A stretch of DNA of 64,000 nt from Lytechinus pictus (Eukaryota). Made by a program: the position numbers and the translations under genes. The stretch lies in assembly GCF_037042905.1 (NCBI RefSeq), contig NC_087256.1, positions 10,230,001 through 10,294,000 of the forward strand. The letters are read 5' to 3'. How positions within the stretch are numbered: the first letter of the stretch is position 1; each line of letters begins with the position of its first letter. The notes beneath the pieces were generated by a model that made no database searches, had not been told where the DNA came from, and worked only from the letters and a program-made list of their open reading frames with translations. Below, in pieces: positions 1 through 64,000 of the stretch.

Positions 1-186
1 GGATGTTCAGTAATACTTGATTAACCTTATGTCCAAGTTTCATGAACTAGGTCCATATACTTTCTAAGTTATGATGTCATTTCAAAAACTTAACCTTAGG
101 TTAAGATTTGATGTTGACGCCGCCGCCGCCGTCGCCGTCGGAAAAGCGGCGCCTATAGTCTCGCTCTGCTATGCAGGCGAGACAAT
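1..186 (-). mobile_element. End of a DINE-1/HINE-like (non-autonomous Helentron) element
   Basis: On the minus strand: T-rich start, short inverted repeat gtctcgc..gcgagac (158-184), then a (GGC)n microsatellite and an AT-rich core. This is the DINE-1-like layout. Truncated by the window edge. Confidence 0.55.
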
Positions 187-332
187 AAATGATTATATAC
201 ATTAGAGAGCATGCAAGGAGCATGATCTGACCAAAACCACAGACAATGGAGGAAATAAGTGTGATTTATTTTTATTTTTAATCTTTGTGAAACACCCCCC
301 CCCCCCTCTGAAAGGGAAGGAAGTAAACTTAC

Positions 333-572
333 CAAGTATTCCAGCATTATTGATTAGGACATCCAGTCTGTGTTCCTCTTGCTTGAACTCATTCACAAAG
401 TTGCGTATAGATTGGAGCGAGGAGAGATCAAGCTTCTTCACAGATATGTTTGCGTAACCGGTAGCAGCAATGATTTCATCCCGAGTTGCAGCCCCTTTCT
501 CAACATTCCGGCAAGCAATGATAACTCTTGCTCTCTTTGCAGCAAGGAGTTTGACAGTTGCCTTTCCTATAC
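333..572 (-). CDS. Retinol dehydrogenase 11/12/13-like SDR, coding exon 2
   Basis: GIGKATVKLLAAKRARVIIACRNVEKG..KKLDLSSLQSIRNF..LDVLINNAGIL. AG acceptor at 573-574, GT donor at 331-332. Phase matches exon 1 and completes TGGSNGIG. The gene continues left of the window. Confidence 0.92.
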
Positions 573-2045
573 CTGTTCCAAAATATAATAAATAATAAGA
601 ATGAGACAAACTTATATGAGAGAAGATGGGTGGAATATTTGAATAACAGCAAAATCTGGAAGGGCCATAACTTTTGATAGAAAAGCTAGAAAATGATGAA
701 TATTTTCACATCAGAAGTGTTGAAACAATTCCAAGTGGTGCCTAAAACTTACCCGCAAGGCATGCATGGAACCATGTGACAGGGCCTTAACACGATTAAT
801 GTCTAGAGCCATGAGTGCCGACTTTTAAAAGATGCACCACCCCATATATTCGCTATCATGGCTATTGTTGTCGCCTATGAGGTCAATACCGTTATGTTTT
901 GACCGCATTGGTACTAGGAGCATGAGAAGTGGTCTCTACAGTACAGTATAAATGCATATCACCATAATTTATTAAAAACACGATTTGGGTATCAATGAAA
1001 CAAAAACAATCACTACCATGCCCCCACACTCCTGTAGTCCTTATACTATGGCACTGCGCCACTGCACAGAGTGGTCATGCATGCCATCGCAATTTTCACA
1101 CACGACATTTGAAAAATATTGAACGTGCCCTCAACGGCAACTGGCATGTAATAATAGTCATGACACAAGTATGCCCAAGACTCTTGATCTTTGTGCTTGG
1201 ACAGTTTTAACCTCATGTTTCTGTATGGCCATGGCCATGCATTTGACTCCAGAGTAGATCTAAGTACGGTAGTTTCTAATGTTAATTAATGATGATGGAA
1301 CAGAAATAAAGAAATGAAAAGAAAAGGGAAGAAAATATAAAAGACAAACAAGAGAAAACAAAAGAAAAAATGAAAAGAAAAAAATAGAAACGAGAAACAA
1401 AAGATTACATAAAAAAACAAGAGTAAAAACAACATTAACCATGTTAACTAGCCTTTTTAACAAACAAAATAGGATCCAGAACTGTAGGTCTTTCTAGATT
1501 AGATCTAGTAACATTATAATTTAGATCTAGATCTAGGCTTAACGTGAACTTAAGTTCTTTTGAGTTCAAGTAACTAACAACATTTCAACCACTCTCGTCA
1601 AGCCAAGGGTTCATTACATGCTGCCGCACACAGGAAAATCAAGCCATAGAAGTCGTGTGTTGTGGAAGTGGAATCGCAGCACGCGCGACCCACTAGTTAG
1701 AAATCCACTACCAAACGCGGTTCATGGTGCGAGGTTAGTATGATACTAACCTCGCAATACGTGTGAGTGCATTTCAACATGATGTAAATTACCTCGGGCG
1801 AAGTTTGTGCAGGCTCCACTCCACTTCACTACCGCTACACTACCGTCCACCTACCCGAACTTCGAGACCGTGAACTCGATCTGATATTCCAAGTGACAAA
1901 GGTGGGATTTTATGGGGGGAAAATATAAAATTCATGCAACATCACAATCTTTAAAAACAATTAAAACTAACATTTTTACTTTACACAAAGTTTCACTTCT
2001 TTTCCATGCTTCTATCAGTCTCAAAATTGGTGATTTAGAGCTAAC

Positions 2046-4094
2046 TTCTTTGTTGTTCTTCCCCCCGTATTCGAGGATCAGCGGCTATCCGCAGGTTGGT
2101 TGTTGTGTTGAAGTAATTTCTCTAAGCGAATATGATGAATTATAAGAATGTATCTGAGGCAGTGGGTCATAACATTGGCAGCAAGAGTGACATATAGGTG
2201 CGAGGAGGGTAATAACATATTAGTGGCAAGGGTGAGGGGATGAGCAGAGGTGAAAGCTTGGCTAACTGAAGCAGGGAGGCTTAGAGATAAGACATGTTGA
2301 ATGAGAACAGACCGTTGGGGTTTGAGGGTTGGGCAGGAAGCAAGGAATTGGTGGAGCTTTCTTCCTCCGTTGAGCAAAGTGGCACTGGGAGACTTGCCTA
2401 TGGTCTTCAGTCTTTGTTGTGTTAGGTAGGTGCTTGTCAGAAGTTGGGAGCAAAGTCTTGCAGCAATACGGAGGTATGAAGGTAGTGCAGGGGGGAACAG
2501 ACTGCTAGGGCTTGGACATTGCTTCCAGAAGGCAAGAGTGTGCTTCTCCTGAATGGCATCAACTAGGCCAGCATTGTGCTTCTTGAAGATGGCCTGGCGG
2601 CACAGTCTTTTCTAGGTGAGGTAGTTGATGCTCAGGGTGCCAGACAGGATGGCAGGCAAGCTGTATTTGGCGATTAGCTGCTTCCAGGAGGAGATGAAAG
2701 GGACATCGGCAGAGAGAGCATTTAGAAGTATCCTGTGCTCAAACCTATCGCTTGGTAGAGTAACCAGTTGCCCGAGAGTCATCAAGGTGTTAAGGTCGAT
2801 CTGCATAGAGAGAGGGATAATTTTGGTAAGGATTATGCTTCTGGGAGCCCTAGGAACTTTTTTAAGAGAAGGGCCTGCGCTGAGTCTAGCTTATCCCTGG
2901 ACCTCTTGGTAACTCTAATGGCAACAATGCCATATAGCATCCTAGGAATGCAGTAGGTGGTCCATAACTTGGCAATGGTTGGAGGCCAGAAGTTGTTTCT
3001 TGAAGCCGAACCACCTAGCAGAGCAAATATGGAGTTATATCCCTTGGCAATGATGTTCGGCGCAGGATCTTGAGAAGTTGAAGACTTGGTGACACCAAGA
3101 AGGGGATGCTGACTGACTTCTTGAACTTCCTCTTCATTCAGGTACCAAGTGTGCTTGAGGTGGTCTTGCCCATTAAAGGCGAGGATTGCACTTTTTGATG
3201 GGTTGATCTTGTACTTCCATGTGGTTGCATAGGTATGGGTAAGATTCAGCATGCATTGAAGTACTTTGGCTGAGGAAGCTATGAGGGCCACATCATCAGC
3301 TAGAACAATTACCCCAGCATACAGGTTTTGGCAGTGACATCCAAGATCTTCGTCTCTTAGCAACTTTATCAAGCCATCAATAAAGATGTTGTAGAGAAGA
3401 GGGGAGAGGATTCCTCCTTGTCTCACACCCTTCTGAAGAGGAAAGGAGCAGCTGGCATCCCCTTTCCATAATACTCTGCTGGATGCACCGTTGTACGTTT
3501 CCACCAATGTAGACTGAGCTTCGAGCGGTATAGGAGTGTCAGCTAGCTTTTGAAAGAGGCCAGGGTGCCAGACACAATCAAAAGCTTTAGCAGCATCCAA
3601 GAGGGCAAGATATGTTGGCTTCTTCCGAGATGTATTCAGCTCAATAAGCATCTCAAGGGTTATTGAAGCGAGAATACAGGACTTTGAGGCTTGGAATCCA
3701 AAGTGAAGTTTGTCAGGTGTGTTGACTTCAACCAAAGAGTCCTCAATCTTAGGTTTTAGGGCAATTTCCAAGAGTTTTGACAGAGTTGGGGTCAGGGAGA
3801 TGCCTCTGTAGCTAGAGGGTTCGCTGACCGGTTTGCTCCCTCCTTTGTGCAGTGGGATAATCACTGCTTCCTTCAATGATGCTGGAAGATGTGCCAGTTT
3901 GATGGAGTTTTGGAGGAGAATGGGAGGTCCACTGTTGAGGGTTTGCCTGCTTTGTTTGACTTTACCAGGCTGTAGAACAAGGAGCTGTTCATGTCATTTG
4001 CCGACTCTATCTTTCCTTGCACTTTGAGTCTGTTGGAGGCTTCAGATTGTCTCAGCTCAGGACTCTCCTGAAGTCCTTTTTGGCTTCCAAGTAG
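2046..4094 (-). mobile_element. 5'-truncated, frameshifted non-LTR retrotransposon (RTEX-like)
   Basis: ORF 2833-3876 has RT motifs YRGISL, FGFQ, LDAAKAFD, GVRQGGILSP and LADD. A broken C-terminal C..C..H..C knuckle lies near 2330-2390. (AAG/AAC)-like tail at about 2046-2060. Confidence 0.85.
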
Positions 4095-4215
4095 GATTTC
4101 ATATCGCATCCGCATGCGATGTTTTGAAATCGGCAGCGAATTATTTATACGTGTGAGGAACTTCATGTTGGCTCTAAATCACCAATTTTGAGACTGATAG
4201 AAGCATGGAATAGAA

Positions 4216-5069
4216 TAGACAGGAATAACCGTCGTTTCTGGGGATTTATTCAACAATTTCTGACATTTTACTATAATCCCCATTCACCGACGGTAGTGTG
4301 TTAGTGCGAGCCTGCATGTGTAATCTGGTCGGCAATTCGGAGGACGGGTTTTGTCCAGATTTCAATTTCTTTTAGATTCTAAATGACATTATATTATCTT
4401 GAACGCGAAGGCCCACTATTTTTGTTATCTAGACTCTAATCTTTCTTTTGATACTATGTAAGTTCTATAAAATATCGAAAATATACGTTACCGATGAGTT
4501 ATTCCTCGGATTATTCCTTATTTTTCTAATTTTCTGCCGGAGAGGAAAAAATGGCAGCCATCAACGAGTTGTGCTTTTATCAAGGCTATCCGATTAAATT
4601 TTCGATATCCTGGCCAATCAATGCGAGCGACAAGTTCCGAACGCACGCACATCTACAAGCGCAAAGCAGTGGCACAAATCGTGATATATAGCGACTGGTA
4701 AATACGTCTGTAAGGATGATGACGTCATCAAAGATGGCAACTTACGTTGACCAACGAAAGGATCGAAGATGCCGATGTTTCGATCATCATTTGAAAGGAA
4801 TTAGCGGTAACTGCGGTCTAAGGTACGATATTTCTGAATTTTAAACATTTTTTCGTAAATATGGATGTGATTTCTTTTTCATAATGTGACATTTTATGAA
4901 CAAAAAAACGATCGGAAAATCGGGTTTCCGCCGAATGTTAGATCTAACGTTACTGCTAATACGTTGTCTGTACGTACGGGCCTCCAAGCTCTTCAGTCTA
5001 TGTATTGGTGAGTGAGCCAACGTAGTTCAGCGGAACAACCAAAATACAGAGACTGAAGCTTTTGGTCTA
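4216..5069. mobile_element. Non-autonomous DNA transposon, TAGAC..GTCTA family (copy C1), 9-bp TSD
   Basis: TSD ggaatagaa at 4207-4215 and 5070-5078. The right-end ~80 bp is shared with copies at 20784 and 46308. Confidence 0.85.
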
Positions 5070-6421
5070 GGAATAGAAGTGAAACTTTGTGTAAAGTAAG
5101 AATATTAGTTTTGTTTTTAAAGATCATGATGTTGCATGAATTTTATATTTTCCCCCCATAAAATCCCACCTTTGTCACTTGGAATATCAGATCGAGTTCA
5201 CGGTCTCGAAGTTCGGGTAGGTGGAGCGTAGTGTAGCGGTAGTGAAGTGGAGCCTCCACGAACTTCGCTCGAGGTAGATATAATTCAATTGCACTCACAT
5301 TAGTACGAGGTTAGTATATACTAACCTCGTACACCGAACCGTGTTTGACCCTTGATTTTGAAGTAGTCGGCAAACATCGCTTCATTGCTGAAGTAATATT
5401 TGCCGAAACTCCTTCTCGCTACTCACCGGGGCTCTTTCCGGTAAGTAGCAATACATTAAAAAATTAAAAATGTAATTTTAATATAATAATCGGTCAAAAA
5501 GAGCAAATTTCGCTTACCTCGGCCTGGAAAGTAACTTCGCTTGTCTCTTCTATGGAAATACAAGGAGGCCCGTTGGTGGCCCTAATAAATTTCACAACCT
5601 TGATTCAGCTCCTCGGTAATTTTATAACTGTGTCTAAATTCTTTGAATGCACAATTCTTATGATTAATTTACTAATTATGGGCACCAATAAATGAAATAC
5701 CTTCAAAAACATAATTCAAGATTATTATTGGCGATGATAACACTTTTCTGCAATTAATTTAAAACGATGACTAATAAAGAAAAATTGAAAAAAATATACG
5801 TGCCTGGAACGAAACCAGCAGGACAGGCTTTAACGAACATCAATAATACGGTATACCAGTCTTTACAATGAAAAGATTGGACACTTCACGGACTTTGCGT
5901 AATGACCTGCGTCAATTTGCGTGTAAAATAGTGTAGGTGCCTAGTCTTTCCCTTGTCGTGTCTTTGATATGAATATAAATCGCGCGCCCTCTTTAGACGA
6001 AAATTGATATCGGCGCTGACCAAATTTTATCTCCGTGAAATCTTCACTAAAGATCAAGAAAATATACATATTGTTTAGAAGAAACTTCAAGGAGAAGTCA
6101 CGGAAGGATCTAAATGATTGGGTAAGTGTCATAGCAGAATGTGAAATCCCTAATTATGTGTGATGTTTTATGTGGGCGAAAGCCCAGTAGTATATGGATG
6201 TGTCGTGTGTGTCGCGTTATTATGAATGATATTCCTTCGCACGCGAGATGATATGAGCCCATGGGTGATAACTGATATAATTGTAAATAAGTTAGTCTAC
6301 TTAAAAATAATAAATCTAATTAATAAAAGCTAAAGAGAAATATATAAATAAAAGCAAATATTTTTTTTTTCAAAGAGCAAAAACAGTTTTGCCTTCAAAA
6401 CCAAGGATAGAAAGAAAGACA

Positions 6422-6930
6422 CAGCGGGCGGAAGCCCAGGAGCTTACCGTGTATTTGACCATAGTCACCGGACTAGGGTGATTTATGGTCTAAATATTTC
6501 TCCAAATGAATTGTGAAAACAGAAAGTATACAATTACCACGATTATATGGATGAAGGTCTAACGAGTGGCAGTTTCCTGACATCTGGGCACAGACTGGAA
6601 CCTCAAAAAAACGAAAAGTTCTCTCCTCTACCCCAGTCTCGATCGGCAATTTTGTTACGATTTTTAACAAAAATGGCCGATCGAAACGGGGGTAGATAGA
6701 AGGAGAGAACTTTTCGTTTTTTTGACGTTCCCGTCTGTGCCCAGATGTCAGGAAACTGCCACTCGTTAGACCTTCATCCATATAATCGTGGTAATTGTAT
6801 ACTTTCTGTTTTCACAATTCATTTGGAGAAATATTTAGACCATAAATCACCCTAGTCCGGTGACTATGGTCAAATACACGGTAAGCTCCTGGGCTCCCGC
6901 CCACGCAGCGGGCGGGAGCTCCCTGGGTTA
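6422..6930. mobile_element. Palindromic (foldback) element family B, copy 1, left tip missing
   Basis: Near-perfect ~500-bp palindrome ending ..ccctgggtta. Highly similar to 20247-20774. Confidence 0.85.
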
Positions 6931-7026
6931 AGGTCAGCCGGCCCGTGGTTGGAGTGCAACCGGGCACTGGTATAATTACAACTAGCAACTCGACCGAAAC
7001 TCAAGGCGACCATCGAGTTCACTAAC

Positions 7027-7180
7027 CGTTGCTTCCTCCGGTGACAATGATTGTCCTTCCCTCCATAGTACAATTTTCAACCGGGGCGAATCTCTGAGTT
7101 ATCCTAATGTATAAACGTATAACTAGTATAACAAACACTGTAACACCTAGAATGGTTGTAATATTGTCAGTGAACACCAT
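7027..7180 (-). CDS. Retinol dehydrogenase 11/12/13-like SDR, coding exon 1
   Basis: ATG at 7180-7178. MVFTDNITTILGVTVFVILVIRLYIR (membrane anchor) ..MEGRTIIVTGGSNG, then a GTTAGT donor. This is the first half of the Rossmann TGxxxGIG motif. Confidence 0.9.
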
Positions 7181-7507
7181 TTTTAAGGTCTTGACTTCAG
7201 ACAGTCCCAGTCCCAGAATAAACGATACCACACTCCGCACCGCGACAAGATGTATAGTCTAAACTCAAGATTTCTGTGTTGTTTATCAAATATACACAAT
7301 AAAGGGTACTAAAAGTAAACATACTTAACAGTAGAAAAATACAAAATAAATAAAAAAATGAATAAAAAGTCACACGAAATCTCTATGATAGCTAGTTTAA
7401 CAAGTGTTTTTGATAAAACAATACTTTCCATAAATAAATAACGAATTCAAGCAAGAACATTTCGGGGGATTCCCCATTGTTAGGCGCGCTCATTTCAGCT
7501 CTTCCTG

Positions 7508-7818
7508 GGGCCGATTGCACGAGAGGGTCTTTCCAAGGACCGTCTTTCGTGTCGCCCATCTTTTATGATGCGCTATAAGCGGGATGTTTTTGAAATTTAT
7601 GATAAAAATATAAAATTTGTTAGCTTGCTTTTAAATCACATTTTATACCATTTCATGAGATATCACATCATTTTATAAACAAATATTTTGTTTATTTTAA
7701 CGTACGAATAAAATATGCTGTTAGATAGTTTATTTGAAATGCGTTTCACATGGCGCATCATAAAAAATGGGCGACACGAAAGACGGTCCTTGCAAAGACC
7801 ATTTCGTGCAATCGGCCC
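7508..7818. mobile_element. Harbinger-like MITE upstream of the RDH gene
   Basis: TIRs gggccgattgcacga../..tcgtgcaatcggccc of about 60 bp. 3-bp CTG duplication on both sides. Confidence 0.7.
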
Positions 7819-9247
7819 CTGGAATCCAGGAAATTTCAGGAAGTTTTCATTTTCGGGAATGATATTATTTTCTGAATATTATGTCAAATCTATGACAAAA
7901 TTTTTGCTCGCTCGCAACTCTTTATAAACTATTGCACGTTACGTCATGTTTCGCCCCCTCTAAATTGTTGGCTCAATTATGGCACTGGGCCTATTTCATT
8001 TTTTTGTTTGTGTATATAGAAGAGAATTATAACTTATGGAAGACTGGAGAACATTCGGCGGGACATTCGGAAAGTTCCAGGATATTTTGTAAAATTCCAA
8101 GAACTTCCAGAGTAAATTCCAGGAAGTTCCGTTTTGAAAAGTGGCTTGGTATCATTTACCCCTGGCCCTTGTTGTGTCTTTGATTTCATGCCACGAGCGG
8201 CAAGATCCAGTCATGTTATCATAACGTTAAAGGTCGGCCCCAGACGAAAATATTCATATTTTATTTATACACAGCTGTAAAAACTCAATAGTGCGCGCAC
8301 ACCTCGGCCATTCTCTCTCTTTCTCCCCCCCCCCTTTTTTTTTGGGGGGGGGGGCGAGGGTATGCAAGGGGGTCAACATGAAAAATAAAGAGTGAGGGTT
8401 ATCTGAGGACACAGAGACATATTATATTTCATTATTTTTGTTGTTATTTCACTATTAAATTGAAGACACAATTACTTGCCAATAGTTTTGGATAGTAGGC
8501 ATTGTGATCGACGGTATTGTGACTATGGGGGAGCATGCACCACCCTTGTTAGGTTTTGAATTGTACACAAAGCGATTTACTGCAAAGAACTTCTTATGCA
8601 GAATTTTCTTTTTTCATGCTAATGTATCAAATTAATTCCTCATACTGTCTTACTTTTGGGAGATTCTTACACAAATGGTATATATGAACATTATTTACAT
8701 ATTGGACTTATTGATACATATCCAACACAATACTGTATCAGATGTTTCTCATTCTTTCGTTTTATTTATTTTGATTGCTGTCCCAATCTTTTTATATCGA
8801 AGTATCTTATCGTAATGTCTATTATTAGTTCATTTGCTATGCTTTGCGATTTAAAGGGCTTGCATGTTCCTCCAATAACCTTTCAATTTTCTCATTATTG
8901 CTGGTGCTTGTTGGTTCTTCTTTCACCTCATGGAAAGGTATATACATGGAAAATATAGACACATTTTACGTCTTCCCTCGAAGGGTTAATGTCTGTAATA
9001 TTGCCTAAAATACTTTGCTTATTTTGTTCATGTTATATAGTCAGCTCTGAATATTCTCCCTCTTTTTATAATTTGAAGGTTCCTAGGATTTAAGTGCTAC
9101 TGTATATTTGTTTTCTTTGTGTTTTTGTGTTTGTCGTTATTTGTCTGTATTCGTATCTGCAATTCTCGTAATATCATGTCTTGTGTTATTTCGTTTAGCT
9201 GATCTGCATACTCCTCCCTATCTCTGGAGATCCCCTAGACATCCTTT

Positions 9248-12200
9248 GTGATGGCTGTAAACACAAATTTCCCATTTTCTGATATAGATAATGATGTTTT
9301 TCATGACTCCGTAGCTCAAACTCTCAATGCACAAGCTAATCTTGATTCTCTTTCTGATCCTAATGATAATACGTATCAACATACCCCCTCGCTCTATTTT
9401 ACTGATAAACAGATAGCGTCGAAACAACTTGACAACAGTAACTTTCTAATGCTACATTGCAACATTCGCAGTGCCAACAAAAATTTTGAATCACTTCGTT
9501 CCCTTTTATTGAATTCTAAGCTCTCTTGTTCTGTGATAGGTTTGTCAGAAACGTGGTTTTCCCACTGTACTCAACTATCCTTTTATACGCTGCCAGGTTA
9601 TAATTTGGTCACAAATAATAGAATAGGGAAATCAGGTGGAGGCGTTGCTCTTTTTGTATCCCAACAATTCGATTACAGGTTAAGGCCTGATCTTACTTTA
9701 ATGAATGATGCTATTGAAACACTTTTTGTTGAAATTCTTATGCCCAACGACAAAAATATTCTGGTTGGAACGATTTACAGGCCGCCTAACTCCTCCCACG
9801 ATGACTTTTTAAATACATTCCATGGGTTATTGGCACTCCATGAGATGGTCAATAAAACGTGTTTTTTACTCGGCGATTTCAATATTGACTTACTAAAATA
9901 CGATACTGATAATTTTGTTCAAACTTTTTCGGATGTAATAATGACAGCAGGTTTCCTTCCTTTGATAACCAAGCCAACTCGAATCACAGGTACATCGGCT
10001 ACTCTCATCGACAATATATTTACAAATACCAGAAGTACTCTCTCTACGGGAATAATTCTTTCTGATTTGTCGGACCATTTTCCCATATTTTCGCATTTTA
10101 AACTAGATACCAACGCCACTGAACACAAAGTTGATCATAATACTCGACGTGATTTTTCTGAAAATAATATGAATCTGTTCAATGAAGAGTTAGGAAATGT
10201 TGACTGGTCAGGAATTACAGTATTCAAAATGCCGAGGATGCATTTGACGCTTTTATGAATAAATTGAATCCATTAATGAATAGCTCTTTTCCCGTACTGC
10301 GATTCAAACGCTCTAATTACAAAAAGGTTCCAAGGTCCCCATGGATTTCGGGATTTCACCTAGCATTTTGCGCTCAATAAACAGAAAGAATAACCTTTAT
10401 TTAAAAACTATTTCAAAGCCTTGCGACAGTAATAGAAAAAAGTACACTGACTACAAAAATATTCTGACAGGTATACTGAGAAAATGTAAAAAGAATTATT
10501 TTCATAATCAATTTGACCTCTATAGAAACGATGTTAAAAATACATGGAAAGTTATAAAAAACGTTATACAAGGTAGCTTCAGAATGTCTACGCCCACGAA
10601 AATAAATGTTGATGGTGAATTGGTAGAGGATCCCCTTGCCTTGGCAAATGTTTTTAATGACTATTTTGCATCCGTAGGCCAAAATCTTGCCAGCACAATC
10701 CCTGCCTCTTCTAAACACTTCACATCTTTTCTTAATGTCCCTAATCCAAATTCGATATATTTCACACCAACAGACGTAAAAGAACTAGCTGATATAATTT
10801 CTGGACTAAAGAATAAAATGAGTTCAGGATGTGACGATATAAGTAACATTCTCCTGAAAAGAAACCTGATACACATTATTAAACCTTTGACTTATATCTT
10901 TAATTTGTCTCTTTCTACAGGAGTTGTACCTTCTTCATTAAAGCAAGCCCGAGTAATCCCTATTTTTAAAAAAGGCGACAACACCGTGTTGGGAAATTAT
11001 CGCCCCATATCATTATTGACATGCCTTTCGAAGGTTTTGGAAAAAGTAATTTTTGTACGCACGACAAAGTTTCTTAATATACATAAATTGTTTTATCCCC
11101 TGCAGTTTGGTTTTCGCGAAAAACATAGTACTACTCATGCCCTGTTGGCAACGATTAATAAGATTGCCAATGGAATTGACAAGTATGAGCATACTGTTGG
11201 GGTGTTCCTGGACTTCTCCAAGGCTTTCGACACAATCAACCATGATATCCTTTTATACAAGCTTAATTATTATGGAATCAGAGGGATAGCCTTGGAGTGG
11301 TTCAGGAACTACCTCAGCAGTAGGCAGCAATATGTTTCCATAGCAAATGTAAATTCCCCTCCCAAATCTATCTCATGTGGAGTCCCTCAAGGCTCAATCT
11401 TGGGTCCGCTTCTTTTTTTGGTCTACATTAATGATTTTTATAAATCATCAAGTACTTTATCATTCATTCTTTTTGCCGACGACTCAAATATATTTTTTTC
11501 TCATAAGGACCCCAAACATTTACTTGACACACTCAATAAAGAATTAAAACTAGTCTCAGAGTGGATCAAAGCCAACAAATTATCGCTTAATCTCACTAAA
11601 ACAAATTACATGCTCTTCAGCAATATCATTGATGAACTCCCAGGTAACATTATTTTTGATAATATTAATATTCAAAGAGTATTAAGTACGAAATTTCTAG
11701 GAGTAACTATCGACGACAGACTGTCATGGAAAGAACATATAGATAACACATGCAAAATAATTTCACGGAATATTGGAATTATAAATAAAGTTAAATTCTA
11801 TTTTCCGACTCGTATATTATTAAACTTATACTCAACGCTGATACTCCCGCATTTGAACTTTTGTATTATTGCATGGGGGAGTTGTGCTGATTTTCATTTG
11901 AATAGACTTTTACTACTTCAGAAAAAAGCTTTGCGCGTTATTTGCCATTCTCATTATCGGGCACATACGAATGTTCTTTTTAAAACTCATGGAATTCTTA
12001 AGATACATGATCTTTACCATTATAAGCTTGGATCTTTTATGTTCAACCTTAGTAAAGATGAACTACCAGACGTATTTTATTCTATGTTCACACGAAATAT
12101 CAATGTACATCACTACCCTACAAGATCTGCTGGACTTTTCCATTTACCTAGAACGAGGACATTATTAACAAACAAACTGTTTATATCTTCTGGTATCAAA

Positions 12201-13003
12201 CTTTGGAATTCACTACCGCAAACTTTACGAAATAAGCCAACTATTCATAGCTTCAATAGAGCACTAAAAAAAAATCTAACCAATAACTATAACACTCACA
12301 TCATTCATCCTACTTAGGATATCTTGTGGATCTTCTGTTCTTCCGGATTCCCCCCTCCCCCACCCTGCCTTTATTTCGCTTCTTTTCCCGTCTNNNNNNN
12401 NNNNNNNNNNNNNNNNNNNNNNNNNNNNNNNNNNNNNNNNNNNNNNNNNNNNNNNNNNNNNNNNNNNNNNNNNNNNNNNNNNNNNNNNNNNNNNNNNNNN
12501 NNNNNNNNNNNNNNNNNNNNNNGTTCTTGTAATATTTCGTCTTTCTTGTTTTGGTATAACTTTTTGTCATGTCTTGATCTTGTACCGTTCTGTCACGTCC
12601 TGGTTTCGTAACGTTTTGTCTTGTGTGTCCTTTTCACTTTTTCTTCATATCTTGTAAGATAATCCAGCCTTGTTTATTTTTTACTTGGGAGAATATGTTT
12701 TAAAAAAAAATACATTTAACAAGGATTTACATAAAATTTTTACATATAATTTTTACAAGAAAGAAATGATGACTTGTTTATTGTATCTATTTTGAACTTC
12801 AACAAGAACGATACATATGATTAGTATATTATATATATATATTGTTTTTTGCATTAAGTCATTAAGAAGGAAACCTTCAATAACAAGCTTTGCTTTCCAG
12901 AAGGTTCCTATTTCATTTCAAAATGTTATATTATATTTTGCTTTACTTTGTAACTTTGTTGAAATTTTGGAATGAATAAATTCGTTGTCAATCAATCAAT
13001 CAA
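9248..13003 (+). mobile_element. CR1-group (L2/Crack-like) LINE: APE endonuclease + RT ORF2 with two frameshifts, 3' UTR and (CAAT)n tail
   Basis: HCNIRS, GLSETW, GGGVALF, YRPP, GDFN, LIDNIF and SDH motifs (9248-10258). NYRPISLL, QFGFR, LDFSKAFD, GVPQGSILGP, FADD and KLWNSLP motifs (10341-12317). AATAAA at about 12975, followed by caatcaatcaatcaa. Confidence 0.93.
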
Positions 13004-13046
13004 ACTATAGCACCTCTAATATTCAAACTTCATTACCTTCGTTCAT

Positions 13047-13294
13047 CTTCAGCCACTAAGGTGAAACAAAATGTTTTTTCCCCTAACTCATTACCATGGA
13101 TTACTCACTTGTTCCCTTAACTTATAACTTGTTCCCTTGATTTATAACTTGTTCTATGTATATAACTCATGCTCTCAACTTGCAATTCGTTCGCACAACT
13201 TACTAAATTGAGGGAACAAGGTACTAGTGGGAACAAGTTGGGAAAAGAAAAATAATTAAAAAAACCCATGTCAAATCACCTTAGGGGCTCCGTA
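13047..13294. mobile_element. MITE with internal 'cttgttccc' repeats (TAC..GTA-type end)
   Basis: agccactaaggtga / tcaccttaggggctccgta inverted ends, with internal inverted arrays of aacttgttccct. Confidence 0.45.
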
Positions 13295-13559
13295 TCTTTC
13301 CTTTTATCTTTCCCCACTCTAGTCATTATCTAATGCCACACTCATACCACTCTCCTGTCTTCATCCTACAGGTTATTCTGTAACAATCACAAAAGAAACA
13401 ATGTTTCATGTAACCTGATTATTTATTCATCAATTATATTCTTTTGAACACTGATACCTCATTAAAACACAGTATGGAGATTTTTAAAAAGTAAATAAAA
13501 GCTAGAAAAGGTAAATTATGCAGTTTTTTTCAATCACTGTAGTAAATCTGCTAGGACAC

Positions 13560-14139
13560 TAAATAAATCAATAAATAGAGTAAAATTTACAAAGCAATAT
13601 GCTGAAAATTTGATCAAAATCGGATAACAAATAACGAAGTTATTGAATTTAAAGATTTGTATTATTCTGGTAAAACAGTTCTAGGCATGTCTTTATGAAT
13701 ATTCATTAAGTGGGCTGATGATGTCATACCCACACTTGTTCTTTTATGTTTTATTACATGAAATTAGGTTTATTCAAAAAATTTCTACCAAGAACTAAAA
13801 CAATTGGATTGAAAATTGATTAAATGCATTAGTGATTTATTGCCGCAACTTATTTCGTCATAATGGAGACACATCATTTACACATGTATGAAAAAATGAA
13901 ACATTTATGATTTCAAGTAATAACACAAGAAAAACTAAAGTGGGGATGTGACATCATCAGCCTACCTATTGAATATTCATGACAATGTGCATATAACCGT
14001 TTTCACAAAATATTGATAAACTTTAAAATTCAATAACTTCGTTATTTGTTATCCGATTTTGATGAAATTTTCAGCATTTTGCTTTGTGAATTTTACTCTA
14101 TTTATTTAGATATAAATATTTTCAGCCTGGACCATCCCT
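13560..14139. mobile_element. Kolobok-like MITE, left end eroded
   Basis: Long imperfect TIRs (13575-13660 vs 14020-14105). Right end ..ggaccatcccTTAA. Confidence 0.6.
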
Positions 14140-14188
14140 TAACTAATACACAAAAAATATAACACCCTTGCAGCATCTGGAGAATTAA

Positions 14189-14749
14189 AGGGAAGTCTAC
14201 TCCAATAAAAAGTTGATTTGCATAAAGAGGAAAATAAACCAAGCTAAACACCGGAAATTCCATCAAATTCATATGTAGATTAAATAAGAAAGTTATGACA
14301 TTTCAAAATGTGGCAATTTCACATGCACGTTCTGGTCATAATGCAAATGAGGGAAATGATGACACCACCCTCTCACGATTTCTTGTGTATTTTATTATAT
14401 GAAATATTTTAATTTGTAATGTGAAACAAGCTCCCTGAATATGCGGTATTGCAATTGGCTAGCTCTTGATTGTCGTTTAATCATGGGGGTTCTTATTGTC
14501 AATCACATTTTTAAAAAGTCAATTCATACAATAACATACAAAAGAGATAGTGAGTGACATTGATTCTCTAATTTTACATATATCACAGAGGTGTACATAT
14601 GTACAGTACATATCTCTGGTTTCATAAGTCAAAATATAAAAATTTGATAACTTTATAAATCTTACTTCAAGAATTTATGAGATTTTCAGCATTACGTTTG
14701 CTTTATTTTCATCCATTGATCAACTTTTTTGCTGGGGTGTCTGGGATCT
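14189..14749. mobile_element. Kolobok-like MITE, degenerate copy of the family at 32276
   Basis: TTAA-AGG start and ..TTAA end. Homologous to 32276-32879. Confidence 0.6.
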
Positions 14750-15462
14750 TTAAGATTAGCTAAGAATGACCTGGTATCATTGACGACATAATAGTTACAG
14801 AGCCTATATTCATCTGGAACATAAATGGGTTATCAGCTATTATGAAATCTCCTGTTGATGCAACAGATTAAATGGCAGACATTTGCCGACGTGGATCCTA
14901 ATATGAAAGTGAAGACCAATTCGCGATGCACGCAATCGAAAGAAGAACTGACTGGTGTCAATCCGTGACGTCATACTATTCAAGTGGGGGGGGGGGGGGA
15001 TGAACCAATAGATCATCCCCCATGAACAATAGATTAACAACACAAACCGACACCATGCAAAAGAGGGATTTTGTTTTATTCTCTCCTTCTTTGACTGGAT
15101 GGCAGCTGCTCTATTGGTTTCAAAGTCATTTATTTATTTTCTTTTATATGAGCAGTGTAAAGAAAAAAAACTTAAAAAACAAATATGGTATAGTTGTGTC
15201 ATACATTTGTTTACAGCATTATATAGGTTTTTACTTTTTAGTTGACAGTTGACACCATATCTGTTGGTGGGTGCTTGGCACAGGAGACTTTAATCATATG
15301 GATTATAATTGGTTCAAGCAGTTTTAATTTAATTATTGAGGATAAATGTATGCAAATACTATGTTATTGCATAATTTGATAATATTGATGTCAATTTGTT
15401 GTTTTTTCGTAACATTGTCAATATCAATATATTATGGTAAATATATTATGTTAGCGTATCAA

Positions 15463-16750
15463 CCCAGGACCAAAATCCAATTGAAACCAGTTAGATTTCC
15501 AACTGGTTACAATTGGTTTCAATTGGTTTTAACTGGAATACACCAATTTCCAATTGAAACCAATTGGAACCAGTCGGGCAACTGGAAATCCTAACTGGAA
15601 CCAGTTGAGTAACTGGAAACGTCTTCCAACTGGAAATGACTTCTAACTGGAACCAGTTGGGTAACTGGAAATCCTAACTGGAACCAGTTGGGTAACTGGA
15701 CATTTCTTCCAACTGGAAATGACTTCTAACTGGAACCAGTTGGGTAACTGGAAATCCTAACTGGAACCAGTTGGGTAACTGGACATTTCTTCCAACTGGA
15801 AATGACTTCTAACTGGAACCAGTTGGGTAACTGGAAATCCTAACTGGAACCAGTTGGGTAAATGGAAATGACTTCTAACTGGAGAGTTGGGTAACTGGAA
15901 ATGACTTCTAATTGGAACCAGTTGGGTAACTGGAAATCCTAATTGGAACCAGTTGGGTAACTGGAAATCCTAACTGGATCCAGTTGGGTAACTGGAAATG
16001 ACTTCCAATTGGAAATTTTCCAGTTACCCAACTGGATCCAATTGAAAACCAGTTCATTTGCATATTATCTGCCAATGTGCACAGATTAATGTTTTATGTG
16101 ATTCATCATTATTTACAATGTATCTATTCATTTCTTTTCATTCTCAAGTGCCACACTTTTTAAGATTAATGTTTCGAATACTTAGCAGTGAAAACCATGT
16201 TCATAAATATTATAATTAAAAGATCATTAGTACACCACTAACTGTTACCAAATTACATCAAATACAAATACATATATTCGAAGCTCCTCCATGTAAATAT
16301 ACATGTATATATAGAGTCGATCTACATTACATCAATGCCCTTTACATTGGTATTTGTAGACATATAACAATGCTTCTGTGTTGGCATGAGCAATTGTTAG
16401 TACAAATGCTAATTACTTTGTAACTAATTAAGTTCATTCCAACTGGAAGTCCCAATTGGATGCAGTTGAAACCAATTGGTTTCAACTGGAACCAGTTGCC
16501 TCCAATTGGTTTCAACTGGAACCAATTGAAACCAGTTGCCTCCAATTGGATTCAACTGGTTTTAATAGGGAATTTGCAACAACTGGAACCAACCGAGATG
16601 CAGTTGCCTTATTGGTTTCAACTGGAACCAATTGAAACCAATTGGCAACTGCCGGTTCCAGTTGCCCAATCGGTTTCTAACTGGAACCAATTGGCAACTG
16701 GTTTCAATTGGTTTTGCTCTAATTGGTTTCAACTGGATTTTGGTCCTGGG
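15463..16750. mobile_element. EnSpm/CACTA-like foldback element with internal AACTGG/CCAGTT satellite
   Basis: TIR cccaggaccaaaatcca../..tggattttggtcctggg with a 2-bp AA duplication. Subterminal tandem arrays at 15480-16055 and 16435-16740. Confidence 0.8.
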
Positions 16751-17107
16751 AAATGCCTAAAGTACTGCTGGTATTTCAATACAGCTATAAAATATTTATG
16801 GTTTGCTTGGTAAATACATTGGCAGCTACAGGCAAACTTAAATTACAAAGAACTGTTTTAAAACAAAATTTAGTTGATATCACTGGCACCATGATTACAT
16901 TTATTCCTTCAAACAGGAGTAAACACAAGAGCTATTAAATGACAATTTGTTGTTTTCCTTTGCTTTTCCATCATTTCTGAAATGATATACCAACGTTTGA
17001 TCCATCGTGAGACAACCGATTACTATTCTTCTACTCAATCCATCGCCAGGATGAACCTTTTCCACATCATGATATATCATTTAACTAAGTTTAAAATCCT
17101 GATCTGC

Positions 17108-17824
17108 TCATAATTTGCTAATTTGACTCTCAAAGGGGATCATGATATTTGATAGAGGTATTCTACTTTCATCTGGTATTCTTAGAGGCCTCTGATCTCC
17201 ATTCAGATCTACAAAGACATGAACACACTGTCCTACTGAGGCCGCCATTTCCTTGAAACCATCAAAGCTAGCCAAATCATTATTTTCTATCAGATGACCA
17301 CCTATTGATAATGCCTTGGTGACCTCTTTGCTCGCCTCTCTCTCCGCAAAGATACCAACTGTGTAAGTCACACTGGAGTTTCCAAGTTTGGTGACAGCCA
17401 TGCCAGCCAGGATGACCTCAGGAAAATTGAGTGGTTGCCGATACGAGCATCTGGTATCAACCATGAACCCAACTATATTTGGCTCATCTGGATTCTTTTT
17501 TGGGTGCCTGACTTCACAGTATTTATACAGGTACTCATTAATGACCGTATCAAAGTAGGAGTAGTAGACTGAATTATTTACATGACCAAACATATCAGTA
17601 TCTCGAAACCTCGTCTGAATCGGAAGAAAATATTTGTAAAATCCTTGTTGCCATGGTGATAGCTCTGTCCCACCTCTTGCCTTTGAGTCACTCATTGTAT
17701 GTCTGCTAGCCATGACAAAGTTTGAGGGTTTAATTTGGTAGCGCTGACCTTGAAGGTAAACACTTGTGATCAAGGCTGGGTTGCACTTCTTCAATGGTGC
17801 ATGGAATTTCAAAGCACTTAACAT
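17108..17824 (-). CDS. Hotdog-fold acyl-CoA thioesterase (4HBT/YbgC-FadM family), single coding exon, possible mitochondrial presequence
   Basis: 238-aa ORF with TRFRDTDMFGHVNNSVYYSYFD, C.Y..PL.FP, KLGNSSVTY and HVFVD. A splice acceptor at 17876-17877 implies an upstream non-coding exon. Confidence 0.88.
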   Translation of the reverse strand: MLSALKFHAPLKKCNPALITSVYLQGQRYQIKPSNFVMASRHTMSDSKARGGTELSPWQQGFYKYFLPIQTRFRDTDMFGHVNNSVYYSYFDTVINEYLYKYCEVRHPKKNPDEPNIVGFMVDTRCSYRQPLNFPEVILAGMAVTKLGNSSVTYTVGIFAEREASKEVTKALSIGGHLIENNDLASFDGFKEMAASVGQCVHVFVDLNGDQRPLRIPDESRIPLSNIMIPFESQISKL

Positions 17825-20246
17825 CTTGGTCTGTAATTCCTTAGTCTAAAAAATCTTGGTCTCAATGTGTCACACCTGTAGATTTGGGGGGGGGGGATAA
17901 AGGAAGAAAATCGCAAATGATACATTAAGCCCTTGTCAAGGAAAGTTGTGGGTCTGAACCAGGTCATGAATTATTTATTTGGATTTACTATAGGCTTTAT
18001 TTTAAGTCCTCCCTTTTCATTTCTTATATTATTACGAAGGCCTTATTATACTCAAATGTCATTTGCATTTATTTTAAGTTGTTTTTGCATGCTTTCATTT
18101 AAAATTATTGATGTATATATTCGATTTGATGTGCATATTTTTGTACTCATTGTTATTAGAAATGAAATGAATAAATTAATTGAAATGAACTGATTAAAAT
18201 TTGTCTCCAGGCTGTTAATGCTATAGATTTCAAACAAATAGGCCTACAAACATTTTTAAGAATTCAAACAAAGAAAATAAAATCAAGTAATAAGTTTTCT
18301 CCAACAATACCACAAGGGTTACACATGCAACTGTTGTGTGAAGGCAGCCGTCGATCAGCTGTGATCATGAAGGCACTCCGATTGCCAAGTGGTTATGACA
18401 ATAATGGATTTTGGACTAGTCCTTAGACTCCTTACTCCTTAAATTTCTTCAATTTCACTAAAGATATCAGGGAGCCTTCTAAATAACAGCAGCTATTCAA
18501 TATATCTATAGGTCTACATCTTCCTGGCTGAGGTGAGCTGTTCTGAGCGGGATATAGAATTGAGATTTCGAAATTAGGGGGATCATAACCAATTACTCCA
18601 AATAATCCAAGGAATTTTCTTTTTAAAATAGGTGATCTAGTCCTACCTTATAAGCATGTAAAAAGAGGAAGCAGCAATTATTTTTTATTGGAAGGGGAGC
18701 AAATGGGAAAGATGATCATGACATTAACATTATGCCGATATTGCAACTATACTAGTAGTCTGTCTATATCGTCTCCAAAGACTGTGGTGAATTTTATTTA
18801 TTTCTGACCAATGCCATTGGGGGTTACATACACCATATACACTATCAACACTCAAATCGTACTAGGCCTACACCAAAATTTGACGGAATAAGTCACAACT
18901 CATTGCTGATTATTATCTCAATCTAACTTTACCTTTCTAAATTTGTCAGATATAACCCTTTCCATATTTTTTCCAATTTTCGTGGAGGGGACATATGGTA
19001 TAATCTATCATAGTCTTCATGGTCTTGCCTATATTTTTTAACCACAAATAAGAATAGGGCATCAAAAAATCACAATGTCACTCCGCGCTCAAGGTAGGGC
19101 TTTGATCTACCTAATAATAGTATTAGTAGTAATAGTAACCTTGTTCATTGAATGAGCTCTTCGTGCCACACGCGCCATACTCTAACTTGGACGTATTTTT
19201 GGCACAATTTTTTTTTTCCTTTTTTATTTGATATCTAGAATCTACCGGCATATATCCCCAGTCAGACTAACAAACACAACACGAGTCTGAACTGGATCCT
19301 CCTGGAATTTTACTTTTTCTTCCGTGGTTTCCGAATCCAAAATAGTACAGCAAAAGCAACAAATTATATTCGTCACTTTGAATGTTATAGGTGAGATAAT
19401 TAGACTTCGAAATGTAGATAACATAATGCCATGGTTGCAATTGAATCGCGCGCGGCGGAGCTGCGACTTGCTTCTTTCGTGTACCGGTACAAGCTCGGCC
19501 TCGGGGACCGGGCCGAACAAACAATTAATCGCATGCATGCGTGAAAACGGCCACGGAATGGTCGTCCAGTACAATCAACCCAAATCGTTTTAAAAAAAAT
19601 CATTTTTACTGAGGTTAGGGGGAAACCATGAAAGATTCATTTCGTGGCGCTAATGCAGTTTTGCACCGGCCGATTACCAAATACCAGCATACCTCATCAC
19701 CAATAGTTCAGTAATACTAATAGTTGTTCCCAAATCACATCTCTGAGTCTCACCACTTGTTCACTGCAACCATCCTGCCTGTGGGGAATCTACAGCAGGT
19801 AGGACTATGGAGTATGGTATGCCAATGTTGTACAGAGCACACACTTTAAAAAATCATTAAAATATCACTTTTGTGACCAATATTACTAATTTCCATACAG
19901 TTGCAATTTATTTTTCATTAGTAACTTGGAAATAATTATTGTATTCACCAGAGCGCTCAAAAACTTGATTTTGGGGCATATTTTTGTGTACGCCCTCTAT
20001 TGGTGGAAAGTAAATATGGCAAGAAAATTTTCATTTTTTGATCTCTATTTTTAATTAAGAAAAAATAATTCAAAGAATCAAATTTACTTAAGAGCCAAGT
20101 TGTATGATGAATAGGTGTAATGGAAACTTTCAGTGTAAAACAAATCAAGCATTTGTCCCAAAGAAAAAGAGAAAATAAGCCAAACATTGCCACCCTTATT
20201 TTGCCACACATGGAGATATAACTGAGAACAAGGTTATATCATAACC

Positions 20247-20774
20247 TAACCCAGAGAGCTCCCGCCCGCGCAGCGGGCGGGAGCCCAGAAGCTTACCGTG
20301 TATTTTACCATTGTCACCGGACTAGGGTGATTTATGGTCTAAATATTTCTCCAAATGAATTGTGAAAACAGAAAGTATACAATTACCACGATTATATGGA
20401 TGAAGGTCTAACGAGTGGCAGATTCCTGACATCTGGGCACAGTCTGGAACCTCAAAAAAACGAAAAGTTCTCTCCTTCTACCCCGTCTCGATCGGCCATT
20501 TTTGTTAAAAATCGTAACAAAATGGCCGATCGAGACTGGGTAGAAGGAGAGAACTTTTCGTTTTTTTGAGGTTCCAGACTGTGCCCAGATGTCAGGAATC
20601 TGCCACTCGTTAGACCTTCATCCATATAATCGTGGTAATTGTATACTTTCCGTTTTCACAATTCATTTGGAGAAATATTTAGACCATAAATCACCCTAGT
20701 CCGGTGACAATGGTAAAATACACGGTAAGCTTCTGGGCTCCCGCCCGCGCAGCGGGCGGGAGCTCTCTGGGTTA
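20247..20774. mobile_element. Palindromic (foldback) element family B, complete copy 2 (TAACC..GGTTA), 9-bp TSD
   Basis: 528-bp almost perfect palindrome. TSD atcataacc at 20238-20246 and 20775-20783. Confidence 0.9.
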
Positions 20775-20783
20775 ATCATAACC

Positions 20784-21235
20784 TAGACAGCTGGCAGCCG
20801 TCTGTTTCGAGGAGTTTTTTAACATTTTTTTTTTTTTTAATTTCTCCTCATACACAGACGGCTCGCTAGCGTGCAGCCACCATTAGGGGACTTGCAATGC
20901 AAAATCCCCCCGTCGGGGCTCTTCAATTTTTGTCTTTAATGAGTAAAAATTTTGAAAATTAACGCGACCAAAATTCAAATTAATATTCCCTCTTGGCATC
21001 AATTGCCAAAAAACCGAGAAAAATCAAGTTAAAAGGAACAAAAACAGTGACTTACCTCGGCTGTCGCGCAAATTCACTTCCCCGTTTTATCCGATCTTTA
21101 ATAAGTACATAAACATATGGCCATTGAGTCCCCTGTACAGATCGCGCTAGAACTTCGGTCTCTGTATTTGGTGAGTGAAGCCAACGGAGTTCAGCTGAAC
21201 AACCAAATTTAACAGAGACCGAAGCTTTTGGTCTA
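20784..21235. mobile_element. TAGAC..GTCTA family, copy C2, 9-bp TSD
   Basis: TSD atcataacc at 20775-20783 and 21236-21244. Closely similar to 46308-46766 along its length. Confidence 0.9.
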
Positions 21236-21316
21236 ATCATAACCTTGTTCATTGAATGAGTGTCTCTCACCGAGTCTCGGACTCGGTCACGTCACATTTC
21301 GAGGGCAATTTATACC

Positions 21317-21820
21317 CAACTTGTTCACTGCAACCATCCTGCCTGTGGTGGGGAATCTACATGTAGGACTATGGTATGCCAATGTTGTACAGAGCACACA
21401 CTTTTAAAAATCATTGAAATATCACTTTTGTGACCAAAATTACTAATTTCCATACAGTTGCAATTTATTTTTCATTAGCTTTGGTAATAATTTTTGTATT
21501 CACCAGAGCGCTCAAAAACTTGATTTTTTGGCATATTTTTGTGTACGCCCTCTATTGGTGGAAAGTAATATGGCAAGAAAATTTTCATTTTTTGATCTCT
21601 GTTTTTAATAAAGAAAAAAATAATTTAAAGAATCAAATTTACTTAAGAGCCAAGTTGTATGACGAATAGGTGTAATATAAAACTGTCAGTGTAAAAATAA
21701 TCAAGCATTTGTCCCAAAGAAAAAGAGAAAATAAGCCAAACATTGCCACCCTTATTTTGCCACACATGGAGATATAACTGAGAACAAGGTTATATCATAA
21801 CCTTGTTCATTGAATGAGTG
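21317..21820. mobile_element. Element E copy 2 (uninterrupted)
   Basis: Direct repeat of E copy 1. Flanks tttatacc/aatatacc. Subterminal palindrome gaacaaggttat-atc-ataaccttgttc. Confidence 0.7.
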
Positions 21821-24251
21821 AATATACCAACCTCTTTTCCAAATATCGCGATCGGAAACGGCTGTATTTCAGCTTTGATCTCGATGTCGTCGTTCGAATC
21901 CTCAGACATCACTTCGCGGATCGCATGGATTCGCCGTGCGCCGTAATGTTGATATGGACTGAAGTTAGCATCCAAATCATGCGAACATAGTCATAAGGCG
22001 AACAAACTGCCAGCATGCTGTAGGCGAATCTTTTGGTCGCATAACTTCAGTCCATATCAACATTACGGCGAATCCTAGTCTTGAGGATGCAATGATGATG
22101 ACTTTTAAAATAATGAAATATACTTCTTCATCATTGACGTCTTGACACTCTTCCCATAGTCGCAGAAGAGAAGGACCAAAACAAAGATTGATTTTTTGAT
22201 TTTGATTTTGATTTTGATTTTGATCATTGATTTTTACACCTTTCAAAGGTGTTTAAAATTATAATATAAAAATGTGAATAAATTAAGGTTTATTACCTAA
22301 CTGATGCCGAGTAGACCCCTCGATCCACATGTAAACAACGTAAGTACAATAGCGTCGACCCTTGAACCGCTTATGTATGACGTACTTCCGGCTAGCAATG
22401 CCGTTTTGACGAACAATTTATAGATAAAAAATATTTCACAAATACTAAAATTTATTACGTGATTGTAAATAATTATTAGTATTATACTACCGGTAATTAT
22501 TTATAATTACGTGATAAATTTTAACATTTGCGAAATAATATTTTTTTTGTCGACGCTATTGTACTTACGTTGTTTACATGTGGATCGAGGGGTCTACTCA
22601 GCATCAGTTTATAGGTAAGAAACCTTATTTTTATCACATTTTTATATTATAATTTTTAAAACCTTCCTACGCATTAGGTGTAGGAAGGTGTAAAAATCAA
22701 TGAAATTCATTAAATTCAAGTGAATGAGGGAAATCCATCTTTGTTTTGGTCCTTCTCTTCTGCGACTATGGGAAGAGTGTCAAGACGTCAATGATAAGAA
22801 GTATATTTCATTATTTTAAAAGTCATCATCATTGCGTCCTCAAGACTAGGCGAATCCAAGCGATCCGCGAAGTGATGTCTGAGGATTCGAACAACGACAT
22901 CGAGATCAAAGCTGAAATACAGCCGTTCCTGATCGCGATATTTGGAAGAGGTGGGTATATTGACCTAGAAATGTGACTGAGAGACTTGTCATGACATTTG
23001 GGAACAAGTATTGGTGATGAGGTATGCTGGTAATCGGCCGGTGTGAAACTGCATTAGCGCCCATTTCGTTTGGTCGTCGAAGCTTACCGAACATTTCTAA
23101 GCTATGCTTCTTCTTTCCAATCATGCAAATCTGTATTGATTTGCCGACCCTGCCTGGCTGAGAAAGTTGTTAGCATAAATAGTGGCAGAAGGGGGCGCTG
23201 TTAAAAAAAATCTGCTAATTAATAAAAAGATCTAGTATTAACCTGATTTGAAAAATGTCTTTTTTTTAATTTTCATGATTTTGTCTAATAATAGATCTAT
23301 CATATGTACACAGTCACACAGTGTAGATCTCGATCTAGACATTTACTAGTCTAAAATTAGATCTAGATGTAATAATCTAATTTCCTATTTCCACCTTATT
23401 TTAGTCTAGTATGACTGTGTGACATCGAGGGGGGGAGGGTTCTTCTTTTTATTTGGCAACCAGTCAATTTGACTATTTTTGCCATCATAAATATATTATT
23501 CACGTTCGTTGGAGATGGAATCACAAACCAATTAATACTTGAATAATTAATTAATTTATACATCTGCATTTGTACTTATTCTACTATATTTGAAATAACG
23601 TATACAATATTTTGTATGTGTATGCAATCCCACAGTATTGTAAGTCTATTCATTCTGTGTATGGGCATATGTATTTGTAATTTTGTAAACCTGTTGTGAA
23701 AGGAATTTCCAACACAGGACAATAAATACATTCAATTCAATTCAATATATATATTTATAGATGTATATAGAATGTATATATATATATATATATATATCTT
23801 CAAGACATATCTTTCTTATTTTCTTTTCTCTTTTTTTTTCCATTTCTTTCTTCCTTTTTTTTGTTAGGGTACCTACTACAAGGATTTAAAGTCAAGTAGG
23901 TTTGTCTCAAAAATTGAAATTAAATCAAAACCAGGGGTTTTACTGAAAATATGCTTAGATATATATACTAGTATGCAAGTAAACCCTGGATGGAGATGAC
24001 AGAGAAAGAAATGAGGAAAATCACAGGTCCAATCCAACACCCGTACTGGAGTATGGGGATACGTCTGTTGACAACGTCAGTGAAGTCTTGATCTTTCCCG
24101 GAGACAAGACACCTTTAAATCCTAGATCAAGATCTAGATCTATGTAGGCTTAGGCCTATTAATTTTTTAGATTTTTTCTAGATTTAACTCTAACTAAAAA
24201 GTCAAGGATTTTCAGAGTGAAGATTGAGGTCGATCTGAAAACATTAATTAA

Positions 24252-24744
24252 ACACGTCCGTGCACCCCAACAAAAAGTGGATTAAAATAAAACAGGAATA
24301 TCAAACAAGTATAATAATGCTGAAAATTCTTTTATATTTTGCTGATTTTTCACAAAAGTATGCACAACTCAAGTGATACTGTGCAAATTAGGGAATTGAT
24401 ATTGTCACCCATAATAATAGTCTAAAGATTTTTTTTTTTTCATTTTTTGCAGAATTTAGGAATCACAATAAGTTAATGTCAATACTACATTTTCAAGGAA
24501 AAATCAAGCCTTGTTTCACCTTGTTGTTTTCACAAGGGAAAAAAATAAAATTCATGGATAGTGAGTTGGTGACATCAGTTACTTCATGTTTACCGGTTTG
24601 GATTTGTATTTATGTGAAATTAAGCAAAAGTTTCAAACTTCATAACCTTCTTTTGATAGAATTTTCAGCATTATAGGGCCTATTAGTTTAATATTTCCCT
24701 TTTCATTTGAACCAACTTTTGCTGCCCAGGGCGGACTTGCCTTC
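24252..24744. mobile_element. Kolobok-like MITE, degenerate copy
   Basis: caccccaacaaaaagt.. / ..aactttttgctg..ggacttgcct, homologous to 32276-32879. Confidence 0.5.
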
Positions 24745-24944
24745 TAAAGGAAACCATAAGTTCAAATCCAAGGAGGGAATCAATCTGTGAAGAAAGACTA
24801 AATGAGAGAATACATTATATAATTTATAAAACATCTTCCTGTATTAAGTTACCTTAACTGAAGTGTTCACATGTAGGCCTAATGCACATTGCTTTATTAG
24901 GAAAGGACACTTTGCATGCGCGATCATACAGCCGGGTATATAAA

Positions 24945-25261
24945 TGATAAATAAATGATAAATAAATGATAAAAATGATGATAAAATGATAAATAAATGA
25001 TAATGATAAATCCATAATTTATTGTTCGAAATAGACATGAAATGAAATACTCCGAAAATTTGCTTTGCCCAATTGATCGTGGGCCCGGCAGCCCCTGTGC
25101 AGCGCCAGATCGACGAGGCTCTATCCCTTTAATCGTTGAACGCCAAACAGGGTAGCAGCAACTCCCATCTTTTGACGTCTTTTGGTCTGACGCGGCCGGG
25201 GTTTGAACCCCGACCTCCCGGTTGTGAGACGGACGCTCTACCAACTGAGCCAACACACCGG
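24945..25261 (-). mobile_element. tRNA-derived SINE
   Basis: Head with A box tggctcagttgg and B box ggttcaaacc, then a body and an AT-rich (ATCATTT-like) repeat tail. Confidence 0.75.
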
Positions 25262-25757
25262 TTGGTCTTTAATAAGATTGATTGGTATATAAAAAAGCTT
25301 AATTACACTTTTAAATCATTAATTAGTTACAATTTTAATCTAAACTACCTATCATTATGAATTATCAAGAAAAGTCAACGATAGCATGATGGATGGTGGG
25401 GGTGGTCCATCAATGTGCTCCTCCTGATCATCCTCCAGACCTCCACCCCACACATGCTGCTAATTAATTAACTCCTGATTAAGAGGGGAAACAACATTAC
25501 TTTTAAAATCTTGTGGTATGACTGTATTGCTCTCATCATAAGCTTTATTTTGACACCAAATTCAACATTGTATGTTGTATATCAGCATAGAAAATTAAAG
25601 GAATATACACTGTACCAAAAATTGTTATGGAGATGTCACAACTCCACCTATTTACCGGCCCAATTTAAAATGCATGGCCACAAGTTCTTTCTTTGTTATT
25701 TATCATTTATTGTCATGTTTGTATTACCAGACCTGATACCTACGGAACATAAATAAA

Positions 25758-25860
25758 ATGGCTGAGCAGAACAGAAGACTCAGTGGAGGAGATGGAGCTG
25801 ACCTACACAAGAGGCGTGAACTAAGAAGAGATTACAGAGAATTGATCGCTGAAACAAACA
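25758..25860 (+). CDS. NSMCE4A: Non-structural maintenance of chromosomes element 4 (Nse4/EID3 kleisin of SMC5/6), coding exon 1 of 8
   Basis: MAEQNRR..RRELRRDYRELIAET. The acceptor at 25729-25730 implies an upstream UTR exon. All 8 exons join in frame to 957 nt (318 aa). Confidence 0.85.
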
Positions 25861-26894
25861 GTAAGCACTCTACACTGTATGACATTCATGACCAGCACTT
25901 GAATTGCAATGCATATATCTTTCACTGAATTCCTGCATTAATGCTAATTTAGGATTTCACACCCAAAAAAAAATGCTGATCAATACAAATTACAAGTATA
26001 ATCAATTAATTTCCTTTATTCATGGAAATTCATTTACTGGTATCCACTATTAACATTAAAATATAAAGCATCAATAGATACAAAATATAGTACTGTACTA
26101 ATCTGTGAGTACCAACAAGATGACTTTGCAAAAAATGAAAAATAGTATACCTTCATGATTTTGCTATTATTCATTTTTATCTATATTGTTATATCCATTT
26201 TTTTTTCAAGTTATAAAAAATAATTGATTTCCAATTTGAGAAATTAGCTATAGATATTCTCTTGATCCTTCTCAAGTATACCTCTACTAATGCGTAATTG
26301 CTTTACTTCACAACTTTTCTATCATGTGGGAGTTTAAAATTCCACAAGAAACAAAATTTTCAATTTTTCAATACTTCAAAATAAGGAAGAATTGGTCAGT
26401 TGCTATTAATATATTATGTGTATTGAACATATGGAACTAAGTTTTTTATACTTTTTTTTATGTAATGATTTATACTGTTAAGAAATCTGCATTTTGGGCT
26501 AACCATATTAAAATTGAATGAATGAATTAACAAATGCTTTGTCCCGTATTCTGAAGTCCGTTTTAACTTTGGTCATGGTCTTTAATACTCTATGCTAACA
26601 TTATGGGTAGCTGAAAATGCCAAAGTCTTGATAACATTGAATGTTTTTTATGTTCACTGTTTGTTTTTGTTTTTTTTCATCTGGCTGTAATTGCATAGAG
26701 AACTACACATGATTTAGTTTTTATTCCCAGACAGTTCCGAATTATCTGAATAACTTATGAGCTGACTAGAGTTTAATCCAACTTCAGTCCAAATCATTTC
26801 AAATGCAAGGCTTTATTCATTTATTCTGTTCTTTTGGCCTCATGGGTTACATAATTGATATGAGACTCAATTCTTATTTTGTTTCATTTTACAG

Positions 26895-26975
26895 GAGAAA
26901 GTTCCGAGCTTGTTAGACCTGAATCTGATGGCCTGAGTGGGCTATTGGACCGCGGTGATGAATTATTTAGCCAAG
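26895..26975 (+). CDS. NSMCE4A: NSMCE4 coding exon 2
   Basis: AG..GT, phase 1-1. ELVRPESDGLSGLLDRGDELFSQ. Confidence 0.85.
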
Positions 26976-27477
26976 GTAAGTCAATATACTGGCATTTCAA
27001 TATGTTGATTCCTAGTATACTACCCACATGGGAAATAAAACATACCAAGACAAAGTAGAGGAGGTTTAAGGTTGACTGTGCAATTAGTCATGTAAAGACT
27101 GTTCAGATAGTGGAATGAATATTTACTGAGAACTGAAAATGAATGAGTTTTAAAGAGATTTGAAAGGCGAGGAAAAAAAAAATGAAATTGCAAAAAACTC
27201 TCAAAGGTAAAAATTCTTCATAAGGTAAAATCCTTAACACCACTTGAAAGTCACCAGAAAAGATGTATTTACTTGGAACAGATGAATTGATGAGCGATAA
27301 GATGAGGAGGCTTGATGTTCTATAAAGCAGCTTTACTGCCGCTCATCAGGCATGAGTGAGTAAGATCAGTTTTCAACCATTATTCAAAATCAACTTTTGG
27401 TCATTAAACAAGGGCATATTAAGATAGGTATTTAATTTGTTTGTATTTATATCCCTAAATTTTTGTTGTTTACTCAG

Positions 27478-27623
27478 TCACTAGACTGGCTAACAGAGCT
27501 CCGACCTTAGAAGCTGCTTTAGATGCTCAGTTCTTGAGGACAGCTGCCAGCCTTGGCTACCAGAAGGCCAAGAAACTCCATGTCGACAACACGTTTGACC
27601 CTAAGGTCTTTGTTCAAAAGCTG
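27478..27623 (+). CDS. NSMCE4A: NSMCE4 coding exon 3
   Basis: EAALDAQFL..AKKL..FDPKVFVQKL, a typical Nse4 motif. AG..GT. Confidence 0.9.
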
Positions 27624-28328
27624 GTAAGATATTAATTTGGATGTATTTGTGGGAGGATTTCTTCCATAAAAAAGTGTCATCTACTTAATTAGAGCATTGT
27701 TTCTTTGTTGTAGTTTGGTTAAGTATGAATTTTACCAGAAAATGCATTTTAAAAGAAGAAAGAAACCTGGGTCATGTCTTAGAAAGACTTGTTTTTATAA
27801 AAATTTCTGTAACAAGTTTACTAAGAGCCAATAAATTCAAATTTTATCAGTAGCTTTAAACTGTTTTTACAAATTTGTTACTATAATAGATCTCTGGTCG
27901 TTTTTAGAGAGAACAGCTTTAAAAAGATGATGTGATTGTTGAAACTTACTGTTATAAATCAATTAAACATAATTTTGTATGAATGGGAAAAGTACTAGTT
28001 AAGTATAGAGATTGGAAATCTTTCATGGTGACACTTCACCCAAGTCACAGTTAAAAGGATAAAACATCCCTGAAAAGTATGACAAAAATAATTTCCTTTT
28101 AACATTGTATATCACCAAATACTAGTACATGTACCTCCTATGAATAAGTATAGAGGTAAGAGTCCACAAAATAAGTTGAAATTTTTAATAAATGTCACGT
28201 GAGTCGCAATGAAATTTGTTTTCTCTAACCCGACCGCTGAGAAAGCTTAGGTGGTTTGATTTTTCATACTCATTAATCCACTGTCACTGAATACCAGTAA
28301 GCTTATTTCACACTTGATTCTTTAACAG

Positions 28329-28447
28329 ATAACTTTCATGGACTGTAGAAGACTTGGTAATAATATTGAGATAGAAGAAGAACATTGGATTAATTTAGGC
28401 AGAGCTGCAACACCAGCATTCCGCAATGCTACCAGCTTTCAGTTCCT
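28329..28447 (+). CDS. NSMCE4A: NSMCE4 coding exon 4
   Basis: ITFM..HWINLGRAATPAFRNATSFQFL (Nse3/MAGE-binding region). AG..GT. Confidence 0.9.
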
Positions 28448-29808
28448 GTAAGTTAACCTACAATTATCAAAGTTGGTTGTAAGAACCACTAACTCTATAA
28501 ACCCCAATCAAAATGAGATACGTCAACCAAAGTATTCCAGGTTGGGGTCCTCGGGTCAGAAAATTTCCAAGAACTCGGTGGATTGATCAATATCTTCAGG
28601 AAAGTTTTTAAACATTCATTATTTGATATATTATTACATGTGATATACAAGATCTGTGGCCTTTATTGGGTATAGTAAGTAAAAAATAGTGGTTTAGGGG
28701 GTTTTAATGGGAGACAAGACAGCAGCTGGGAACAAGAGATGGATTACCAGCGTAAATAGCGGACACTGCGTAACAATTGAACTTCTTGGCAAGATCCTTG
28801 TGGATCAATTAATCACAGGATGTGATGATTGTGTTTGACTGAAAACCAGTGCTCAACCACAACTAATACACACCTTATTCATGCTGTAATCTACTACCAT
28901 TCTCCAACTTATACACTGATATATTCCTACACAAAAAAGGCATGGAAGAATTTTTTTTACATCAAAACCACTAATTTATTCTGTACCATGACGTAAAAGA
29001 AATAGATTTTTGTATACCAAGTATTATTATTATTATATAGGAGCGATATCTGAAATGATGCTTCTGAATTTGCATAGTATGATTCATGGACACCAGTGTA
29101 CTGTATTGAGGTTTTACATGATTGTAAGCTACTGCTTTGTACACTTGATGGGTAAATCATCAAAAGCTTAGCTTTGTACATACAAGTGTATGAGCACTCA
29201 AGGAATAATATGAAAAATACAATGGTAATAAGCTTGACTACATGTAGTTCCATTGTTAACAGCTTATCACCTCCTACACAGGAGACTGTACATGTATAAT
29301 GGTATACTGTAGTAACTTAATACATAAATAAGCTCAGTACATACTCACATGTAGTAGAAAAATCTACAAAGAAATACTATTTCCTTCACATGAAGCAACC
29401 TAGAACTATCCCAAGTGTATCCAACAATCAACTTTTCAATAACAATAACACAAGACTGTACATAAACCAGTAAAACAATACAAATTACAAGAGCAGAGTT
29501 AGAGGGCTACCAAGCATGGTGCACCTCAAGAAAAAAAAGGGAAAAAAAGTGAACACTGTTAGCCGTGATGGATAAGTTTGGTCCACTAGATCTCTATGCT
29601 TGTTAGGCAGCATTTCTTTACATCCCTAGAAGGGCCTCCTGGTCAATATTGGAACCATTCCTTATTAGCAAGACATGAAAAATGCTTGAACCTCAATTGA
29701 AGTATTTTCTGTAGTGTTAAGACAAGCGATTTCTTTGATGATAATTGATTGACTGATATGACAGAGAGAGTCTAGTCTTATGGTAAATATTGTATCCCCC
29801 TATTTCAG

Positions 29809-29905
29809 GCTTGGTACCTTTGAACGTGAACCACCTCGAAAAATCCAGAGAAACAAAGATAAAAATGCTGAAGAACAAGCTGGCCCTACAACCGTTGCCA
29901 AGCAG
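29809..29905 (+). CDS. NSMCE4A: NSMCE4 coding exon 5
   Basis: LGTFEREPPRKIQR..TTVAKQ. Phase 2-0. Confidence 0.88.
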
Positions 29906-30455
29906 GTAAGTAATAATAATAATCCATTACAAATAGCCATAAATTAATTTCCATCAGAACTAGACTGATTTGATTCTGATGGAATAAGAGGTATTTGATA
30001 TAATGTGATCAAGTGGAAGTCGTTAATTTGAGAAAGCAACAAAAATCATTGAGGCTTGCTATTCACCATGCCCAACTTCATACAGGGGTGTGAAACTAAG
30101 CACAGGTCGCCAGCAACACACAGAGATTATACCTATAAGAGGAATTAAATGGTATGGTGGTTCAATTTACTTGATATCAAGAAAAAGTTGCCTTTTGGGG
30201 ATTTTTATTTCAAACTTAATCACATGGATGAATATAAGGAGGAAAATGTATGAGAGGATTGCATACCAGACTGATAACTGAACTCAAGGTGTTTATTTCA
30301 TAATTGGTTTTTTTTCAGTTATTTTCATTGGCTTATTTGCTTTCAGCCAGATGCAAGGATTTGCATTAGCTTAAACATCTGTTGGTGCAAAATCTGTGGC
30401 AAAAATTTACGTGAAACACTCCAAGATGTTTTATGCTCCCCTTTTTCCTTCAAAG

Positions 30456-30647
30456 GTCAAAGACAAGGATAAGACTCCAACTGAGGTAACTTCAGAGGAG
30501 GTTGAGAAGTTGGTGGCCATTCTGCGGCAAGTCTGTGACAGTGGTGACGGATCATATGAACCTATCTCTTACTTCGATTTGGTCATCAATCCCGAATCAT
30601 TTAGCCAAACTGTGGAGAACATTTTCCACTTATCCTTTTTGCTTAAG
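30456..30647 (+). CDS. NSMCE4A: NSMCE4 coding exon 6
   Basis: TSEEVEKL..PISYFDLVINPESFSQTVENIFHLSFLLK, the Nse4 C-terminal signature. Confidence 0.93.
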
Positions 30648-31480
30648 GTATGTCTATCCAGTGTCTTACCTGTTTTGTACTCCTATAACATGTTTCTCTT
30701 GAAATAAAGGTAATGAATGGTTTTGATAAAACCAGAAAGTTGTTTTTGCTTGGTTTCCAATTAGAGGATACATGGGAAAAAAATCTTTGATTGAAGAAAG
30801 GTTAGGGGTGATATTCTGATCAAAGACTTAATATAAATTATAGTTTCAATCACTGGTTTAAAGTCTGTCAATAGCTTGGGTTCAGTCTTCTAAATTGTAC
30901 CAGATTATCAAGTTCTTTTGCCTTAAAACCTTATACCTTAAAGGGTTTTGGGAGAGATGGTGCTTTCAATATTTAAATACTCTGTCAGCTGGAATGAAAC
31001 CAAGTTCATTTTACAATCTTTGTTTATTGATTTAGAATATATTCACTGTTTATTCAAGCAAATTTGATCCAGAAGTTGATCCAGAAGTGACTAAATTGTA
31101 TTTGAAAAAATATTAAATGTTGTATTTGCTAAAGTTCAAAATGGGTTGAAGATATCTACCAACATGCAATGTTGATTATTATCAGTAATAATAGCAGCCC
31201 GCTTGGAGAACAGTTTTCAGAACTGAAGTGGCTTCCCTGGGTAAATTTACCTATATTATTATTATTAACATGTAATGTTTTTATTATAATTACTTTCTTT
31301 CTGTAATTTGCTCTGAAGCACCTTGAGCATCTAATTAAGATGGAAAGTGTGCTGTACAAATTGCATGTGTTATTATTATTATTGAAAGTAATGCAAACGT
31401 GCATGTTTGTCATTCCAGTCAGTGTATGCCACTCTGCTTTTGTCATTCAATGTATATACCCCCCCCCCCCCCCTCATCAG

Positions 31481-31618
31481 GATGGCCATGCTAAAGTGTA
31501 CTTGGACGATGATGATCTTCCAGTCATAGTTCCTTGTATGCCATTCAGCGAAGACCAAGGAAATGAACGAGTTGCCAAGAAGCAGGTCCTGGTCTCTATT
31601 GACATGGACCAATGGAAA
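31481..31618 (+). CDS. NSMCE4A: NSMCE4 coding exon 7
   Basis: DGHAKVYLDDDDLPVIVP..KQVLVSIDMDQWK. AG..GT. Confidence 0.92.
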
Positions 31619-32174
31619 GTAAGTACCTAGCCCGAGTCCTATTCCAGAGTTGCCAATCGACTCTCCATTATTCACTCAATCCTTACAGCTGAAATTTCTC
31701 AGACATTTTGAGTCTTTGTTTTGTGCAATTATGCAATTGATCAGCTGGGTTATTTCCAAAGGCAGTGTGGACAACCATAAAATTATGACAAGATATTTTG
31801 AATATCAGATATAAACGACGATAAAAACTTTTTCCTCTTCTTGAGTCTCATACCAGTAAGAAATCATTTGTATATGAAGTTGGAATGCTTGGCTTTATCT
31901 TGAAAATTGTAGAAATTTGTGTACAGGCCAGACATATTTTATAATAATATTGATAATATGGTCCATTTATATAGTGCAAGTACTATAATTGCATATACTG
32001 TACTGTGCTTGATACTTGGTATCATATTATTACCTCGGCTGTAGCTGAGCCGCCATATAGGCAGTTCCATTTCTTCCATAAAAAGCCTTCAAGTAGTCAA
32101 AGAGAGAGTAAACTCTTAATGTAGGGTCTAATGAGTGGTCACCAAACCCTCAAGAATATCAAAAAGAAATTTAT

Positions 32175-33061
32175 ATTAATATAATAAGATATAGCATTTA
32201 TGAGGCGCTGATTTATGTAGTTTCCTATTCAGTGGCGCACTATATATTACCCCAGCTGTAGCTCCAGCTGCTTAAAGGACAAGTCCACCCCAACAAAAAG
32301 TTGATTTGAAAAAAAGGAGAAAAATTCAACAAGCAAAACACTGAAAATTTCATCAAAATCGGATGTAAAATAAGAAAGTTATGACCTTTTTAAGTTTCGC
32401 TTAATTTAACAAAACAGTTATATGCACATCCTGGTCAGTATGCAAATTGGCAGGCTGATGACGTCACCCACTCACTATTTCTTTTGTATTTTATTATATG
32501 AAAAATGAAATATTCTAATTTTCTCCTCCTTGTCAAGTGAAACAAAGTTTTATTTCTCCCTGAACATGTGGAATTACCATTATTTTAACAGTTTATGGTT
32601 AAGTTACGTTGGTCCTTCTTGTCAAATCTGTAAAAATTGAAATACTGTAATATTCAAATAATAAAAAACAAAAGAAATAGTGAGTGATGGACATCATCGA
32701 CTCTCTGATTTGCATATCGCTGAGTTGTGCATTTAACTGTTTTGTGAAAAATAAGCGAAACTTGAAAATGTCATAACTTTCTTATTTTACATCTGATTTC
32801 GATGAAATTTGCAGCGTTATATTTGTTTAATTTTTCTCTATCGATTCAAATCAATAATTTTCTGGGGTGGACTTGACCTTTAAGGCGCTTGGTGCATTTA
32901 AGGAATTAATCCTGCCGGGTACCCATTCACCTCACCTGGGTTGAGTGCAGCACAATGTGGATAAATTTCTTGCTGAATGAAAACACACCATGGCTGAGAT
33001 TCGAACCCATGTTCCTTTCATTGAAAGATGATATTCGTAATTACTAGACCACGACGCCCCC
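32175..33061 (-). mobile_element. tRNA-derived SINE interrupted by a Kolobok-like MITE
   Basis: Head ggggcgtcgtggtctagt, B box ggttcgaatc, core gcaagaaatttatccacattgtgctgcactcaacccagg. Other copies at 42549-44500, 48744-48975 and 61330-61535, and a fragment at 31943-32062. Confidence 0.75.
32276..32879. mobile_element. Kolobok-like MITE, complete
   Basis: TTAA duplication at 32272-32275 and 32880-32883. TIR aggacaagtccacccca / tggggtggacttgacct with AG termini. Confidence 0.85.
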
Positions 33062-33172
33062 ATCTATAAAACAATTGCCCCCAAAATACAATTTATTCTG
33101 ATTCATCATTGAATGATTCCGTAATATCTTATGAAAATTTATGATTGTCAATGTTTTCATCCTTCATGGCAG

Positions 33173-33253
33173 GAGCTGATTGAAGTGTTTGATATCACCG
33201 AACCTCTCATTCCAACAAGACATGAAACCAAGCAAAGGAATGGGCATCGGTAG
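33173..33253 (+). CDS. NSMCE4A: NSMCE4 coding exon 8 (stop)
   Basis: ELIEVFDITEPLIPTR..HR, then TAG. Confidence 0.9.
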   Translation, partial: ELIEVFDITEPLIPTRHETKQRNGHR

Positions 33254-33907
33254 TTTCTACTTCAGCCAAGTGAGAACTTTTCTATGAAGAAGAAGAGTAC
33301 AAAGTTGTCTATGCAAATGAAAATGAAGTGGATGCTTAGTAGCAATGTCTGTTACATTGATGCTTACTGTGGAGAAGATCTACATCAAGAACTCAACATT
33401 AAGAAACTGAAGCTTAAGAGACCTGCTCGGTTGGCCAGATAAATCTGATAGGTGAACTATTTCTTCTAGCAGTTCATGGGAAGACGAGTGTGGCAAAGAT
33501 TGAGCCACTACATCTTTCCAACGACTTTCAGACAAAAAAAACATATGAGACCTGTTTGGTGTGTTACCAAAAATATTGGATGGAAAATCTTTAGATAGAA
33601 TTTTCTTTGCTGCAGCTTATTGAGAGATAAATATGGACAGAGATGCTTTTTATCACAAGAGATGCCAAATGATGTTCTGACTATGATATTATGTCCTCTT
33701 ATACCTTTCATGAAGATACAGAGCTATTGGAGGCCAAAGAAAAACATTGTCAAATAATTTTGTGGATTGATGGTAAGGGGCTTGACTGTTTGTGACATGC
33801 AATAACAAAGATTTGAATGAATTGTCAGACCTTTGTGCTAAAATGCCAAACTTTTAACTCTTATTTCCATTATGATTTGGACCAAAACATAAGTGTGAAA
33901 ACCCCAA

Positions 33908-34219
33908 GCCCATATTCTGAAGTCTGGTTTAACTTAGACCATGGTCTAACCCTGTGCTAAAATTATGGAAAGCCACAAATTTCAGAATATTTTTTACATT
34001 GTATGTTTTTTATGTTTATTGTGCATTACCCTAACACTTTAATGAAGAAGACAACTATCTTATTCATCCTCCACAGACAGTTAAGAATGATTTGAGAGTC
34101 AAATGAGCTAGTAAATTGAACCTGTACTGTTTGAGATTTATGTCACAATTGGCTATCCATAGTGAAACCATAACTTTATGCCAGAGTTTAAATTATACCT
34201 GACTTCATTATACGGGCCC
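33908..34219. mobile_element. MITE (ggcccgtattctgaagtc-type TIR); second partial copy at about 26541-26790
   Basis: gcccatattctgaagtc.. / ..gacttcattatacgggccc inverted ends. Confidence 0.55.
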
Positions 34220-37200
34220 AAGAGTTTTGCTAGTAGTCTCGTAAAATATTTTTAGCAGATAGTGCAAAGCTACAATGAAAGTACATGTAGATCTGGATCC
34301 AGCCGGGTTAGATATAATAGTTTTTGGGAGGCCGGGTATTGTTAAAAAAAACAATATGGCACCCTAAATGGTATTGTGTCTAATCCGTCTCGGGCCACGT
34401 CTGAAAGGGGGTGGGGTTAGGGTACAGTGTTTTAGGAGCAGTGAACGAGAACAATGTCGCAGTCGTCTGATCGTTCGTGTCAACGTCGTCGTCTGCCCTT
34501 GTTCACTACAGTTGCAAATAATTTAGAATTCACTCGACATGTATGTACATCCACGTGAAACAGCGTGGGGGATGACCAGCGGTTCATGACACGCTGCCCG
34601 ACCCGGAAGATCTGGCGACCTGGTCGGGTGATGCGAAGGTGCAACTTGTGCACACTTGCCCTTTCACTTGCTCTGATTCCTTTTTACACGAGTTAGGATT
34701 TATATCGATATATATTTTGGAGATCAGAAAGCAATTTCAAATATGATTAACATAATGCATCGTACGACTTACATTAATTTTGTGAAAAGTGACTGAAAAC
34801 TGTGTTTTAAAAGGGAAAGGTTGATCTTCATGCTGAGCTTGAGCGGTTAAAATGACTTCACTCATGTGCACGTCGACTATGATTTAGGAGAACCGCAGAA
34901 TGGATGTGGCGAGGTTCTTGATTCTGATAGTCGACGTGCGTGAGGACCTGAGGCATATGGAAGGCCAAAAAATGACGTCATCTCATATCAGTCGTCTATG
35001 TCGACGTACGATTCTAAAAGTGCTCACTGTTGTGCATATTAATTAGTTTGAGCTACTATTTCATTTATTGTGTTATATCCTATCAAGCATGTGTTCATTG
35101 GTTTGTACCCACTTGGTCTACCGGTAGATGGTCTAATTCTCAGATTGTCTCACACTGTTGTATCAGTTTGGTCCAATTTCCACTTGGCCTAATATTCATT
35201 TTGGATACATATCATGTAGTCTAATGCATAGATGGTCTAATTTCAACTTCATCTATTACTTTACCACATTTAGTCTTATAAAAATTTCATAAGTACTAGA
35301 CTAAGTGGATATTACATGAAAATTGACATACATGTATCCTATTGAAAATTAGACAGAATGGTCATTGGGTTTTAAACGTGGCAATTAAACCAAATGGAAA
35401 GTAGACCAAGTCATCTCTACATGCATAATGACTGGGTGATGTATTCATGTACCTTGGGCCAACAGTGTAAAGAATATTTTTCATATGTTTTAACCATTGT
35501 TGTGTAGTCTACAAATAACAAAATATTCCATGCAGCCTGCGTAATGTTTTTTGCGTGATCACAACATTCATGTACAACGCCCACAACCGTGAATTGATTC
35601 AAACATTAAAATTCAAACAAATTAGCAGATCTCACAAAATGAATGTCTCTGCATGGAAACTGCACTGTGGAGATGCTCTCTTTCCCTCTTACTGGTACTG
35701 TAAGTCAGGTGAATTTACCTAAGTTTAGTTTTTTTGGACCACAAAAATCTGTTTCATTTAGAAGAAATTTGTTTGAAGACGTAAAGGCTTGCTTAATTTC
35801 TTGCGTGAAAATGCACTTCTAGTTGTTTACAAATATTTCTGTCTTATGATTCATTATAGAGTATTACATTCTAAAATGTATCACTTATTCTTAGATATTG
35901 TCTTTTACTACGTTTTTCTTCCAATTACAAAAACAGTACTCTTAGTGGCTTGTTCAGATGTTACTCTGCAAACTCTTTCAAAAAATAAGTGAATTAAAAT
36001 GAAATAGATAAGAAATGAACTACGAATAATGTGATGAAATGAAATAATGTGCTACCAATGCAGAAGATATTCTATCCATCATTTTGCTGCAAAAAAAGGT
36101 GTACCAACTCGTCAAAAATATTCCTTTCAAAATGTGTCAGTCTGTTTTACTTTAAGGGGATGCAATATTGCACTTCATCAAACATCTGAACAACTAAATA
36201 ATCACTTGGATTTGGTGGGTCAAAACTGAAATTATGCCATAACTTGTGTATGTTGTGACCCATGCGGTGTTTAACAAAGAAATAGGTCTAACTAAAAGTC
36301 ATGCTTAAGTGCTAACTCCCACATGTTATTTTATGTGTAATGATATGTATACTACAACTTATTTAAGGATGATTTTTAGTCGCCCTTTAATCTCTTTGAA
36401 ACAACCACAGGTCAGCAACACATATCTTTCTGTTTACTTACTATGTGCCTTATATCGCCTGTATATAAAAGTTGTAAATGTGTTATATTAGATTTAGATC
36501 TTTCATAAATTTGTATATTGAGCAATATAAACTGTTTTAAAAGAAATTGTTGGACTACTGTAAGAATGTTTATTTCAAATCTTCCTATGATTCAGGGCCT
36601 TTCACAGAAGGAATTACAGTCAATCTTAATTCTAAACTTCAATCGCACTTTGATATTTCCTCAAATCAGGAGAATGCATTTGGAACTTGCATTTGATATA
36701 TCAAACGCAAAATCAAAACTTTCAAAAGTGAACTCCTAATTGAGTTTGATAATGTTATATACTTTAGAATTATATATTTGGTGTTGGTTTGAATGAAGAG
36801 ATATCCCCCCCCCCCCACATGATGAGTCATTTGAAATTCTCACCATAATTGCCAAGTGGTATTCCTTTAAAGGCATAGTCCACCGTAACATGGAATTGAA
36901 TTTGATCCATGAACAAATAGATAGAAATATAACAAGCGTATTTAGCCCTAGGCAAAAAGTAGTGGTATGAGCCCCTTTCCCCCTAAAAAGGTGAGTTCCT
37001 CTGCTGTTTGCCCCCCCCCCAAAAAAAGAAATAATAATAATAATAATAATAAATGAATAAATAGATAAATAAAATAAATGAATAAGAGATTACAAATAAA
37101 TAGATACAAATTAAAACTTGAAAAAAATATATTAATAGTAATAATAATAATAAAAATGATAAAAATAATAGTAATATAGTGTGAATGAATGAAGGAAGGA

Positions 37201-40137
37201 AGGAATGAAAGAAGGGAGGATAGAAGGAATGAGTAACATGACTGATTAAGTGATGTATTCCCCTCGCCCTCTCATGATTAATCGTCTATGTTTCTACACA
37301 TCTTTTGAATCTAAACCGTTCAATTCATAGGCCCGTCAAATTGGTATCTCATTTGGCTGAAATTACAGTGAAGGGCGGGTCACTCTGCTCCTTTCACTCC
37401 CAATAAAATGACCCCACCACTACTATACATTTAATTGATAACTTAGGGTATTCTCTCCCCGGTATAATTTCTAAGAGATAATACTGGTGTCCGTCACTGA
37501 ATCGTGCCACGTAGTTCAGTCAAAATTGGGGTAGCTTTCGAGGCCAATTTGTTTTTTATCAAATTAGTTCTTGAATTCATAATGCATTTAGGAAAGATTA
37601 TCACCTTTACCCTGTAAGCCCCATAGATTTGCCCCCGTACGAAAAATAGAGAATTTTAGGGGTCTTGTATTCGGATCAAGTCAAACCCCTATTGACAGAA
37701 TGAATTGATCGTTCGCACGTGCTCTCTTTCATACATTAACACTCTCCTTTATTGTGACTATTCTACTTTAAGCCCAAGATCGATCTGAAACCATGTTAAG
37801 TGAAAATCAATCGTTTTAAGTGTATGCGGGAAATTTGTGAGTAGAATATACAAACTACCTTACAGACCTCATAAGGAAGTCATTCCAAGCCCAAATAGTT
37901 GATATTGTACTCCTAGGAAATGTGTTGATAAACTGTTATCCTTATATGGATATTGATTTTATGAGACATTATGATTATGTCAAGATGTCTTCTTATTTTC
38001 ATTTTTAATCATTTTTTCCATGTTGTACGTCACAAACACACTTATATACCTCAAATACTCAAGAGAATAATATGAATAGACATGATAGTAAATTCAATTC
38101 ATTTTTTTTAGAGCGCTAGTATCGTGATTATATCTTTAATGGACAATTAAAAAAAATGTTTTCGATTGACCCACTCTTGCAGTACAATTTAAATGAAAGA
38201 AAATATGACATTGATATTGTATCACGATTGTTGATTAGAAAAGCGATTGAAAGCTGAGACTAGTATAAAGAATCGGAAAGGCTGAATCGCTTTCATCATT
38301 GTATACATCAAAAGGATCCTTCTCTTGGAAACAGTGTCTTAAATACTCTTTAAGAAATAAACTGACTCCAAAAGAAAATATCATTTCTCTATGTGATAAG
38401 CAAGCAGTTCATTTGGATTTCCTCGTGGATTATAACGGAAACTATAATGATTGTATGCCACTAAATTCAACCAGTTGACATTATTAACTTTTATGTTATC
38501 TTCAAGACTTGTGACTAGTGATTCATCTTTTCGAAACAATTACATTCTGGGTGAGAAAGAAATTGGTGAGTAAACATGATAAAGTGAACATGATTATTTT
38601 TATTCATTCGACCTGAAGTAAAACAGCTGAAAATTATGAATCAGTGTTCGAACTTAATGAGAATATATATCCACAACATTACGAAAGATAATAACCATCT
38701 TCACAAGGTGTTTCAGTATTAAATAGGAGTGATTCGATTATGACGAGGAGTTTGGTACAGACTGCAAACTCAAGACATTTTATGAAATAATTATAAAAGA
38801 TAGGGCAAATTGAGGTCTTAATTGATTTTAAGGTATTTATTTCACCATTAACTCCCCCTCCCCCCCAAAAAAAAATGTTTAAGCATAAGAAGGCATTGCA
38901 AAAAAGAGCAGATTCTGTATCATCATTATTAGTATCATTGATATCGTTATCATTATTAGTAGTATAANNNNNNNNNNNNNNNNNNNNNNNNNNNNNNNNN
39001 NNNNNNNNNNNNNNNNNNNNNNNNNNNNNNNNNNNNNNNNNNNNNNNNNNNNNNNNNNNNNNNNNNNNNNNNNNNNNNNNNNNNNNNNNNNNNNNNNNNN
39101 NNNNTATCTATATATTTCTCTAATTGATACAATTTTAAACACTCAGATAATCACCTAACGAACACAAATGAAGGCAATTAGACTTACGTTTTGAATCCGA
39201 GACCTATTTCATGTCCTATAGTTCTGGGCGCCTCTTAAAGCTATTCTGGTTGTTTCTATATCAATCTCTTTCTAAATATTCTTATCTACTCTATTTGCTC
39301 CATGCTTATCATGTTTCACCCGATGTTTCTTTTGTTGTCATGTTAATTAAGCAACGGTCTCAACTAGCCTATGACCATGATAAATAGCAGTTTACCTTGT
39401 TGGGATTAAAATAAGGCTAATAGAAGTGACCCACAAGCACTTTGCCCCTATCCGCTGGCAAAAATAAACAAATTTACTCGAGTAATGGTCTCAAATTAGT
39501 TTTAAAATGAAGTGATTATATCATTGTAAGATCGGCTGGTCTGCTGGCTCTGCATAGAAAAGGAAAGAATCAGGAATACTCAAAATGGTATGTCTTGAAA
39601 ATTTCATTTATTTCTATTTCATTTAGGCCTATCATTATTTTGATGTGTTTGACCTGTTTTGTTTTATTTTGCTGAAAAAAGGTTAGTCTTATATTCATCA
39701 CCGCTTGCAGTTTTTTATCCATTGTGCCTTTTTTTCAATCAATAATGACTTGTAAGGTTGTGACATACGAACTATGTTACAATCTATTCAAAATGTTATA
39801 TTGGATCACTATTGAAGTGATAAACCTCAACCTGATTGATTTCTGAGGATGAAGTTTATCATAAAAATATCAATTGACTTTACAATATTGAAATAAGAAT
39901 CACCACGTATGATTATTGTTTTTTCTACCGATGTTATAAGCCATTTTAGATTTATGATTTTAGAATCATGACGGGAATCATGATCAGACATGGAATTTGA
40001 TTCTTATACTGGCGTAACTATAGAAACATGAGAGATGGGACAGTTTTTTTTTTTTATCTGAAAAGGAGAGTCGACCATTAAGTTGTCAATGATCAATGCC
40101 GATGTCTTCCTTCTTTTTTTCACAGAGTGCAAGAAGA

Positions 40138-40191
40138 ATGGGAGACCGACGTGCCAGTAGGCGCATGTCTATGGCGAGTTTTGGGAGAGTG
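40138..40191 (+). CDS. CABCOCO1: Probable alternative first coding exon of CABCOCO1 (MGDRRASRRMSMASFGRV)
   Basis: Strong poly-Y/CAG acceptor at 40125, ATG at 40138, GTGAG donor at 40192. A GC-rich island in AT-rich DNA. Confidence 0.6.
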
Positions 40192-40912
40192 GTGAGATAC
40201 AGTATTTTATTATTGTCCTATTCAAACAACACTATTCTATGGCCAGGTTGATATGAATCAGGGTAGATTCTTCTAAAAAGAACATTTTTCAAATTATATC
40301 AGATGAATCTGAAAAAAACATAAGGGGGTAATTGGCATTATTTTTAATTTCAGGGTTTTATCATACATAGATGTATGAATTTCTTGGGTTTTTTTGGAAG
40401 TCAAATTGCTGATAATGAGTCGAAATTGTTATAATATGATGATATGTTTTCAAAGTTTAAATAATTTCTGTTTTATGTCCATTACAAAGAATGTCACACT
40501 GTTTGACTCCTGTAAAGGGAAGATTATGGGAAAATGATATTTAACAAAAGTGGTCTATGAAAGGACTTGTCGGGATGTTTTATTCGATAAAGTCTAAAGC
40601 CTGAGACAATTACCATAGTATAATGCTTCTCAATCAATAAAAATCAAGGAAAATTATCAAATCTGACAACTTGTCAGACAATAGATGCAGATGTTGATGA
40701 AACGATCCCCTTTTACTTATTCATAAAAGTTATTCAAGTAGTTTTGTTGTGAAGGTTTATTATACTTAACAATGAAAACAAAATCAAAATGCCTGATTAG
40801 TTCCCCCCGATTTGGGAAACATGTGGAGCCTGTTGCATAAAAGAAAAAAAAAATCATTTTGTTTGCCAGAGTAATTGATTATTTATCAGAGTTTTTAAGG
40901 CACACTTTTTAT

Positions 40913-41493
40913 CCGGGGGGGGGGGGCTTCCATTGATGAGTGGATATCAGGCGCGACCATGGGGTTTCGAAAAGCACCCTAAACAATTATTTCCCATATT
41001 CTGAAAATGCAACCCTAAAACAAGTATCTGTGTGAAACCCCGATACCCTTAACAAATATTGGACATAAAACGGTACCCTTGACAATATTCCCTGAATTGA
41101 CCCCCTAAACAAGTACAGCGATATTTTAATTTCATGTCACGGACGTGATCACGGACGTCGGCTTCACCTTTACTTAAATTGGGTTTAGTACCGCCCCACC
41201 TTCCATGCACATGCACCTCGCTCAAATCGGACTCTAGGCACGTAGTGATGGGGCAATAAGTACATCCTTTAAACATTTAGTCTTATTTATACCTTCGCAA
41301 ATTTGACCGTAAACACGTAGCTTTAGTATAGCAAAAAATATACCCTTTTCAGTTTAGTGTTTTTAACACCCTTATACTTTACGTACGTATAACGTGCCCG
41401 ATCTTGGAAAAAAAAAAGAGATCCTTTTTACGCGTTTCTTTGGTCGCGCCTAGTATCCACCCCTATCCACTCGTCAATGGAAGTGCCCCCGGG
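40913..41493. mobile_element. EnSpm-like MITE (CCG/poly-G termini)
   Basis: ccgggg..cttccattgatgagtggata / tatccactcgtcaatggaagtgcccccggg inverted ends. Confidence 0.65.
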
Positions 41494-42287
41494 AGTGCCC
41501 CCCGGGGGGGGGGGTTGCAACAGGCCCATGTTTCTGCTCAGTTAATTTTACCACATATACTTATTGTCGATTTTTAGATGGACTTTGCCCCATGTCCCTC
41601 GTCTATTTATATACTTTTAAGAATTTTTCAACGCAGCGTTTTAGGTTGTTATAATAAAGACTTTTGAACAGCCGGATCAAAGTCTGTTTATCGGAAATCT
41701 ACTATGAGTTTTGTATTTAGCTATTGTACATTATTAACTGGTCGTGAGCTTTGTGGTAGAAATATAATTCCGATGAGCTGACCATACTGGCCCTAGCATG
41801 AAAAATATTGATTGACACGTCAACTGATTTTGATTATAAGAAAAAATGATAAGGTTTTAGAGTTCAATCAACAAACATGATCGAGTGTTGAAAATATTTG
41901 AAAACCATGGAAGTACATTATTGGCCAATATTTTTCTTAAAAAATGAATTGAACAAAGGGGAAAACGACCAAAAAATCAATCATTTCGTGAACTTCAACA
42001 CAGCTGAACTTACATTATCGTATAGAGATAAAATATAAATTCATACATGTATAGCAATAATACATAGGCTTACCTCTTTATCCTTGAGCGATTTATGTTA
42101 ATGGCTTACAAAATAACGACAGTCAGTGGCAATTAGTGGTTAAGAAGTACCGAGGTGAATTTTAGGAAGAACAGCTAAGAGCTTTTTCGTTTGCTGGCGG
42201 GGTAGAACCCAGGGACCTGACCCATTGGATCAGTCGGCCGGGACATGGACCTTTGACAGTTGATTAATCCTTTTTTCTATGTACCAG

Positions 42288-42359
42288 GATACTGAAGTAA
42301 AGCGTCAGAGTCGTCGTGGATCCGTCGCCTCAACATCACCAGACGAAATCACTAAACTA
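42288..42359 (+). CDS. CABCOCO1: Probable alternative second coding exon of CABCOCO1 (DTEVKRQSRRGSVASTSPDEITKL)
   Basis: Poly-Y/CAG acceptor and GTACGT donor, phase 0-0. Compatible with the exon starting at 47583. Confidence 0.6.
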
Positions 42360-42685
42360 GTACGTCATCCAAGCATTCTTAAAACTTATCTTTATTTTTT
42401 TATTTATTATTTTTAATAGAATTGTACCCTTAAAAACATAATTGTTCCAAAGAGTACGAGTATCTCTTGAGAATGATAAAGCTAGGCCCCAGTGACAGGG
42501 GCACTGCATGGCACCCCACCTCCAAACTATTGTTTTTTAAGGTTTAGCGGGGTAGTCGTTGTCTATACGACTCTCGTCTTTCAATCAGAGGGACGTGGGT
42601 TGATTTCCTGCCATGGCGTGTGTTCCTGCTGCAAGAAATTTACCCACATTGTGCTGCACTCAACCCAGGTGAGGTATCATGATGG

Positions 42686-44307
42686 CAGGCGCGTAGCCAG
42701 GGGGGGGGCGGTGGGGGCGGTCGCCCCCCCCCAAAAAAACGTCCCCAAAAAGAAAAAAAAAGAAGGGAAAAAAAGAGAGGAAAAAAGGAAAAGGGAAGGG
42801 AGGAAAGGGAAGAAAGGTAGCTTTGTCGTTTTTTTTTTCTTTTTATTCTTTATTTTTTTTCTCAAAAGAGAAACTCCTTCACTCTTGCTCTAAATTTATA
42901 TATGAATTTTGCTTCCGCGCTGCGCGCGGTTAAATGACAATATTGAAGTTCTCCATTGTTTCCTCCACCCTTTCTCTAACCCTGCTTTCCACCTCAGCTA
43001 TATGTGTTTATTGCCATTTAAAGTTCAAATATCAGTATACATTATGGCATGGAATTAGAGTAAGGTTAGGCCGAAGTATATGAAGTTTCTTTTCTTTTTT
43101 TTTTTTGATCGCGCAACTTCTGGTCGGGTCGGCTCCAGGCGGGTAAAATCTTTATATCAATTTCTGCCGTCACCTCCATAAAGTCAACTTCTCCCGCTTT
43201 TCAGCTCTTTACTAAACAATCATAATTTGCGGCAAACAGGTTCCTAATTTAAAAAGAGGAATGTATAAAATTCGTGTCGTATTGAATAAAAAAGTACAAT
43301 ATTTTTTTTCAAATTCTATTAATCTTCATGTTATTTCCCTGCACATTCATCTCCTGTCCTGTTTTGCGCCCTCAGTTTGAAATTTTGAATGACACTCAGG
43401 GGCCGCGGAACGGTTTTCAAAGTGGGGGGCTGACCATGCAAAAAATCACAATCTTATGGTCATTTTTACGTTTTTGTACACGGTTTTGGAAAAAAGTGGG
43501 GGGGGGCTGAAGCCCCCCAGCCCCCCCCCCCGCTTCTGCGGCTCCTGACACTTAGGTTTCTTTATAATTCAAAATGAAGCGCTTCAGGATAAGTCAAAGA
43601 AATTAGGCATCCTTTTTTTATATAATTTCAATAAATCACTGAAGTTTCAACTTTTTGCGCACTATTTTCCTTGTAATGAAGTTCAATAATCTTAGGAAAT
43701 CAATTGAATTAGAGCCGATGGGGTATTAAAGATATCTGCATTTGATGAAACGTCCGCCCTTTGAAATTTCAGAGTTTTATTGCTCTGCGCGGGGAGGAAT
43801 ATCTTCCTCCCGGCATATACACTTCTTCTCCTCTGTTTTGCGAGTTAAAGATATATGCACTGTCGCTAAATTGTTTGTATTCAAATCTGATCTTTCCAAG
43901 GGAAGTATTCAATATATCTTTGAGAATACCCTTTTCTCGGGACCCTTTTCATGGCAAAAAAATTGATAAAACGCTTTAGCTTCCGCGCTTCGCGCGGGGT
44001 TATTATGATTTTAATTTCTTCCATTGTATTCCTTTTTGTGCGTTCACAATCACTTTTGAAAACAAGGTTCAAAATCACAATATAGTCAACTGAATTGGAG
44101 CTGATATAGGTACTAGAGTCAGAGAGACGGCTCCTTTTTCATTTTAATTTATGAAACACCAAAAGCTTCGCGCTTCGCGCGGGAGGGGGAAACTCCCCCT
44201 CCCTGCACCCACCCCCTAGGGAGCGCGCTTCGCGCGCTCTGTAAGTGTTGGCACGCTTCGCGTGCATTTACCGCCCCCTCCAAAATGAAATCCTGGCTAC
44301 GCGGTTG
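42686..44307. mobile_element. hAT-like non-autonomous element, 8-bp TSD
   Basis: TIR caggcgcgtagccagg / cctggctacgcggttg. TSD catgatgg at 42678-42685 and 44308-44315. Confidence 0.85.
43397..43547. mobile_element. Small CAGG..CCTG MITE nested in the hAT element, 5-bp TSD
   Basis: caggggccgcggaa / ttctgcggctcctg, with acact on both sides. Confidence 0.7.
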
Positions 44308-45310
44308 CATGATGGGTACCTGGCCGGAATTTATTCCTTAATGAAGCGCTTGAGCGCGACCGTAAGAGCTTCTTTGCTAAAGCCAGGGTAATTATTTTGC
44401 ATTATTGTAGAGCGCTATAGAGATTTTTGATATAAAGTAAGTCAAGCGTTATAGGATTAAAGCAAGTATAATTGTTATTATTATTATCATTATTATTATT
44501 ATTTTCACGTATTACAATAATCTCTTTTCTCACTTTTCTTCCCAATGCAGCTTTCTCAGCAACGCAAGACCAAAAAGGTAGTAAAATTAACTCATAACAA
44601 CATTGCTCACTGCGGGGCACTGTATAGATAAGAAAATTTAAAGATTTCCTAAAATAAAAACTTGGGGAATATGGCAGAAGGGAAGAGTGGTTCATTTGAT
44701 TCATACAGGCAATAAACAAAGAAAGTGAGAGGGATAAATGCTTGGGGGACCCGCCTTGCCTGAAACTATATCTTTCATATATATTCTACGAGCAAGCGTC
44801 GCAAAAAAAGAGAATCTATTATAATCGAACATGTTAACTGATCGATGCCGTTATTTGAAATATTAACAATAAACAAAAAAATAAATAAGTGAATGATAAA
44901 TTATAGGTCTAGAAAAATGTAATAAAAATGTAAATAAAATTAACAAATCAATAGATAGATAAACAATGAAAACATAGTTGACAAATTATAATCATTTAGA
45001 ATGTTATAATCTATCTCATATGACATAAATCAATTAAATTGATCATGTTCTGGTATCCTGACAGTGTCCATGACCTGCTAGTGGCGCGCGAATCCGGGGC
45101 ACGTGTCAGATTCTAAATTACAGAGAGCCGCGAATAATTTTTTTTTTAAAACAAACAAGTGCACACTTAGTTACCAATAATGCATATAGCATTTCCAATT
45201 ATTTGAAAGAAGGATAAAAGAACATTGTATATTAAATGCCTTGCTCACGGGCATAGGTGCCGCGGCCGGGGATCGAACCCCGGACATTTTATGTATAGCC
45301 AGGCGCCTTA

Positions 45311-45721
45311 AGGCCACCGCACACCTTACGACTGTTCGCCATCCGATTTTGGAACAAGTTGCATTTTGCTCATTTTCTGAAAATGTGAATGGAACATATC
45401 ATTTCATTTGAGGTTAAAATTAATTAAAAGAATACTAATATAACCATTTTGAAAGTTTGCAAGCCTTTATTTTGGAGTAAAGGCCAAGTTAGTTTCAAAT
45501 CGTAGCCAATCGTACGACTGATATGACGTCATTACGACCAGATATTAAATTCGCTTTTATTCTAAGAAGGATGATAGCAAAGTCACATATTTGAACATAG
45601 GTATTCTTACGATGATTTAGAATATTACACGGTATGATATTTCAAGTCTCAATATTAGCATCAAATTCTATTACATTTTATTCCGAAATCGGGTCGCAGA
45701 CCAATCGTAAGGCGGTCGCCT
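45311..45721. mobile_element. Harbinger-like MITE inserted into a minus-strand tRNA-SINE head (about 45200-45750)
   Basis: ggccaccgcacaccttacgac / atcgtaaggcggtcgcc ends. The flanks rejoin as gccgtggccgagtggtcta..ggttcgatccc. Confidence 0.5.
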
Positions 45722-45912
45722 CTATAGACCACTCGGCCACGGCACCTCCATAATTAAGATCTCGTAGAAAACAAGGCCCTATATTAGTATACATCTCTAT
45801 GGGCCCTATATATATATATAAACATATATATATAGGGCCTTGGTAGAAAATTTATAGCGCCAGCTTGCGTCAAACTTAACTAGCCAAAAAAAAAATAAAA
45901 AAAACTGCGTCT

Positions 45913-45926
45913 ATCGCCGTAGCAAC
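45913..45926 (+). promoter_or_regulatory. RFX X-box-like site
   Basis: atcgccgtagcaac has a perfect RGYAAC half-site and lies 8 bp upstream of the ATG of a ciliary gene. Confidence 0.6.
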
Positions 45927-45933
45927 GATTACG

Positions 45934-46035
45934 ATGTCGTCCAGAAAAGGGAAAGGCAAAACGTCTCAAATATTGATTCAACCAACTGGTAAAGGGCCAG
46001 ATGCTTACAAAGATGTAGACTGGAAAACCATGAAT
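45934..46035 (+). CDS. CABCOCO1: Ciliary-associated calcium-binding coiled-coil protein 1 (C10orf107, CLAMP-domain family), coding exon 1 of 8
   Basis: MSSRKGKGK..DWKTMN, GTAAG donor. The 8 exons join in frame to 969 nt (322 aa). Confidence 0.78.
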
Positions 46036-46307
46036 GTAAGAAAAGTGATATGAGGATTATTGGTTTGAAATTTGCCCCGGGGTTTGACGTAATTAATCGG
46101 GCCGGATTTATTTTTTATGAACAGTCCCATCTATTGCGTTGTATGTAAGACAGTATCACAGACACAGAATTGCAGAAATAGTTTCAAATAGGCCTCTGCC
46201 CTTTTTTGCGGTCGACAATCGAAAATATAAAAGCAATAAAAACATAAAAAGCTTCCGCTGACAAAGATTACTGTCTGAATAGGAACTAGACCTGATCTAC
46301 TTTCTAG

Positions 46308-46766
46308 TAGACGGCTGGCAGCCGTCTGTTTCGAGGAGTTTTAACATTAAAAAAAAAAAAATTCCTCCTTCACAGATGGCTCGCTATCGTGCAGCCACCA
46401 TTCGGGGACTTACAATGCAAAATCCCCCCGTCGGGGCTCTTCAATTTTTGTCTTCAATGAATCAAATTTTTGAAATTTAACCGAAATGCAAATTAATATT
46501 CCCTCTTGGCATTAATTGCCAAAAAAACGGGGAAAATCAAGTTAAATTAAGGAACAAAAACAGTGACTTAGTTTACCTCGGCTGTCGCGCAACTTCACTG
46601 CCCTGTTTTATCCGAAATTAATACACATAAACATATGGCCATTGAGTCCCCTGTACAGATCGCGCCAAAACTTCGGTCTCTGTAAAGACTGTATTTGGTG
46701 AGTACGGTATTGCCAACGGAGTTCAGCTGAACAACCAACATAACAGAGACCGAAGCTTTTGGTCTA
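46308..46766. mobile_element. TAGAC..GTCTA family, copy C3, 9-bp TSD
   Basis: TSD actttctag at 46299-46307 and 46767-46775. Confidence 0.9.
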
Positions 46767-46821
46767 ACTTTCTAGATACTATTTCTAAATACTCTAATTT
46801 TAGCAAAAAGGAGGCAGCGTA

Positions 46822-47200
46822 GTCGGCGTAGCTCAGTCGGTTAGAGCGTTTCAGATTGTAGATCTCAATGTGAGGGGTTCGAGTCCTGCTTATGCCGAAA
46901 CGCGTCTGACAAAAAATCTGATGCTAGCCTATACTATAGCGTCGTGTGAGTGTTAGCGTGCCTCACCTCTGTATTCAGTGCAGGTGTGAATGCAGTTGGA
47001 AAACACTCCGTCCATCGGAAAGGATGCAAATATTGGTCCCGTGTATAGGAGAGTCACAACCTATGGACGTTAAAACCAATACACTATTAGTCAAAGAGTA
47101 GGGTGATCACCCGATGTATTGCACTTGCCGGTCCCGGCAAAATTCAGGTCAAGTCAATCTTGACGTTCATATGCCATAATAATCAATATAATGATTGTGG
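46822..47200 (+). mobile_element. SINE with tRNA(Tyr)-like head and Meta-domain-like core
   Basis: A box tagctcagtcggttagagc, a GTA loop and B box ggttcgagtcc. Core ..cggaaaggatg..ggtcccgtgt..gacgttaaa..aagagtagggg. Confidence 0.6.
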
Positions 47201-47582
47201 GCATTAACGGAAAGACAAGACAAGACGACCCTATAAACTTTCATATACCTAATGCATATGAATTGAAGGGGTAAAAAATATGATAGTATGAAAAATGAGA
47301 GGTTTCTTACCAGACAGATCTCGTGTAGATCCCTCGATCCATTTGTAAACACCACCAATACAATAGGCGTGACCCTTGAACCGCTTCGATGAGCTATGTT
47401 ACGAAGTGCCGTTTTGAAGAATTCATAGATTAAAATTATCTATTAGATAATGAAATTTGTATATTGATTGTAAACAATTATTATTTTATAATAAGTGCTG
47501 TGGTACTAGATACTGCATGGCAAATGAACGTTTTACAGTAATTATGTTGCATTTTACTGGTTATTATCTGTTTATATCTTAG

Positions 47583-47689
47583 GATGAAGAAGCCAAGGCT
47601 GTGGAGAAAGAGCAATCATTGGCATGGAAGGTTCTCACCAACTCACAAGTCCAATCATTATTGGCATTAGAAATAGAAGATGTTGAAAA
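47583..47689 (+). CDS. CABCOCO1: CABCOCO1 coding exon 2
   Basis: DEEAKAVEKEQSLAWKVLTNSQVQSLL... AG..GT, phase 0-2. Confidence 0.85.
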
Positions 47690-48385
47690 GTAAGAATTTT
47701 TGGTCTTATTTTTTTTGTAAAATTGGGAGGAAGTCCTTAAATGTCTGTTTACAATATAATATTATTGTGCAGATGATTGGAAACTACTACTATTACTTTT
47801 ATTGATGAAAGTGTTGTTATTATTATCATTATTTTTGTTCTGGTTTTATTTTCTGGTCTTATTTTTATTTTTATTTGTTGATTTGTTGATATTTTTATTA
47901 TTCATTTCTTATGTTATTTATTTAATTTCATTTATTTATTTATTCATTTATACATTATTATTATTATTTTTCTTAATTATTATTATAATTTTTTTTTTTG
48001 GGGGGTATCATTCTTGCTTTTTTTCGTATTACTTCAATGTGTTATATTTGTTATTCATTGACAGTCTTCCATTCATTCAATTAATTCTCAACATGTCCCT
48101 GTCAAGGATTAAAGTTTTTCATCTCAAAGATTTTACAATTATCTGATGTTCCGTTTTACAATGTATTATCCAGAAGTTGGGTTTACGATTACCACATGAA
48201 TACATGTATATAGATTTAATGATTATTCTAATTGTTATTGTATTTAAATGGAATATAATAACCACATATACCACATATGCTACTTGATTATTTTTATTGG
48301 TTTTCAATCTGAATACATTTTTTAGAATTTTGTTATATTGAGTTGATTAATCTGGGAATAAACCTATCCATTAATTTTTTTTTAG

Positions 48386-48555
48386 GTCTTTGTCTGAGAT
48401 CTTGTCACTCTCTGACTTCAAAACAGACTTGAAAGATGCAACTTTATTAGATTACTACACGTCTGCTTTCTGGTGGGCTAAAGAAGAAAACTTTGATGCT
48501 CAGCAGGTCTCGGGGTTCTTTACTGTCGTACATACACTCATGGCAAACATCAAAG
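48386..48555 (+). CDS. CABCOCO1: CABCOCO1 coding exon 3
   Basis: LKDATLLDYYTSAFWWAKEENF resembles the conserved CABCOCO1 core. Confidence 0.9.
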
Positions 48556-48743
48556 GTAATCATTGTGTATTTATATCCAGAATCGTTATTATTAGCATCG
48601 TTGTTGTTTCTTCATTGTGATAATCGTCATTGTTATTTATAATGGAACAAAAATCCAGGCTATGAATTTCATTTTAAGGATAAGGTCACTTTATTAGAGG
48701 CACATCACTATTATTACAGAACAAATGTGGGAGATGAAATGTA

Positions 48744-48975
48744 ATAATAATAATATGTCCATTTATATAGCGCAGTTACTGTGTGCATATACTCAACTGC
48801 GCTTTGATACTTGGTATCATATTATTACCCCGGCTGTAGCTAAGCCGCCATATTAATAGGCACTGGGCGAGTGCAGCACAATGTGGATAAATTTCTTGCC
48901 GAAGGAAATTATGCCATGGCTGGGATTCATACCCACGACCTTCTGTTTCAAAGTCCGGAGACTGGGCCACAACAC
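48744..48975 (-). mobile_element. tRNA-derived SINE, internally deleted copy
   Basis: Same core as 32175-33061. Confidence 0.65.
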
Positions 48976-49336
48976 TCTACAAAATAGGGCACAACAAGTC
49001 TCTGAAGCCAATGAGAGAGAAAATGAGCCAAGTGAAAGTGGCGTCAAAGGCTTGGATTAATGCAATCCCTGACACATAGGTATTGATGAGTGGAATGTCA
49101 GATTTGGTAGTCAACCTTAATGAACTTGATCCAACTACATGTACCTGCAGAGAACTAGGTTTCCCAGATAATGCAGAATGGTGAATTTTGAGTACTTAGA
49201 GAACTTAAAAAAAAAAAAAAAATTAAAATAAATTTATCAGATCCAAGGATCAAGGCATCAGATGATTTAACATTTAGCCATATCTATCAAGTTTTGGTTT
49301 GTAAGAAAAGTTTGGGTTTTACTTCTTTATGAACAG

Positions 49337-49478
49337 ATAATATGACAGCTGCAGAAAATCTGACTGAATTGAGGAAAATGATGGTTGGTATTGGTACCAA
49401 TGTGGATGAAGCTAATGGAGGTTTAGACTTTCTGAGCTTAAAGCAGGCCAAACTCATTACCAGCTTCTTAGAAACTAC
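49337..49478 (+). CDS. CABCOCO1: CABCOCO1 coding exon 4
   Basis: MTAAENLTELRKMMVGIG..LKQAKLITSFLET. Phase 1-2. Confidence 0.88.
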
Positions 49479-50050
49479 GTAAGTTGAGTGAAATTTCACA
49501 CAATATGCTCTTTACAATGATCAATATGTAGATAATTTTTTCTGTAAATGTTTTCATGTCTTTTATATCCACAATAAAAAGACATGAAACAAATAGAAAC
49601 GAGATTTGGTAGGGATATGAAACAGACATTAGGATTCAATGAAACTCTCACAGATAATGATTTATGTCTTTTTGTAAGTTTTGATTTATCTGATATGCAG
49701 TTTTAGCAAATTTCATGAATATTCAATCATGTTGAAATTTCTAGGTCATGTCAATTTTCATATAATTTTTTTTAGTTTATTAAATAGGTTTTTTTCTGAA
49801 ACAATTAGAAATTCCATAATTTTATGAGATAAAAGCTGAATCAAGCTGAATTTGAATAATAAAAGAAATCTAAATTCTTCATTCTTCAGTCAGCATTAGG
49901 ATTCAATGAATTAGTTCTCATCAAATGAGGCAGGTGTTGCCACATATTTTTTTGACGGGCATGATGATATTATAACATATCAATGAAGTTTGTTCACCAT
50001 CTTTTCTAAATCATTGTCACTCTGTCTCTATGCTTTTTTTTGTTTCATAG

Positions 50051-50123
50051 ATTATTCCAGCATTACAGTCTGTATCAGTTCCTTCATCATGGTGAAAGAG
50101 AAGAACAAATAATTTGCACTGAT
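50051..50123 (+). CDS. CABCOCO1: CABCOCO1 coding exon 5
   Basis: LFQHYSLYQFL..REEQII, the CLAMP-family FQHY.LY motif. Confidence 0.9.
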
Positions 50124-50724
50124 GTAAGTTCCGACACATCATATTCTTCGTTAAGAAAAGTACATGTAGATCAAAATGTTCCCATTAATCATTATGATTT
50201 TCAAAATCATATCCTTTGAAAAAAATAGAAAGAAGGTTCTTTAACGAATGCTTGTTAAGGTTTGGCAAAAGGTACAGATCTATGAGTGATGGGAGGTATG
50301 TATACATTGGATAGAGATGATTATTATGACAATAATTGAATCGACAAAGGCATATTGTCAGAATGAAATCCTTGTTTCATCATATTATAAATGCCTGTAA
50401 GTTTAGTGATAACAGTTTTTTTTTCTAATTCAATTCAATTTGGTTTATTAGATATAAAACAGAATACAATGCTGTAGTCCAAAGAATAATTGTGCAATGT
50501 TTACATTGAATGTTATTTACATTTGAAGATTGTATATACACTTAAAAATATTCACATTTAAATGAGAAAGAAGTGATTGATTGAGACATGCATAATAAAG
50601 TGAGATTTTAATAGATAATACCAGCCTGGGATTCTGATAATTGTGTATTAGAAAAACCTGTTTTAAACTTAAAATGATATAACAAAAAGGTCAGAAATAT
50701 AATTCAGATTTGATTTGCATTATG

Positions 50725-51134
50725 CAGACCTGCCAACCAGTACGTTTTAGCCGTATTACGTTTTTGCAACCAAAATACGGCAGTACGTTTTTTCTTTACA
50801 AAATATGTTTTTTGTAAAAAAACGTACATAAATATGCTTATTCGATCAATGTAATTTCAGGTAACTTGTTTTTTTTTTTCAATCATTTTGTAAAAACCAG
50901 GGTGAGATATACACAAGTTTCAATGTTTTTTTTTTTTCATCTGCAAGAGCAGTGGCATGCAGCTTGAGCGCCGTGATGGGCGAGTGCGCCAAGCATTTTA
51001 TTATGAAATACACTTTTTTGGGGAAAAATACAAAATATTTATCTCACACGGTAAAAATACTGATTTTTTTTGTCAAAATACTGATTTTGGGGGATAAGAA
51101 TACTGAAAATGCAAAATACAACTTGGCAGCTCTG
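50725..51134. mobile_element. CAG..CTG MITE with 6-bp TSD (hAT6-like)
   Basis: cagacctgccaa / ttggcagctctg, with attatg on both sides. Confidence 0.8.
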
Positions 51135-51355
51135 ATTATGAAGTTATGAAAATAAGATTTAGAATCATGTAAAAAAAAATCTTTTTATTTCAGAAAACTT
51201 TCATTGGTTATGATCAAATTATACAGTATTCAATTAAATGATTAAGTTATTGTCCACCCCTTGAGTTAATCCAAATGTTGATTAAAATTTTGGCATATCT
51301 GCTTCTAATTGGTTTGTCGATTGAGTGTGCTGACTCTGATTTGTTTGATTCCCAG

Positions 51356-51545
51356 CTGTGTGTTGAGACATTACCTGCCGCTTCCATGCCATACCCTCCT
51401 CCTTTGGAAGAAGGAATTGAAGAAGCTGTCTATCTCAGCCACATCGCCCCACCCCCTCAAGAAACAAAAGAAGAAGAGGAGGCAGCGGATGAGAATGCTG
51501 ACGAGAAGGTTCCAGAGATAACTGGAGATGACATGAATGAACAAG
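51356..51545 (+). CDS. CABCOCO1: CABCOCO1 coding exon 6
   Basis: PYPPPLEEGI..YLSHIAPPP followed by an acidic linker. Confidence 0.9.
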
Positions 51546-52299
51546 GTAAGTCATCAGGGAAACCAGTCATTACTTACATGTATTGATATGAATAACATTT
51601 GTTGTTGTCCTGATTATCTGCAATATTTTCAGTGCCAAAACAGAGTTACACCCTGCACTTTCCCATACCTGTCTCGCACATATTCAACTGTTTTGTAATG
51701 TAGCAAAAGGCTATTTTTATATGTGGAAAAATATAATGAATAATATAATATTATTATTACAGTCAAACTTGTATGTATGCAATTTCCACCCAAGCAAAAC
51801 AATAAATATAATCTTTATGAGCAGGTGGTCTTTATGGACATGTTGAAATTGGCAAAAAATCTTCTTCTTTTGAAGGAAACCAAATTTGTGATGTTTATAG
51901 ACACTCGGTGCATATACACATGCACAAGTTGTTGGTGAAGGAGGTTTGCCTGTACCATTATACATGGAAAATTGAATACTTGGGCTTGGTCAGACACGGC
52001 ATTGCATTAACATTTTTTCTTTCTACCTCAAATTGTGTTGACTTCATACAAAAGAATTACATGTATTGCTCCATCTTTAGGTAAGCCTTCAGATTTTTAC
52101 TTCATATTGATTTTGAAATCAGCATGCAGCTATACATAGAGTCACACAGTTTAATATTTGATATCAATGAAAGAATATACATGTATGTCTGCATATTTTC
52201 ACTTGTACATCATTTTAAAACTAACAGAAGGGTGTAAAAGAAAGGAAAAGTCAAGTCTCGAGAAACATCTGAATTTGTCAAATTTAGAATGCCTAAAGG

Positions 52300-52545
52300 T
52301 GATTGCATTAAGTTTGTATAAAGGTAACAGAGATAAAGCGAAATATGTCTTACGTTAAGATCATTGTATTGTGTTAGTATTTCAAAGGTGAAGGAGACTT
52401 AGTAAAAGATATCCCACATAAAGATAATTGTGTTGTGTTTGTATCTTGAAGGTGAAGGAGATGAAGTGAAGGATGTCTTACATAAAGTTGATTGTATTGT
52501 ATTTGTATCTTGAAGGTGATGGAGATGAGGTAAAGGATGTCCTAG
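52300..52545 (+). repeat. ~64-bp tandem repeat (4 copies) spanning the exon 7 acceptor
   Basis: gtat(c/t)t..aaggtga recurs at 52377, 52441 and 52505, with a more diverged copy near 52316. Confidence 0.8.
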
Positions 52546-52616
52546 CTGGAGTAACGGTAGAGGAAGTCAAGACTGTCTTTGATAAGGTGGCAAAAGAAAT
52601 GTTTGCTGGGCTACAG
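52516..52616 (+). CDS. CABCOCO1: CABCOCO1 coding exon 7
   Basis: DVLAGVTVEEVKTVFDKVAKEMFAGLQ. Phase 1-0. Confidence 0.85.
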
Positions 52617-53006
52617 GTAAGAAATTCATCTTTAATTCCTATCTCTCATATCTGTTATTGTTTGACTTCTTTCTTTGACAAGAGGTTAAATCAAGTGGCA
52701 GAATGTTATGGAATTCAAGACCACTTACTGACATAATTTCATCTATTGCTATTGTTATAGTTTCATCTCCTTGTTATATTATTGTATTATTTCTAATTTT
52801 GTTTCAATATATTGTATCTTGTCACAATGTATGCATTATAAACTGGTCTCTCAATATCACATTATCAATTTGGAAATATAGTTCTCAGTTGATAACTGTT
52901 CATGTACAATGCATTTCATGTGTTATTCCTAAATATTAATAGAAGTTAGTTGAAGAAAAATGTATTAATGCTTAGCTTATGTCCCTTTATTTGTCTTCAA
53001 TCATAG

Positions 53007-53090
53007 GTTGAGGTTGCACTGAAACTGAAAGAGAGGGAAGCAGATATAATCACAAGGATAAACAGAATACACAGAATAGCTGAAACATAG
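53007..53090 (+). CDS. CABCOCO1: CABCOCO1 coding exon 8 (coiled coil, stop)
   Basis: VEVALKLKEREADIITRINRIHRIAET, then TAG. Confidence 0.88.
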   Translation, partial: VEVALKLKEREADIITRINRIHRIAET

Positions 53091-56000
53091 TACACTGTCC
53101 TGCAAGACAAGTACAGTATATTTCATTTACCTGTAATTATTCTATGACAAATCCTTTGGGGTTTGAAATGGTATTTTCTTGCTTAAGAATTGGCATATTC
53201 TTGATCCCTGTTCTTTTTGTTCATTGACATGATTTGATAGAGGGTAAATACCACCGAGGTTTTATGGATTGGTACATAATACCACAAACAAGTCATGTTA
53301 TTGTACAGTACGATAGTGTCAATGTACAAGGACTCCTGTATAGAAAGACCATATACAAGGAAAATGGGGTCTTTGGACAGGTTCCTATAATACATGTTTC
53401 AATGGGGAATTCAATTCCAGGGGAAACAAATTTGTGGTCTTTATAGACTGATTGTCTGTCTGTGTAGGTGCGTGCTATAGCAGATGTGTCTCTGTTCCAA
53501 AATGTGTTTCATTTGTAATTATATCCGAGCAATTCCATAAAGTTTCTCAATAATGCAGGATGCGCCCCTATTAATAAAAATATATGCAAGTGGAGCATAT
53601 ACTAGTAACCATTTTATTATACCCCTGACAAAGAAAGGGATATATATATAGGAATCAGTCTACAGTTGTGTAGTCAGTTGGTGGTTCATTGCAAATGTTA
53701 GAATGATCAAATATTAAAATGACCTACGCAAAGTTACAAATACATGATTGTGGCAGCTCCCAGCACAGCTGAATGCACAACGCTTGTATACATGTATATG
53801 CCACATAAACTGATGTACCTCCATGTACCCACAAAACCCGAGTTTTGTATCTGCATCTGTGATATCTATACTGTATATATAGCCATTTCTGACTTTGGCT
53901 CAAATGAATTTAATCTGTGTTTGAAATTTATGATCATAACCAAGACGCTAACTATCACACTGCAGAATACTATCAGATACAGGAATAAAGGATGTCTATA
54001 CACAGTCGTTTGTATGTCTTTTTTTTTCACACAAAAAAATATTAAATTATCATTGGAAAGTATGCTTTACGGAATTGAATCATATTTATTTTGTCCCTAT
54101 GGTCTCCAAATAAAGCAACTGAGCCCAAGGTTTGTTCTCCCCAGAATTGTGGATAGCATTTGATATTGAAGAACATGGATTTTGTTTTTGTCCGATTCAC
54201 CATTGAACCACTTTAGCACTGAGTTCTGATACTAGTGTGAAGCAGAATGTTACACCACTTGGGTGAATGAATGAAATTGTGACTCAATTATTTTAACAAA
54301 GTTTGTTGTACATGTAGTGTACCAATTTATAGAAATGTATTTTCTTCTGTTCTTGCACCATGCATTTTTTTTTTTGGGGGGGGGGTGTGTGAAGAACAAA
54401 CATTTATTTAAAACTTATTGTCAGTAGATGTATGCAACACTATTCAGGTTTTTTAAAAAGAGGAAATGTGAAGAAAATGTTTTACTCAATTAAATATCAA
54501 AGAAAATGAATAGTGTGTTGGCCGGTTGTCACAAATTTGTGACGGGAACTGCATGATATATTGTGATTTCTTCTTTAGTCTTCAAATTCAATTAAGGATT
54601 AATAGTGATATTTGTATGCAAAACTTATGTTGACTGTACATAAAACATTGTGTATTCATGTAAATACTTGTATGAAAAATAAAGCTATGTTTATATTGCA
54701 TTTTTATTTAAATTATGTAGATATATTTGAAGATTGTTCTCATTGAAGGGACGTTTTATAAACTGGTATGGTTGCAGTTATATAATAACTTCTTACAAAA
54801 TGATCCATATTTTGGGACGGTTCATGTGTTGTGTGACCTGCTATGCTTTTATATGGCCATATGGCCTTGGTCAAAATTTCTAGATTCACTGTACATACAT
54901 GTTTTCCTTAAATAAAATTTATGATATAAATACAACTTAAAGTCTCAAAATTTGTAAAAGACTTTGTATAGCTTGACAGCTGTCTTTTTGTGCAAATGCA
55001 CATGATAAGTGGTACGCAGTGATCTGATGATATAAAAAATTGCATGAGGCTCACTTTTATAAAACCACATAACATAATGAACAATTTAAAAAAAATCTGT
55101 TTTTTTTTTAGAGTTAATTTCTATTTTAATCTGCTGTTTTAAAGAATATTGAGTACATAACCTATTTCAAATACATTTAAGTACTCCCATCTACAAACAA
55201 AATGAAGCAACTCTACGGAATGAGTCATTGTGTCATTGCGTTTACAATGTATGTGGAAACATATATTTAATTGCTTTTGAAACATTTATATTTCACAAAT
55301 TGAGCACTATGGGATCCCAATTCCTTTAGCATCATGAGTAGCATAAAGGAAATATCTCAACTCGAGAAAAAAGGTCAATTTTGAAGGAAAAAAAAGAGTT
55401 GCTTCCTTTTGTCAGTGAACGGCAGAATGCATAATTGCATTGTTCATTGGTACACCCAAACAATTTACTCATTTCATTTGCCATGGTAGTAAACCTCCCT
55501 CTACATGTATTTCTGCTAATTATTGTAGAGCAGCTTCGTTCAGTAACTCGTGGTCCTAGAACCTTCGCAACTATCAGACTTGGACTCATGTTCCAATAAA
55601 TAGATAAATTCATTCTATCAAAATCTTAAAAGATACAGAAGGCAAAATTACAACCAGCTACACACACTACGTAAATTCGCTTTCTTTGGACTTGAACATA
55701 AGTCATTTATTATCAATTTTTCTACGAAATATGTTTTTCATACGGAATCAAAAGCCTGAGAACATGGCATAAACTGCACATATAAATTATGCAATAAAAG
55801 TATTCTAGAAAATAAATAATGAAGCATTCTAATATCACAATGTATTCACAAAACACTCTTCATGCTGAAAGAGCAATTAAGTTTGAACTTTGTGCAATAT
55901 TTTTATTTTCTATATAATATCTGTCAATTTCCATTCTCTACTTAAAAAGTTCAGAAAAATCACAAGGCAGATAGCTTCAATTGAGATGAAAATGACAAAA

Positions 56001-56533
56001 ATTTGAACATCATATACCATTTCAAAAACAATAAAAAGAACACTGGCCATATCATCTCCGATATTCACCTCTAGAAAGCTAAATGTAATGAAGTTAAGCA
56101 GAATCCAATGGGGTGGAAATTTGTTTAAACATACAACAGAAAATTCAGAGTAACAATAAAAGACAGTTTGAACAAAAGTGAACGAGAAAGTTTTGAGTTG
56201 TCAAATGTTATAAAAACAGTAATCACTATACACATACATGTATCTACAGGGACTTCAAATATGCCGCATAGATGATGTAACTATGATGAAGGGTAAGGAC
56301 AAGTTCTTCATTTTACCTCGATTCACAAAATGACTAATGCAATTAAATTGCATGTTTTGAGTACACTCGTCTATTCATCATGCCACAAGAATGAAATTCG
56401 CACTTGGTCTTCTGTTGTTTTTTTCCATTCCCATATGGTCTAATCCCAGATATTGTCCTATAACCATTTAGCTAAATTGCTTCTTTGCCCATTGTCATTT
56501 AATTTCAAAATAATTGGTCAAGTACATATATTA

Positions 56534-56965
56534 CAGACCTGCCAACCTCTAGGAATGAAGAAGTGTATTCTGTGATTAAAAGAAGTGTATTCTGTGATTA
56601 AAAAAAGTGTATTTCTTAATAAAATGCATGGCGCACTCGCTCATCGCGGCGCTCAAGCTGCATGCAAGCTAAAATGCGCACTGCTCTCGCAGATGAAAAA
56701 AAAAAACATTTAAACATGTGTATATCTCACCCTGGTTTTAACAAAATGATTGAAAAAAAAAAACAAGTTACCTGAAATTACATTGATCTAATAACCATAT
56801 TTGTGTTAGTTTTATGAAATAGAGACATATAGAAACGATTGTTCTCAATAAATTACGATTTTGTTTTTTATACAAAAACATATTTTTTAAAGAAAAAACG
56901 TACTGCCGTATTTTGGTTGCAAACACGTACTAAATTCGCCCAAAACGTACTGGTTGGCAGGTCTG
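56534..56965. mobile_element. CAG..CTG MITE with 6-bp TSD (hAT6-like), inverted relative to the 50725 copy
   Basis: cagacctgccaacc / ggttggcaggtctg, with atatta on both sides. Confidence 0.8.
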
Positions 56966-57002
56966 ATATTAGACTGTGTGATTCATATTTAAGCATCAGT
57001 TC

Positions 57003-57290
57003 TCCCCAGCATCTTCCACAGTGGCTTCCTGCATTCCCAATTGATTTATCATTGTCAAAATGGCAAGAATAATGATGAAAAGGCACTGAGGATGAATCTT
57101 TCCCATTGTCTTTCAGTGGCTCTCCTGCATTCCCTATTGTTTTGTCTAGATGTCAAAATGGCAGGAGTAGTGATGAAACGATGCTGAGGGAAGTCTTCCC
57201 CAGTTTCTTTTAGAGTGACTTTCCTGCATTTTCCATTGTTTTGTCTATGATAAACGTGGCAGGAGTAGTGATTAAAAGATGCTGAGTGGA
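57003..57290. repeat. ~97-bp tandem repeat x3
   Basis: cctgcatt..tggca(a/g)ga.tagtgat..ctgag is repeated three times. Confidence 0.7.
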
Positions 57291-59389
57291 TTCCAGCAGG
57301 AAGAAACCGGTTGGACTTTTGTTGACAGTGCCCAAGACCACATTTCTTGCCATACACCAAATATATAATCACAGTGGCTTAAAACAATCGGGGAAGTTGA
57401 ACTGCTGGTCAGTTCTCGCTATTGGCAATAACAAAAATTTCCAGGATATAGCGCGTGGCGTGAATTTACCACTCACTTTGTGCACTGACCTAGAAATTCT
57501 ACTTCCTCTTAAGTAAAATGTGACCCAACACCTTCTGGCCTACTCGTACAATAGCTAGCGCTTGCACCGCTTTCTCATTCTCTTCTTACATTTTGAGGAG
57601 AAATCATTGTAAAACTTTCTACTTGCGTTATCCCTCTTGCTGTATTCTTACCTTTAAGCTACCAGAAGTTAATTGGTCACACACGTGTGCGGTGTGAGCT
57701 ACATCTGGGAACTTTTTTTATTTTTGATACAAAAAAACTGGTTGTAAACCACACCGTGTTTGATCAATATCAATTCACATCATACTACTATGGTTAAATT
57801 CATCATCAAAACGATGATTAATCATTATTAAAGTGTTAAATTATCACCGGTTCCCCATTAAATATGCATGATAAAGAAAGAATTCAAATGCCTCATCAGC
57901 TTTCCTCACAAAAGTTGTTCATAAAATTTCGTTTCTCTTTCATTTTCTTTTCAAAAGTAATCTTCCCATTAAGCAATTACAAGTCTTACAAATCCTCAAT
58001 ACTTCCAAAAGAGAGCCTTGCAAAAAATGCTAGTCAAATTACTCATTCTTCCTCTAAAATGTTTTATCAATGTACATGTTAAAGAACACAAAAACAATAT
58101 TAGATAAAATTATGCCACAAAAACAGAGAACTGATGAATTTATTGATATTTCATAAATTTTTAAAGTTAAATCAGTCAATTCCTGCCATATACCTTTAGA
58201 AGAATAAAAGATATATTGTCTATCATGAGCTTAAAGCAAGTACAATCTTGTTGAATATCAATATCTATATAATCATCTATTTATCATTAACCATTTTGTG
58301 ATCTGCATTGCAGTACTATTCATAGGATTTGCCGTGTTTCGAAATATTTCAAAATACACCAATAACATGACATGAATGTACATAAAGACCTGCTTTGTAA
58401 TTTATATATGAGGGTAAAAATTAACTTAAAATGAGACTGAATGTTATTCTGAAACATATAAAAATTTCAAAAAAATATACATATATTTTCATTTGAGTAT
58501 TTTTTTTTTACAATCAATTCCCTACACATAAAATACCCTAAGTATGATTCACATAAAATGATTTGTCAAAGCCATTGCCATTTTCATACAATAAGAGTTG
58601 CAAATAAAGCCAAATTTCATTTTCTTACAAGAAAAGAACTGAAATAGACATTTTATCATATTATTGCACAATTTATGGCCACTCCACAATAAATAAATAT
58701 GAGGGAATCAGTAGTGTCAAGACCTTTTCCTTCAGATCTAGCTTTAGATAATTACATAAAGTATTTTCACCAAGCCATCAAAAATTACAAAACTACTAGT
58801 ACAATGGTTGATTTTTTTTTAAAGAAATGGGAGTTAGAAGAAAAAACACAGGTATATATGGACCAAGTCACACTCTAAGCTCTGTAGTCATTGAGTAGCC
58901 TAAATTTGATTTAAAGTAAAATAGGTGAGAAATCTTAAACTTTGAATTTCGTGCAATTATGAAAATTATTGTCGTGTCCAGCCTGAATGTCTACATTAAA
59001 AAAAAATCTAAATGGTAGATACAAAACAGTTTAAGTTTGTGGCTTTTAATATGGTTCACATATTTTCAACAGAATTTACCATTAGAGATATGTAAATAGT
59101 GAAGAGCAGTTTGGATAAAAAAGAAATAGAAGAAATGATGGAAAAGGATGGTATTTGCTGGGGGGGGGGGGGGCTATGTGCACAAATACACTGAAAAGGG
59201 TACCAATATCAGAAAGGGTATACTTTTCAACCGTGGACAGGTGAAAAGGGTATACATTTCATCAAATCAAGCAAGTAGTGTGAACAAGGATGATTCACAG
59301 TGTTTAGGGCCCATTTTTGGACGAGTATGGGGTTACCTTTTAATGACAGTGAGAGCCCCCTCCCCCCCTCAGTATTTGTAGCAGCAGAA

Positions 59390-60146
59390 GTAAAGTATCA
59401 GTAGTATAGTATACAGGGTAATATGATGGTGAGTAGGTAACATAGTAGTAAAGCTCTAATTGATTAGTCATAGTTTTAGTTGAAGTACAAGTAGCAGTTG
59501 CAGTAGAAGTAGTAGTCCTGTAGTAGTAGTAGTAGCAGCAGCAGCAGCAGTATTCGTAGTAGCAGTAGTAGTAGAAGAAGTAGTAGTAATAGTAATAGTA
59601 GTATTAGTCCTAGTAGTAATAGTTGTAGTAGTAGTAATTATTATTATTACTAGTAGTAGACCTAGTAGTGGTAAAAGTAGTAATATTAAGTGTCATAGTA
59701 ATAGCTGAAATAGTATACTGATAATAGTAGTAAAATAGGGAAAAGAGTAGTAATTAGTTACAGTATGTAGGCCTAGTAGTATCATCAGAAATAGAAGTAC
59801 ACTGTAGCAGTAATGTTAATAATGTTCGAAGTAATAGTAATATCAGCTGTAGATGTAGATATGACATGAATAATGAGTAATAGTAGTAGTGGTAGTCACA
59901 TCAACAGCAGTACTGATTGCAATATATGTAGCAGTATGTAGTGGTGGTGGTGAAAGTAGTTGGTGTACATATAGTAGTGAGAGCAGAAGTATAGGAAGAA
60001 GCAGTAGTATAATGGTAGAAGTAGTATTGATGGTAGAGAAAATAGTAGAATATCAATAGTAGCAGTAGTAGTAACAGTAGTAGTAGTAGTATAAGAAGCA
60101 GCAGCAATATTGGTGGCAGTGGTAGTAGTAGTAGAAGAAGTAGTAC

Positions 60147-60229
<83 letters not shown>

Positions 60230-60973
60230 ATATTANNNNNNNNNNNNNNNNNNNNNNNNNNNNNNNNNNNNNNNNNNNNNNNNNNNNNNNNNNNNNNNNN
60301 NNNNNNNNNNNNNNNNNNNNNNNNNNNNNNNNNNNNNNNNNNNNNNNNNNNNNNNNNNNNNNNNNNNNNNNNNNTGTTATTAGTAGTAATAGTAGTTGTT
60401 GATTTAAGGATCAAATTAGCAGTAATAGTAGTATAATAGGGATAATAGTAGCATTAGTAATAGAGGAAGTACTAATGGCAGCGAAAGCAGCAGTAGTAGT
60501 AACACCAGTGGTAGGAGTAGTAGTACATAAAGTAGGAATAGTATATTGGCAGAGGTAGTATTGATGATTGAGAACATAGAAATGTATCACTATAAGGTAG
60601 TAGTAGTAGTACTAGCAGTAGTAGCAATATTTGTAGCACTGGTAAGAGTAGTTTTAGCAGCTATAGTAGTATTAGTAGTATATAGAAGTAGTAGTAGTGT
60701 TGTTGTGGTCGAGGAAATAGTTATATATCAGTATAAGGTAGTATTAGTAGTAGCAGTAATAACCATATTTGTAGCACTAGTAAGAGTAGTTGTAGCAGCT
60801 ATAGTAGTATAAGTAGTATATAGAATTAGTAGTAGTATTGTAAGGATAAGCATATTCATAATATCAATGGTAGAAGTAGAGTAGAGACAGTGGCATTAGT
60901 GATAGTTGTAGTAGTAGTAGTAGTGGTATAGTAGTAGTAATAGTAGTAGTATAGTAGTAGTAGCAGCAGCAGC

Positions 60974-61020
<47 letters not shown>

Positions 61021-61661
61021 AAGTAGAAGTAGTAGTAGTAGTTGTTGTTTCCTTTTTAAAAGATGAAAAATAAGAACCCCGGACCTTGTGGTATCCAATC
61101 AGCCATATCACCTCTACGTATACCTTGAGTAGTAGTAGTATGGTTACTAACAGCATTAGTAGTAGGAATAGTATTATTACAAGAAAATGTTTTAACAGCA
61201 GTAGTACTCTTACTATTAGTAGTAGTAATAATAGAAGTAGCAGTAGCAGTAGTAGTAGTAATGGTAGTAATATCATGAGTAGTAGTAATTATGCTTGTTT
61301 ATACAGCACTTAACTCTAAAACATTCTGCAGTGTAATTACAGTGGCTTTAGCAGAGCAGCTATTAAGAACACTCAAGGAATAAATTACCGTAAGGTACCC
61401 ATTTACCTCACCTGAGTTGAGTGCAGCACATTGTGGATCAATTTCCTGCTGAAGGAATTTACGCCATTGCTAATTCCTGTCCACAACCCTCTGTTTCAAA
61501 GTTTGGAGACTAATCCACCGTGTAGCACTCTACACACTAGTAGTACAGTAAAAATAGTGGTAGTATTGGTAGAAGTAAAACTAGTAGTAGAAGAAAAAAG
61601 AAGAGGTAGGAGTAGTATTACTAGTGGCAGTAGTAGGAGTAGTAGTAGTAGTAGTAGTAGG

Positions 61662-61692
<31 letters not shown>

Positions 61693-62890
61693 GTAGTAGT
61701 AGTAGCAGTAGAAGTGGAAGTAGNNNNNNNNNNNNNNNNNNNNNNNNNNNNNNNNNNNNNNNNNNNNNNNNNNNNNNNNNNNNNNNNNNNNNNNNNNNNN
61801 NNNNNNNNNNNNNNNNNNNNNNNNNNNNNNNNNNNNNNNNNNNNNNNNNNNNNNNNNNNNNNNNNNNNNNNNNNNNNNNNNNNNNNNNNNNNNNNNNNNN
61901 NNNNGCAGTGGTAGTAGCATGAATAGTAGTANNNNNNNNNNNNNNNNNNNNNNNNNNNNNNNNNNNNNNNNNNNNNNNNNNNNNNNNNNNNNNNNNNNNN
62001 NNNNNNNNNNNNNNNNNNNNNNNNNNNNNNNNNNNNNNNNNNNNNNNNNNNNNNNNNNNNNNNNNNNNNNNGTAGCAGAAATAGTAGTAGCAATATTAAT
62101 AGTAGTAGTAGTAGAAGAAAAAGTAGGAGAAGTAGTAGTATAAGTAGCAGTAGAAGTGGAAGTAGCAGACATAGTATTTGCAATATTAGTAGCAGTAAAA
62201 GTAGTAGTACTACAGGTAGTCGTGGTGGTAGCAGAAGTAGAAGTAACAAAGTACCAAAGTGATGACGTCACAAATTTTTGTTTAAGCATTTCAGCGTATT
62301 TGATACAATATTTTGATAGAGCATGATGAAAAACCCCCACTACCAAAATTTGTTGGGAATCAGTCCATGGGGGGCCTTAGATATGACCTCATGAATACAT
62401 AATTAGCCCCATTGAAGTTTGTTCGGCCAATAATACATTGACTTCAATGAGGCTAATTATGTATTCATGAGGTCATATCTTGAGGCCCCATGGACCGATT
62501 CCCACCAAATTTGGGTTGTGGAGGTTTTTCATCATGCTCTAACAAAATATGGTATAAAAAACGCTGATATGCAAAAAGTGAAAATTTATGAGTCACACTT
62601 TGGTACTCTATAGGAGTAAGAGTAGTAGTATTAGTAGTAGTAGTAGTTGTAGTAGTGGTAGTAGTGGTAGTAGTAGTGGTAGTAGTAAATAGCGTATCCA
62701 GCATCAACTGTGACAAAGAAATGTATGGGCCAATGCACAATTAAGCATAATAGAGTCACTGTTGTCCCCAGACAATTGGGCCCATGAAATGCTTTGTAGG
62801 ATCTGATGCTGGATACGCACCTGGTAGTTGTGGTGATATGGGGGTGGTACTTGTGGTGGTGGTGGTAGCAGTGGTGGTAGTAGTCTTGGT
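59390..62890. repeat. Degenerate (TAG/AGT)n low-complexity tract with N-runs and embedded SINE/MITEs
   Basis: Directly visible. Includes a ~145-bp internal tandem duplication (60590-60840). Confidence 0.9.
62249..62610. mobile_element. Foldback MITE (agtaccaaagtg TIR)
   Basis: agtaccaaagtgatgacgtca.. / ..gagtcacactttggtactcta. The arms pair along their length around 62430. Confidence 0.7.
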
Positions 62891-64000
62891 GATGGAAATA
62901 CTTGTAATAGTTTTTGTTTTTCAGTTGAAAATTGTAATGCAACCTGTCTGTACTTGATTAGATTTTCAAGGAGGGTGTAATGATGGAAGAATTATAGTAT
63001 ATAAATAGGTCGTGGTCTTTGTGCAGTCCTTTAATAAGTAAAAAAAAATTGTTTTTCTTTTTCGTTTGTCGAAGCAAACTTGTAAAAAACGTATAAAAAA
63101 CTGGATGAGAAACTATTCTACTGAATCCTCCAGAGAAAATCTCAACAAAAATACTTGTTTGGGGGCTCTTGAAGATATATATAAGACATTTCTATATTAA
63201 TATCATCAAGCAAATGGAGTTTTATGTGTTTTCATCATGCCTTTGTGCAAAAATTCTGCAGAGTCATATGATAGAAAAGAATAATAAAACCCTTAAAAAC
63301 AGTGTTATATTGAATTGATCAGAACAAATAATCAACAAAGTCTTATATTGGTTTCAAAGGAAGTTGTAGTTTCAAACCCTGATGAATCCACGGCACTGTA
63401 CTACAGTATCATGGAAGCATCGGGGTCAAATAGTAAAACGAATGTCTTATACAAGAGGCATTAGAGCCATTCTTTTAACCATGAAATTATTGAATATTTT
63501 ACGTGTACATCTACATTTTTTATCAAGAGTATCTGACTGGATACTACCTTGGTCAAGTGATTTTGTTATGATGTGAATGATAGCAATGGAATACTTTATC
63601 TCAGTACAGTATACTATGCAAAGTATAACCACTGCCGAGTACTGAGTCATGGACCAACTTACATTGCTTGCTAGATCTACTTTAAAAAAGCGAATTGAAG
63701 AAATGAATAGATGTTAACACATATTCAGTCATATATGACACATAATGCTCATTTCTTATAAAAACAATATCAACGGTGACACGGGTCAAGTACATGACAT
63801 TTAAAGGTGAGAAAAATAAACAGAACATTTACAATAATTCAAATAATTGCAAGCACAGTGTCTCAAAACAGAGTAATTTAAAATCATAAAGCGTCAATGT
63901 ACTTGTATAAGTACAGAATGAGTAATACATTACATAGTAATGTGATCTGATTGGGTTAACCTACCCAGTAAAGTGAGCATGGATGCTTATGAGAACCAGC

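Follow-up and report, generated by a model that had tools for sequence, protein, structure and literature searches.

Within the window, a stretch of 64,000 nucleotides of Lytechinus pictus DNA, two transposons designated B and C lie next to each other in one copy of a host repeat, H, and a single 9-mer, ATCATAACC, occurs three times around them as a target-site duplication (TSD; Table 1). The filled site has the order GAGAACAAGGTTAT, ATCATAACC, B, ATCATAACC, C, ATCATAACC, TTGTTCATTGAATGAGTG, and the uninterrupted site, GAGAACAAGGTTAT ATCATAACC TTGTTCATTG, is found at 21780-21810 in the sister copy of H. The two H copies are 98% identical in a left flank of 124 nt and 100% identical in a right flank of 27 nt. 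The 9-mer ATCATAACC occurs seven times in the window, where 0.72 occurrences are expected, and none of 100 shuffles reached seven. A sequence-only reading of the window had described the same 9-mer three times around B and C with the empty target nearby, and both are visible in the two H copies. No part of the locus is single-copy; each belongs to a repeat with at least several hundred copies. Separately, the pair of sequences at 1733-1751 and 5309-5326 is probably not a second insertion into a palindrome. More likely, each of the two is a copy of a small, self-contained palindrome present about 240 times in the genome.

Table 1. Coordinates of the transposons, target-site duplications and host repeat copies in the window
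Feature	Position	Strand	Basis or detail
TSD copy 1, ATCATAACC	20238-20246	.	sequence display and 9-mer count
Element B, 528-bp non-autonomous foldback transposon, ends TAACCCAG..CTGGGTTA	20247-20774	.	repeat and family comparison
TSD copy 2, ATCATAACC, common to B and C	20775-20783	.	sequence display, 9-mer count and junction survey
Element C, 452-bp non-autonomous transposon, ends TAGACAGC..TTTTGGTCTA (right end displayed as TTGGTCTA)	20784-21235	+	family comparison
TSD copy 3, ATCATAACC	21236-21244	.	sequence display and 9-mer count
Host repeat H copy 1, portion left of insertions	19755-20237	+	86-100% identity, in gap-free blocks, to 21319-21793
Host repeat H copy 1, rest right of insertions	21245-21262	+	100% identity to 21803-21820
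Host repeat H copy 2 (sister copy), empty site	21319-21820	+	hairpin 21782-21808, 9-mer 21794-21802
854-bp element with C-type ends TAGACAGG..TTTTGGTCTA	4216-5069	+	9-bp duplication GGAATAGAA at 4207-4215 and 5070-5078

Families B, C and H in the genome

The boundaries of B and C were set by family comparison of copies elsewhere in the genome. B is a 528-bp palindrome whose 256-nt arms are 98% complementary. A half-element query returned about 1240 first-look candidates, the top scored matches being 97-100% identical, and 27 full copies carry 9-bp duplications in unrelated flanks. The C query returned 2249 first-look candidates, among them 31 near-identical copies with 9-bp duplications, and the right-end 12-mer of C occurs 3484 times in the genome. 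Perfect 9-bp duplications border 54 of the 62 B and C copies examined elsewhere, with unrelated flanks; a few are 8 bp long. The two ends of C have in common only TAGAC, giving terminal inverted repeats of 5 nt, and B ends share only 'TA' with C ends. No convincing subterminal motif common to B and C ends was found. Both elements are non-coding, and the copies in the window depart from their family consensus at 3 positions (B) and 11 positions (C). Among the genomic copies examined, both are mostly solitary by far. On this comparison of copies, B and C are distinct non-autonomous families, both young, both of high copy number and both making 9-bp duplications, and two families with unrelated bodies did use exactly the same 9-bp target, as had been claimed.

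H is a 502-bp repeat family with about 2070 first-look candidates, and its boundaries were taken from 40 genomic copies; all 40 scored copies span the site uninterrupted. The exact empty site is present in 503 H copies, and 5 of the 508 H copies with exact left context hold a TA-ended insertion at the position used by B and C. At least four H copies besides that of the window carry TA-ended insertions there, two of which, of 307 bp and 16.6 kb, both begin with TAACCCAGGG.

Junctions between neighboring elements

End spacing was surveyed over the whole genome using exact 12-nt end anchors and gaps of 0-30 bp. The survey gave 88 end-to-end junctions, 56 of them with a gap of exactly 9 bp, against a chance expectation of about 0.004 junctions per gap position (from 3484 C-type ends). 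A gap of 9 was found in 15 of 26 junctions running from a C end to a C start (head-to-tail), in 20 of 27 tail-to-tail and 6 of 9 head-to-head C junctions, and likewise in 6/10 B to C, 7/13 C to B and 2/3 B to B junctions. The 9-mers at these junctions are nearly all different: six B-9mer-C junctions have 6 different 9-mers, and seven C-9mer-B junctions have 6, with GGCCTAGGC found twice. The same 9-mer stands three times around two elements at five loci (L007, L036, L042, L049 and the window locus, L011), and three-element arrays occur at L009 and L016. The sequence-only reading had anticipated both tandem junctions with identical TSDs in excess of chance and arrays of element, spacer and element, and the genome-wide counts bear this out. 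Exact re-use of the 9-bp duplication beside an existing end is a recurrent habit of the B/C elements. A fixed B+C composite can be dismissed, since both orders occur, almost every locus has a junction 9-mer of its own and most copies are solitary.

Arrays of this kind could also have a non-transpositional origin, either through unequal exchange or slippage between 9-bp duplicates or through copying of a B+C composite as a unit. Some same-family direct arrays do repeat one 9-mer at element-length spacing (e.g. GGCGTAGAC, twice, 453 bp apart), and direct same-family arrays could have been lengthened by unequal exchange once two elements had inserted. Such exchange cannot, however, join unrelated families or give inverted pairs. 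Of the junctions with a gap of exactly 9 bp, 13 join B to C and 26 join inverted copies of C, and their 9-mers nearly all differ; this rules out exchange for the mixed and inverted arrays. Given also that B and C are overwhelmingly solitary and that B-9mer-C is found with six different 9-mers, we regard a non-transpositional origin as extremely unlikely.

The tail-to-tail spike at gap 9 stands about 86-fold over local background, with 20 junctions vs 7 in the other 30 gap positions; farther out, tail-to-tail sites number 7 at gaps of 31-60 and 2 at gaps of 171-200. Within 60 bp of one another, element ends exceed chance about 60-fold; at 171-200 bp the excess is still about 18-fold. A secondary class with a gap of 4 was observed only at B starts, as TAACC/CAGA with an internal half-site. 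It is absent at C starts (TAGAC/AGCT), in agreement with the target motif described below.

A target motif matched by element ends

Outside the duplication, B and C sites have a palindromic motif in common, 5'-K C W N / N9 / N W G M-3', which was derived from 44-54 sites among the top BLAST hits. Among 44 solitary sites, K is present at position -4 in 84%, C at -3 in 75% and W at -2 in 92%, and these preferences are mirrored on the other side. The same motif is obtained from B sites alone and from C sites alone, and it recurs in weaker form in the left flanks of the helicase-exon relatives treated below. The ends of C, TCTA on one side and TAGA on the other, match the motif half-site at all informative positions; the B end, GTTA, matches at 2/3. 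One transposase had been proposed to serve both families. The common flanking motif fits the same or closely related enzymes, and that much of the proposal stands, whereas no single transposase was identified and the ends share little.

In the mechanism we propose, the B/C transposase or transposases would cut, with a stagger of 9 bp, at a palindromic motif that reaches past the duplicated bases. After insertion, each 9-bp duplicate would keep one original half-site and gain an element terminus on its other side. A C-type terminus (..GTCTA or TAGAC..) would provide a perfect half-site, and a B terminus (..GTTA) a partial one. Since the terminus acts as a half-site, the target would be rebuilt at either side of the resident element, often in improved form, and because insertions also cluster regionally, a second element would often hit exactly the same 9 bp. 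The outcome would be arrays of the form element-9mer-element-9mer, in either orientation and with either family. At the window locus C probably arrived first, as it is more diverged from its consensus than B is; B would probably have followed into the left duplicate, the right flank of which was by then the TAGA of C. We consider it fairly likely that a motif regenerated by element ends, in combination with regional clustering, explains the shared-TSD arrays.

For a site composed of a C end, the duplication and the old half-site, the likelihood ratio over background is 55 (median) to 144 (mean), and the motif predicts the height of the gap-9 spike once regional clustering is granted. Regional clustering is needed because a genome-wide model with the motif alone yields an expectation of about 1.6 re-insertions beside C-type right ends, while at least 42 were seen. 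The model also predicts about 3-fold fewer junctions at B ends than at C ends, although junctions per resident end are as frequent for B as for C (6 per about 1240 vs 15 per 3484).

An expectation that is about 25-fold too low under the motif alone is one argument for active end-directed targeting, in which transposase bound to the resident subterminal region, or to hairpins or end-like palindromes, would tether the incoming transpososome. One strand transfer would then fall on the bond cleaved at excision, the 9-bp stagger would do the rest, and the motif would be secondary. The 60-fold clustering of ends within 60 bp is in keeping with tethering, as are the B ends, which draw partners as often as C ends despite their poorer motif match, and the hairpin of H, which is hit recurrently despite its poor motif score. 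On the other side, the local excess at gap 9 (about 40- to 100-fold) is as large as the likelihood ratio of the motif, so that the exact position calls for no extra term, and the slow decay of the clustering, still about 18-fold at 171-200 bp, suggests hot regions more than tethering at an end. Solitary sites distant from all elements follow the same motif, and B and C are without an obvious common subterminal binding motif. We judge tethering unlikely and infer that the motif, rather than a protein tether, sets the exact position. Steering to existing ends or palindromes, as put forward in the sequence-only reading, thus survives in part: re-use beside ends is above chance, but a motif restored by the termini together with regional clustering reproduces the size of the spike, so an active process is not needed.

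The GGTTA..TAACC words of the target in H had been taken as a guide resembling the B ends. They are out of register with the cuts, as TAACC lies inside the duplication, GGTTA stops one base short of it and the hairpin is not centred on the duplication. The general motif score of the site is also poor (only about 2.6-fold over background). The suggestion is thus not supported; the site is recurrently filled even so. This low score, and the insertions in 5 of 508 H copies, would be expected if the hairpin or cruciform of H were a hot spot hit independently by B and C, the ends of the first element playing no role. A hot spot of this kind leaves the 55 other gap-9 junctions, in unrelated sequence, unexplained, and common descent may link some of the filled H copies; we hold it to be very unlikely. 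It is doubtful that the transposase actively uses resident ends and short GGTTA..TAACC-type hairpins, as in H, as landing pads. If it does, this would account for the clustering, the attractive B ends and the recurrent hits on the H hairpin, and would parallel, in a eukaryote, the end targeting of IS30.

Superfamily and parallels in other systems

B and C are probably AcademH-type cut-and-paste DNA transposons. A 9- or 10-bp TSD is given as the criterion for AcademH, within the Academ superfamily, in PMC10045372, and a helicase (DEAD/Helicase_C) in the element is among the features that PMC10045372 and PMC10799480 report in citing Kojima 2020 (Mob DNA 11:15). The fit of 9-bp TSDs and TA..TA ends to AcademH, suggested in the first reading of the window, is supported by the 54/62 perfect duplications, and a helicase exon in longer C-ended elements is compatible with it. 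Like AcademH, with its duplications of 9-10 bp, the B/C group makes 9-bp duplications and has a helicase first exon in longer C-ended relatives; unlike AcademH elements, B and C carry no helicase and encode nothing. In the relatives, which have C-type ends and are 4, 5.3 and 11.4 kb long, the first exon of a DEAD-type helicase is retained; it matches the start of the DEAD domain (E 7e-6). The left end of these relatives is also that of the 854-bp element in the window. The 4-kb element is L062, and the 11.4-kb parent (L077 + L078) was obtained by pairing helicase-exon matches with opposite-strand first-exon matches.

No later helicase exons were found in the 4-, 5.3- and 11.4-kb elements. The open frames of the 11.4-kb element yielded no Pfam domain, including transposase, and no database relatives, so it is not demonstrably autonomous. 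In no copy in the genome is the helicase first exon followed by a helicase core, neither an intact helicase nor an intact transposase turned up between TAGAC or TAACC ends, and a search of the genome for an autonomous partner of B and C via helicase and DUF6589 leads found none. Searching the whole database with the helicase exon returned mostly fragments and one 402-aa helicase. The best relative of the exon, P0002, has DEAD and Helicase_C domains, and the best database relative of the exon is convergent to a DUF6589+PHD gene; DUF6589 (+PHD) genes adjoin a helicase homologue in another genome. In the L. pictus genome DUF6589 (+PHD) genes occur 26 times, many with open frames of 1450-1854 aa, and DUF6589 is a putative Academ transposase. 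For the opposite-strand exon, the ESM Atlas offered nothing beyond weak zf-AD-like leads.

The principle has already been published for the Drosophila P element. Its terminal 3 nt restore a 14-bp palindromic target motif and favour repeat insertion at a spacing of exactly 8 bp (Linheiro & Bergman 2008, PMC2577343). Double insertion is also the source of P element tandems joined by 8 nt (McGurk & Barbash 2018, PMC5932611). The marks of P-type double insertion are present here: the junction is one duplication length, the 9-mer also flanks the array, and the motif is completed by the termini. As in the P element, the palindromic motif extends beyond the duplicated bases and a half-site is rebuilt by the last nucleotides of the element, repeat insertions lie one duplication length apart, the spacers are target-site-like in composition, and events at separate loci are independent. 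Unlike the P element, with its duplication of 8 bp, the B/C elements duplicate 9 bp and belong to a different, probably AcademH-type, superfamily in a deuterostome; their arrays mix two families of short non-autonomous elements with unrelated bodies and different ends, and all orientations occur in C arrays (15 head-to-tail, 20 tail-to-tail and 6 head-to-head).

Dimers of bacterial insertion sequences (IS) with the target duplication between the copies are on record (Dalrymple 1987; Prudhomme 2002, both as cited in PMC5932611). The B/C arrays resemble IS dimers and IS30 in their element-duplication-element junctions and in having ends or end-like sequences as preferred targets. IS30 also targets its own inverted repeats. 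The IS systems rely on prokaryotic enzymes, and for IS30 protein-DNA recognition of the inverted repeat is established, whereas B and C show only a 4-nt half-site resemblance. Mutator-like elements (MuDR/MULE) likewise make 9-bp duplications, but C has terminal inverted repeats of only 5 nt, unlike MULEs, and the remnant of a helicase in related elements argues against membership of that group. In 2002 Dietrich et al. reportedly found the sequence flanking Mu duplications to be non-random.

The B/C elements probably represent the P element principle in another, probably AcademH-type, group. The restoration rule would thereby extend to little-studied, helicase-associated animal DNA transposons and across families with unrelated bodies, and a concrete target motif is now given for the B/C group. 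For annotators of transposable elements, shared duplications are to be expected, and such neighbors should not be merged into composite families. The B/C system also offers a clean assay design for sequence-motif targeting vs protein tethering. In L. pictus, restoration of the motif would explain the origin of element-spacer-element arrays in the genome, and these arrays may be seeds of satellite DNA.

Anatomy of the stacked insertion

The sequence-only reading described two different transposons stacked at one site with the same 9-mer three times, and an empty site in a sister copy of the host repeat; the window sequence bears this out. B and C are small non-autonomous elements held by the repeat H, and the sister copy of H, 1.56 kb downstream, has equal flanks and a single ATCATAACC; the window contains this 9-mer seven times, where 0.72 would be expected. 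Compared with the respective family consensus, C has 11 differing positions and B has 3, and C probably arrived before B. B would have entered the left duplicate, the right flank of which would by then have been the TAGA of C. The block made up of the interrupted H copy, B, C and the sister H copy is itself enclosed by a 3.4-kb structure, and a 1.1-kb nested palindromic element adjoins the block.

Coordinates of the stacked elements and related features (plain numbers, window positions; C and L prefixes, contigs and loci of the same genome)
Feature	Position	Description
9-bp duplication ATCATAACC, three copies	20238-20246, 20775-20783, 21236-21244	brackets B and C
Element B, 528 bp	20247-20774	termini TAACCCAG..CTGGGTTA; foldback, 256-nt arms, 98% complementary
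Element C, 452 bp	20784-21235	termini TAGACAGC..TTTTGGTCTA; TAGAC is all that both ends share
H copy holding B and C	19755-21262	interrupted by the stacked elements
Sister copy of H, 502 bp	21319-21820	ATCATAACC at 21794-21802
3.4-kb structure, inverted terminal stretches	19646-19740 / 22991-23061	stretches of ~95 nt
Nested palindromic element, 1.1 kb	21834-22950	
H copies filled at the same position	C14:14805900-14822571, C14:23765567-23765904, C13:23304888, C8:9488616, C5:52262629, C5:19522277	same 9-mer
4-base junctions	C3:34845900, C3:38515475, C3:43080719, C15:6209185; L024:1491	..GTCTA end to B start
7-bp extras	L007:1485-1491, L036:645-651	begin TAG
C-type element, 4 kb	L062:2412-6407	2.4 Mb downstream of the window, same contig; ends TAGACAGG..TTGGTCTA, 9-bp duplication GGAGAGGCC
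C-type element, 854 bp	4216-5069	nested in the 3.6-kb foldback
Foldback, 3.6 kb	1747-5313	arms 1747-2045 and 4167-5313
Reverse-transcriptase fragment	2833-3876, minus strand	in the 3.6-kb foldback; RVT_1, E 5e-30
CGAGGTTA-N7-11-TAACCTCG palindromes	1733-1751, 5309-5326	each self-contained

Searches of the 812-Mb assembly show B and C to be two separate families, both young and present in many copies. A half-element query returned ~1240 first-look candidates for B, the best scored matches being 97-100% identical, and C yielded 2249 at ~97-98% identity; for the 12-mer at the C-type right end there are 3484 occurrences, versus 97 for a reversed control. Perfect 9-bp duplications within unrelated flanks were present in 54 of the 62 B and C copies examined (8 bp in a few), and neither family has coding content. 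The B copies at loci L001-L030 split into two classes, with 0-9 and 15-21 differences from the consensus, consistent with the two orientations of a near-perfect palindrome ("flip-flop").

H is likewise a genuine repeat family, with ~2070 first-look candidates. All 40 scored copies (92-95% identity) are uninterrupted at the insertion position, and the exact empty site was found in 503 genomic copies. A hairpin with a 12-bp stem lies ~14 nt from the 3' end of H, and copies are often paired in tandem, abutting directly or closely spaced (e.g., C10:35976283-35977277). Among the filled copies, those on contig C14 carry inserts of 307 bp and 16.6 kb that both begin with the B-like end TAACCCAGGG; the 16.6-kb element had no helicase-query or DUF6589 match among the matches listed. 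Additional right-hand junctions of H insertions were located on contig C5.

Genome-wide recurrence of shared 9-bp junctions

Junctions were counted across the whole genome by pairing exact 12-nt element ends with 0-30 bases between them. Exactly 9 bases separated 15 of 26 C-end to C-start pairs, 20 of 27 C tail-to-tail pairs, 6 of 9 C head-to-head pairs, 6 of 10 B-end to C-start pairs (with one more at 16, or 9 plus a 7-bp terminal extra), 7 of 13 C-end to B-start pairs and 2 of 3 B to B pairs, or 56 of 88 when pooled. The 9-mers vary between loci and few recur. With 3484 ends spread over 812 Mb, chance would give ~0.004 junctions for each spacing in each orientation, and those observed exceed chance thousands of times. 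Among the loci read, a threefold 9-mer surrounds two elements at L007, L036, L042, L049 and L011 (the window locus), and three consecutive elements occur at L009 and L016. B and C do not form one fixed unit, so neither of the two outcomes that the sequence-only reading named as refuting it is seen. Since mixed and inverted arrays exist, unequal exchange is excluded as a general cause. The proposal that one duplication is re-used repeatedly beside existing ends, across families, was right in substance.

In two arrays, a 7-bp extra (TAGAGTG, TAGGCCC) separates the shared 9-mer from the TAGACAG that begins a C-type element. One 9-mer also recurs at successive C-C junctions, GGCGTAGAC at 453 bp apart (C13:23426229-23426714) and GGCAAAACT at 2033 bp apart (C11:6014314 and 6016347), reflecting either arrays of at least three elements or a double insertion that was then duplicated locally.

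Superfamily and candidate enzymes

The left end of the 4-kb C-type element is that of the 854-bp element, and over its rightmost 80 bases the 4-kb element matches C at 86%. It contains an exon matching the start of a DEAD helicase domain ~500 bp from the left end and a 128-aa zf-AD-like exon near the right end on the opposite strand, both common to ~30 copies. There are also larger forms, namely a variant of 5.3 kb and a parent of 11.4 kb, and the extra 7.4 kb of the parent has no recognisable coding capacity. The best full-length relative of the helicase exon is P0002 (DEAD and Helicase_C), convergent to a DUF6589 and PHD gene in another genome. The foldback arm site in which the 854-bp element lies (GGAAAAGAA context) is also occupied by C elements at L038 and L044.

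DUF6589 was matched 26 times in the L. pictus genome, and many of the matches lie in open frames 1450-1854 aa long. At least 12 of these frames are uninterrupted (e.g., C12:11735571-11736542, C11:9109021, C11:9280131, C3:42736451, C7:30924102, C2:64810042), and the long frames suggest several recently active lineages of this putative transposase type. A convergent pair lies on contig C10, with the helicase at 32262305 (+) and DUF6589 at 32269949 (-), and in two places on contig C2 a DUF6589 exon is preceded, on its own strand, by a weak relative of the zf-AD-like exon. The 9-bp duplications and the helicase and DUF6589 evidence together fit AcademH as described in PMC10045372; no TAGAC- or TAACC-ended element was shown with a transposase. 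At most, one transposase may serve both B and C; the two have the target rule in common and little else beyond the terminal TA.

Target motif and the placement of new insertions

When the empty sites of 44 solitary insertions were reconstructed, they showed a strong motif, palindromic and external to the duplication, with G/T at -4 (84%), C at -3 (75%) and A/T at -2 (92%), mirrored on the opposite side; G is the first duplicated base in 44%. B sites and C sites, analysed separately, yield the same motif, and a weaker form of it is present on the left side of 21 longer C-type elements. The C termini (..TCTA and TAGA..) are an exact half-site, and the B terminus ..GTTA matches at two of three informative positions. 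After insertion, each duplicate has one original half-site and a mimic supplied by the element end, and such composite sites have likelihood ratios of 55 (median) to 144 (mean). The 20 tail-to-tail sites at 9 bp stand ~86-fold over a local background of 7 sites across the other 30 spacings of 0-30, the size predicted by the motif; farther out there are 7 at spacings 31-60 and 2 at 171-200.

The motif also accounts for a secondary junction class at 4 bp, which was seen only before B starts, where TAACC|CAGA contains a further half-site five bases into the element; none was seen before C starts in the genome-wide search. At L024, the B duplication is GTCTACAGG, and the 9-bp cut overlapped the apparent last five bases (GTCTA) of the neighbouring element end.

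Restoration of a palindromic target motif by the element termini is the most economical mechanism. The stacking follows the principle described for the P element: its last three nucleotides rebuild a palindromic target motif of 14 bp, and an occupied site therefore remains or turns into a hot spot, with insertions spaced by exactly 8 bp (Linheiro and Bergman, PMC2577343); P tandems with an 8-nt junction are products of double insertion (McGurk and Barbash, PMC5932611). The mechanism is already known, and the setting is a new, little-studied transposon group.

The sequence-only reading proposed steering to end-like palindromes or existing ends, and pointed to GGTTA and TAACC in the target. These words are out of register with the cuts at the H target site, where TAACC lies inside the duplication, GGTTA ends one base before it, and the hairpin centre and that of the duplication differ by 3 bp. 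About 240 small CGAGGTTA-N7-11-TAACCTCG palindromes are present genome-wide; as the two in the window are each self-contained, they may belong to the arms of one large foldback rather than mark an insertion into the loop of a GGTTA-N9-TAACC palindrome.

Active targeting directed by ends or hairpins seems to us unlikely, and is kept alive by the shortfalls of the motif. A motif-only genome-wide model predicts ~1.6 re-insertions beside C-type right ends versus at least 42 observed, and regional clustering of ~60-fold is needed on top of the motif, for which hot regions, nesting in repeat-rich DNA, local hopping and tethering are candidate causes. Counted as neighbours per end, B ends are as attractive as C ends despite their poorer motif fit. 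The H site (TTAT|ATCATAACC|TTGT) scores only ~2.6-fold over background, yet 5 of the 508 H copies that have the exact context carry TA-ended insertions at this position, through independent hits or by descent. The H hairpin hot spot and the way insertions cluster close to resident ends merit following up.
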